Shown piece by piece: positions 1 through 64,000 of a stretch of DNA of 64,000 bases. The stretch is taken from NCBI RefSeq assembly GCF_000150275.1, contig NW_002060945.1, forward strand, positions 1,065,872 to 1,129,871, in the 5' to 3' direction. Origin of the DNA: Trichoplax adhaerens (taxonomy: Eukaryota > Animalia > Placozoa). Each line of letters starts with the position of its first letter. The stretch's first letter is position 1. The translations under genes and the position numbers were made by a program. The notes beneath the pieces were generated by a model that searched no databases, was not told the origin of the DNA, and saw only the letters and a program-made list of their open reading frames with translations.

Positions 1-1
1 A

Positions 2-151
2 AGCAATAAAAGTAAATTATCTAGGGAACTCAAGTCCGTTGGCGAAACCGACGTTATTAATTTTTCTAAACAAGAACCCAAACTCTCAACTGAAGAAGCC
101 TTAACTGACAACTCCGAAAACACGGACAGTGTAGAAATATCCGATGATTAA
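2..151 (+). CDS. 3' end of an unidentified upstream gene (partial, acidic C-terminal tail)
   Basis: Open frame from the window edge, SNKSKLSRELKSVGETDVINFSKQEPKLSTEEALTDNSENTDSVEISDD*, TAA at 149-151, with AATAAA about 70 nt downstream. No recognisable motif. Confidence 0.5.
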   Translation, partial: SNKSKLSRELKSVGETDVINFSKQEPKLSTEEALTDNSENTDSVEISDD

Positions 152-2343
152 CGTATTTAGACGCGATCATCTGCATACCCTGGAAAAAAATATTACAAAA
201 AGACCTTCAATTTCACTCCATCCAATAAAATAACAGACGCAGTCGTTGCCATAATTTCTCAATGATCAACTAATTTACGTAATTTAAAATAGAACCTTAG
301 TCTGAAAAGATGACGCGCTACAACCTATTAATAGGTACACTTAATTTAAATCAAGCTAGCACCGTAAGGAAATTTTTTCACTATCCTATCTGAAGACTAG
401 CATGGCAAGTTTAGAATAAGAATATAGAACAGAAAAAAAGTGATACAACACTAACCCATCACTATTCAGATATTTCGGACAATTTTTCTCCTACACTTAT
501 TTTACATTTGATCGTTATCATTACAATAAGCATATTCCGACGGTATAGTTTGTAATTGGTTCTATGACAAGAATTTGTGATCTATATCTTTTCGGTTCCC
601 AACGCTATACAAGTCGATGACTACAATTTATATATATAGACTGTCGTACTATCATACTATGCTATCCTTTACAAGCACTATTGCAACTACTGGTAAATAC
701 ATAACACTTAAGATTTTCTTCTTTTAGTCAAGTTTACAATACTTTAAATAAACTGAAAATGAATAGACAAGTAAATGAAATAATGATGTCAGTTCTAGAA
801 TATACTTGTATGTTTTTTCTCGGTGTCGTTGTCACACTATTAAGCTATGTGTATCAACTGTTATTAGTGATCACGCAATATTTGATCAAGTAATCATTCC
901 AAAGAAACGTTTGGGTGCATATCAAGCCCGGTCGTAGAGAGATTTAGCATCTTTAGCTTTTGCTTGTACAAGACAAGAGTTAATTATATCTTCGATCTAC
1001 ATAAGATGCGAGCTCCAAAATCCAGCGTTCTAGGACTATCAGTAGCGAAACATATAAACCGGTGCTAAGTGGAAGAACCTTTTATTTTATTATTCTTTAA
1101 AAGAAATGATCTCATATTTAATCATATTATTATCATCACTTATAAAAATGTAGTGAATAGGCTTGTCATAGAACTATAAGATAGTTATCACTAGATAACT
1201 TATCTTAAAATTTGCTGATAGCAATTTTATCTACGATTTTATTCATCAGTAATGTTAGCTTGGTGTTTTGTAGCTAAACTATAAATTCGTTGATATTTCA
1301 ATAAATTTGGATCTTATAGTTTAATCTGATTAGAGACATATGTCAACCATGAGTATATCTTCTGAGATAGGGATAATCAGCACAGTATTTAGAGTAGCAT
1401 AGAGACAGATGCCAGGAAGTGTACAATAGGTGCAGATTTGTTATTTTGATATCGTTGCAAACTTCAATTTGTAACAGGGCCATATTGGTTTAATGCCTAA
1501 CAGATATTGGATTGATTAAGTGAGTGAAATAGCTGTCGTAGCAAATTTAATGATAAAGGCAGGCTAATTGGATAAAATTGAAATATTTCACAACCGCGCT
1601 GGAAAGTATCCCTGCTAACTCCCAGCGGATATCATAGAGTTCTTGCTATCTCGTCCATCAGTTAGCGGCTCCGTAAATTGACCACAGACGCTAACTCAGT
1701 CAAGTCCGGTAATATTATGTGTACAGTAGTCTAGTGCGACGTCTGGAGACAGGGACAAGGATTGCAATATATGGAATAATACCTGAGTTCTTAGAATCAC
1801 AATCAATGGTAACTAGGGCAGTTCTTGTAAATGCAATACTGATAGAACCTTATCCTTCTAAATATTATTGACTTCATTAATAAATGTAATTTAGTATATC
1901 TCATTAGAAGCAAAACGTTCATGTTGATGAATTAATTTATAAATACAATACTGATTTGTCATGGAACACCTTTTCATTTTTTGCTACCATAAAGTTGGAT
2001 ATACGCGTATTAAGAACATATATACAGTACGTAGTTGTGATTATGATATTAGTAATGGTATGAATGGCACATGACTACTAATTTAAAAATGACCAAGTCC
2101 ATCTCGATAAGCATGCTTTTGCATGAAATAATATCTACATTGATGCTTAATCAATCCTAACTCAGTAATAAGTTGAATTCACGATATATAGCAATAGCAA
2201 ATATTGTAGTGTAGTATTATAAATGATTGGATCCATGGCATAACTTCGTAAACCAACTCTATTCTACTATAGCGCTGCATAGTATACTGTTCCGAATTTT
2301 CATGTTAACATTAATTACACAATGCATTTTTTGTCTTTAAATC

Positions 2344-3575
2344 TGAAAGAGTAACGAAAATGACCTTTACTTGTAAGGCTTTGATTCACAATAACAGATA
2401 GCTAACATTGTCAGATTTGATATCCTACTCATCAGCTACTTAAATTTTATTACGAGATACTAGTCTAATGTAAACTGCATCTTAAAATTAATTTCCTCTT
2501 AATAATGCAAACACAAGAATTCTTAAAGCTTTCAACATGAATCAATTAACATCATATTCAGATTCTAATACATCATAATCTTACACCGTAATTAATAATG
2601 CTATACATCATACCTTTTTCATACATTTCGTTTCACATTAAACATTATTGCACATGTAAACTCCCTCAATTATAGTGGTTTATTTAAGCCAATAGACAGG
2701 AGTATCACAATAGTGTTTCGTTTACTTGCATCGTATAGTAAGAAAGTGGCACAGGTGTAATTTCCGCTTACTGCGACCGACCATACAATAAAGTAATTTT
2801 ACTGGTGACTGATACCAAAATCAGAAATCACGAATATAAGTAACCGACTAAAGGAAACGTAAAGGGAAAATTTATACTAAATTACTAAAGAAAAGAATGA
2901 TAAATGTAGAAATTAGTAGTAGATTTAATACTGTAGTCCAGACTGGGGGCATAATTAACGAATTCTACACTATAGTATCCCGCTAAGTACTGTTGTATAC
3001 TGTACAAGTGTACATCAAGCAGATATAATCGTTCGTGAAAGTAGCTGGGACTACTGTACTAAAGGAAAGAGAAAGATAGAATAGAATTAGCAATAGATTC
3101 ATTATGCTGTACCTGATTTTCATATTAAGGTTAATGCACAATATATTTACTATGTCTTTAAAGTCCGATAGAGTGACAAAAGTGACCCTTTTCTTGAAAG
3201 CTTTAATTCACAATAACTGAACGAAAATGGTCAGACTCGATATTTTACTCATACAATTAATTAATTTTATTAAGAGATACTGGTCCAGTGTAAACAGCAT
3301 TCTAAAATTAAATTTCCTCTAAAAATGCAAGCACAAGAATTCTTAAAAACTTTCGACAGGAATCAATTAATACCGTATTTAGATTCTAGTATATATTATA
3401 ATCTTACACCGTAATTAAGAATACTATATACCGCTTCTGTCATACATTTCATTTCACATTAAACATTTTCTTGCATATGCAATGGCTGTCAATTACAGTG
3501 GATCATTTAAGCTAACAGATATCATGCAATACCGTAAATTTACTGGATATCAAATCAAAAATTACCAACATAAGA
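2344..3575. repeat. Diverged direct duplication (~360-490 bp units at ~2344-2840 and ~3166-3575) just downstream of HAL
   Basis: Colinear blocks such as 'gctttgattcacaataac'/'gctttaattcacaataac', 'cacaagaattcttaaa', 'ataatcttacaccgtaattaa' and 'tttcacattaaacatt', offset by ~820 bp. Confidence 0.9.
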
Positions 3576-3685
3576 AATCAATTATTTTTAGTAAGGGTAT
3601 AAATAAAGTTTTTTCCTCAATAAAATTACGATATTCATCGGCGAATTAATTTCAAGAAATTAAGCACAGACTGGCTCGAAGGCAC

Positions 3686-6600
3686 TTATGGCTCTACTGC
3701 AGAATTGTATTTTTCCACATAAGGTTCTACAGCCTCCCAGACCTAAACATTACCAACACAAGGACTCATTTACTCACAGCGAGCAATAACCGTTAAATTT
3801 ATACTACAATACTAACTCGTAGCATTTATTTCCTCAATGATTAAAATGCTTATTAATAACGAAATTGAATGCGAAAGTTAGCGCGAAGGTATTTACCTTA
3901 TTTTCTTTAAGCAACCTCGTAGCGGCTTCTATATCAGGAGAAATATATCTATCCTTGTCCCAAGACCTAAAAAATATTAAAATTGGCGTAATCATCGTAA
4001 CTTTCATTCGTTTATTATAAGTAGATTTGCTACTTTTCATTTTATAACTCACTTGACTACACTGCGCACCAAAGCATGTACTTTTTCTAAAGGTTCTGTT
4101 GTCTTGAGAGGGCGTTGTAAATCGATTGCTTGACAAGCAGCGAGCAATTCAATAGCAACAACCTGTTCAACGTGCTCAACTACCTGTAATGCTTTCCTAG
4201 CAGCAAAACCTCCCATTGATACATGGTCTTCTTGGGCAGCAGAAGTTGAAATGGAATCAACGGACGAAGGATGGGTTAGAACTTTATTTTCCGAAACTGA
4301 AAAGACAAGTAATACAAGTTAGCAGCTATTGAAAGTAGTCTTTGAAAATTTTACTCTATTATCACATATAATAACCAAATATAATCAACACCCAAATAAA
4401 GTAAAAAAATGTAGCAACTATGAATTACGTTCTGTATTGCTAGTACATATATCAACGGAGCGACATGATCCATTAAAGTATTACCTAACGCGGCTGCAGT
4501 ACAGTGAGCAATCATAAAACCTGAAATAAAATATAATATTATACTCATATACATAACATGTTAATAGTCAGCTAAAAGGAGAACAAATCATACAGCAATT
4601 TTACGCGTAATACCGGAATTTAGGCCGCCCTCTTTAACAAGAAAAGCAGGAAGATCGTTCAGTCCTATAATAGATAACACATGGGAAAAAGTAATAGTAC
4701 ACCGCTAGTTAATATTTAATATCATGAGATTTTTAGTTTAGACGATAGTCTTGATAGTCAATCTAATTAATAACTGATGTTTAGAGTAGTTGGCTGTTGC
4801 GAAATGTACGCACGACGTTGTTGCTAGCAATGACGTAGCTTACCAGGATTTAGCATCCTCTCAATTCTTCGTTCGCTAATATTTGCAAGTTCGTGAACGC
4901 CAATTGCAAGATAGTCTAACATCTAACGTTATAATAAGTATGAACAATTACTGGCATAGCAATTTCAGAATAACAACAGAGGACGCAGAATCATAAATTC
5001 AAAGTTCCATGTAAATCTAGAAATGATCCTAAATACTATGTTCCTACTATCAATGAATACGTGTATATCAATTATATAGTACAATTTACCTTTGCAGGAT
5101 ATTCCCCGTGAAAATTTCCTCCAGATATTATTTCTCGATTTTTCCAAAAAACAATCTACGATATAAATGCTCAGGAATTTTATCCGCTCAATTTCTAAAT
5201 TCTACAACGGGTTTTATCATTTATAACTCAGCGATGAACATCAAAAAAGTCCGTACAGAATAAATTAATTTCAAGATTTTAAGGATACAGGGTTATCAGT
5301 GGCACTATTCATTTCGTTTGTTATTGTTTCGCTAACAAATTTTATCGTATCATGAACAACCCCATGTACTTGCGGTATACACCGTAGGGAATAACAGTCT
5401 TGAACACGCGCGTAATCATTTTCATCGCCTGTAGTTGCATTAATCATTTTAAGACTTAAACGCTAGTAGAATTGATTAACATTACAATGCACTCCCTCTA
5501 ATATCTTCAATTGTTACGTTTATATTCCTAACATTATAATTTAATAATTTAGACTACAATTTACTCACTTGTTAATCCAGATGGGTACATAGAAGAACGT
5601 AAGACGGCCCTTAATCTAGCCGCAACTTCATTTTGACCTTTATGGAGCCGAACAGCGTGCAGCTTGGGATCAAAAGCTTTAACAATTCCTTTCAGGCTTT
5701 CTAAAGTGAGGGCAGCTACAATATCTGCTTGACGAGCAATCCTTTGGGCACGGTAAACAGCTAATAACAACATAAAAATCAATATGGAATAAATTTAAGT
5801 ATATTTTTAACGGTAACATTTACAAATCGTAAATGTCATAATATTATAAAAGTATGAGAACGACATCACACTAGCGAAATAGTTCAAGCATTATGTCAAG
5901 TAATCATGGTAAAGCATAAATAGAGTATAAAAATTTACCAGTACATCCAACAGAAGTTATTAATTGAGTGCCGTTGATCAATGCCAATCCCTATAAAGAT
6001 AAAATAATTTTCATTGTACATATATATTCTCGATATTCATCTCCAAAAGCCAATCATTAATAAATTGTATAACATTACATCCATACATCCAACAAAGTCT
6101 AACAAGATTTACCTCTTTAGGTCCGAGATTGACCGTCTTAAGACCATGAAATTTTAGGACCTAAAAAAATATATTTAATATTAAAAATTTATGGCAGAGC
6201 TAATATCGATATGTATAATTAATTCAAAACTGTCGTAGGACCATCTTAGATCTCCATTTGCAGTCAAAATTCGCTTAATGCTACCACAGGTCAATAGTCA
6301 GAGGAGGTTATTGATTGTGTGGATTAGCTCTGTATGTAAGAACATGTCTTAAATACCGCAACGTGGATACTAAAATAACTCACTAATTTCACTAAACTTT
6401 TAAAACATTGCGAGTATTATAACTAAAAATTTCGATAACACGAATAATAACATAATCTGTCTACTGCATGCGAAATACCGAGTGTGTAAGGTATCTCTAA
6501 GCGAGTATAATCTGGAAAGGGACAAGAGGAATACATTGCAAATTAGACAAACTATCATAACCAGCAAACATGTACCACAACTGCACTGAGTAAACCTTCA

Positions 6601-9600
6601 TGTACTGAAATGGTCATCTAGATTAGGTAACGGATTAAGGGAATTCGACTGCCTTCAGTTTCAATGATTATCCAGTGGTGTTAAATTATTTAAACTAACT
6701 AACCTCTGAGGAATTTGCCCATCCTGTTTGAGCGCTCCACATTTTACCTTCACCAAGCAATCCTAATGCGAGATGTGAAAGCGGAGCTAAATCACCACTA
6801 GCACCAACTGTTCCTTGTTCTGGCACTAGAGGCATACAGCCAGCTAAAACAATTTTGGTCAAGTAAAAAATTTTTTAGATCATTTTAAAAATATGCACAC
6901 GAATGTTATTTTGTAGCGATAAATTCGATAAGATATCAAGGTTAAATATCTTAAAAATAACATACCATTAAAAATATCTACCATTCGTAAGACATTTTCC
7001 GCGCTGATTCCGCTAATTAGTATGAAAATTTACTAAATTTAAGAGTTGCAATATACTGTACATATATTCGTACGCATGTAGGCAGAATAAATACATAAAT
7101 TATAGTACACCGTTATTACGATATGAATTATTTTCTTGGAATAGCATTAACTACAAAAATAAAGAATCATTTCTAAAGATTTATAATCATACTATCTAAT
7201 ACGGCAAGAAGTACCTGTAACCTTTTGACAAAATATTGATACGTAAAGCAAATAGCATTCTGGTCTGTTCAATTGATAGGGCTCTACCGACACCTGTCGT
7301 CATTACAAAAGATCAATTTACTGTAGAATCATTTGTCATCAGATTATTTTACAATACCATAAATATACAAAGTTAGTGCTTAGATAAATTAAAAATTACC
7401 TGCAGCATGAGACCTGATGAGATTTTCTTGTAATTCACTACATATTTGAACAGAAATAGCAACGGTTACTAGTACTATTTTATTTCGGCGTTACATGTTA
7501 TGGAAAGTCACAATATGCAGCTAATCAAATTTCATTTAAACAGACTACGGCATAACATAATTTGATATCTTACATCAGATTTTTATCACTGATGATGGTC
7601 CTAGCAAATTTTCCAAATCCCGTATTTACACCGTAAGTAACTGCAAGTGTATTAAATCAAGAAATTAACTAAAGTATAATTGATATCAAAGGTAGTAAAT
7701 TATTTTTTTAATCTGTTGTTAAGCTTAATGAGTAGCTATAATAGATTGCAACTTAGATTATGACGAATTATGAGCACTCTACTATAGCTCTATAAATGAT
7801 ACAGTACACGAAGTTCAACGGTAATAAATTGATAAATCTTTATGCGTAGTGTACGGTGGTGTCAATCCTGATAAATAGCTACCTTTCTTTGATCTAACAA
7901 TCTCATCTAAGAATTCCCTAGCTTTTGATATTCCTTGTAGCGCTAAATTAGAGACCTATTATAGAATAAAATTATAGACATTGCGTTCTAAACATTGCAC
8001 GTTTGGTTATGCTTGATTGATTAAAGACTTGTCATCAATAGCTATAGTTAAAGTGCCCAAAGAAGTAATAGAGCATAATTGCTATTAACTGCTGAGCAAA
8101 CTAAATTCTACTTACGACAAGCTTCGCTTGTCCACTACCAAGGAGCACAAGATCATCGATGGTCAAACTGCATCCATCAACTTCAACATTTATCTTCTTT
8201 GTTAGAATTAGTATTAATTTAAGAAATCAATACCAATCAGTAGTGAAGAAAATTGCATACAGTTTGCTTAATATATGAGTAAATAATAATATGACTTACT
8301 TTGTCATTAGGACTTTACAAAAGTTGCCGAAATCCATAAAAGTGGTAGCATTGCCAATAGATTTATTAACCAATGTTTATTATCAATTTATGATCAATGT
8401 AGAAAACAGTAACAATCTAAATTATTTAACTTACATATTTCTAATAATGTGCTTCATTTCTCTTGACAGAGCTTTTTCATGGCTGCGTTCTAAAATATTA
8501 GGAGAAATAAATTACACGCATATTTTTTACTGCATGATGCCATCAAGACAAAGGAGCTGATATCACATTAAGCCAAGAAATTTATCCTAGGAATATTATC
8601 AACTACCGTTGCGCACTGATGAATAAAACTATCCGGTACAACAACAGCATAGACGAAAAAAAGATAGTTTCTTTTATCTTTGTACTTTACGAGTAAAAAA
8701 TGGAGGGTGAAAAAGTGATAATTCCCATGGAAAACTAGAAGAAGATCTGGTTGTGGTGGCGGAAAGCTTTCGCTTTGCAGATAAATTTATTTATAGCAAA
8801 AGCAAAGATTCATCGTGTCTTTTGCTCTTTAACCTATTGCTGCTAGAAAATTTGTCCCTTAACGCTCGAGCTTTATTGTTTAGTTAATCTATCTATTTTA
8901 ATTTTAAATAACCAGCAGTAGTTTATCAGACTCTCTCGATCAAAATTTGGTAAAAGATTGACCTAAACTACTGTAGATTCCTTGCTTTTAATATGTGCTT
9001 ATAATACGTATTAGCCTCATCATGTCAAGAAAAATTGATGATGGAAACACTGAATCAGTCACATCCGTTAATCTTGTCGCGAATAATTATTAAAATATGT
9101 GTATCGCTAGACTAATACACTAAGTCCGAACTGCAGCGTAATGTCATGTCTGATAATTATAATTGTAATAGATAAGTGCTAATAATCATAGATTACAAAT
9201 TATCAACATGTTATGTTATCAAAATGCTTGTCTGTGCCGTGTCTAGGAATTGAGTCAACTTCAGTATCTGTATCGTACAACGCTGCTAAGTTCCAAAACG
9301 ATCCGTTGCTATTACAGCTAGAATCTTATAAAAAGGAAAGTCTTAAGACCTCTTCGGCATTACTTCACACGATCATTCAATTACTCTGCTAATGTGTGTA
9401 CAGTATTAACCTTCCATAAAGTCAATTCACTAGTAGCAAAGCGCGAGCTGGATTTTATGAAAAGTATCACTAGTCAACCTCAAGATCCATCACAAACGTC
9501 ATTCTATGTATGCGTAAAAGATATCGAAGTCTACTGTATTCACTAGCACCATTGAGATTTTTCAGTATGACATTTTATTCTCACACTATTTCCAGCTTAG

Positions 9601-12516
9601 TATAGACATTTTCCATTGACTAAGTTCTCACTGTCATTTCTGACTCCATCACTTTGATACCAACTCCTAACACTCTTATTGGCTGATGTTAGAAATGAAA
9701 CAGCGTACAGTACAGTTAGTGTAAGTATTGTGTCCTGTACAACGTGATCCTACAGTACTGTATACTGTACAATGTACACTCGATATGACAATTTTTGCAT
9801 CAATTTGTACAAAATTGTTCGTAAATGCATCATTTTAATATGTACGGATAGCTCTTGACTTAGTGGTTAACTTACTACCATAAGAGACCTAAGTGTATAT
9901 ATAGTTAGTTAGTTTTTGCGATGAAAACCGATCTCTGATAGGTCTATCAAATGGTAATACTATCTGTTAAATGAGCACATTATCGTAAACCGTCAGCAAA
10001 GCGACGGGAGTTTGCACTAGTCTTTCTTTAAAAAGACAGTAAAGCTATAATAGAATGATATATTAGGTTGATAAATGCTCAGGAATGTAACAACTCTTAA
10101 TCAGTATTTGCTTATTAAGATCACTGGTTGATGCTTTTCAAAGTGACAAAATACTTTGATACACACTGTACTGTACTGTAAAATACTGTAGTACTCAGGA
10201 TCATTCAAAAAGTGTCCTGTACTGTACAGTGAGTTAAAAGTCCCCGTTATTGTTATTATAATCAACACACCTATCCTGGAGGCGCGCCACATGTCAATAC
10301 AGTCATGTTATTGGTCAATTTCCCTCATATGATTTGTAATCTGCAATCTAGAAGAAGGCGGTGTCACCAACAACAATGCCTAGTACTATTCAATTTTCTT
10401 GACAGCAGTAATAAAATAAATAAATAAAATAAAATACTGTATTGTGCTGTATGTGGCGCTTTCTAAAACACGATTAGGATTCAGAACGGTGATCCAATCT
10501 CTTCGTCAAAGATCTACAGCACAGTCAATACTGTTATTACGGAGGGTACAGCCATGAACTACTAGGAATTTTGACCTTGAAATTTCGAGTGGTCCATGGT
10601 AATGTCACCTACATAACTATGGTTGCTCAAAAGACTGCTAAAACAAAGACTATAGTACTTTTTAATTTGTGTGATTTGAATTAATTATATGGTTTACAAG
10701 CTTCGTATAAATGGATGGTGATGGTTTGTCCGTTAATACTTTAAGGCCAGTTTTGCCCGCGCGTCCAAATTGAACGTCGCTGCCGGACAAACTTTGTACC
10801 AACTATGCAACGAATGCAGTAGCAATGCTGCTCTTGTTTACTGATGTACTGATCGTGTAAGATATATCACATAAAACAGAAAGCGTGGCAGTATGACAGC
10901 AAATTAGAATGTGTTACATTTACAGCCTAGATTAAAAAGACCAAAGTACAGTCTGTACAGTCTATAACTGAACATCAATCATGACATAGTTGTGAAAAAA
11001 TTACAAGAATTAATACCACCCATATTGATAACGGATAGTCCACTACTAATGTGATACCGAGGTGCATAAGCGTGCAAGTCTACCAGCATCCAGCTAACTG
11101 CTTACTGATGATGCAATTCAATTTGATTTCTGTGATACAGATTTTCTTAACATATGTGGAGGGAGTGCCATTATTAAATTAGTTTACTCTTTTTAGTCTA
11201 ATAGCAGCGAAGCACGGCTGTACAGCACGTTACGATAAGTTTATACGAGTATTTATATACTGTACTTAGATCAACGGCTGTCTTTGACTATTTTGTACCG
11301 TATTTGTTTAGTCATTGGAAGTATCCCTTATTCTAGGCACGGCACGGCTATTATGTCTATCGGTAAACTATTCTGTAGCCGGAAGTGTGTCCATGCCTAC
11401 AGTACTGTATTTAGGAATCTCGAAAATCCTAGGATACTTCTGTCTACCGTACACCTTGCCTAACGTATATCATAACGTTACGAGATGTAAGTCTAACAGC
11501 GACACAGCAAGACACGATCATGATCGTTAATCATCAACGAGTAAGACAATCATAAACAAACAAAAGATGAGCTGCATGCCCGATCCTACAGTACACTTCT
11601 AGTACTATACCACCTAAAACTTTATAACTAATGTGCTATAAAATTGAAGTTATGACAGAAACATTTTTTCGACCTTTATCAGGCCGAATATAAAATATCG
11701 ATTCACGAGTGACCCAATTCGAAACATAAAGTCACAGTGTAGGCCTACATGTAGCATTGTGATTTCGTAGAATTTTAACCTTTAGCTTAACAGAGTGGCC
11801 ATTAAATCCTGTCATTTCCCTAGGGTATGTTTCAATCTAGTGATCATTGTACTGCATTACAGTCTGAAAATAAGACTTTGAAATATTTGAATTTATAGTG
11901 GTAGATTGCTTCATCGACTTTTTTTTCAGATATGCAGTATAGAACAGGTTGATTAAATAAGAGTGTATCATGTACTGTATATATACCTTATATCACTTTC
12001 TATAATTAATTCATGTTTTTTCATAAGGAAACGAAAGACAATTCGATTAAAACAGTGAAACAAGTTCTGACTTGAAACTGCTGATAACTGTTTTACAGTA
12101 TGGTGACATCGCAATGCCAGTGTTAACCGTATTAAAATTGGCCCATGATAAGAGTGTATTGAAGATGTCATTTTTTATTTACAGTAACGCGTCAAGCACT
12201 TGCAATTTTACATGCTATTTCTAGCTATTCCAAAGTAGTAAGATACAAAATGAATCGTAAACTTACCTAAGATCACTTCTTCATCATCCACTAAAACATC
12301 CGCAACGTGATCGTTTTCGTATAATATTGCCCCCTTTACGTTACGTAATCGCACTTGTGTACAAACGTGTAAAGTGAAATCTGAAGGACTAACAGTTCTA
12401 TCCGCTTTACTCATATGGCGTTTCACTATTTCAGAAATTAGCCAATCGATCTTTTGATTGCCCTCTTTACAAGGAATAACGTAAGTATCATTCGAAATTC
12501 GAGCTAAGATTTTCAT
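3686..12516 (-). CDS. HAL: Histidine ammonia-lyase (histidase), multi-exon, with N-terminal Par3/HAL domain
   Basis: Exon 1 at 12516-12267 ([34 protein letters not shown]...). Later exons give [21 protein letters not shown], the MIO-forming [16 protein letters not shown] (~6775-6815), [59 protein letters not shown] and [11 protein letters not shown]. Last exon [18 protein letters not shown], stop at 3686-3688. Confidence 0.97.
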
Positions 12517-12667
12517 GATTTTGATCTCGTCCAAGTACAGAATAAGGAACAAACAACCGCGACGCGAAAACAGTAGCGTAATTGGTCCGTAAATAACTTT
12601 TTTTCTCGCGGGCCGCAGTTCCCAAGTCTGAGTTGTACAGTACATTGTACTGTACAACAATTTGCTT

Positions 12668-12865
12668 TTATTTGTACTTTGAGAATTTCTATCCAAAAGT
12701 CTGTATCATGTCTTTCTTCTTATTGTGACAGTTCTCTGCGATATTGTACAAGAATTTTCTGTTATTTGTACAGTACTTTGAGAATTTCTATCCAAAGTCT
12801 GTATCATGTCTTTCTTATTATTGTGACAGTTATCTTATTATCGTGACAGTTCTCTGCGATATACA
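12668..12865. repeat. Near-identical ~100-bp tandem duplication upstream of HAL
   Basis: 'tactttgagaatttctatccaaa(a)gtctgtatcatgtctttctt..ttattgtgacagtt' occurs twice, with an additional partial 'gtgacagttctctgcgatat'. Confidence 0.92.
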
Positions 12866-12996
12866 GTACTGTACTTTACATTGCCATACAGTACTGGATA
12901 CTATGCGGCCATCGAGGTACAGTACTGTAGTTTGTTTCTTTTTTTCTTGCCTTCTATGCTTGAGGCCGGAGGTTCTTTTTCAATACTTCCAGTACT

Positions 12997-13179
12997 GTAC
13001 AGTATGTCTAAGATATTTCAGCCGATAAATTTTAACATCCAAAAACAAATAAATTTCGGAAAGTGAACAAATAATACATCAATCGATTGATGTATAATTT
13101 GTGCAGAATAAAGGGATTCCTTGATTTTGCTTGTTAAAATTTAAAATTTATCGGCTGAAATATCTTAGACATACTGTAC
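12997..13179. mobile_element. MITE-like / hairpin element with perfect 39-bp terminal inverted repeats
   Basis: gtacagtatgtctaagatatttcagccgataaattttaa (12997-13035) is the exact reverse complement of 13141-13179, with a 105-bp non-coding spacer. The inverted repeat is directly seen; mobility is inferred. Confidence 0.55.
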
Positions 13180-14768
13180 TGTACTGTACAGTGTACAGTA
13201 CATACTCTACAGTACAGTACTGTAAAATTCACGACACTAGTTATTATATGACATTGAGAGTTCTTTGAAACAATAAACTGTAAACAGTTAAATGTCAATC
13301 CATACCGTAACACCAAGTGATTCTCTTTCATAGCATCGAGAGAATTAATCATTATATTATTTACCGATATCATGGACTAGCAGAAGGGTTTCTTCTAGTA
13401 GTCTATGCTAATTTATTGATTTATTTTTTTCCCCCTCCCTATAAATTATCCAGTACTGGACTACACAGTTGGATACCATAAGTGAAGTTATCGTATGACA
13501 AATTGCAACCATCAAGTGGTCGCGTCACGTGATCATCATCGCAGGGACAACAGCGGTGGTTTGGGTGGTGGCGTTGAAAAATGGCCTCCATGGAACCGTC
13601 AACTTACTCAATTTTTTAGCTACCTAGTGCTAATATGGACTACTCAATACCATTAAAATAAAACCCTATACAGCATATCTATTGTTAATAAACTTAGCTT
13701 CAATCTTAACTAACTGTAAATTATAATTATCATTATCAAAGTTTCGTTCTTCGTGTCATCTTTCCTTATTCAAATTGGCAAAGCAATATTACATTCGTAC
13801 ATTGTACAGTATTATTAGCACTGTAATAAGTTCTCGAGCAATTGTAGAGACAGCGTATTAGCAAAGAATAGAACTTTATTAAGACTTATAAGTGCCAATT
13901 AATACAGTATGACAGCAACACTCATATATAGTCTATCATGGAATATTCTAGAACTTATTAGTAGTTATTATAATATACATAGACTGAGTATTCTAAAAGG
14001 TTCTACATGCATATGATGTTCAAATACGTGCGCATCTATAATTACGAAGTCACTCTACTAATACTACGACATCCCCCTCTTTATCGAACAAGCTGTGCAG
14101 TTACAGGTTGTGTGTGCTAACGCAATCACTCGTATAACAATTAAATCATTATTTTAGTAGGCAAAACGCGAGTTATCAGGTTAGTCTTAAATCTAGAAAT
14201 TTCAAAGGTACACGAGTAGTTCTTCCAACCCTGGTAATCTGGCTTTTCGGTTTATAGATACATTCTCTTTCTTAGTTGCTGATATGGGTTCCTTCGATGG
14301 GCAATGAGTCCAAATAGGCAGTATTTCATGTGCTATCGTGTGTTGTATTTGTGATTGATTAAATTTGGCTGGTGTATCACAAATGCTATCTTGTAATGCT
14401 ATCTTGTACTCTACTAATACTATGACAAGCACAATGAGTAATAGGCTGAATTAAAAATTGCTTGCTAGTAATTGAGACAGCCAAAACAATCGATATAGAT
14501 GATTGTCATTGCTATACACACTGTAGCGTTTTCTTTATCAATATACGAATACTTTCCGGTACATTAGATAGAACAAATCCGATATAACAAGCATGAACGT
14601 GAATTAATTATATGAGTATGTATAATTTAATGGGAATCAAACTAGTTAACGCAGTTAGTAAATTATCCTAGATGATGACATACAGCACTAGTTCTTAATG
14701 TAGGCCTTAAGTGGGTCCACTTACAGACTTTGACCAATAATCCAGTATAAATGTATCATTTCGGTAAG

Positions 14769-15265
14769 TAGTGACTAGCGAGTACAATGCAGTACTTTTA
14801 CGCGTTTATAGACAGTATTTGCTACTACATTAGATTTCCGATAATGACTGTACTATACACCCAGTATACAGTACGTACAGTATGTTCGTAAATTTATACT
14901 TATTACGTACAATATATACAGATTAATTAACTATATATATAATTATTTACAATATATAGTGACTAGCGAGTACAATACTTTCACGCGTTTATAGCTAGTA
15001 CTTGCTACTATATTAAGTTTCCGATATTGACTGTACTGTACGTGCACTAGACTCTATTCGTAAATTTATATTTATTACGTATATATACAGATTAATTAAT
15101 TATACTGTATATTTATTTACAATATTTAGTGACTAGCGAGTACAATACTTTCATGCGTTTACAGCTAGTACTTGCTACTATATTGGGTTTCCGATATTGA
15201 CTAGACGTGCACTAGACTGTATTCGTAAATTTATACTTATTACGTATACAGTATACAGATTCATT
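14769..15265. repeat. Three-copy tandem repeat, ~170-190 bp unit
   Basis: Units start with 'tagtgactagcgagtacaat' at ~14770, ~14957 and ~15127 and share 'ttgctacta', 'ttccgata' and 'ttcgtaaatttata'. Confidence 0.93.
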
Positions 15266-15287
15266 AATACTAGTACAAACTCCAGTC

Positions 15288-15550
15288 ACTATGCTGACGG
15301 ATTACGTTATTATGATATTCCAAACTCCCATCGCTTTGCTGACGAACTATGTTCTTATAATATTATACTTCTAGAATATTATTTTACAATAATACTTTAA
15401 ACGTGACTCGGTCTTGCGTCGCTACGCTGACGGATTACGTTGTTATAATATTACAAACTCCCGTAGCTTTACTGACGGATTATGTTCTTATAGTCTTATA
15501 CTTCTAGAATATTATTTTACAATAATACTTCAGACGTGACTCGGCCTTGT
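15288..15550. repeat. Two-copy tandem repeat, ~132 bp unit
   Basis: 'gctgacggattacgtt...caaactccc...tatgttcttata...tatacttctagaatattattttacaataatactt...acgtgactcgg' occurs twice. Confidence 0.93.
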
Positions 15551-16197
15551 CCTCAATAACTATACTAATCCATGATGGTTATTTGACGGATTCCGGTAAT
15601 ACTCTTATATACGTTAACGTTACAAAATATATTACAGTTACTATTCAGGAATTTGATTTTACCAAATTTTATTGACATCCATTCACTATCTTCCACTGTA
15701 TAGTAGAAACCAAATCATACGCAAAGCCATGCTAATAGTCTATGCATTACAAAAATTTCATAGCGTTGGAACTAAAGTTCTGTAAAAATGTTTATTACTA
15801 AAAATTTCAAACTTGTAAATCAGCATTATTACAATACTTCTACACTGCTGCAATTGATGATAATTTCAGTATACGAATTAAATAAACCCTTTATACAAAT
15901 GACAATGTTTCCTAAAAATGACAATCTCGACATGCTTAAGTGCACGCAGGTTGTGGTAATTACATTCAAGCTTTACATACATCAAGGAATACTTTAAAAC
16001 AGGATTAGACAATTCTAATCATTCTATATACAAAATACTGTATATACGTATATGTATGATAAGAGTTTGCAAGCCTTTGTAAAGTGACGTTTTTTTCTCT
16101 TAAATTACCTAAATCTGGTAAGGTGATAGGACCAAGAATATTTATTACTGCTCTGTTTCATTCCTATAGGTATTTCGATTTTCATCCTTTATATTAT

Positions 16198-17345
16198 TTA
16201 GTCGCTATCGTCGTCATAATTCGTATGATGTTCTTCCGTATTACTTGTATTAGTATCATCATCATCATCAGGCTTTTCTGTTTTTTTCGTCATATGTCTT
16301 AACAATGCTCCTACAATAACATAGAACTTAATAAGTAACCTCTAATATCGATTAAAATCAATAACACTTTACTTCGTTTTCGTTCTGATAATTCGTTCAA
16401 TTCTCTTTCAAAAGCAGCGTCTTCAGACTGTTGCTGTGATTTGGTTAGGAGAGGTCTGCGGGCACCATTGCGATAAACATTACATCAGTTCTTATATAGC
16501 AGAGATTATAAACTACGAAATTCTTATAATTAATATTAGTCATTTTCTAAGTACACTAGTGCAGTATCATTTTCATTCAGTAAACTTACTTATCCATATT
16601 TTCAAATTTCTTGCCACATTTGGCACAATAACCGTGTGTAGTTGAGCAATTAGAACAAATTACATAATAACTTTGCATTATGTTTCGTTCCAAGCATTTA
16701 ACACTATCAACCAGTAAATTGGTTAGAGTTAGTCATTCCATATACAATACAAATACAGTAGCTAAATATCTTGTCACTTGTTAAACATCCAATCATTAGA
16801 AAGCCTACAGGCTAGCCACCGAATGATAGAAGTTTCAATTAACTAACAGTGATTTGTAACGCAAATTGAGTAAGGTAAAATTACGCTGTCTTTACTTTAA
16901 AGATCAATTACATTATGGCATGATATTTTACGATCGCTTACCATTTACCCGGTTGAGTTAAGGGTTTATATTTCTTATATCGAATTTTCCATTCGATGAC
17001 GTCTTTGCAACGACTGCAAACACCCTGTATCTGTGTCTCCATAATCTGCTTGGTCTTTCGTGATGTATCATGTAATGTCGGATTAAAAGCCCGAGTATTT
17101 TTATATTTCTGGCCTATGATGTTTCATGTTTATCATCGTTAAATCTTATAGTGAATACTACGTATCCCACAGAGGTATAAAAACAGCTACTTTGTTACTC
17201 GATATAGTGCAGAACTTCAATCCATAGCTCTACGATCTGTTGCAGAGTCCGAACTCAAAATTACATGCACATGCTATGCTAATAACCACTGTAAAAATGG
17301 ATACAAACAGCTTATGTTACCTTTTTTCTTGTGTCCCGAATTCAT
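16198..17345 (-). CDS. C9orf85: C9orf85-like protein (DUF2039), Cys-rich conserved protein
   Basis: Five phase-consistent exons (17345-17321, 17113-16942, 16703-16590, 16455-16373, 16310-16198) give MNSGHKKKGQKYKNTRAFNPTLHDTSRKTKQIMETQIQGVCSRCKDVIEWKIRYKKYKPLTQPGKCVKCLERNIMQSYYVICSNCSTTHGYCAKCGK plus an acidic tail. This matches the recalled GVCxRCKxVxEW-YKPL-KCVKC family signature. Confidence 0.92.
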
Positions 17346-17737
17346 CCTGAATAAATTCTACTTTACGTCTTGTGTTACTTATTTCCTCGGAAATATTACT
17401 TTGCCAAGTAGGTAAATTGCACTAGCATCAAGATTGCAAAAGATAGGCAGATGGTATGAGTGTCTTCTAGACTAAGGATGGCAGTTATCTATTTTCACTC
17501 CAGATATTCATAGTATAGTACAGTATGGAGGATGTTGCCTGTTAGAGTACTTCTAGTAACTCCATATAGCCACTCACTAGCAGGATGTATAATACTATAC
17601 TGTTCGATAACACAGTACATGTGTTATACCGTATCCTATAATTGAGCCTTTTCTACTGACATTGTACAGTACAGTAGTGCACAAGGTGGAGCTGAAGATG
17701 TCCCATCGTCAGGATTACCTGTTGTAAACAACGATTG
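17346..17737. promoter_or_regulatory. Putative bidirectional promoter, C9orf85-like / SHLD2-like
   Basis: 392 nt separate the divergent ATGs; contains 'tagtacagtat', 'acagtacat' and 'tgtacagtacagtag'. Confidence 0.65.
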
Positions 17738-20700
17738 ATGGAGGAAATACCAACTATTCTCATCTTCTGTAACCCTCCATCGATTAATAATAAGCATTTA
17801 TCCCATCAGACTGACCACCAAAGTAAAAAGAGAAAGTTAAATCCAGCGAGCATTCAATGGAGAAGGAAATTATATCGCCATCCGTGCAAACCAATGCAAC
17901 CATCGACGAGTGCTTGTCAACATGATGATAAAGATCGAAGCAGCAATAATAGTGGCCCGTCTACATTTGAATATATTAATACTGTTATAGATCATGGCAG
18001 CAATTTACAAAAGGAATTTGATCGATTGATGAGAGATAGCCAAGCGATAATGCCTGGTATTAGTAGTCAATCTGGCTTTCAAGATACCGATCAGATCCTA
18101 TGTAGTGATAGTAATAGTCACGATTTCGACTACCATACTAGCTGGAATGACAGCCTTCCCATCGACAATTTCAACTCAATACCAGATAGTTGCGAAATAG
18201 AAGAGTTTACCAGTAGCACTTATAGTAGTTGTGATAGTGTCAAGACTTGCGATAGTATCTCATCAGATGATCATTGTAATGAAAATCAGCTATTGGCAAA
18301 CAAAACAGAAAATCCGATCGCTAGTGATCAAGCTGCAGAGACCTCATCAGGTAATTCTAGAGGTACACACGTACGCTGCATCAGGACAGCTACAGTTGTC
18401 TATTTTCATCTATCAAATACGATCCAGGCCATTGCTTCATCATACAATGATAAAACGAGATTTGCATAGTCACATTTTGCTTACTCTGCAGTATACGCGT
18501 ACACATACTACCATTATCAATCTACTCTACCAAAATGCTATACATAGCAATCCGATAGCCTCCTTTGTAATGTATTTCTATCTACAAGTCAGATGGATCA
18601 TATTACAAACAAGTTCTTGCCCACAAGATGTACAAAATAAATATCAATCTAATTAACTAAGCTCGCAATTCTTCATGCAGTTTCACTATCTAAGAAGTAT
18701 CTTCAAGCATTGCAGTATATAACTGATAGCTCACGCGCATGTATTCATATGTTTTGGTGATAGATAAGCTTCACCAACCGACAAGAAATCAAGATTCGCA
18801 AGAACTTTTACCTAATTTCAAGGTATGAAATTTTAATCAAATTAAAAGCAAGAATGTAACACTAGCACAATACTGTAAATGTTGATTTGAAGTAGTAACT
18901 ACTACATCAAGTTAAAAATTGTAATAAAATCTTAGAATGTATTATTCAATTTCACACTATTACTTTACCTTATATTCAATCGTGCAGTATTGTATATTAT
19001 CAACCCATGTATATCTTTATAGTATATGTTATACGGTATTACTATTAGGGTGTGCTTCTTTCATATAGTAACAAAAGACAACGATTATTTATATACTTCC
19101 TATATCACTTCTAAATCTATCTAAATTTCTCCTGCAGATTTCCAAGATTGCCAATTGTACCCAAAAGTCTCAATTAGTCAATTTACTGGTAGTAGCACTT
19201 CAAGGTGATTGAACAATTAATGTAATTAACCTCAAGTAACATGAAACTTTCTTCTTTCTAGTATAAAAACAAATTACTTTAATAAATACCTTATTTGCAA
19301 TCCTTTAATTGTCAAATTTTAGTGAATCCAGCTCACGAAATTCAAACTAAATCAGGCAAAAATGTAAGTTTAAGCAATACACCAAGCTTGCTTTTACAGT
19401 TAATGTATTAGCTACATAAATAAAATGCTAATTTTAGGCAGGACAGATGATTTTAATTGGATCTATGCTAGTTGGTGACCCAACTCAGAGTTATTTTAAG
19501 GTGAAAAAATAATGCCGTTAATGCAATATAGCAATTATAATAACTATGACTGCTAAGATTCAAACTTCCTAGGCTTCTTTCTACACTTAGATTACACTCT
19601 GGAGACAAAATACTGCATGGCTTGAAAGGATAAGCCTCGGAGATATTCTATTACTTGCAGGTTTAGGATCATATTTCATATCGTAGATGGATAATAAAAA
19701 CTTTATGTCAAAATCTATTTTTTTCGAACCTTTTGTGATTATAAATACGAGAAAAAAATAACAGTCGTCTATACTTGCAATTAATACGGATATCTTTTAC
19801 ATATCCTCACTTGATGTAATACTTCAACCCCTAGATTTAGAAGTCGACGAGTGGCGTGGAAAATATTTTGCTCAAAGTATTCATTCTTCCTGGGTAGTTA
19901 ACCTTCATAAATGTAGAGATATAACTGGTAAAAGAGGTTAGCTATCAATTTCTCTAATATAAATATTATAAGCTAAAATATCAGTGCTCTTCAGGATAGT
20001 ACAAACCATTTTTAATACAAATCCTCATATATATCGTAAATTCCTTTTTCCAATACTTAGTTAGACATTATATTCCATCAAAAACCATGGATGATGTTTA
20101 CACATGGGCATCGAATTACTTGCCACATATATATAATACAAATGATCAATCAACCTTGCAAGTACAAAGCAAAGGTAATTCACCCTCGTCACTATAGCTA
20201 TATATGTGTTTCATCTAGTAATTCTAGTAATATCGTCTACCTGATGTTTTGATATTCAAGGAGAGGTTCAATTTGTTACTTACAAGAGCTTAACTCAGGA
20301 CGTTGTAGTTCATTTCAAGGCCAAGTTGCTATCGATCAAATGCTATACTAGTAAATAAATAAAAGCACTATTTCTACACGTAATGTAAAAATTAACTCGC
20401 TCTTTCTTACCAGTTGTTTTATCTTGTATTAATAATGCACTCTAGTTGGAAATGTTACCTATCAGTATGAAACTAAGCGCCTCCCAAAAATGGTTGCTAG
20501 TAAGTTGAAAATAGTAATAACAGTTCAAATTTTAATTTCGCTCATATTTTCATTCTCTATTTTAGCATTAGCGGAATCATCTGTACAAAAAATTAAACTA
20601 CAACTGTAAGTGAACGATCTTAAGAAATGTTTATGGTGAATATAAATATATCACTTCATATATAACTGTATTGCAGTTGGGGCAGACAGGCTAGATGGTT

Positions 20701-22620
20701 CTCAGAATTAAGAGCTAATATCAATCGAGTTTGGAAGTGGTCCTTTCTACATGTTCACTATGATGAGGTTACAGGTAAACCCTCCGTAGACTATTACTTT
20801 AGGATACAATTTTGCGTATGATCATATGAACTGGAGGTTTTAAACTGCTGTTGATTATATTACCATTCTTACCATCTTATGTATCCCTTAACTAGATAAC
20901 TACGTACTTAATACAACTCCAATATCTGAAAAATCTTTATTAGATGATAAGTCTTCCGAAGCAGTAGATATTAATCGAGTATGTTTCGTTGACCATATTA
21001 CAAATTTACTATTACCAGTCTAATTTATTTCTTTAATATCTGTTTTAGAAATGTGATAATTACGGGCTGGAATTACAGAGCATTAAACAAATGTTATCAA
21101 TATCACTACAATGTACAATAAAACATTGATATATGTTAATTTATTACGCTTGCTATTTTTTTGAGAAATTTTTTTATGATAATATATCAAATTCTACATG
21201 ACTACATGCATTCATTCCATCTATCCGTTTATTTTATGATGCAGCTGTCATTATTTTATCTGCTAATATCAAACTACTCAGGTAATAATATTGTCATTAT
21301 TTAAATAAATATGAGTACTAGCTTACGTTGTATTCTATATATGTTCGCTATAACCTAACTTTATTGTGAATTAATATCGCAGGTTTCAAAATAAAAGTGG
21401 AAGATATCGTAATATTTCACTCGAAACAAAAGCTTCGTATGAAGACTTGGTATACGCACTTATAGATTAATAAATTAATCTGCAACTATTTCTCGTTTCC
21501 CCTCCTAATCCATACTAAACTCGTCATTAGAGTAAGCAAATGGCAAACTTCACTTACGTGGGATGTTCACTATGCTCGAAAATGCTACCACAAGTAATGC
21601 TTCAGGAGGGATAATCTTTTTTAATTAAATTATAATTATCAAGGCGATGTATTACATTACTGCCAATTTCAAATATACTTTCTTTAGGATAAGAATGAAG
21701 TATATAAACAATGTACGCAATGTATCCGTGAAGAGCAGGGTATACAATAAACTAATTTATTAATAATATATTAAGCTACTCCTGTAATATTAAATGTTTC
21801 TATAATAATCATTATATTTATAGCCTTTATCCCTGCAACCATAACTCGGTGCTACCGGTAACGCTAACTTGCACTAAATTATTGATTTGCGTTTTAACAA
21901 TTATCTCTTCATAAACTATATCCAATACTGCATTAGCATACATTTAAAAGTAATATCAGTAGTGCATTGTATATTTAATTTTTATATTTTTATTTAATAA
22001 TTGTCCTAGAGATTTATTGTAATCATAATATACGTAATTCTTTGTTTGATCCATATATCTAGGCCGATAACTATAGTCTTAACAGACGGCCAACAAGATG
22101 TTAGTATAACGGCATCAAATGAAGCAATCGTCAAGGTAAAAAATGTAAAATCATTTCTTTATAACAAAAGAGTTCAATCGCGTTTAGTACCATTACATCA
22201 GTGTATGTTATATAAATTTATCCTATCTTTATAATAATTTTATTCCGAAAATTTAGTTATTCTTGAATGTCCCAGCAAATTCCTTAACCAAACGGCTTCA
22301 TCCGGAATCAAATATAACGGTATGGCTATAGTAATTTTATATTATGATGTACGAGTATACAATCGTATTTGCGGTTAAATAATATAAACTTCGTACCTTA
22401 CTATGTAAAGATTAAAAAGTTATAATTTTGCTTATGTAACGCCTTTTAATTACATAATCTTATACACTTTTAGTATGCAGAGGTAATTGCTGATCTTTGT
22501 CGACATATGGTGAAATCATGCAACTCGATGAAATTTCGCATTAATTGCACTGTTACTCAAGATGATAATGGCTTTATAGTTTCACGGCGATACGAACTAC
22601 ATGACGTTATATCACATTAG
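17738..22620 (+). CDS. SHLD2: Shieldin complex subunit 2 (FAM35A/RINN2) homolog: N-terminal motif, disordered linker, three OB folds with CXXC..CXXC zinc site; ~22 exons
   Basis: Exon 1 at 17738-18350, then 18764-18822, 19138-19204, 19323-19363, 19438-19500, 19591-19660 and onward to TAG at 22618-22620, all phase-consistent GT-AG. Translation includes LVNLLVVALQVNPAHEIQTKSGKNAGQMILIGSMLVGD, ITLWRQNTAWLERISLGDILLL, QLWGRQARW, YVLNTTP, YVGCSLC...DKNEVYKQCTQC, YRPITIVLTDG, LNVPANSL, ITYAEVIADL and DDNGF. These are colinear with the recalled human SHLD2 (EINIKFGPNSG, FLWR..LGDIILL, LWGPGAAW, LHTTP, YTGCAKC..DENRIYKQCFSC, YRPALMTAIDG, ITYGMVVADL, DENSY). Confidence 0.88.
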
Positions 22621-22851
22621 TAACTTTATAATTCTTAATGTAACTAGCAATAACTAACATATACATTTAATAGTATAATGAATCCGAGTACTTAACCATC
22701 TATTACTGAAATTATTATAATGTTATACACTGTATAAACGATATTCAACAGTATGCAAATCAAAATATATATACAAGAGTCTCATTATTAAAATGCGACT
22801 AAATTTCGTGTATAGTAACCAAATTATTTTGTATATAGTAACCAAAGTAAT

Positions 22852-25800
22852 TTACAATGCTTTCGATCCAATGGCTAGAATATATAAGCAATAAAAAATT
22901 CATTAGCTAGTGATTCTAATATAACTGGTAGTAGAGATTTTGCAATTTATAGTACCTTTCACATGGCAAACATCAACATCAATTCCCCAGTTAACAATTC
23001 TATCAATCCAGAGTATTTGCTTGGTTGAAAGACGATCGTTCGGCCCTTTTACTTCCGCAAACTAATCACGAAAATAGTAACGTGACTATCACCCCATTGA
23101 AAGTGCCTAAAAAGTAAAAGTACTTACTTTAACTTTTTTCGTCTCTTTATTCCATAAAACTAAATCTGGAAGGCCACCTGCTGCAAAGCTCTTAGAAAAA
23201 CGCTCACATAGATCCGCCAAAATTTCACCACCAAAACATAACGCTAAACTCTACGAATAGTAGTATTTACTTACTATCGGTTTACAATATTAACTAAATT
23301 ATGGCAATGTTACTGAAGTTAATATTACTATTATGTGTTTATATTCACCTGAACTTGGGGTAAACCATTGGGAAATCGTTCCCAGTTAATGCCTACACAT
23401 ATTCTGCCTTCATATCTTGTCCAAGTACTCTTAATCATGTCCTCAATACCCTATAAATAATTATTAACAGTGAATGCGCTTTCAATTTTCGTTAATCAAT
23501 ATTTATAATCCTATCGAGCTATCTTACCTGATCATCACTTTCTCTTATTAGTCGTAGCTTTTCTTCAATTATATCCTTACGGTTCGAATAAAATCCTCCA
23601 TGCATCAAATCCAAAGGAGCACTCTATAAATGATTATAAACTGGTATTTATTATATCACAACTACCTCTTTAATATTAATATTAATCATACGTGAATTCT
23701 AGCAGTTCCCACAAATACCTGAAATGGATGTCGAAAAACATCTGGCACGCCTGGAGTAAATAAAATATCCCACATGAGCAACGTGTATAGCGTTGATAAT
23801 GTCGCACCCTCTGCATGCAAACCATCTGTAAATCCTTCATTATCTAAGTAATGGTATAAAGCCAATTCCTCAACGGAACAAAGAAAGCTGCAATCTTCAC
23901 CAGGGCGAATAAATACGGATTTATAACCAGACCCTACTGCCGGGTAAAGACGACCAGTTATTGTAATCTGGAAAGTGAGAGAACAGAATTTAATTATTAT
24001 GGTAAACATTGGTAGGATAAGTTAATGGCCACATTTCAAGATAAGTAATGCATTTTACTGATAATATATAAATCGCACATGATTCGCATCTTTCAAGTTG
24101 ATTTGAGGAATGTCTTGTCTATATATATGAAGTTTCTTATTACTTGGTGAATTACAAAGTCTAATTCCACGTTGTTGAAGAGCTAGTTTACGTCCTCCTC
24201 CAATACATGGATCTACAAGAGCTTCTTTGACGGCATTAAGGCTCTGAGATAAAAGGATTCAGAGCAAAAATTTGTGAAAAGATTTAACTACTATTCCGTT
24301 ACAAGGTTTATTATAAATATGAAATCTAACGAATCTGCTGCATTACATACAAGTTCTGGCTGCTTCAAATGTTGTTCTAGAATTAGAGCTAATCGATCCC
24401 ACCATTTTCCACGTCGTACGTTACAGAATACTTTCTGTTGTAACAAATATTGCAATTCCATGGAAGCTTCCTTGTACATTCGTTTTTTTTCTAATAATCC
24501 AATACCCGACGATAAAATCTGGCAGCAAACCCATCCAGGGGTGTATTGCATAAGATAACTTGGCAGCTGCCTCCCAATAAAATTCTCATCATTGAGCAAG
24601 TCATTGATAATAGACTTGCAATCATCATAAACATCATGATACAACTGTAACGCCGTATCGACATCTCCTCTAGCAAATGCTTCATTAATATCATAGTACT
24701 CTTGTAGCTTGCTATCATATCTAATGAAAATACAAGACATCTTTAGAAAATATACAGAAAGACTTAATAATCGATATTATGAATGATATTGACTCGCAGG
24801 TCCCTTACGTGATAAAATCTTCACGGCATGTAAATACTGGCGTAGGTCGATATATTTCATATTCAGGGTATACAAGCCTACCAAAATTTACCATCATCAG
24901 TTGCGCCCTATAATGTTGACAAAAGACCATAAAATTAATACTGATACTATTGACCCATATCAGTATTACGTACTACCTTATTTAAATTACTTACATTTGA
25001 GCATGTCCTCCATTAGCTAAGTCATCGTCATATGTCGCCGACGTAAGAGCAAACAATAACGACATACGATTAAAAACACATCGAGGATGCTTCTGTAATC
25101 GGATGCACAATCCCAAAACCGATTTCGCTCTACCATTACAAAATGGAAATGTTAATAACTCATGTATTCAGTTGCAATGCAGGATTATACCTAAAATAGG
25201 AATGCACTGGTAGAAGCATTACCGTTTTATAACACTCCGTGTGATTCCTGATACTCCTTCCACTTGTTGTCCATATACACCCCTTTGTTGACGACCAAGC
25301 TTTTTTAAAGCCTCAATAATATTATTTTTCGATCCAGACTTAACATGGTACATTTTAGCTAACTTTTTTACTTCTGGGCCAGGTAATAAATTTAAGATAT
25401 CTTCCATATCGGTCAAGGAGTCGTCTAATTGCAAGAAAATCATTAAATATCAAATTTTATTGCTACAGACTAACGAATTCCTTAGAATTAGTACCTACGC
25501 AAGAACGGTTGATGCAATTTTTGTTTAAGATCATAAATTCTGTGCACTAATTCTATACCCTTTAATGTTTAATTTTGTATTGATAACGCATATCTAGTTT
25601 AAAGCTAACAGACTGATAGTATAATAACAAAGCTTATTTTTATGTTAATTAGTCCATAAAATAGCAAAATGAATCCATTAAAAATTTATAGTAGGTAAAA
25701 TAGTTTGTATGCACGTACTACAAATCATCATTATAAAATTTATTTTACATACCATCTTCCACTAAACCAGCATTCCTCAATTGCTCGATGTCACTACTAA

Positions 25801-27412
25801 GATCTTCCCTGATGTCGGGATATTTCAACTTACTGCATTGGAACCAAGTGTATACGCGTAAAAATAAACGCACGTATAACTTTTGAGCAGAAACTATAAA
25901 TCAATTGAAGGACAAGACATGTACGTGCTTGTTAGTAACAAAGGGATGGACTAAATTCGTGATTGAGCAAAGTTCTTATAAATTTTATTTAAATTGCTAT
26001 TTGAAAATACCCGATAAATTGTAAAAGCTGTCTACAGCAACTAAATCTTCATCATTAAAAAGGCAAACATCGTCTTTACAGTTTCGTACTGTCTGGATTA
26101 TAATGTTAAAGTTACTTAAGTAATACGGCAGGTAAGGCTCTTTTTGAGACGTTTGATGGGTTTGATCATCGTTTTGTGGAATACCAGCTGGTGCTGAAAC
26201 AGGTGTAAGTTCTTCCGATTTTTCTACTTTTACCATTGATTGCGGCCCTACATCGATTTTCTCCTGACTTGCAATTACTACAGCCGTTGACGGGCTTGCA
26301 CTCTGTATAGAGGATGCAATCTCATTTGTAGATGGCTTTATTACAGTAGGATTAGTTGAAGTATGACATTCGTCTTGTGCTAATACCTGACAATCTGATT
26401 GTTGTATTTTATTCTCCTCCAAGCATACCTGGTTATTTTGACGAGGGCTACTGTTAGACATATCGCTTTGATTACTATATTTTACCTTAGGCTTCATATT
26501 CTCTTCCCGAATCGTATTAGTTCTACCACCTCTACCTTTAATGTCAACACCCTTATGGTTAGCTTTATCTTTAGTAATAACAGATCTACTTGAATCGACT
26601 GTTAACGATGGACTTGTGTTCTGTATAGTTGATGTAATCTCATTCGTAGGCGGTGTTATCACGATAGAGCTAGTAGAAGTATGATGATCGTCTTGTACTA
26701 ATACCTGGCAATCTAACTGTTGCGTTTTATCCTCCTCTAAGGATGTTGTGCTGTCTTGCAACAGGGTTTTATTAGCCATATCGTCATGATTACTGTGTTT
26801 ACCCTTATATGTTGCTTTAGTCCTATCATCTTTACCTTTAGCGTTAGTAACGCGACGAGTAATTTTGCTTTTAGCACTAATAGATCTCCTCGAATCAATT
26901 GTTGATGACGGACTTGTACATTCCATAAGTGATAAATTCTCCATTCTCGATGATCTCGTCACCATAAGATCAGTAGAAGTATGACATTTGTCTTTTGCTA
27001 ACTCCTGATAATCGAATCGCTGTGTGTTATCCTTCTGCAAGCATGCTTGGCTACTCTCACAATTAGCTCCATTATCCTGATCGTTATGTTTTAACTTATT
27101 CTCTTTCAAAATCGCTTTTGTTTTGTCATCTTTGCCTTGAATGTTAGTAGATCGATTTACAGCTTTACCTTTCCTATTGGCAGATACCACTGCACCATCA
27201 GTCAGCTGATGATTTTGATGTTTATCAAAATACTTGCTAATTTTAGCCTGTACACGACTTACAACCGATGCTTGAGCAGGTGAAGGATCTGCAGGTAAAT
27301 CTTCCTCTGTCAAGTCAATGACCACAACTGATTTATTACTTTCAGATTCTTCATATTTCCTCTTCCTTTCTTGTTTTAGTTTCAGGCTTAATCGAGTTGA
27401 AATTGCCGCCAT
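22852..27412 (-). CDS. FAN1: Fanconi-associated nuclease 1 (VRR-NUC), multi-exon
   Basis: Large exon 1 ends in PYYLSNF; later exons give QKLYVRLFLR, RRGKWWDRLAL, CSVEELALYHY..GLHAEG..LLMWDILF..PDVFRHPFQ and the catalytic GGLPDLVLW..FAEVKGPNDRLSTKQILWI..VCHVKAIGSKAL*. An alternative in-frame upstream ATG lies at 27463. Confidence 0.96.
26285..27160 (-). repeat. Three ~300-318 bp coding tandem repeats in FAN1 exon 1
   Basis: Protein units (KG)K/R-D/G-D/G-(K/R)T...Q..D.Q.L..D..HTST...SPS recur three times; the DNA anchor 'gaagtatga' is at ~26358, ~26676 and ~26976. Confidence 0.88.
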
Positions 27413-27463
27413 TGATTGCCAGGTTGATTGCCAAGTGCAGCCTTCGATTTGGTGCGCAGTCAT

Positions 27464-27850
27464 GGTACCGTACAGTACGGTACAGTGTACAGTGTACAGT
27501 GTACAGTACTATAGACAAATTGGGCATACTGTACAGTATACTGTAGTATTGTACAGTACAAATGGTACGTATGGTCGCATACTTATCTATGGCAATAGAG
27601 GTACGCAAACAGGACAATTATGCACGTTAATATCATACATTTTCTGAAGGGCTGCGATAATGGTATAAATCTCCAAGGAGAGCAGGATCTTGCCGGATGA
27701 ATGAGAGGTAGCAAAGGATCGCCCTGTAATGGCTACTATGCTAAATAACTCCAGGATAGTCTTCGATAGAACTGATTTACAACAGGAATCGATAATTTCG
27801 TCCTATTTGCTAGCCCCTGTACTATCATAGGAACGGAACAGCTCTTTGAG
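27464..27850. promoter_or_regulatory. Putative bidirectional promoter, FAN1 / PPCDC, with dense GTACAGT array
   Basis: 'gtaccgtacagtacggtacagtgtacagtgtacagtgtacagtactat...tactgtacagtatactgtag...gtacagtaca' at 27466-27560, between divergent ATGs ~440 nt apart. Confidence 0.65.
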
Positions 27851-29549
27851 ATGGTAAATTTAATCCTTGGTGTGACTGGCAGTGTGGCGAGTATCAAATT
27901 GCCTGTGCTTTTACAAAGTCTACGAGCTGCAGCTGACAATGTATGCAATTTTACATAATTAATCTTTTAAATTATCCTTTGAAATGATTCTCATACGGTC
28001 TGAGATGTAAATACATACTAACTAAAGGCTGTCTCTTAAGCTAATAATAGAATTAAAACGTAATTGATATGAAATGACTGATGTTTTCAAATCAGTACTG
28101 CCAGCAGTTCTGGATATCATATCATTTAATACGATCAATACTAACGTAAACATAAACTCAATTTATACTTTGTACTACCTTCGTCTAGCCTACGAGTAGG
28201 AGCTACAAAGGGTACCTTATAGTACTTAGTAGAGCTCTGTAGACGATGTCAAAATTAAACTACACAGCGCTCATATTTACTAGTAAAGAATCGAGTAACA
28301 AATAACCTTACCACGCCTACAATCTTCAATCATAGCTTTAAATTTTCTTGTTTGTAAATGAAGCTCATTTTTATACGTAACACTATTAATAAATCGATGA
28401 ATTAACTTGATAGAACATGGAGGTAATATTATACTTTAATTGACTTTAAAATAGATCGAAATTAAAATTATTGCTACGACTCATTCCTTCCATTTTTTCG
28501 ATCAACTATCCATTGATGCAAATATTTATAATGACGACGATGAATGGCAGGTAACATAAGACAGATTGACTATCGTAACGTGGATGTCGCAACAATTTCC
28601 ACAAGTTTAAGACACGACCTAAAATAATGAATGCGATTGTCATCTATTTGCATTAGTCCTTATCATGATGGCATCTCTTAGAGCTTTTTTCTTGTAGATA
28701 GAAACAATTTATTATCATGTATAAGTAGTAATCATCCATTCTACGCATCTATTGTATAACTTGATTTTGCAATCTTCCAGGCATGGAAACAGAAAGGTGA
28801 TCCAGTCTTGCACATTGAGGTGAAAGTAACATTATAGAAGGATAACATAGTGACAAGGATCGAACTGAAATAGTTCGTATTGACTTGTAATAATGTTTGA
28901 TCTGCCCTTGCAACATAATTAGTTACGAAAATGGGCCGATATAATGTTAATTGCACCATTAGACGCCAACACACTTGCAAAGATAGCCAACGGAATCTGT
29001 GATAATCTCTTAGTAAGACGTGCTCTATATTAGTAATAAATTATATACGGATATAATTTTATACTATTACAATTTAATTCAATATCTACAGTATGTATAA
29101 ACATATAAATTCAATGCCATTCTAATCGCATCACAAATTATATTATCAGTATTTAACCCTATTTACTGAGAAGAGATGCATGTGTTATATCTTCCATTTA
29201 TGTGCATGTCTTATTACATGACAGACTTGCTTGATGAGAGCCTGGGATTTGAAACGACCAGTCATTTTCTGTCCAGCTATGAATACTCATATGTGGAAAC
29301 ATCCAATAACTAGTAATCATATAGCGATATTGAAAAATTTTGGATACATTGAAGTCGAACCAATTGAGAAACGACTGGCATGTGGTGATACTGGTATTAT
29401 ACATTATGTCGCTAATCAACTTATTAACTTGAACTGTTTTAAGGTAACTTCTTTAATTTTTTCTACTAGGCATTGGTGCGATGGCTGATATCGAAAAAAT
29501 TGTTGCAGTCGTTATGGATATCTTATCACAGCTAGACACAATACGATAG
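27851..29549 (+). CDS. PPCDC: Phosphopantothenoylcysteine decarboxylase (HFCD flavoprotein family), 6 exons
   Basis: MVNLILGVTGSVASIKL, DDDEWQAWKQKGDPVLHIELRKWADIMLIAPLDANTLAKIANGICDNLL, PAMNTHMW and KRLACGDTGIGAMA; stop at 29547-29549. Confidence 0.96.
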
Positions 29550-30264
29550 CAAATGAGTTGTGTATAAGAAATGATTGAATTGTTTCAACTACTAGGATGA
29601 AACATAGGCAAAAATATCTATTGCCATGGAACTAAGATAATGTACTAATATTTTAACTTTGATAGACAATCAAATCTTGTATCCGATACTAGTGAATGTA
29701 ATTTTCTTTTCCTCCACTTAGTAGTTTTAAATTGCGTGCATTTCTTAATAATCTGAGATACGTTTATTGAATTACCTGTGGTTGCAAACTATAAGACATA
29801 ATTTATTTATAAAATGACGCCTAAGAAATTGATTAGAATTTAGTCAAGATCTATTACAGTGCGGAGAAATGGAATTTCATTCATTTTCTGCAATACTTAT
29901 TTAGATTGAATTAGATATCTTACAAGTTTTTTTACAGCAATTATTCTCAAAACAGCATAAAATACTATCACATATTCTATAATATCTTGCAATAGACGAT
30001 ATACAACAAAAGTTGGAATAGCAAATATCTTTATAACGAAGTATACACTCTGATAATATTCTAAAAATTACAAATGCCTAATATTATTATATATTCTAAT
30101 AAAATAGTCTATTTTGTGTCACTATCTCAGGAATAAGTCATTGCTAATGTACTCCGAAAACTATGCTCATTGTCATGTAGATTCTTCATAAGAAATTGCG
30201 GAAACATAGTTTAGTAGCAATTTTCACGCTTACAGATATTGTAGTTTAAGCTTCCAAAGAAGTA

Positions 30265-31096
30265 TTATTCACCAATATCTTCACTAAAACTTGCTTCCCC
30301 ATAAATCTTGTATTCAGCAGCTAACCGATAAAACCGAATGATGATAAAATAAATAAATTGCTATAACTTTACGATATCAACATAAACTTTCGAGAAAGCA
30401 AAACAGCCCAACCTTCATAAGCCTCCTTATGTTGACTTGCAATTTTTCGCTTAAGTATTCTATATTATAAATTGTTTCAATTTTAATCATTCACACTACG
30501 TGTAAAATGTCGCCCAATGCAAAGACTACTATATCAAAATTGGTTAGCTAAAAATATAATTATAATTCACCTAATTCTCTTAAATACATTATCAAGATCC
30601 TTTTTCATTTCTATAATTAAGTTGGTATGTTCTCTAAATTTCGGTAAGAAATCTTCGTATTGTCTTTTACCGACACGATTAAAGTTTTCGATCACCGCAT
30701 TAGCTCTTTCGACACGACTTATCCTATCCATTAGACATAATAAAATATAATAATAAGGATTTTAATAGGCATAAGACAATATATTAAACTGCTTTAAGCT
30801 GTATGAACTAATATGATTACTGCTGATATTGGCAAGGATAAATGCATAAGCTGCCTTTAAAATGGCATTTCAAATTGAACACATTACATGTCACGTTGTA
30901 TCTTGATCGCTGAATCAACATCATCCTTGTCGAGAATATTGACAACACTGCGACAGAATATTTCAGAGGCAGATGAATCATTCAAGTCTTGATCTTTTGG
31001 AGGCACTTCCGTTGAGCTTGTCGAGGCAAAGAGCGATGGGAACGAAGATGATAATTCCTTCACTTCGCCATCGCCTTGATCTTCAGCATCTGCCAT
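30265..31096 (-). CDS. KXD1: KxDL motif-containing protein 1 (BORC subunit)
   Basis: Four coding exons give ...SASEIFCRSVVNILDKDDVDSAIKIQRDMISRVERANAVIENFN...FREHTNLIIEMKKDLDNVFKRIRILKRKIASQHKEAY..., with the KKDL motif in the family-typical context. Confidence 0.9.
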
Positions 31097-31108
31097 TCTG
31101 TTGTAAGA

Positions 31109-31382
31109 TTACTGAAAGGAATTAATTAATTATTAGAGCAGCACTATTGATTGAGTTGATTTACATGATACATGGTGATCAATGAAATATATACATTCCA
31201 TAAAAAAAACACGTGAATATTGAATGTTTTGTGGGCTTGATTACTTGCATTGGCGTTATACGCGTACGTCTATCATTTGGCTCAGAATTCAAATCAAATG
31301 CTCCTAAACCACTATCATCATCATGATTACTGCATACGATATGTACTAGTAGTATGGTCAATAAAAGACTTTGTCGAATCAT
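31109..31382 (-). CDS. Candidate 46-aa secreted micropeptide / uORF in the KXD1 5' leader
   Basis: MIRQSLLLTILLVHIVCSNHDDDSGLGAFDLNSEPNDRRTRITPMQ (31382-31245) is bounded by a 'taacag' acceptor 8 nt before the ATG and a GTAATC donor. Splicing to the 'tttcag' acceptor at 31112 supplies an immediate TAA. Confidence 0.45.
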
Positions 31383-31700
31383 GATCCAATCTGTTATTAA
31401 TCATATATAAGTTGGCGCTATACAGTACGTATATTTAAGCCTCTTGTCAATTAGATGTATAAACCGATTTCGATCATCATCAATGTTGAAGCATGCTTAC
31501 TTATAGGTAAATGTACTTCCGATATTGTGACTACTGCATACAATATATGCATGTGCTACGTTCAATAAAGCCTTTATGCTATGACGATCCAATCTGCTAT
31601 TAATCGTATACGCATAAGTTGGCGGTATACCTGTGTTTCATTAGCCTCCTTTCAATTACATCTGGAAGACGATTTGGATCATCGCCAATGTTGATGTGTA
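31381..31700. repeat. Diverged ~110-bp duplication (period ~203) upstream of KXD1
   Basis: 'gatccaatctg.tattaatc.tata...taagttggcg.tatac...agcctc...tcaatta.at.t...acgattt.gatcatc..caatgttga' occurs at ~31383 and ~31586. Confidence 0.85.
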
Positions 31701-32364
31701 CAGTATATACCAAGAATAGCAAATATATTTGCTACATCGCTTGTTCTACCGTAGAATGGAGGATTCCCTATCTAAGTTTACTTTCTCTTATCTTATAATG
31801 AAGGAGTCATTTATACAAGCGAAAGCCGTCGATTGTTGAATGAATAACCGAGTAGCACTATCCGATTCTACCCTTTCAACGCTACTAGGCATCGATGATG
31901 TCATCGAACATTTCAGGTGAAAGTTTGTCCCCTGTACACGTTTACAGTAGGTGTTTGAAGGACATATTCTTTTAAAGTTAGGTTAATTCTATTCTACGTT
32001 CTATAAGATAATTTTATCTGTGTGTCTGTGTGTGTATTTATGCAGTAGTTGTTTCGACTCCTTTCATGTTGAAGATGATAAAGTTAGCGTGCATAACGAG
32101 CATACTGCAAATTAGCTTTGACCAATAATAATAATAATATTAATGGAACTGGTAGTTGTTAACGAAGCACAAGATGGCCTAGACCAGTATGAAACTCACC
32201 CTAAACTCTACGATAAGATTTGTACTTTTTAAAAAGACGCCATCATGGAAAGGATTCACACTTTCTTTAGCCTTCTGTAACCACTGTTGACTCAAAATGA
32301 TCAGCACCAGGTAGAGATGATTGTAGGACTACCGCAACGGTGAGTTTGCTGCAGCGTTTTGCTT

Positions 32365-32520
32365 GCAATACAGTACTGTACACTGTACACTGTACATTGT
32401 ACAAGTTCATGGCCGTGCCCAGTCTTCGACAGGACTACTCGAAATACAGTACAGTATACCTCGCAGTGGCCCATGGCATTCTGCATTCGAGTCCGGTACG
32501 CTTAGTACTGTATACTGTAG
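32365..32520. promoter_or_regulatory. TACAGTAC/ACTGTAC array, probable KXD1 promoter
   Basis: 'tacagtactgtacactgtacactgtacattgtaca', 'tacagtacagtatac' and 'tagtactgtatactgtag', followed on the - strand by a strong GTGAGT donor at ~32199 (non-coding first exon). Confidence 0.5.
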
Positions 32521-35063
32521 ATCGAAACACATGTGCGCTTGTGCAGAATCGCATTGTTGGTATTTTTGTAATTAGTTTGTTTTGATTTTGTTAATACTAT
32601 CAAAATCCAGTGTTATTCTGCAAATTCCTCATGGAAAAATTGATATTTTGACTACGGAAAGCTTAGCCGAAGCAGTTATGCAAAGGTTTTTGCGATAGTC
32701 TCTGCTCAAGTCTTCACATGTGAATGTATATGGTCATGGACTCTTTTAAGTTGCCCATAGTACCGTATAGCTGTTACTAACAATGAGTAACAACCATCGC
32801 GGCGCGGCGTACAGCAATATTATTTTCGTGAAAGATATTTGAATAAAAGTATAAATGAAATATATTGCTATCGATACCACCATTTCTACTCGTATACATA
32901 CAGTTAACTCAAAGGTTAGATGCCGCCAGTATAATCTACTCCATTAGCCTGCTCGTTTTAGCTATATTTTTCTCCACTTCAAGTATCTAAAACGCTATAC
33001 ACAGGGCTGTAGTGTACTGTGTACTATACACTTTTCTCTTGCCGCACTGGTCTGAAGAAGACCTCGACTCATCACGCTTGGGCGGACAGACATTTTCAGC
33101 CCCATCTCGTCATAATATTGTGACAAATACTTCGCTATGGCACTACTTTAGTATGCAAACGGTCGATTTTGAATTGACTGATGTCTTCTTAATTTAGTAA
33201 TAGGTCTTCTTCTAGTTGTTCATGGCCGTGACTGCACGGTAGACTTGGCCAGTTGATGACAAATTCTTACAAGACTTTTTAGCTGAATTTGTCGGACCGA
33301 TGGATTCCACTGAACACTTCTATATAAAAAAATTTCCCAATGAACTCCATCTTGAGTAGTGTGAATACATTATTATAACAGTTTCAGCTAAGTATTTTAA
33401 GAACTTTTCATAAGCTGGCGGATCTACTTTACAGTAGTATCACTACCATAGAGTTTCTCTTCTAACTCGATGGCAAGGCCTGGAATGAAGAACAGGCACT
33501 TCTAGCGACTTGTATCAAAAAATTTTAACAGTCCACGCTACGACTTACATTGGACGCCTGTAAAATCTTGTACCCCCAACACTCGTAAATCAGCTGCAAA
33601 TAAGATACAAGTTTTCCGTACGATAATAACGATATAGTCATTCATGTTGTCTTAGAGATACAACGATAATGTTATCAAGAAAGAGAGGCGATACCTACTC
33701 ACTGCTCAGTATCTATAAATTAGCATTGGCAATTTAAATTAAATGAGATTTTCAACCATAAATTAGAGCAAGCCACGCAAGGATTAACATAGAATGATAG
33801 TTAATTAGATTGAGTGATTAAGCGATAATATTATGGTATAACCGAGTAAAATACGGTAGTATAAGGTGACCAGTGAGACTAAAGTAAATTGCTTACCCTT
33901 ATTTCTATATTTTTGATACTTCAATAATTAATTGATGTACTAAGTTATTGGTATATTATATGAATAGACGAGAAAACTTCACATCCACAGTCATTTTTAT
34001 ACATTGCTTAAAATGATTAAACAAAATATGTTACTGCTTGTATACCCATACTTGATATATTTATGTTTTAATATGCACAGGTATTAGTCATACTACTTGT
34101 CATTCATTCAAGTGTCAGCAATCTGTTGTAATGGTTAAATACTACTAATTAATTCCGTTGAAGTTATCGTGTGACAGTTCTTGCAACTCCATGATAATAG
34201 TTAGCATTCCATTAATATAGATTGTGCAACTGTCTAATTATAGTTATCTACTACTTCCCGTATCTTTATACGACGATCTACTGCAAAGATTTCACGATGT
34301 TTGTATCATAGTGCACGAATGTTTTCTTTTTTAAACTGTCTCATTGATTACGAGGATTAAGTGCAATTAATGTATCGTTGGAAGAAAATAAATGCCTTGA
34401 TAATAAGCGAAAGAGTAAAATGCTGATCGATAAAAATACTAATAGTAGCTATGCATGATTTTATACATCGGTAATATTAGATTCTCTAACTATTACAGCG
34501 AGTATTGGTAATGGAAGATTAAACTCCATTTCGCTTTACATTTGTATAGACGCAAGATATAATCTCATATTTGTTTAGTAAATGGCCTAGAGAGTTGAAG
34601 AGTTTTACAGGTCTAGTTAATAAGTAACCTGCAATTAATTTACACATGATCAACGAAAATCATAGACCGATCGGATGATCTGAATAAGCAAAACAATTTC
34701 ACCTATACCGCAATAGTAACCGTTCCGATAGAAAAGAATTATTATTAACACTGATAACTCTATTCTACTTGATGGCCGCTATTAGCTGTAATCTCACAAT
34801 CGCAAGGATAGACGGGATAGTAATTTTATTGCAATTACCCCACATCGAGCTGCTTAAGCTAGAATAAACATGTCATCATACCTTCAGTACATCGATGAAA
34901 GATTGAATAAATAGATGCAATTAAAAGCATACCGAAGACAATCATTTTATAGTGTCTGCCTCTGCTAGAGTGGGTATACAGTATCTCCGATTTTATCTAG
35001 TTTTGAAGATTGGATTGTTAAGAAATTTCTAATTTTATCCACTTATTTTACATCATCTTTATA

Positions 35064-37543
35064 ATGAGGTTAATAACGTCTCTGATTTTTGGCATTATCG
35101 CCTTGTCCTTTACCTCAGCTCAACGTAAGTAAAATAAAATGGTTAAAACTACTTCCATCATTGTATCTCTAGCAATAATAGCGATCAGTTTTTGCAAAAT
35201 ATCTATCATTTTATTTTTAGCATCCTTAATTCCCAGACTGTTATTAATCATTCTATAGCGAACTACAGGTTTTATACTATCAAGAAGTAATTATCTACAT
35301 TCACCTATAACGATGATATGAAGCTCATTTTTTCTATCACTATTTTGTAAAATGTAGTAATCAGTAAGCTCGATTAATGTCCAGAAACGCCTCTTACCTA
35401 GCCCTTATGATAAATAAATAAATGCTCGTTTTGAAAAATCCTCGTTGCAAAGTCATTTTCTTTTAGGGCTTAATTCTTGCCATCGCGTATAATACATTAT
35501 ATTGACAAAAAAATAGTACTATAGAATATGTCCCTAAATATTACCGTTCCATTTTATAATGAATAGTTCCACATTGATTTTTCGTGACCTGATTGATCAA
35601 TTTCGTAAATGCAACTTGTTCAGTTACTCGATAGACTACTCCGTAAATAATTCATTAAAAAATATCTGTGTTCTTCCGATGTTCCATCATTTACAGACAC
35701 TAAAATACCTAACTCTCAAACCATTTTCATATAATTTTGACATCAAGTGTCTAAAAAACAGCTACAAGATAAATGGTTTGTCGAAGGTCAAGCTCGTATG
35801 AACGGATATTCGAAAACTAAACTGTTAGACACAGGCGGAAAGAGGGTTATTTTAGCCATTGGCGATGGAATGAGTCTAACAACTGTGACTACAGCTCGAA
35901 TCTTGCAAGGACAACAAAAAGGTAAAACTGGCGAGGAGGAGCAACTAAGCTGGGAAAAATTTCCATTTACTGGATTATCCAAGACGTACAACGTTGACTA
36001 CCAAGTAAGAGATGTGATCATTTCAGAACTTTATAACAGGCTATTACTCCTTTCTAAATTTATAATTTTATAGCAGTAACTATTTCTATGTATCCTGTAA
36101 TATCTTACACTACACGACTTGTACTTTAAACCGTCTAATTCAGTTCAAATGAAAGCTTAATTTATCCAAGTTATCCCTTCAGGCTAAAAGTTTCTTGAAA
36201 ATTTTGTAGCGTATCTTGTAACATCGATTCATCTGGGCTAGTAGTCGTTGGACTGGACCTTAAAAAGTTCTAATCTATTTATCATTTAGGTTCCAGATTC
36301 TGCAGGCACAGCGACAGCATTCTTATGTGGCGTTAAAACTGATGCTGGTATAATCGGTTTAGATGAAAATTCAGTGCGTGGTGATTGTGCCGCTTCAAAA
36401 GGTACTGAAGTAGGATCAATTTTAAAATTGGCAAAACAAGCTGGGTTATCCGTCGGAATTGTAGTTACAGCTCGGATTACTCATGCTACGCCATCATCGT
36501 CCTATGCTCATTGCCCAGAACGTAATTGGGAAGGATCCGTGCCATCTCTCGCAGAACAACAAGGTTGCATTGATATTGCACAACAATTCATTAACTTTCA
36601 AAAAGAACATGGCGGTATCAGTGTTGCCTTAGGCGGAGGTAGAAGAAATTTTATTCCTAACACTCAAAATGATGTTGAATATCCTAACACCAAAGGCAGA
36701 CGTGTCGATGGCAAAGATTTAATCCAAGAATGGAAAAATCTGCAATTACAAAATTCAGCTTACGTATGGAATTTATCTGATTTTAATGCAATCGATCCTA
36801 AAAAAACGGACCATCTCTTTGGACTTTTTGAACCCAGTCATATGCAGTATGAATCGGCTAGGAATAAAGGCCCTAGTGGTGAACCTTCAATATCAGAAAT
36901 GACAAGGAAAGCTATCCAAATATTAGAAAGAAATCCCAAGGGTTACTTTCTATTAATTGAAAGTGGTCGAATTGATCATGGACACCATGAAGGCAGCGCT
37001 TATAAAGCTCTTACTGAAGCAGTAGCTCTGGCTCAAGCCGTTGAAACAGCAGATAAATTGACAAACGAAAATGAAACATTAATTATAGTTACATCTGATC
37101 ATGGACATACTATGTCTATGAGCGGATATCCTAAACGTGGTAATCCTATTTTTGGCTTAACTGGAGCACTGGGTAACTATGGTAAACCATCCTTAACTCT
37201 CAATTATGCCAACGGTCCAGGCGCATGGAAAGATGGCGATCCACGACCTAACTTAACAGGCGTCGATACCGCTCATCCTAAATTTTTACAACAAGCAATC
37301 ACTAAACTAAATTCTGAAACACACGATGGAACTGATGTAGCTATCTACGCTAGAGGTCCATTTTCTCATCTTTACGTTGGCGTTGTCGAACAAAACTATA
37401 TCTTTCATCCTATGGCTAAAGCATTATGCTTAGATCCATCCAAAGCTGGACAACAAACATGTTCTAATTCAGCTCATGGGGTAAATGTCAGCATCTTGGC
37501 TTTATTGACTACATTAATGGCGATCGTATTACAGTTTATTTGA
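35064..37543 (+). CDS. Alkaline phosphatase paralog 1 (signal peptide, predicted GPI anchor)
   Basis: Exons 35064-35124, 35748-36004 and 36290-37543. Motifs GDGMS, VPDSAGTATA (catalytic Ser), RITHATP, ESGRIDHGHH, TSDHGH and ETHDG, with a hydrophobic C-terminus. Confidence 0.97.
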
Positions 37544-39373
37544 TTTGGATGGCTTTCTATGTATAACAATGTATGATCAGTCATAGTATTATCCGAAATT
37601 GATAAAATGAGTATATTTTTTCCAATTTTAGCTTATTCAATTTTAATCTAAGCTTACCATAGCAATATAAAAACGATGATAGAGTTTTGTGGTTTAAATC
37701 ATAATACTGCATTAAGTGATATGTATTAGCTCATTCTTATTATTCAGAGTGTTTTTAATCAGATTCCGTTTTGTCATTTTTTTTTAAGTCCCTGTTTCAA
37801 AAAATCTTTTTTTAAACATTAAATTACCAAAAATAAAATTACTTGCTTCTTTAAAAATTTCTTCATTTAAAGGACTGAATTGATTATATTATAATTGCTG
37901 CTCGGTAATAAAGTCCACATGCTTCAAGATAAATAAATAATTCACGAACATCCACATCGCACCCAAGATCATGAAAAGTACAGTTCAACATATGTAAATT
38001 TAACATTGATTATTAAATATTCATTATTGGTAATAACAATATACGAGAGTATGCTGCTGGTAGCATAATTTTTTAGCCAATCCGCAAAATTAGGACTAAA
38101 TATGAGAACTGTACTGTATAAAATAACAACAGTGTAATAGAGGCACATGGGCAAAAAAATGATTCATTGATCAAGCGAAGAAAATTTTTAAGCCAATATT
38201 TTGCTGAGTATTGCTATCTGAAAAGGAATTGGCTGACAACGAAAATTAGCAGATGAAAGAAAGGGTCAAGAGTAAAGAGTCTAGTTCTAGGTTGCAACCC
38301 ATAAGCTAGCTTTCAATATTTTGTAGAACCAACAAACAGTTACTACTACTGTAGTAACGATCAAAATAACGAGCAGTACAAAATATCTTTCAATGCGCGA
38401 GCGATATCAATTTTACCAACATTCACTTATACCACCTGAGGCTTTAAAATTTTAGAATCTGAGATTAGAATCTTAAATATAAAATAATACGGTAACTATC
38501 CTAAAATAGATTTTGTGCTATTAACTGGCCGTAAAATTATTTTCTTCCTCCTAACATACTGTATGCGTATGTATCAAAGTCCATACAATTTTTCCTATTT
38601 ACAGTACTTCAATGTAGGCACCTTACTGTGTATCAATTAATAAGAGTAAGGCACCCGTTCAAATTGATAACTTTAAGAGATAAACGTTCAGCATCTACTA
38701 AATATAAATTAATAATCCTAAAAGAATCTTAAAATTCATTCAGTTTCTTCGGATTCTATTTAGCAACTTACAAAATTTCATTTATATCGCCCCAACTAAA
38801 TCTTTATGCACTGGCTAATCATAAATAGAGCTTCTTGAAACCATATAGAGCATCTATTTAATAAATACCGTACCTTTTACATCATCTAGTAGATATAATA
38901 ATGTTACTTGTTTGTATACTTCTTAGTCATAAATTAATTTTCTTCTTTCTAGTAGCTTAAAATAAAGCTTTATAATAGAAACGAGTAAAATATTTAGGGT
39001 CAGTATGTTGAATTCTGTCATAAACTTCACTATTTTACGACAGTATTGGTACCTACTACATTAATATGAATTATAGGAAATGATGAGTTTTAAGCATATT
39101 GTATTTATATACAATTTGAGTGCGGATACATAGTAACTATTGTAGCGATAGGTAAACTATTCATATTTAGAATTGGGAAAAGGTCATCTAATTAAAGTAC
39201 AATCTAAGTTATACAGACTTATATTTACTCAGACTATCATCGCAAAAAGAGTTCTAGGCTGTCCATTGCAATTGGCGAAAAGAAAGAAATGACGAGACCA
39301 TTGGAGAATTCAAGATTTAAGATTACTCATCACAACGGCATTAATTACATTGTACGTATACTAAATATACGGG

Positions 39374-39645
39374 CATTCACTAGGACTGCAAAAATTAGAA
39401 GTATTCTTCTCCCTTTATTAAAATATATGATTTGTATGACATGAACCCTTCCTTAAGGTCATTAACTACATGGAAATGATGCACCCCAATTTTCTAGTTA
39501 TTATATCAGTATTTACCAGGACTGCAAGAATCAAAAGTATTCCTCTCCCTTTATTAAAATGTATGATTTGTATGACATGAACCCTTCTTCAAGGTAATTA
39601 ACTACGGTGAAAATGATGCACGTCAATTCTCTAGTTATTGATATA
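39374..39645. repeat. Two-copy tandem repeat, ~136 bp unit
   Basis: 'aggactgcaa..aagtattc.tctccctttattaaaat.tatgatttgtatgacatgaaccctt...aaatgatgcac...ctagttatt' occurs at ~39382 and ~39518. Confidence 0.92.
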
Positions 39646-42600
39646 GTGGACTTTTGCATATTAATTATATCACCAGCTCTGAACCATCCACAGAATGTGG
39701 TCATTTTTGGTCGGTCCAGGACTTTAGCTTTGGTAGAAACTTACCGACATGACCATAAATCCAAGCATTTTATATAAGATGATTGAAACTAATGATCATA
39801 ATATTGTGATCCTTTCTGTAGAGATGATTAGTGTAAATGTGCTAAAAGTACCATGAATTCTCTGTGTAATTCTTCATTTACATATTGACGCAAGAGTTCC
39901 AGGAAGTACCCGTATGCAAAGACATCCCGGATATTGCAGCGTTTATTAAGATAACAAAATGGGTGTATGAATTGGTGAGAAAACAGCCCATGACCCAAAA
40001 CCTTGACAGTTATGTTGTATCGTTATGAATAAGGAAATAAACCTAAGAGCAATTAGAGGACATCATGAATTATTTTATTGTTTCGTGTAGGTTTTTTTGA
40101 AAAATTATATATTAGGATATCATCCAGTTAAAGCTAAGAATAGGCTTGGTTTCGAGGTGGCTATTTTAATTAAATTGGGGTCTATTATGAATTAATTCAT
40201 GAAATTTAAATACAAAGCGATATACCCATCTATTGTCATTTAATAAGTGTCTCAATCTATCTATCATTTATCTACTCGTGCATACTAATTGCTTTATAAA
40301 CCCAATCGAAAAAAAGTATAAATGCAATGTATTGTATCTTATATACACCCATCATAAAACCAACAATGTTTGAGTTCATCTTTCAATTGCATACAGATTG
40401 ATTACTATGGTTAGTCTGATTGAGGGGAAAAATAAACTTAACACGCGTAAAAGCGTACATACGAGTACACGAGTTCGTATAAGTACGGTATATGCCTATC
40501 AAAATCCAATAACGTTGCAGTCAAATCTGTTATTTACCTACAGATTAACGGCTATAGTAAGCGAAAAAAAAAATAGGTTTAAAGGCAATATAATCCACAT
40601 ACCTATCAAAATCTAACAATGTTTGCAACCAATCTATCGTTTACTTACAGATTAATTGTTAGATAAATTTAATGACGACAAAAATTCTTAAAGTTAGATA
40701 TTACTAAATGCCTAAAGAAAAAGTTAATAAGCCCCATGCCATGTTCATGAAAAGAGTTTAGGACATAATTTCATCAAAATTGAAAAATTTTACATTCCAT
40801 CTATCCTGTAACTAATGTATATTTTTGGTGGTAGATTTGTATTGTAGTAGTTATCAATTACAACTTTTAGATTGGCTGGAAATTGAATAGGGGGGCTGAT
40901 AAAATTGCAAGACATACCTAATACAGAAAATGGATGAAAGCGCATACATTTCTCTTTTGTATAATCTATCACCTAACTGATGCTTATATGGATGAAAAAG
41001 TTAAGTTAAATACCTAATTAATTTAAAACCAAGGTATTCTCTACATGCGCATAATTTATAGTTACCGGTAAATGGAGCCAACGGAAGGGTAATCTTATCG
41101 CACAGGGTTTTTCAAAAAACTTAAATGAAGGGAACTCAAATTTACGAGTTTTATCGTATCATAATTCACAGTGTAAACACAACATTCGCCTAATGTAAGT
41201 AAGCAAAGTATGAAACATTGTCTCACTTTAACTACTAAAGTAATAAAATATCTTGCCGATATAGGTATTTTTAATCCGATAATTTTGTTTACAAAATCAC
41301 AGGATGTAGAGAAATGTCATTGTCAACGCGTTAAATTGAGGTTCATCCTGTATAAAGCATAGGTTTAATGTGATATATAGTTTAACAACTTAGAGCAATG
41401 ACAGAATAAAGCAAATACGCGTATATACAGTAAAGCAGTTGGGACACTACCTTGTAAGCTTTACAAGCATGGAAATAAGTATAATATATTATTAGTGGCT
41501 ATGCTGAATCGAAATAATTTAATAAAACGTCAATCACTCACAGTGTTGGCTAACATCCATCAATAAGCGAATAATTGCACGAATTTACCATATCCATTCC
41601 AATAATGCACAGTAGTACCTCAATGTTTGTCCCTACATTAAATTGATTTCACGGCGTAAATGAATAAATTAGACTACGAAAATTCTGACAATTATTGGCA
41701 ACAAGATTTAGACCAACGCCGATGAAATACTACACTGAGGTTAAATTTCAAGTAAGTTTTTCTATTTATATACAATACTCGGAGGAACATCGTAATTTTA
41801 GTATCAGGCTGACTTCCTATCTTATTGCAATACAGTAAATAATTGTAATAGTACAAAATGAATTAATTCCATTTGAAGATTGGTGTCGATTATTTTAGAT
41901 ACGCTCGTAACATAATCAAGGAAAGATACAGCGAAGGTGAAAGCCATTCGATTTTCTTCATGAATTAAGATTTATATCAAGAATTATTATTCATCATGTT
42001 TTTAATCATTAGAGTAATAAAATGATATATCTATTTCCATTCCTACCTGAAAAAGCCGCAAAAGTGGGTAATTTATTCTCACTCATTTGTAATATCAAGT
42101 ATAGCGCAAATATTAAACTAAACTAAAACTATTTCCTTCTAGAACATTAATGATATAAGTATTATTTTAAAATTCATGGATTATCATCACGGCGTCTCTC
42201 GATTAGCTAAAAATAAGCTATACCATAATCAAATTAGTTAATATTTTTATTTAATATATAGTAAACTACATTAGTACAGTATATTTTATTCCTATTCTGC
42301 TGGACTCCGGGATTTATGTTCTTGAAGATCCGCCTCTAAAGCCTGGTCAAGGTGATAGTATCATGCCACGACCATCCTATTCTTACTTAACCTTGATCTT
42401 AAGCCATCATTCGACATTGATTTATTGGGAGTAATAATGACTAAAACGTATACAATCACGTATTAGTTAGATCTAATAATATACTATAATTTTTGACATG
42501 ATTCCATTACCGGCTCTAGAAATTTTTGTTATTTTTATAATGTTACAATATTCAATAAATAAAATATTCTGATAATTCTAGCGGGGAGTACTTCATCGGT

Positions 42601-43819
42601 TTTATGCGGTAGATACATCAACATTTCTTCAAGTTGAATACATTGAATTAGTAAAATAAAATAAATAACAATGAATTTCTAAATTTTAAGTTTTCAACAA
42701 ATGGTTACCGTTTTCATCGCTGTTAAAAAGTAATCTTTCTTAATGTATTTTGACTATTTTATTCAAGCCAATTGTGAATCATCCATGTTAAATACCTATA
42801 TTTTTAAAAATCAGGTATCGTAGTCTATAATTATCTTGCCACTATACAAGCTAAGTTTCTAATGTTCAGAAAGCCTATTCAATCAGGACAACTAGGCAGG
42901 GCATATTATATCCCTATGCAATATGTTCGAACTCAATCATACTGCAAATAATTAAAATTTAAGCATTTATCAATTCAGCCACTACTAAATGGTAATAACG
43001 CTTCGATAACAGGATCTTCACAGATAAACAATATATTAAATATTACTGATGATGGTATCAATTTTTATCTATCTGGAAACTATACTCACCTTTCAGTGTT
43101 CATACATTATGAACCTAAAGTGATAATCTTGGATGAAGAGATATATGTAAAACAGTCTATGATATAATAATAATAACACCGATAGTATAAGCAATAATTT
43201 TACTTTTAAAGAAAGTGTACGCTTAGTCTTTGAACTCTTTACCGGTCTGGTCCACACATGATATTAGTAAAATAGATAGAAAAATAATCTAAAGGGGATT
43301 ATAGCACCTTAAAATGGATAGATTTTTAATAAAGCTTTAATGAAACGAATTGACCTTCATAGTATCAAGATTTGAACTGATAATCATTTTACTATTGTTT
43401 CACGATGCAGAAAAAATCGTTTCAGATTTTTTAGTGACTATCAACAAGGTAGACATATCATGGCTGTTTCCAGTAGTCTGGTGATTGTTAAGATTGTTTA
43501 TACTTTGATAATCACGAGATTTCGGGGAAAGCTTCCACGTGTTCAGCATGATTTATAAATTTCAAGCCGTTTAACCAGTAAGAAAGAAGATTCGTAACCA
43601 TGAGTTCGCCATAAGATCTGCATATAGCTGAGCTAGTCTTTTCATAACCTCCTGCATAGGCAAATTTTCTTGTTTATTTATTTTTTACTATGTCTGATGC
43701 GGAATATCCCACCTTTGCAGCACTTTTACCATACTTCGAACCTTATTAACTGTGGATTAAAGTAACTTAACACCTATATATCACATTAGTTTATTAAATG
43801 TTTACTAATTTTATGAGCA

Positions 43820-43827
43820 TATAAATA
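43820..43827 (+). promoter_or_regulatory. Candidate TATA box of alkaline phosphatase 2
   Basis: TATAAATA about 100 nt upstream of the ATG at 43924; the same octamer precedes paralog 3. The AT-rich background weakens the inference. Confidence 0.4.
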
Positions 43828-43923
43828 CCGCCAACAATTGCTGTTCTTCCAATCCAGCTGGTAGATATTACACCGATTAACGTTATATCTCTTATCTAGT
43901 GGTTAGTCTCAAGAAACACTGAG

Positions 43924-46900
43924 ATGAAATCTCTCATAGGAGTAGCAATACTCTTCATGTTATTAGCGATTGCTAATGCCCAAGGTATGTAATAAATAGT
44001 AAGAAAATGGAGAAAAGCTATTCCGAAATGGAAATAAAATTGTGATGTCAATTTCACAATAGTATCGTATAAGCATGTAGTAATCGCTTGAATCTATTTT
44101 ATAACCCTTGCTTATCGACCATGTTTCAAGTTTCGCAGAGGAATAACTGGTTTCACATTACTTTAATAATTTATAAATAGACAAAATACTTGAAAATATT
44201 AGCCTCGATTACAGTAAAAAGAATAGTTTCTATGTTAACTGTATTTCTAGTAACTCGTGTAAATTTTCTCTTTTTAATTCCTTGACTGATATTTCGCTAA
44301 TAAAATTTGAAGGGCGGTAAATTATTCAGCATATAGAGATTTTATAATTATACTCTTTATCTTTACTACCCATCAAATTGCTATTTAGATACTAAAACTC
44401 AGGTTAACAATCCATGGTTTACCGAGGGCATCAAAATGTTAGAAGAGAAATTGAATTACAAACCTATCAAGAAAGCAGGCAATAGTGTAATTTTGTTTAT
44501 AGGAGATGGAATGAGCTTAACAACAGTTACAGCGGCAAGGATATATCAAGGTCAACGCGATGGTAAGTCTGGTGAAGAAGGACAATTGAGTTGGGAACAT
44601 TATCCACATACCGGATTAGCTAAAACATATAACATCGATTATCAGGTAAGGCTACAGCTATTCTACGCATCGATTTGTTGATAAATTTCCATTTTATGCT
44701 TATATTCTACGCTAAAATGACTGTAAGAGAACAATATACGATAGCCTATTCCTTCCTTCAATTGAAATCTCAATTATATCATCCGTTCGTTAGTACTGTA
44801 ATTAAGGTTTTTCCCCCTATTTTGCTACCTAGTCTAGCATGACGTTGTACACGCAGCTATTTCGCCTTTAAAATTTAAAAAATTTTTATTAGATAGAAAT
44901 AAAAATAGACGTCGTTTTTTCCTCTTTCACATTTTAAAAATTATTTAAATACTTAGGCAGGATTTTATGATATCGCACTATCTTCATGATTGACCAGCGA
45001 TACATTAGCATTGCTTCAAAGTCAGCATATGCATAAAGTAAACTATATCAGTATTTATTTTACTTTAAAAATCAGGCCACTCCTTTTAGAGCATCCTATG
45101 GCTATTCCAGTACTCAAGCGTATCTCAATGATGTCTAGATTTACTCCATCATACAGTTACTTTCTGCTGATATAACCTTGCATATTCTCACCTTGATCAA
45201 TATTTATTGTTCTACTAAGATACCAATATCGCATGATATACATTATATTGTACAATATAAAAACTAAAAATTATTTATGTTACGGCGCTAGCATTAGGCC
45301 ATAAATCATGATAAACAAAGTCAGACTACGCCATGAGGGTATAAATTTTACACTAGTCGAAAGTATTACTAACCTACGTATTAATTTAAAATACTACTTT
45401 AAAGCCAGGAGATTAATTTAGCTAGCTAAATATTTTACGTCTATTTCAATCCTTCGCGAGCTAATACTATTAATAGCTTTAAGCTAAGCTAGACTATATC
45501 ATCATGATGAAGATTTTGCACAAGACAAAAGTACTACTATAGTACCTATTAATTCACAATACTACTTTAAAGCAATCGGATTAATTTAACTTGCTACTTA
45601 TTTACGTCTATTTCAATCCCTTGCGAGCTAAGTTAAACTACCCTGTGGTGATCTAAATTTCATGTAAGACTAGAGTATTAACCTGCTAAAATATTTCATT
45701 GACATAAAACCACTGTTTACTAGAAAGGATAGTAGAATAATTTAATTCATTAGACACTTTGTTTGGCATTAATTAATTATATATTGCAAATGTATCCTTT
45801 CAAGCAATTTCTATGTAGTAAATGTTATAGTAGCATCCTAATTATCGTATCGTAAAGTGATATTTTTATATAAGTATGTCGATGAGAGAAAATATGAGCT
45901 CCAATTTATCTATTCGATATCATAATAGTGTTGATATTTCTCCTTTACCAGTAACTTAATTTATAAATGCATTCTCTTCAAATTTTGGCATAATACTTCA
46001 AATTAGTAATACTAAAAAATTTTCAATTTTACTATAAATCCATTCTTAGGTTCCCGATTCTGCGGGGACTGCTACCGCATATCTATGTGGAGTAAAAACC
46101 AATAAAGGGCTAGTTGGTGTTACAGAAAAGGCTAAACGAGGCAACTGTCCTTCTGCAAAAGGAACTGATGTTTATTCAATCCTAACTTTAGCTCAGAAAG
46201 CTGGTTTATCGGTTGGTGTAGTATCTACAGCACGTATAACCCATGCAACACCTGCAGTGACTTATGCTCATACACCAGAACGAGAATGGGAAGGTAGTGT
46301 TCCAGCAGAAGTAGCATCAGAAGGTTGTATCGATGTTGCACAACAGTATATCAATTATCAGCGAGAACATGGCGGTGTTAATGTCATGTTGGGTGGAGGA
46401 AGAAGATATTTTATGTCCGAGTCCCAAAGTGATGTAGAATATTCAGACTTGAAAGGTCGTCGTAAGGATGGTAAAAATTTGCTTGATGAATGGAAAAAAT
46501 TAAATCTACCTAATTCACACTATATATGGAATACATCAGCATTTAATGCTGTTGATCCAATGAAAACTGATTACCTGTTTGGATTATTTGAATATGGGCA
46601 TATGCAATATGAAGTTAATCGAAATAAAGGACCTGGTGGCGAACCTTCTATTGCTGAAATGACTAGGAAAGCTATCCAAATATTACGGAGAAATCCTAAA
46701 GGTTACTTCTTAATGGTCGAAGCTGGTAGGATTGATCATGGCCATCATGAAGGTAGTGCATACAGAGCACTGGTTGAAACAGTTGCTATGGCGGATGCTG
46801 TTGATGTGGCTAACAAAATGACCAATCCTAATGAAACATTAGTCGTAGTTACAGCCGATCATGGCCACACTATGTCTATGGGAGGCTATCAGAAACGTGG

Positions 46901-47306
46901 TAATCCAATATTTGGCTTAACTGATGATTTAGATATCTACGGTAATAAATATTTAACGCTGAATTACGCTAACGGACCTGGCGGTTGGGATGAAAGGAAG
47001 CCAAGACCTCGATTGACTAATGAAATGACAAAAGATCCCCATTTCTTACAGCAAGCAGTAGCTAAGTTAGTCAAGGAAACTCACGATGGTACTGATGTTG
47101 CTGTCTATGCTAAAGGTCCCTTTGCGCACTTATATGCTGGTGTATGGGAACAAAGCTTTGTAGTCCAACCAATGATGAAAGCATTATGTTTAGATGCATC
47201 TAAACCAGGTCAACAGCATTGCAAGAATTCCGCTGGAGGTATTGCTCCCGCTGCCATGCTAACGTTGGTAATGGCTCTATTCGTAACATTCTTTCAAAAT
47301 TTTTAA
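43924..47306 (+). CDS. Alkaline phosphatase paralog 2 (signal peptide, predicted GPI anchor)
   Basis: Exons 43924-43984, 44389-44645 and 46050-47306. Motifs GDGMS, VPDSAGTATA, EAGRIDHGHH, TADHGH and ETHDG, with a hydrophobic tail. Confidence 0.97.
45360..45632. repeat. Two-copy repeat (period ~168) in ALP2 intron 2
   Basis: 'aatactactttaaagc...gattaattta...tttacgtctatttcaatcc...gcgagctaa' occurs twice. Confidence 0.85.
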
Positions 47307-50184
47307 ATACCTTTTACATTCTCATTGACTGTCATACTTTCAATTATGTTAGTAGTTATTAAACGATCTAGCAGTAGGTTTGAAAGAGACAGTATCACAA
47401 AAATTTTAAATTTTAATTGAATTGGCAATCAATTGATCGTTTTAACACTGCAATCAGTGGGTTAGATAGAATCACCCTAAGGAAAAGGGTTTAGCAATTT
47501 AGTGATTTACGCGTAATTTCGTTAATGCTACATCCTATTGCTTCAATTCCTTTACCGAATGAAGATATTAATTCATTAATATACACTCTTCCTGGCAACT
47601 TTATAAGGTTATTTCTTTTTGTGTGTGTATATTTAGCGTCTAGCTAAATCAAACTTGATTAATTCTGTAATTCGATGGATATTAAATTAATTTTCTTTTG
47701 TGCTCAATTCTTGAATCACCTCAAATAACTCCCATGCTAATAAATTAGTTGCATACTTTAGCACGCATTTTATAATGAGTTATAAATCTTTCCCATAGTA
47801 TCCTTCCCCCATTACTTCTAAATTGTAAGTATCCAGTAAGATGATATCTGTATGGGTGTAGTAGTTCTAATAAGGAGTACCGTTGCTACATTTTTAATTT
47901 ACTTAGACAATTACAATTAAATTATATTTCGCTTATAAGCTGCCAATATTAGTGGTTTAAAGTCAGTAGCAAGTTAATGGAAACTATCGATGATATCAAA
48001 GTTTTAATTAGAGTCTTTTTGATTCCTCAAGTATAAATCTTAGTTATGTCATACCGTACGGTAGTTCCTATGAACATATGATATCCGCAGCAGAAATGTT
48101 AATAGTGCAATCGATACAATACTAAGAAATAAATTTTAGTATCTTTCAAATTGGAAGATACCCGATCAACGATTAGGATTGATCAGTGAAGAACTTTATA
48201 GGGATCTATTAATTTTATTTTTAATTATTAATGAGTAAGTCAATTTAACAAAATATAGAATACTAAGTAAATATTAAATGACGTCGGTTAAATTTAGATA
48301 TTTAAATAACCTTTACAGTAACGATTTACCTATGGTATTTATTTGTAATTTTTTATCCTTATCAGTGATGTGTAATTTATATTATTCAATGTACATTAAT
48401 ATCATATTAATAAAATGGTTGCTTAACTCGTTAAACTACTGTATATCTGAATGGGTTATTTCTTATATTGTAATCAATTCCTTGACATTACTTTTGTAAG
48501 GATAAAGATAACTATATTATTTAACTTTCTTACTGTAACGGTTATTTTAGCATTTCTGACTACCTGTAAATTTCATGCTATTTAATATTATAGGATAACA
48601 GAAGAAAGATTTATGATAGTCAATTAAAATTGGATTACTTAACTCGCTTTATAATATTCGTGTATTTAAGTAATTATCATTTACATATAGAAATATGAAC
48701 GAGGTCCTAATTCTGTTTCAACGTATAGGCAACTTTTAACTTTAGTTATATACAGTCAGTTATAACTAAAACTATAACTACTTGCTGTAACAGTTAATTT
48801 AACTTTTTGACCATCCCTAATTTCATGTTGTTTTAATGTAATTCTTTTGCAATATCTAAGTAAATTTCAAGTTTGACTTCCTTTTATCTACTGCCTATTG
48901 TTACTTAGTACACTACATTATAAAAATTTAGTTCAAATATTGTAGAATATTGATTTTATTTAACAGTATTTGCCATCTCTGTTGGCCGCGCTAGAGTTGT
49001 AGCGCGTCAATAGTAGACAAGCAACCATGATGTAGGTAAAAATTGGCATCTTGAATGAATAGAAGGCTTAATTGAAATTGTTACTATTCTGAATTTTTTA
49101 AACGAACAGAAGATACTCTGCTATTCTTCTTTAAATTCACTTATATTTTTGTGCTGCATTGAATGATGCATAATGTTCATTTAAGTTGGCATACTCCATC
49201 CTGATAACTTTTGATGGCTGCGACTTTTCTGTTAGCCCAATTAATTAACCCGCTTTTGTTAAATCAACTACCACTAAAAGAATATTATGCTTGCAACATA
49301 GGTAATGTATCTAAATAAGTTTAACGATAACAACTACGGAATAAACTCAGTAATCGATTCCTCTGCTCCAGTATGTTGAAGTATTGAAGAAAATGTGTTG
49401 ATAAATTTGATATTTAGAGAGAACGGTTATAGTTGTCTTACATCTCAGTTTTTGAGTTACTGTAGATCCATTTTTATCCTCATACAAGAACTGTAAATAA
49501 ATTGCTTTTAATTATTCTTGATTAAAACAAGTGGATTAAAGGAAAGAATTAAAATAAGTTGCCTACAATACAAGATCGTAGAAAAATTTTGATTTCCTTA
49601 CTCTCTCTTTACCTCTATTCCTTTTCTTTTACTTTATTGTTAGTGATGATTAAAATGCGATTGAATAAATCATGGAAGTGAAGCTTTAGTTCAATTTAAA
49701 TCTAATAAGGTACATGATCATATCGTCTACAAATTATTTCTTGTATGATAATGGCAAATTTTGGTGATAAGCTATCATACGAGCATTAACACATAGTGGA
49801 TATGGACTTTAACTACGGTATCATTACTGCTCATGGAATAGTCATTGTCTTTAATTACAAGGACAGCTACCATATTGTAAATTTTATAGTATCTACTGAA
49901 AATATTCTTAAGACTATATTATAGTTAAAATAGTGGAGAAAGCGTTGAAATCATCTATTTCTATAAGAATGGCGTCTGAGCAGTTTAATAAAGCTCAAGA
50001 ATATAGAAGCGATTTATTGTTGGCAATGGATAATCAGATTGGTCAGGTAGGTCAGTACAGTAATGAGGATGAATATGAATAAGGTTGCAGCTTTGATATA
50101 GAGTAGGATAGGAAAAGTACCGATATCAATCTAAATGAGATCTACAATAATTGCTTATCCAAACAAAACGTTTTCTTGCTCATT

Positions 50185-50620
50185 CCATCCATTCATTTTC
50201 CTTTTGCATATTATCTCAATAACATCAAAGTATTTATAACTAAATACAGCAAGAAAAAGTTAACTATAGATGATAGATTCAATAAATCTGAACGGCAATT
50301 CTGCTACATGTAATTTAAGCAAAAAAAATTTGACTCAGTCTATCCATGCATTTTCTTTTGCATACGATCGCGATAATACGAATGTACTTATAAGTAACTA
50401 AATACGAGGATATAAAGTTAATTGCAGATGATAGATTCAGTAAATCTGAAGAGCAATTTCTATTGCAAGCAAGCAGTTCAAGCAAAAGGTTTACTCACTC
50501 ATTTTATCTATCCAATTTTTGTTTTGCATATGATCGCGATACTATAAATATATTTATAAATGGCTAAATAAAGTTAAAAAAAAGTCGATCACAGACGGTA
50601 GTCTTAGTACATCTGAAAAA
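50185..50620. repeat. Three-copy diverged tandem repeat (~153-168 bp unit)
   Basis: 'atcca...ttttgcata...ctaaata...aaagtt...agatgatagattca.taaatctgaa' units start near 50187, 50340 and 50508. Confidence 0.85.
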
Positions 50621-52959
50621 CTATTTTATTAAATTAATCGGTTAGATAGAACGAAAAAGTAAACCATCTCTGTTTGGTTTATTTAGTAGAAGGTTTTGTA
50701 AGATTATTTATATCATAAACCCGATTTGATGACAATTTGGTAGGTTAATAGCTGTACTTTGTCAGACTCTTCCTTCTACAGAAAAGATAGATAATTGTTG
50801 CAATTTTCCTTTCTTTCCTATCCAATAATTATAATAACACACGTTTTCAGTCAGCGTTAGAACTTAACCACACCTGCCTTAACCCAGTATGACTAGATAG
50901 AAGAGTATAATAGCTATTGAAAGTAGAATTCTCATTTGCATTATTTTTACATCAATATAAGAAATAGTGCAGACAATGTTATTGATGTTATTATCCTATA
51001 CAGCTATTGATAAGGTGTTAGAGCATTTGAATAGGAAGCAACGTGGTTATAATCCATAGGAAAATAAAATCGTAGGAAACGAGTGGTTGATTATTTTTGC
51101 AATGGTGCAACATTAAAAATGATTCAAGTCCTTTTATCAAAGCTCTTTATGCCTTGCGTATAGTAGACAGTTTTATTTTTCTGCCTGTTTATCCATCACT
51201 TTTGCGGGTATTGAATTCTTAATCATTTCTATTTTTGTAGACAAGCTATGAAATCAGGTAAAGGCCTAAAATGAACCTTTGAGATGGAAATTTTCTACTG
51301 CAGACATGTTTACGAACTTGACTTATTGTTTTAGCGTTTACTATATTCCTTTTCCTTTTTTAAGAGACACAATAGGATAAAAGTCATTATCGTAATCTAT
51401 CTGTTAACGATCATCTTTTTCTCTCACTAGCTTATCATGAGCTGTATCATTAATCTGGAAATCGATCATTTGGCAATATTCTAATTCCAAGTTTCACTAG
51501 CGGCCTTATCGCGATTAAAATCTGTACACGATAATTTCGCTTTACATTTTTATCAGCTGTGTTGTCTTGTGCGCTATTTCTAGCTAGCCAACCATTCTAA
51601 GCTTGCAATGTATCCATTGGGCACCTTTAAAGTATACCGTTATTATTTATAAACTATCCTGTAGTGGTGTAATAACACCTATATTTATTATAATGTAGAA
51701 AAGGATTAATTCAGTCGCTTTCCATGTTTTGTTACAGCTGAAGGAATGCAATTGTTTTCTCGCTATTGAAGACATCGTTTTAGGTTATTTATGCGATGTT
51801 TACATTATTAATCGATCCATCTTCAGCATAGCTACATTACAACGTTGGACTAGTTGGAAATGGTTTCGTTTTATATTAATGTTAAGATTCTTGATAGGTC
51901 GATGTACAGTAGATAGAGGAATGGAGGGGGAACAAGAAAGATTGACGATTTATTAAAACTCTTCTTTTTTCGTGTACTTAATAGAATGTTTCTTGTTATG
52001 CGCTATAGTCTAGACTATATATCTTAGGCTGTTATTGTTATTGCCATCATTACCGTAACTCTTATGATATTCTAATCCATTGTGTCTAATTCAATTTTAT
52101 ATCATATCTACTCTAGGAGTTGCGGTCATGATCACTAGTTTGATCATAGACGATTTAGACGATGTTGTTAAAGACTATTAACGATTACAAAAGAGTTAAA
52201 AGGAGGCAATTGTCTATGATATTGATTTTTTTTTAACTCCTTTTAACCGTTGTATGGTCATATAATCAATCATTTTCAATCTTAAACTGAGTGATAATTA
52301 ACTATAACGATACCTCTACTTGAAGCTATTTGCTCTATGGATCAATCATGGATTAAAAGTAATACAAGAAGTTTCTTTCGCCATGATTATTCCTCAACGA
52401 TTAAATAAGGGGACTGAAAAAAGGGGAACATGATTTCAATTGATTGCTATTAAATTATTGATCATGTCTGATAAGTACAATTATCATCTTTGAATTGGAT
52501 AACGGTCGTGAATAGAATGATCGATGAATCCGTTTAGTGTATTTAATTTAGGGTAATTTTGGAGTTGACAGCCTGAAGGGGTAATGAATATCTGCTAATT
52601 AGTACTTTAGGGTGGCATTAATTCAATCTTGTCAACAACAGCTATATAACAGTGAATATTAATTAAATGTCGATTAATTAATCAAGTTCATACAACCAAG
52701 GGAACAATGACTTCGGAATAGAGGAGTAATTAGTAATTACCCACCACAAATTCAAATCAAATACATTACAAGTTCATTGTCAATAAAGAATTGTGACCAG
52801 CGGCTGCATCATGCGACTATGTTAGTTCGACAACAATATAAGTTATACTGTACTCGCACGATGTCGTGCTGTTTTTCTTATTGCGATATCCATAACAAAT
52901 TCTAATTATCATGACAACAGTAAGAGTTAAGCTTGAAGAATAATACTAAGAAAAAGTTG

Positions 52960-52967
52960 TATAAATA
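52960..52967 (+). promoter_or_regulatory. Candidate TATA box of alkaline phosphatase 3
   Basis: TATAAATA about 60 nt upstream of the first ATG (53026). Confidence 0.4.
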
Positions 52968-53025
52968 GTTGGAAGATAGTAGCAAATCGTCAGTCTCTCC
53001 ATCTCCAATTTATGCTTGCCGAATT

Positions 53026-56000
53026 ATGGTCATGTCAACAATGTCGATGGCTCATTTCCTCCTCATTTTAGCATCCCTTTCTTGGGTTTCGTCACAGCGT
53101 AAGCTCTTTTTCTTAGCAATATCACCTTATTCCCAACCCACGAATCATTCATCTTGACTATTCTACCAGTCAATGACATTTTTTAATCCTTTTTAGATAA
53201 ATGCAACATTTACTAATCTATTAATGCTATACCTACGTTAACTGTTTAGGCTATAGTGATACGATGAAAGCCATAGTATGAGATAGAGATGGAATAGTAG
53301 GGATTTAAACTTGCTATCAATTATGATTTAATGCATGGAATGGGGTCAAGACTAGTATACGCCTGGAATGGCATATAATTCTATTTTTTTCATTGCAAGA
53401 AATAACTTTCCAAAGCTACATCCCTTTTCAAGCATTGAATTTAATAGGAGATCGGCCGAATAGTTATTTTTGTTAATTCTATTCCTATAGCAGGATATTA
53501 TAACTAAATATATTTAAGATACATTTCTAAGTGAAATGATGATAAAAGTTCTATACACAGTAAGGTATTCTAATTTGTTTTTCTCTTAAAATGAGTCAAT
53601 TACATTCCTACCGGTCAAGGTTTTCTAGTCAACATTTGCCAGCGTTTACTTTTTAATGGGCATGGAAAGGCTTTCATGAAGTACACGCAGTAATTATTCT
53701 CCCTTCTTCTTCTCTATTATCGCACTTAGTACCGCAGCATTTTCTTTAAAGCTTTTAATCATGAATTGTTGACAGAAATACTCTTCTGCACTATGATAGA
53801 AATTCCTTTTTTCTTTCTTTCTTTCCTAATGTTCGCTATCATGTATCAAGTTTGCTTTCGTATAGCACATAAAATAATTTTCATTATGTAGGTGATAGCA
53901 CCAGCGATAGACTAACGAAAGTTGTATTTCTCTATGCCTACCATAACTAGTTACCTCGCCACAGATTAATAGCCAGTGGTACAAAGATGGCGAGAATGTC
54001 CTGAAGCAAAAACTCAATGCCAAAAATATTGAAAAAACTGGCAAGAATGCCATTTTATTCATTGGAGATGGAATGAGTATTCCAACTGAGGTATGTGCGC
54101 GTATATTTCAAGGCCAAAAGAGAGGCCAGACAGGCGAAGAAAACAATTTAAGTTGGCAACTCTTTCCTAATGTTGGTTTATCTAAAACTTATAGCGTGGA
54201 TTTTCAGGTAATTTTTTTAAATTGTATTAGCCCAAATAGAATTGAGTAAACAAGTTAAAAGGGAAGTTGTATTTCTACCAATAATTCTATCAATAACTTT
54301 GCTACTAGCATTGATATTTGGTACTTATTGAATACTATAGCATTGAGTAGAAAAAGTAACGAATTTAAAACTCGATCATAGAACGGGAATAAATAATGTC
54401 TATCTAAATAGTAGCAGTTTTTCTACCAACACAAGGGGTGGTAGAGAAATCAGTTATGGAGTTAATATTTCAAGTAGCTGGTGATTTCCCATTAGGCTAG
54501 CTGTGATTTCAAGGGGAATATAAATGATGACGATTATTAAGATGACATTGGTAATGGCTTAATAGCGGAAAGTAATCGTTTCTATTGCATAACAATCGAA
54601 TGCATTGATGTTAGATTTGATTAGATTACGATTCTTTCTTGACCTCTATTGAGAAATAGAATTTATATTAGAATCTGGGTCGAAGAAAGAAGGGTAGAGT
54701 CTATTGGTAATCGTATTTAAAAACAATTAACAATCCTAGTGATGCTCAAGATAATCCTGTTATGCAGCTACAACTATCGTTAAGTTAGTTAATTGACAGT
54801 CGATAACAGTTTTGCGAATCAAATCGGCCATTAGCGAACATTGTTATAATCGTTTACCACCTGTATTTGTTCAATAAAGCATAATTTGAATTCCATACTA
54901 CCCTAATCAGCTGATTAGAATTTTACTCTTTCACGCCCAAATTGACATATATCTTCTTTCATATCCCTTATCGTACACCATCTTTGAGCAAGACTAAGAT
55001 AGATCTATCATTCCCTACGCCATGTCATTTTACTACACCTTTAGATCGGATTTTTCATCCATACGTTATATAAAAATGACAACAGCAATTGCTGATATGA
55101 GGGCTTACTCGCAATCATAGTTACTCCTTCCATGAATAATTGGATGAAGGAGAGACCTTTGCTTTGTTAGTCTGCCTAACCTTTCTTGTAAACATGTGTG
55201 TACTACATTATCATCAGACGATAGGTTAAAGCGGAGGATCATATCTTAACTATTGATTGTTTTTTGGAACAATTCATGTATTATTCTTATTCTAATGAAT
55301 CACTAACATAGAATGCCTTAACTATGGGAGTAATGTCCTAATTTACACAATTTACACAAGCTTGCACGCGTTACGATTACGTCAAGGTTAGGGTTAGAGT
55401 TAGATAATTAATTAAGAAAAAAAATGGCAATCGTTTCTCATTTCATTGACTTGAAGTCGAGGTGGTGGATCAGTTAAAAATGCAGTTGGATAAATTCAAT
55501 TTCAGGTGATATCTTCTAGACAGTGCTAGCATGAGTAACATTTCTTCTCGAATAAAGTATCTTGTTTAGTGATGAGCTATTTATTGAGATTACAGTAATC
55601 GATTTACTTATTTAGCACAATAAAGTTTTACATTTGTTACGAGGACTTTTTTGACGGTGTGGCCATTATTTACAATAGCTACCACTCCGACTTTGGCGAT
55701 GTGATAGATTGGGCAGAGAGTAGTAGAAGAGAAAATGATCGGCTAAGATATTCGCTACGTGTAGTTCTTTATTATAGCTTAAATCAAGAAAGTGTATGCG
55801 AGAATGTGCTTCCATCTACTATTTTATATAACATCTACTACATTACTTACCAAAGCATGATAACATGAAATGTGCTAACGTCATGATGTCTAAGGTTTAC
55901 ACGTATACTTTTTACTGAGATAACATGGTATAGGCAGATGATATCTGTCTAATACTAGGATAGGTGAAGTAGCCGGATTATGGGCACAATAAGTGAATTA

Positions 56001-59000
56001 AAATTTAGCTAGTAGGTGCTAATACGGTTGATAGATAAAAAAGGAGTAATGAAGTTGTTGAACACTTGAATAGTTGTTGTTCCCATCATTATTCTCAAGA
56101 ATATGGCTACATACCTTGGATTTAATTTGTGAAAATATAAAAGGCGTAGTCGTATAATTAATGACTTTGCTCTTATTGGAAAGAATTTATAACTGGATGC
56201 TAGCAGTAGCGATCATTGTGCTCATTCCTTGATACTTTTGATGCATTTTGAATGAGCGATATTAAAAATTTTTTACTAGCCGTTATTTTAATAGCAGACG
56301 TTAACACAATAGGAATATTAGAAGAAAATAACGTTTAAAATGAGTAATTTTGGGTATCGGTAGTTTTCTTTTGATCGCTTTAAATAGTTGCTCAAAATTT
56401 TAATTATAATAATTATTCTACAGAAAAGTATTTTATGCCAGGTGTTGCTGTAACGATAGTCGTTGTTCTTCTTACAGACGCTATCTAATTAATAAATTAT
56501 AACTTTTAGTAAATCAACGTCTAATTTATTAATAGTCAAATTCAGTGCCGGTATGCAACTCTATTCTTACGCTTTTATGAGACAATATCTCTGGTTATCA
56601 TCTCGTAGACTGTGATAAATTCTTTGTAAAAAGTTACTCTTCACATTTCTCTTCATGATAGCCATTGCTGGAGGATATATAAAGAGTATGAACAGTTACA
56701 GGTGTATTATTGCGATATTTTGGAGAATTCTACTTTTGATTTCTTCAATAGCTAGTATGAGATCCTTCTTAGATTAAAGTCTTGATAGCAAATCCGTTTT
56801 ATGTATTATGGCTCCAAATTTTGAAATTAGATGAAATTGTCATTTCATACTTTTCCCAGAGGATTGAAATATCCTTGAATAGATAGCGTAAACTCGATCC
56901 TAATTACTTCTATTCAAATTTGCTTAAGGCTGGTGCAAGCTACCTTTTTATATCCCAGATATATATTGGGCTAATTAGTCTATACTCCTATATATCGAGA
57001 TATATTGTGATAGAAAATAGTTATTCTTGTACTTTGTGTGTCGATGTAACTTGAAATCATGCTATACGAAGTGAAAAGTTGCGTAAACGTAACTCCATAA
57101 ATTGCACTATTTTTTACGCAAATTTGCGTAAGCGATTGCTGTAGGCTGGTATTTTATAATACTACACAGATTTTTGAATAATTTCTGCATGTAAACAGTA
57201 AATTCTAACCTAATTACTCTATTTCAAATGTTTTATACAACAAAAGAGGCGTTTATATCTTATTACATACTTTAAATGCGGCAGCATCACATAACAATTT
57301 CGTGTGTTGTGTGCACAGATCGCATGTAAGGAATCCTTATAATTAGAGCTCTTCTGTAAAATAAGGCATTTCAATTACTAAAAAATGACTTGTTGAACGA
57401 TATTATGATCCTAATTAGTATAATATTGAATTATATCTATAACGAATACGTTATATTACGGCTTTGACGGCTTAAATCACTTTGAATGATTTACTAATTA
57501 AAGGAAATATTGCTGTATCGGAGACAGTATTTGCCATTTGCCCTATCATTTTTGAAAATAATTCTGATTTGGATCGCTAATTTCTACAGTCTATCGAACT
57601 TACTACTCCAGAATGGGTTCTGTCTGAAGTTTCAGTATATATGGCATGACTTGTAACTGTACTAAATTGTTTTCTTGCATCATAATGCTTTAATTTTTGT
57701 AATTTTTAATAGGTACCTGACTCAGCTGCTACTGCTACAGCGTTTTTAAGTGGTGTTAAAACAAATGATGGTGTTCTTGGCTTAAATCAGAATGGTATTA
57801 AAGGCCAATGCGCATCGGAAAAAAATAATCATGTCAATTCGTTAGTTGCTATAGCTGAAGAGCTCGGTATGTCGACTGGAATTATTACCACTGCTCGAGT
57901 AACTCATGCAACACCTGGTGCTGCTTATTCACATTGCGCTAGTCGTAATTGGGAAGCCAACGTAAGTTTATGGTATATCTCCAATTATCGCTAACCACTG
58001 TTTACCATACTGTAGGTCGGATTAATGAAAAGACTTTACAGCTCATGGTGTTCTTTTTCTCTTGATACTTACACTTGTATACTTATATACAGTAGGAATA
58101 TTTAATCTTGATATAAAAATGAATAAAATACCGATCTGCATATAAGGATATTTAACGTACACACATTGCGATTTTCTTATATTTAACATGTTGTCATTAT
58201 AATTTTTTTCAAACTTTTTCTAGATTCCTTCAAGTCAAGCTGGTCTGGGCTGTAAGGATATTGCGACGCAATTACTTGATGCGTATAATATTGGCGATGG
58301 TTTTGAAGTGGTTATGGGTGGTGGAAGGTGTAATTTCCACTCTATTAACACTACCGATCCTGAATATACTACATTCAAAGGGTGTCGATTCGATGGAAAA
58401 GATTTAATACAAGAATGGAAGAATAAGAAATTATCCAATTCGGCTTATGTTTGGAACTTGACCGCATTCAACGCTATTGACCCTAACAAAACCGATCATC
58501 TTTTAGGCTTATTCGATCCTAGCCACATGAAATATGATGCTGATCGACTTACCGATAAAGCTGGTGAGCCATCCATTGCTCAAATGACTGAAAAAGCTAT
58601 CCAAATTTTGCAAAGAAATCCCAAAGGATACTTTCTTTTTGTCGAAGGTGGTCGTATTGATCATTCACACCATTCCGGAGTAGCTTATGGCGCTATTACT
58701 GATACAATTGCTATGGCTGATGCTGTTCAAAAAGCTGTCGCCATGACTAATCCACAAGAGACATTAATTGTAGTTACAGCTGACCATGGGCATACCTTAA
58801 GTATGAGCGGCTATCCGAAAAGGGGCAATCCTATTTTAGGTCTTGTTGATGGAGCGCCATCACTTGACGGCAAGCCATATACAACGATAAACTATGCTAA
58901 TGGCCCTGGGGCTATAAAAGATGGCGAACTACGCCCTAATCTGACTGGAGTTGATGTTCAAGCTCGATTACATGAGCAACAGGCAATCTTCCCTATAATT

Positions 59001-59243
59001 TATGAAACTCATGATGGTGCTGATGTTGGTATTTATTCACAAGGGCCATTCGCTCATTTATTAACTGGTGTAGTCGAACAAAGTTACATATTTCACGCTA
59101 TGAAGCATGCTCTATGCTTGGGTCCAAACTCCAATGTTCCTAATTGCCAACGATTTGTGACGCGTGGTAGTGCTGTTTCTTCTGTTGCTAGTAATATGTT
59201 ATTGCTAGTTATCATGCTTTGCTTGGTGAAGTTCCTGCAGTAA
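53026..59243 (+). CDS. Alkaline phosphatase paralog 3 (signal peptide, predicted GPI anchor)
   Basis: Exons 53026-53098 (the start could be a later in-frame ATG), 53951-54207, 57713-57961 and 58224-59243. Motifs GDGMS, VPDSAATATA, RVTHATP, EGGRIDHSHH, TADHGH and ETHDG. Confidence 0.96.
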
Positions 59244-60835
59244 TCAAGCTGAATTTCCTCCTAATTTACACGTACAATATGCCAACACCATTGAAATTTC
59301 AAGTTTAATAATTATTCATAACCCTGTTATCTTCAGTCTTTTCTCATCTATTTCTGAGAGTAACATGTTAATAAATTTTAAATACTTTTACGATTAATCG
59401 ATTTTTTATTAATGGCAATAATCATGCATGACCCGGTCTCCTCAATTTTTCCCATTTATTTCAGACTATAGTGTGCTATTGAACTAGTTCATTGTTGATC
59501 TAATTTATGTCATGTTAAAGCTATTTAATAATCAATTACATAAACACTACTTAATGCAATATTTTCTTGACGTCAGCTGAAAAACTTGTACCTGTTAAGG
59601 CATGCTTCTAATAATTTAAACGTAGTAACCATAGTCTCTTCAAAGGCATTGTAACCCGGGTGCTACATTGTTATAATTAGTAGCGAAATATCATATGCAC
59701 GATTATTTCGCCATGTAGTAACGTTATGTAAATGTTTAATTGTATAATTGTGTTATGGCTCTACCGTACGCACTAGTGTATTACTGATAACACGGATACG
59801 TAATGGAATGTACCGGAGATACCAGGAAAACATACTATATACAAGACGTCGAGATTAGAAATAAAGCGCAGATTATACACGTGCATTCAAACGAAGTCTA
59901 AACGTGTTAACAGTATTATATAGGTATTTTAGTTATAATTATGGTTACGATTTGAGATAATAAATGATTGAATGTTTGAATTGAAGGGGTTTAATTTGCG
60001 GGAACATCCTCAGGATTTTCTATAGTGCTTCGAGATTAAACCTATACAGTACTACCGGTTAGTTAAGGTACCTGTATAATTTCGATCATGATCCTTGTTA
60101 TCGATAACTATTCTACAGGCATGTTCTACTTTGATAGATTTATTGTTTATAGACGCTTGGGAACCAGCTATTAAAGTTACAAGGCTACGGTGTTTGGCAC
60201 TATGTACAGTACTTCCAAAATTAAATTTAACTTTCAACATTAACGGCATATGAGGTACTTAAACTGAAGTAGTTAAACAAATAAATCTCGAATCAAAAAC
60301 CTACAGTAGTGCCCAAATACGAGGATTAAAAATTGCATTTATACCTTAGAGATAATTCAAACGTTCATGGAAATCAATTGTTGTAAAAATTTAATTTTCA
60401 AAATTACGAAGGTGAAAAATTGATCTACATATTATGTTTTCATGATATAATCTCCGCCACCATTTTAAAAAAGTAGCTAACCACAGAATTACATCATAAA
60501 CATATATTCAAAGATTTATATGCATATTCCAATGGTAAATCAAATCAAGCTACGTAAGTAACAAAATATCACAGTATTAGATTAAATTCCTACAATGGCA
60601 TCGTAACTTTTGCCGTTAATATGTGTTATTCCAAGAGCAATATTCACGAAATGCATCGCTTCTGTTACTCGCATTGACAACAATTTAGAAGATGTATAGA
60701 CCTCAAGTTTGACTATAACGTAAATATGCTATAAAAAGTATGATATTAACCTAAATCAGGATTATTGGGTGACTTTGTCTTTGTGTTGTCTAAACGAATT
60801 TTTCAAATGAAATATTACAAGTTTAAGTATTCAAA

Positions 60836-63800
60836 TTATGACATAACACCAAAAACTGGATTGTGTCTGCAGATACTGGGCCCATTCTCCATATAATCAG
60901 CTTTAGTATGACAAACGCTGTAAAATTCAGGCTATTGTTGATATAAATAATACATGCAATTATTGTACGATTGATAATAATTCTACCGTATTGACAAGAA
61001 TCAAAGTTTACCGTAGCGGCTAAGAGACTACCACCAAACCAAACGGCATAACGTTGCATAGAATGTGATACTACTTGAACATCAATTGATGTAGGCTAAA
61101 TCCGAGGAAGGAAAGAAATAAAGGTAAAAGAAATGTTTCAGCATTAGCGTTGTTGAGTGTTTTTTACTCGTAAACTAAGTTAAAGAGTAACAACTATACT
61201 ATGTATGATTCTGCGTATGTACATTGGCAGTATATGCTTATATGTCCTCTTGTGAACCGTACACTCAAGTTACCTTTAATTTGCCTCCACTCAACTGTTC
61301 ACTAATTCTTAAGCGGCTATCTACCGTTCTTTTAACATCGCGCTGTAAACGCTTACCAAAATCCTTAAACATAGTCGACCCACCAGATAGTACAATATTC
61401 TAAAGTGATAAAAGAGCGAGAATTTTAATGAATCTCTACAGATTCATAGAATAATACTATATCCATAAGGTAGTGATTATGATATCATACCTTGTATAAA
61501 GGTCTACGAACATCAATGGGACAATTTTGAATTACTGTATCTACAACTTCTGATATTGGCGTTTGAAAATCTTCATTGCAAAACTAAATACAGCGAATAA
61601 CGGTTATGCAGTAATTGTAGTAAAATGTATGATTGTTATTGAAAGATTGCAATATAAACTAACCTCCGGATGAAAATAGATCTCTGGACCAAGAAAGCGC
61701 TCGTATCCGACGTCAACGTTAAAAGGCTATATCAAACGGTTCGATTGATTAAAACGTTAACATAAAAATTAAACATTTATAAACATTATAGATCGATGAG
61801 GTTTACTTACTCGTTTACTTATATTGTTGATACCCTCATATTTCTTAATCCACTTTGCCGGTTCTTTTTCATATTTTGCAAACTCTTTAGCAATGTCTGG
61901 ACATATATAGCTGTAACGTTCCTATTTTTTTATAATGAGGATGAAACAATTACATACTATCAAAAGGCTTCGAAATTAAATACAATCGCCAAACCCGATA
62001 CTAGCTAAGTAGGTATCTATTTGCAATTTATACCTTGATTTGTTTAGCAGTTTCTAAAGACTGTTCTGGGGGTATTCCGACTTCTCGTTCTCTTAAGATT
62101 TGTTGTATAAAATGTGTAATATCTCTACCAGCAATCGGTATATGCTTGATGCAACTTCCAATAACATATCCGTCCGCCTGATATTAAAATAAGTAAAAGC
62201 TGTTTACGCGAACAAAAATTTAGTTGACAATGGCTTTTGAGGATAGCAAGATCCCTTACCACAGGTATGACATGTGTTACACCATCTCCAGAATCTATTA
62301 CTGTGCCAGTCAGAGTTCTTTGTGATACCTCTCGTGACGTCCATGATGCTGCTAGAGCAAGTACAGCCTTATTCAAATAATAATGCAATATTGAATTATT
62401 AAAACCTTTTCAACAATCACTGCCATTATACAGAATAGTTAAATCGTTTAACATCGTTATTAGTGTTCAGAAAACAAAACTTTCATCAATTGTATCAGAC
62501 GGCAATTCCTATCATGTTATGTTTTAGTTCATCATGTTCTTATTATCTTATGTAGTTGAATAGTAAGAGCTGAAATGTTGCTTTTTCGTACCTGAACAGC
62601 AATGTATAAGCCGGGGACATTGAATGATTCGAACATGATTTCTAATTTTAAGATTTTTAAATAAAATCACTTATTTTAAATTCCAATATTTTTTAATCAA
62701 ATTACATTAAATTAATGATATTGTAGGTTGATAGTATCGATGAATATACATATACAGTAAGTTAAATAGTCAGCGGTCAATATGCCGGGAATAGTCAGTT
62801 GGCTATACAGTACCTGCAGTATATTCTCTATTTTCTGGTGTATTGAGAGGAGGTTCCGTCTGGAAGTGAGAATTTGAAAGTAATAATTTTATCAGCATTG
62901 ATAGGTAGTAGAGTGTAACAATTATATTGATTAGTACCAATAAAAAGTAATGATCTTCCGGCTCCGCTCGTAAATATTTGAAAATGCACTGCTCCCAAAA
63001 TCGTTCCTGTAATTTAAAAAGTCAGAATTAACTTTTATTGGTCGAAGACTAATGGAGAAATGCAAACCGATTATAGCTTTAGGAAGTCATTATTTTTGTA
63101 TCTCTTCTTTAGGCATAAAAAGCTTACCATTAGATTCCAATCTTCTACGACACCGTGGCGAATAGGATACTATTTGATTGAAGTTAAGGCGATAGTTATA
63201 TATAAATATTCAACCTTAGGGAATTTAATACTTGGATATATTGAAAATATTACCTTAGCGGCGTATGCAGGTTGTTCGAAACAGTCATCTCCAATATAGA
63301 AATCTGCAAGGTGAACATGGAATACATTAGAAAGAGTTGATAGTACCAGTAACCTTGTCCATACTACAAATCATGCATGTTTTAGCATTTTATCATACTG
63401 TAGAACTATAGCAATCCTATGCTTTCGTATGAGATTTATACCGAGATCATCGATTCCTCTAGCAATATTAGATCGAACGCCAGCAGATTCTTTAACTGCA
63501 ATACCTAAAACGATAGAAAATTTAGTTTCAAGTTACCGATACTTTACTGTTTAGTCCAAACTTGCAAACTAATACACCATAAATGTTAAGAGCTAGAAGG
63601 GCGATCTATATTCGCCGTTAAACACTAGATCCTAATGATTACTACCAAAAATAATATTTTTAGTAATCCCTCAAATCTGCCGTTGACTTTAAATATTTGT
63701 CAAACTTTCTAAAGTCATCAGTAATAAATTTCTAAGTATGCTTAATGGAGGAACAATATAAACGATAGCAATAATCGAAGTTTCAAATTTTTTAATTTCG

Positions 63801-63934
63801 GTAGCGTTTAAAGCATAAATTATCGAAACATAAATTAAAGTACGTTGAGCTCCATTTTTATTTTTTTGTATAACTTACAACTAGGAAAGATATATTGTGG
63901 TTCAGGATTGCCAGCGTAACCTAGCTTAGTATAC
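60836..63934 (-). CDS. ACTR3: Actin-related protein 3 (Arp2/3 complex), 5'-truncated by the window edge
   Basis: Exons give [104 protein letters not shown] and [11 protein letters not shown]. Confidence 0.98.
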
Positions 63935-64000
63935 CTAGAATTTGATACACAGATAGAACGAGTCAATGTTGTCAGTACGGTTTGCAGTATTTACTGAAGT

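What the first reader, a model, noticed from the sequence alone, without database searches (positions are those of the whole stretch)
17738..22620. Intact shieldin subunit SHLD2 homolog in an apparently early-branching invertebrate genome
Seen: about 22 small phase-consistent exons, almost all absent from the ORF track, assemble into a protein with a short N-terminal motif, an acidic/Ser-rich linker and a C-terminal region colinear with the three OB folds of SHLD2. Both LW motifs (ITLWRQ, QLWGRQARW) and the CSLC...CTQC zinc site are present. Known: shieldin (SHLD1-2-3-REV7) is the ssDNA-binding effector of 53BP1-RIF1 end protection, and it has often been described as a vertebrate innovation tied to class-switch recombination. 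Inference: this gene points to an ancient SHLD2-based end-protection or fill-in module, possibly working with different or unrecognised partners.
Basis: partly seen in the sequence, partly recalled or inferred. Interest (0 to 1): 0.85.

Follow-up and report, generated by a model that had tools for sequence, protein, structure and literature searches.

The report
Placozoan SHLD2 gene, already catalogued
This is a real, transcribed 22-exon gene for the Trichoplax adhaerens counterpart of SHLD2, the DNA-binding subunit of the shieldin DNA-end-protection complex; it shows that SHLD2 is far older than vertebrates, but sequence databases already list it, so it is a correction to reviews and not a discovery.

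Summary
Window 17738-22620 (+) carries 22 GT-AG, phase-consistent exons encoding 697 aa. Spliced RNA contigs from three independent studies reproduce the introns, with one correction: exon 7 ends at 19936.

Taken exon by exon, the window hits Pfam SHLD2_OB1, OB_SHLD2_2nd and SHLD2_C in colinear order. The genome is Trichoplax adhaerens. Its annotated protein XP_002110287.1 / B3RR69 (601 aa, "uncharacterized") passes all three SHLD2 cut-offs (137.7, 28.0 and 38.3 bits), but it omits three transcribed exons, including half of the zinc ribbon and the last 48 residues.

The near-identical Trichoplax sp. H2 protein is already named "Protein FAM35A" in GenBank. It scores 137, 35 and 91 bits over the full domain lengths, against 30 bits for an RPA OB domain.

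F10 and P14 of the REV7-docking N-terminus are conserved. The same genome holds REV7, RIF1, CTC1 and TEN1. SHLD1, SHLD3, STN1 and 53BP1 were not found, but the method used is insensitive.

The novelty is low. Gao et al. 2018 noted FAM35A in "a few invertebrates", although Tomida et al. 2018 and later reviews call shieldin vertebrate-specific or young. Function is inferred, not shown.

The parts
17738..18350 (+). Exon 1 (residues 1-205). It holds the start codon, the N-terminal docking motif, a KKRK nuclear-localisation-like patch (17822-17845) and the Ser/Asp-rich region with blocks conserved among placozoans.
   Evidence: RNA contigs start at 17682 and 17709, and the joint 18350|18764 is seen in 3 runs. 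Comparison with a second placozoan-like contig gives dN/dS of about 0.24.
17738..17779 (+). N-terminal motif, residues 1-14. I9-F10 and P13-P14 sit at the same positions as human F10 and P14.
   Evidence: Sequence. Human F10 contacts open REV7 (PMC7181697). P14A/P17A abolishes REV7 binding (PMC6156606). The complex prediction gave only weak support.
18764..18822 (+). Exon 2
   Evidence: joints.
19138..19204 (+). Exon 3, the start of OB fold 1
   Evidence: Pfam SHLD2_OB1 positions 9-29, E 0.012; joints.
19323..19363 (+). Exon 4
   Evidence: joints.
19438..19500 (+). Exon 5
   Evidence: the X11 contig piece begins at 19438.
19591..19660 (+). Exon 6, OB1 with the first LW motif (19591-19608)
   Evidence: Pfam SHLD2_OB1 positions 65-86, E 2.1e-5, 24.7 bits. 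The Trp aligns with the TLW of crenarchaeal SSB.
19835..19936 (+). Exon 7, OB1. The donor was corrected to 19936 from RNA.
   Evidence: Pfam SHLD2_OB1 positions 92-119, E 7e-5. Joint 19936|20061 seen in 3 runs.
20061..20174 (+). Exon 8, the end of OB1
20261..20350 (+). Exon 9, the start of OB2. It is missing from the NCBI model XP_002110287.1.
   Evidence: RNA contig pieces 20258-20350 in X7 and X11; alignment.
20446..20499 (+). Exon 10
   Evidence: contig length arithmetic.
20566..20605 (+). Exon 11. It ends with the first residues of the second LW motif.
20677..20774 (+). Exon 12, OB2 with the second LW motif
   Evidence: Pfam OB_SHLD2_2nd positions 50-79, E 0.014; contig pieces.
20896..20978 (+). 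Exon 13
21049..21112 (+). Exon 14
21245..21281 (+). Exon 15, the start of the SHLD2_C (OB3) match
21383..21449 (+). Exon 16
21531..21593 (+). Exon 17, with the first CxxC of the zinc ribbon (21564-21575). It is missing from the NCBI model.
   Evidence: Joints 21449|21531 and 21593|21688 seen in 3 runs; alignment.
21688..21739 (+). Exon 18, with the second CxxC (21712-21723)
   Evidence: Pfam SHLD2_C positions 52-65, E 0.079; joints.
21824..21857 (+). Exon 19
22063..22135 (+). Exon 20
22257..22319 (+). Exon 21
22474..22620 (+). Exon 22, the last 48 residues plus the TAG stop. The NCBI model lacks it and reads into the intron instead.
   Evidence: Joint 22319|22474 seen in 3 runs. Alignment. SHLD2_C coverage reaches profile position 164 of 166 only when this exon is included.

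Best explanation
The locus is the single-copy, expressed Trichoplax adhaerens ortholog of SHLD2 (FAM35A), gene TRIADDRAFT_54129.

Shown here: a 697-aa product with four parts.
- A short N-terminal strand motif.
- A roughly 210-residue Ser/Asp-rich region, which contains a KKRK patch and blocks conserved among placozoans.
- The three SHLD2-type OB-fold domains.
- A CxxC...CxxC zinc ribbon in the last OB fold.

Inferred from human shieldin:
- The N-terminal strand (I9-F10 ... P14) docks onto the HORMA protein REV7, probably together with an adaptor that plays the part of SHLD3.
- The OB folds bind single-stranded DNA at resected ends.
- The complex limits resection and hands the end to CST-Pol alpha for fill-in, downstream of RIF1.

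Identity is about 0.95 certain. The mechanism in a placozoan is about 0.6.
For: - The exon model is intact and phase-consistent.
- Spliced RNA contigs from three studies match it.
- Window exons hit SHLD2_OB1 three times, at profile positions 9-29, 65-86 and 92-119. They also hit OB_SHLD2_2nd (50-79) and SHLD2_C (52-65). All hits are colinear.
- The annotated protein of this locus, P0001, scores 137.7, 28.0 and 38.3 bits against cut-offs of 26, 27 and 27.
- The 706-aa Trichoplax sp. H2 ortholog P0003 differs from the RNA-backed model by one 9-residue insert and four substitutions. It scores 137.2, 34.8 and 90.9 bits with near-full profile coverage, against 29.6 bits for REPA_OB_2.
- PF21669 finds only this locus in the 105.6-Mb genome.
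- The Atlas model of P0003 has the chordate SHLD2 cluster as its first structural neighbour, followed by RPA70-type three-OB proteins, at TM 0.44-0.57.
- OB1 aligns weakly to crenarchaeal SSB, including the TLW tryptophan.
- F10 and P14 sit where the human literature places the REV7-contact residues.
- REV7 is present as a 215-aa single-exon gene. It scores 247 bits to human MAD2B against about 50 bits to MAD2A. Y63 and L74 are kept, and V71, V148 and V150 are kept as Ile, Ile and Val.
- The complex prediction of SHLD2(1-60) with two REV7 copies was rated 'weak support'. The median score was 0.42 and the best of 3 controls 0.00. The runs agree in at least 41% of contacts and the partner pLDDT is at least 37. 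The tool's calibration for this mark is 51 of 78 solved complexes and 2 of 108 mismatched pairs, but at 0.60 or under only 5 of the 78 solved complexes reached it, against all 4 passing mismatches. The pass may come from memory of solved human complexes.
- RIF1_N, CTC1 and TEN1 are present in the genome.
- For exon 1 against a second placozoan-like sequence, dN is 0.33 and dS 1.37.
Against: - No biochemical or genetic data exist for any placozoan shieldin component.
- SHLD1_C, the 53BP1 Tudor domain and two STN1 models gave no hit. A scan for the FxPWFP motif of SHLD3 gave five hits, about what chance predicts, and none had a following PxxxpP. So the adaptor that human SHLD2 needs to reach REV7 is not identified.
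- These blanks are weak evidence. The same exon-wise method missed this very locus with PF15793.
- P17 of the human P14/P17 pair is not conserved.
- My AlphaFold2 model, made from a single sequence, was unusable (pLDDT 34). The three OB folds therefore rest on Pfam domain coverage and on the Atlas's own model.
- The complex score counts only as weak support.
Confidence: 0.78

Rival explanations
1. It is a true SHLD2-family protein, but in placozoans it works outside the 53BP1-RIF1 axis. It could be a REV7-linked or CST-linked ssDNA protector at replication forks or telomeres, or a simpler two-part SHLD2-REV7 unit without SHLD1 and SHLD3.
For: SHLD1_C, the 53BP1 Tudor domain and an SHLD3-type FxPWFP motif were not found, while REV7, CTC1 and TEN1 were. 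A 2026 paper title reports 53BP1-independent shieldin activity at replication-coupled breaks in mammals (PMC13457598, listed; I did not read it).
Against: The blanks come from an exon-wise six-frame search that also missed the true SHLD2_C locus, so absence is not shown. RIF1 is present. Human SHLD2 needs SHLD3 to lock onto REV7 (PMC7181697).
Confidence: 0.17
2. It is a generic RPA1-like or other OB-fold paralog (POT1, CTC1, MEIOB, SPIDR or RADX type) that only resembles SHLD2.
For: REPA_OB_2 also passes its cut-off on OB1 (31.1 and 29.6 bits). The Atlas feature search lists MEIOB, POT1, CTC1, SPIDR and CDC24/RPA clusters at 0.93-0.95, and its structure search lists RPA-type clusters at TM values similar to the SHLD2 cluster.
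Against: SHLD2_OB1 beats REPA_OB_2 by more than 100 bits. The two other SHLD2-specific domains also pass, in the right order and with full coverage, and no POT1, CTC1 or MEIOB family appears at E<=1. The N-terminus carries the SHLD2-type F10 and P14. GenBank's annotators reached the same name.
Confidence: 0.03
3. It is a decaying or non-coding locus, or an artefact of exon picking.
For: The official gene model is shorter (601 aa) and lacks three exons.
Against: The spliced form is seen in three studies with every junction as modelled. The frame is open across all 22 exons. The three omitted exons restore Pfam coverage. dN/dS is about 0.24.
Confidence: 0.02

Closest known systems
Human/vertebrate SHLD2 (FAM35A), the ssDNA-binding subunit of shieldin
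   Same: The order of parts is the same: a REV7-docking N-terminal strand with F10 and P14, a long disordered region, then three OB folds with a 4-Cys zinc ribbon in the last one. All three SHLD2 Pfam families pass their cut-offs.
   Different: It is shorter (697 aa; Tomida et al., give 904 aa for human isoform 1). P17 is not kept. It is so diverged that word-seeded searches found no protein outside Trichoplax. Its partners SHLD1 and SHLD3 are not identified in this genome.
Trichoplax sp. H2 'Protein FAM35A' (RDD45147.1, P0003)
   Same: It is essentially the same protein. All 22 exons are represented and only four substitutions are seen.
   Different: The H2 model carries a 9-residue insert before exon 3. 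T. adhaerens transcripts do not contain it: the joint 18822|19138 is direct in 3 runs.
RPA70 (RPA1) DNA-binding domains A, B and C, and archaeal RPA/SSB
   Same: It has tandem OB folds with a zinc ribbon in the C-terminal one, as Tomida et al. described for human FAM35A. It gives a weak REPA_OB_2 hit, shows SSB similarity around the TLW motif, and has structural neighbours among RPA proteins.
   Different: The HMM scores are far lower than for the SHLD2 families. It has no RPA70 N-terminal domain and carries a REV7-type N-terminus instead.

Membership tests
SHLD2 (FAM35A) | First OB fold matches Pfam SHLD2_OB1 (PF21669) above the gathering score | tested here: met
   137.7 bits on P0001 and 137.2 on P0003, cut-off 26. 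Window exons 3, 6 and 7 hit colinear profile segments.
SHLD2 (FAM35A) | Second OB fold matches OB_SHLD2_2nd (PF22779) | tested here: met
   34.8 bits over profile positions 2-81 of 82 on P0003, and 28.0 on the truncated P0001, cut-off 27. Exon 12 alone scores 15.8 bits. The margin over the cut-off is small.
SHLD2 (FAM35A) | C-terminal domain SHLD2_C (PF15793) with a CxxC...CxxC zinc ribbon | tested here: met
   90.9 bits over profile positions 2-164 of 166 on P0003. The four Cys lie at residues 566, 569, 584 and 587 of the window's model. Tomida et al. describe the conserved CxxC, CxxC.
SHLD2 (FAM35A) | N-terminal REV7/SHLD3-binding strand (human F10; P14/P17) | tested here: inconclusive
   F10 and P14 are present at the same positions, but P17 is not. 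Complex prediction with 2x REV7 gave weak support: 0.42 against a best control of 0.00, contact agreement at least 41%, partner pLDDT at least 37. The tool says such a low pass is more often wrong than right unless the guess was likely beforehand. There was no PDB sequence hit for the 30-residue N-terminus.
SHLD2 (FAM35A) | Better match to SHLD2 than to any other OB-fold family (reciprocal test) | tested here: met
   The only other family at E<=1 is REPA_OB_2, at 29.6-31.1 bits.
SHLD2 (FAM35A) | Binds ssDNA through the OB folds | not testable with these tools
   Indirect evidence only: the OB families above and the aligned Trp with archaeal SSB.
Shieldin complex (SHLD1-SHLD2-SHLD3-REV7) | REV7 present in the same genome | tested here: met
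   L005:1171-1815(-), 215 aa, 246.8 bits to human MAD2B against about 50 bits to MAD2A.
Shieldin complex (SHLD1-SHLD2-SHLD3-REV7) | SHLD1 and SHLD3 present in the same genome | tested here: inconclusive
   SHLD1_C gave no candidate. The FxPWFP pattern gave 5 hits against 3 for the control, none with a downstream PxxxpP. The method is insensitive to genes with tiny exons.
53BP1-RIF1-shieldin-CST pathway | Upstream and downstream factors present | tested here: inconclusive
   Found: RIF1_N at 31.2 bits, CTC1 at 47.5 and 30.2 bits, TEN1 at 120.7 bits. Not found: 53BP1 Tudor, Stn1 and STN1_2.

The most novel reading that the evidence does not exclude
Placozoans run a reduced 'proto-shieldin'. In it, SHLD2 is tethered to REV7 by its own N-terminus or by an unrecognised adaptor, and it protects or fills in ssDNA ends together with CTC1-TEN1, without SHLD1, SHLD3 or 53BP1. 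Shieldin would then date to the base of animals and would have nothing to do with antibody class switching in its origin.
Probability: 0.2. Interest if true: 0.6.

Novelty: already known. Interest (0 to 1): 0.3.

Why it matters
Reviews and primary papers often state or imply that shieldin is a young, vertebrate-linked addition to the 53BP1-RIF1 pathway tied to class-switch recombination. Tomida et al. say 'not in invertebrates or plants'. The THAP1 preprint says 'phylogenetically younger'. Another paper says SHLD1 'co-emerged with CSR'.

An expressed, constrained SHLD2 in a placozoan, beside REV7, RIF1, CTC1 and TEN1, shows that at least the DNA-binding subunit predates Bilateria. A very simple animal could therefore be used to ask what the ancestral job of SHLD2 was.

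The practical gain here is smaller. It is a corrected gene model for TRIADDRAFT_54129, which restores three exons, including half of the zinc ribbon. The databases already carry the family assignment.

Tried and rejected
- Search with PF15793 over the whole genome. It returned only two chance-level hits elsewhere and missed this locus. This shows that exon-wise family searches are insensitive here.
- Word-seeded protein searches, three in all, on residues 225-601 of P0001 and on 234-706 and 228-365 of P0003. They found only the two Trichoplax proteins. I therefore could not collect SHLD2 from other phyla, build a deep alignment, make a tree or map the phyletic range.
- The one exhaustive HMMER job, spent on exon 1. 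It returned the annotated protein and a 207-aa relative from one Logan contig.
- AlphaFold2 on P0003:234-706 without an alignment. The result was mean pLDDT 34 and pTM 0.20, which is unusable. No fold search was run on it.
- PDB sequence searches. No solved SHLD2 OB structure was found by sequence. The best hits were crenarchaeal SSB at E 0.06-0.1, and the N-terminal 30 residues hit nothing.
- Atlas feature search. It gave a non-discriminating mix of OB families.
- SHLD1_C, 53BP1 Tudor, Stn1 and STN1_2 searches. All gave no hits, which is no evidence of absence.
- FxPWFP pattern scan for SHLD3. It gave five hits against three for the control, none convincing.
- Supplement search of the Trichoplax sp. 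H2 genome paper for FAM35A and partner names. Nothing was found.
- Literature. No paper in the library joins SHLD2, FAM35A or shieldin with Trichoplax, Nematostella or placozoa. The Setiaputra & Durocher review and Dev et al. are not held.
- Complex prediction. It was rated weak support only and is not used as evidence of binding on its own.
Full report
**What is there**

Window 17738-22620 (+) lies in AT-rich sequence of about 32% GC. Six-frame reading shows a chain of short open segments bounded by AG and GT. Joining them in a local script gives 22 exons, all GT-AG and all phase-consistent, from the ATG at 17738 to the TAG at 22618-22620. Exon 1 is 613 nt and the rest are 34-147 nt. Introns are 66-413 nt, with a mean of 133.

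**Transcript support**

One run search found holders of this stretch in seven studies. I laid four runs from four studies on window 17500-22900.

- X7, X10 and X11 carry contigs with GT..AG joints at exactly the modelled introns. X11 is on record as RNA-Seq. Fifteen joints are listed.
- For the six joints not listed, the piece offsets of the 1,883-nt X7 contig match the summed exon lengths. For example, 94 nt lie between the pieces that end at 20350 and begin at 20677, which equals exons 10 + 11.
- X4 covers introns and shows no joints, so it behaves like DNA or unspliced RNA.
- The RNA corrected one choice of mine. Exon 7 ends at 19936, not at the alternative in-phase donor at 19927, so the product is 697 aa.
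- Contigs start at 17682 and 17709, so the 5' leader is at least 29-56 nt long.

**Which organism and which gene**

The genome is 105,631,681 bases in 1,414 contigs, and the window is C1412:1065872-1129871. An exhaustive HMMER search with exon 1 returned P0001. It is 100% identical over residues 1-204 and is listed as XP_002110287.1 / UniProt B3RR69, 'uncharacterized protein TRIADDRAFT_54129 [Trichoplax adhaerens]', 601 aa.

Aligned to the RNA-backed model, that annotation lacks exon 9, exon 17 (the first CxxC) and exon 22. It ends by reading three codons into intron 21. All three omitted exons are in the RNA contigs.

A word-seeded search then found P0003, RDD45147.1, 'Protein FAM35A [Trichoplax sp. 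H2]', 706 aa. It matches my model apart from four substitutions and a 9-residue insert before exon 3. T. adhaerens transcripts lack that insert.

**Is it SHLD2?**

Taken exon by exon, by reference, the window hits these Pfam families:

| Exon | Pfam family | Profile positions | E-value |
|---|---|---|---|
| 3 | SHLD2_OB1 | 9-29 | 0.012 |
| 6 | SHLD2_OB1 | 65-86 | 2.1e-5 |
| 7 | SHLD2_OB1 | 92-119 | 7e-5 |
| 12 | OB_SHLD2_2nd | 50-79 | 0.014 |
| 18 | SHLD2_C | 52-65 | 0.079 |

These are five colinear hits to the three SHLD2-specific families, with no competing family on those exons.

On whole database proteins the scores are decisive:

| Pfam family | Cut-off (bits) | P0001 (bits) | P0003 (bits) | P0003 profile coverage |
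|---|---|---|---|---|
| SHLD2_OB1 | 26 | 137.7 | 137.2 | 4-137 of 138 |
| OB_SHLD2_2nd | 27 | 28.0 | 34.8 | 2-81 of 82 |
| SHLD2_C | 27 | 38.3 | 90.9 | 2-164 of 166 |

The rise of SHLD2_C from 38 to 91 bits is the contribution of the exons the NCBI model dropped. PF21669 finds no second locus in the genome.

Supporting structural evidence:
- The Atlas's own model of P0003 has the chordate 'Shieldin complex subunit 2' cluster as its first structural neighbour (TM 0.48 over 323 residues). RPA70-type three-OB proteins follow at TM 0.44-0.57.
- The Atlas feature-based list is a non-discriminating mix of OB families.
- OB1 aligns weakly (E 0.06-0.1) to crenarchaeal SSB, including the Trp of its TLW motif. 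From memory, that Trp is a base-stacking residue in the Sulfolobus protein. I did not check this here.

**N-terminus and REV7**

The product begins with a 14-residue motif in which I9, F10, P13 and P14 stand out.
- In the human crystal structure, SHLD2 strand beta-1 pairs with open REV7 and SHLD3, and F10 packs against REV7 V71, L74, V148 and V150 (PMC7181697).
- The P14A/P17A mutation abolishes REV7 binding (PMC6156606).
- So F10 and P14 are kept at identical positions, and P17 is not.

A HORMA search found a single-exon 215-aa gene, L005:1171-1815(-). It scores 246.8 bits to human MAD2B/REV7 against about 50 bits to MAD2A. In that alignment Y63, L74, K44, K129, R124, A135 and W171 are kept, and V71, V148 and V150 appear as Ile, Ile and Val.

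The complex prediction of SHLD2(1-60) with two REV7 copies was rated 'weak support':
- The median score was 0.42 and the best of 3 controls 0.00.
- The runs agree in at least 41% of contacts, and the partner pLDDT is at least 37.
- The tool's calibration for this mark is 51 of 78 solved complexes and 2 of 108 mismatched pairs. At 0.60 or under, only 5 of the 78 solved complexes reached it, against all 4 passing mismatches.
- The pass may reflect memory of the solved human complexes.

I treat it as compatible with docking, not as evidence of it.

**The middle region is not mere filler**

A 207-aa ORF on a 1,139-nt Logan contig (P0002 / L011) is 54% identical to exon 1. It is presumably from another placozoan lineage. 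I infer that from the likeness alone, because the sample's organism was not shown. The contig retains the intron, so it is DNA or unspliced RNA.

The alignment shows conserved blocks at residues 1-14, about 31-50, about 76-110 and about 140-170. dN is 0.33 and dS is 1.37 (saturated), which gives a ratio of about 0.24, falling to about 0.15 in the central blocks. A KKRK patch at residues 30-33 looks like a nuclear localisation signal. That is inference.

**Partners in the same genome**

I used an exon-wise six-frame family search.
- Found: RIF1_N at C1412:143327-143932(-), 31.2 bits.
- Found: CTC1 at C1412:4637574-4643373(-), 47.5 and 30.2 bits.
- Found: TEN1 at C1414:6250550-6250894(+), 120.7 bits.
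- Found: REV7, as described above.
- Not found: SHLD1_C, the 53BP1 Tudor domain, Stn1 and STN1_2.

These blanks mean little, because the same method missed this locus with PF15793. A degenerate-pattern scan for the FxPWFP motif of SHLD3, taken from PMC7181697, gave five hits against three for the reversed control. None was followed by a PxxxpP motif.

**How it most likely works**

This part is inference from human shieldin.
- The N-terminal strand locks onto REV7, probably with an SHLD3-like adaptor that has not been recognised.
- The OB folds bind ssDNA at resected ends.
- The assembly limits resection and recruits CST-Pol alpha for fill-in, downstream of RIF1.

**Novelty**

The family assignment already exists.
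- GenBank has named the H2 protein FAM35A since the 2018 H2 genome (genome paper PMC6057997).
- The protein collection's precomputed Pfam column lists the three SHLD2 families for both Trichoplax proteins.
- Gao et al. [quoted passage not shown]

Other papers say otherwise.
- Tomida et al. 2018 stated that orthologs are 'not in invertebrates or plants'.
- Later papers call shieldin phylogenetically younger than 53BP1 and RIF1, and link it to class switching.
- No paper in the library joins SHLD2 or shieldin with Trichoplax or placozoans.

So this corrects a common statement and improves a gene model, but it is not a discovery.

**Limits and rules followed**

- The joined spliced model was assembled only inside local scripts, to check phases and to align it with P0001 and P0003. 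It was not sent to any search, folding or complex tool, because it has no reference. The window was searched exon by exon, and P0001 and P0003 stood in for the whole protein.
- The AlphaFold2 run on P0003:234-706 without an alignment failed (pLDDT 34). I could not fetch SHLD2 from other phyla.

Noticed in passing
window 17738-22620; NCBI XP_002110287.1 / UniProt B3RR69: The public T. adhaerens gene model (601 aa) omits three transcribed exons: 20261-20350, 21531-21593 (which holds the first CxxC of the zinc ribbon) and 22474-22620. It ends by reading into intron 21. The RNA-backed product is 697 aa.
   Followed up: yes
window 22875-27463, minus strand: The downstream neighbour is a FAN1 (Fanconi-associated nuclease 1) homolog, convergent with SHLD2. 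Pfam gives FAN1_TPR at 103 bits for 24294-24740(-) and Fan1_SAP at 35.7 bits for 25222-25443(-). RNA contigs join SHLD2's last exon and 3' UTR (22473-22876) to sequence from 22958 onward, across a gap that reads CT..AC on the + strand and so is a minus-strand intron. The two repair genes therefore seem to overlap tail to tail.
   Followed up: partly
window 17698-17727: A 9-codon upstream ORF lies in the 5' leader. It is included in the contig that starts at 17682 but not in the one that starts at 17709.
   Followed up: no
L005:1171-1815 (-) = G000:C1404, about 1226519-1227163: REV7/MAD2L2 is a single uninterrupted 215-codon frame, in a genome where SHLD2 has 22 exons. TEN1 likewise lies in one 155-aa open frame.
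   Followed up: partly
window 17738-18350 against L011:401-1021: The supposedly disordered N-terminal half has four blocks that are strongly conserved in a second placozoan-like sequence, at residues 1-14, about 31-50, about 76-110 and about 140-170. Their function is unknown, and they may be partner-binding motifs.
   Followed up: partly
P0003:225-233 (Trichoplax sp. H2); corresponds to window 19023-19049: The H2 annotation inserts 9 residues before exon 3. T. adhaerens transcripts splice 18822 directly to 19138 in three runs, so the insert is probably an annotation artefact or an H2-specific exon.
   Followed up: partly
P0003:234-706, Atlas feature search: The two nearest clusters by language-model features are unnamed plant (Streptophyta) proteins of about 400-420 aa, at 0.94-0.95. 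They may be uncharacterised plant three-OB proteins. Their relation to SHLD2 is untested.
   Followed up: no
G000:C1412:5246339-5246638 (+), L006: A second HORMA locus (30.7 bits) is split by introns. It is presumably MAD2 or another HORMA protein and was not examined.
   Followed up: no
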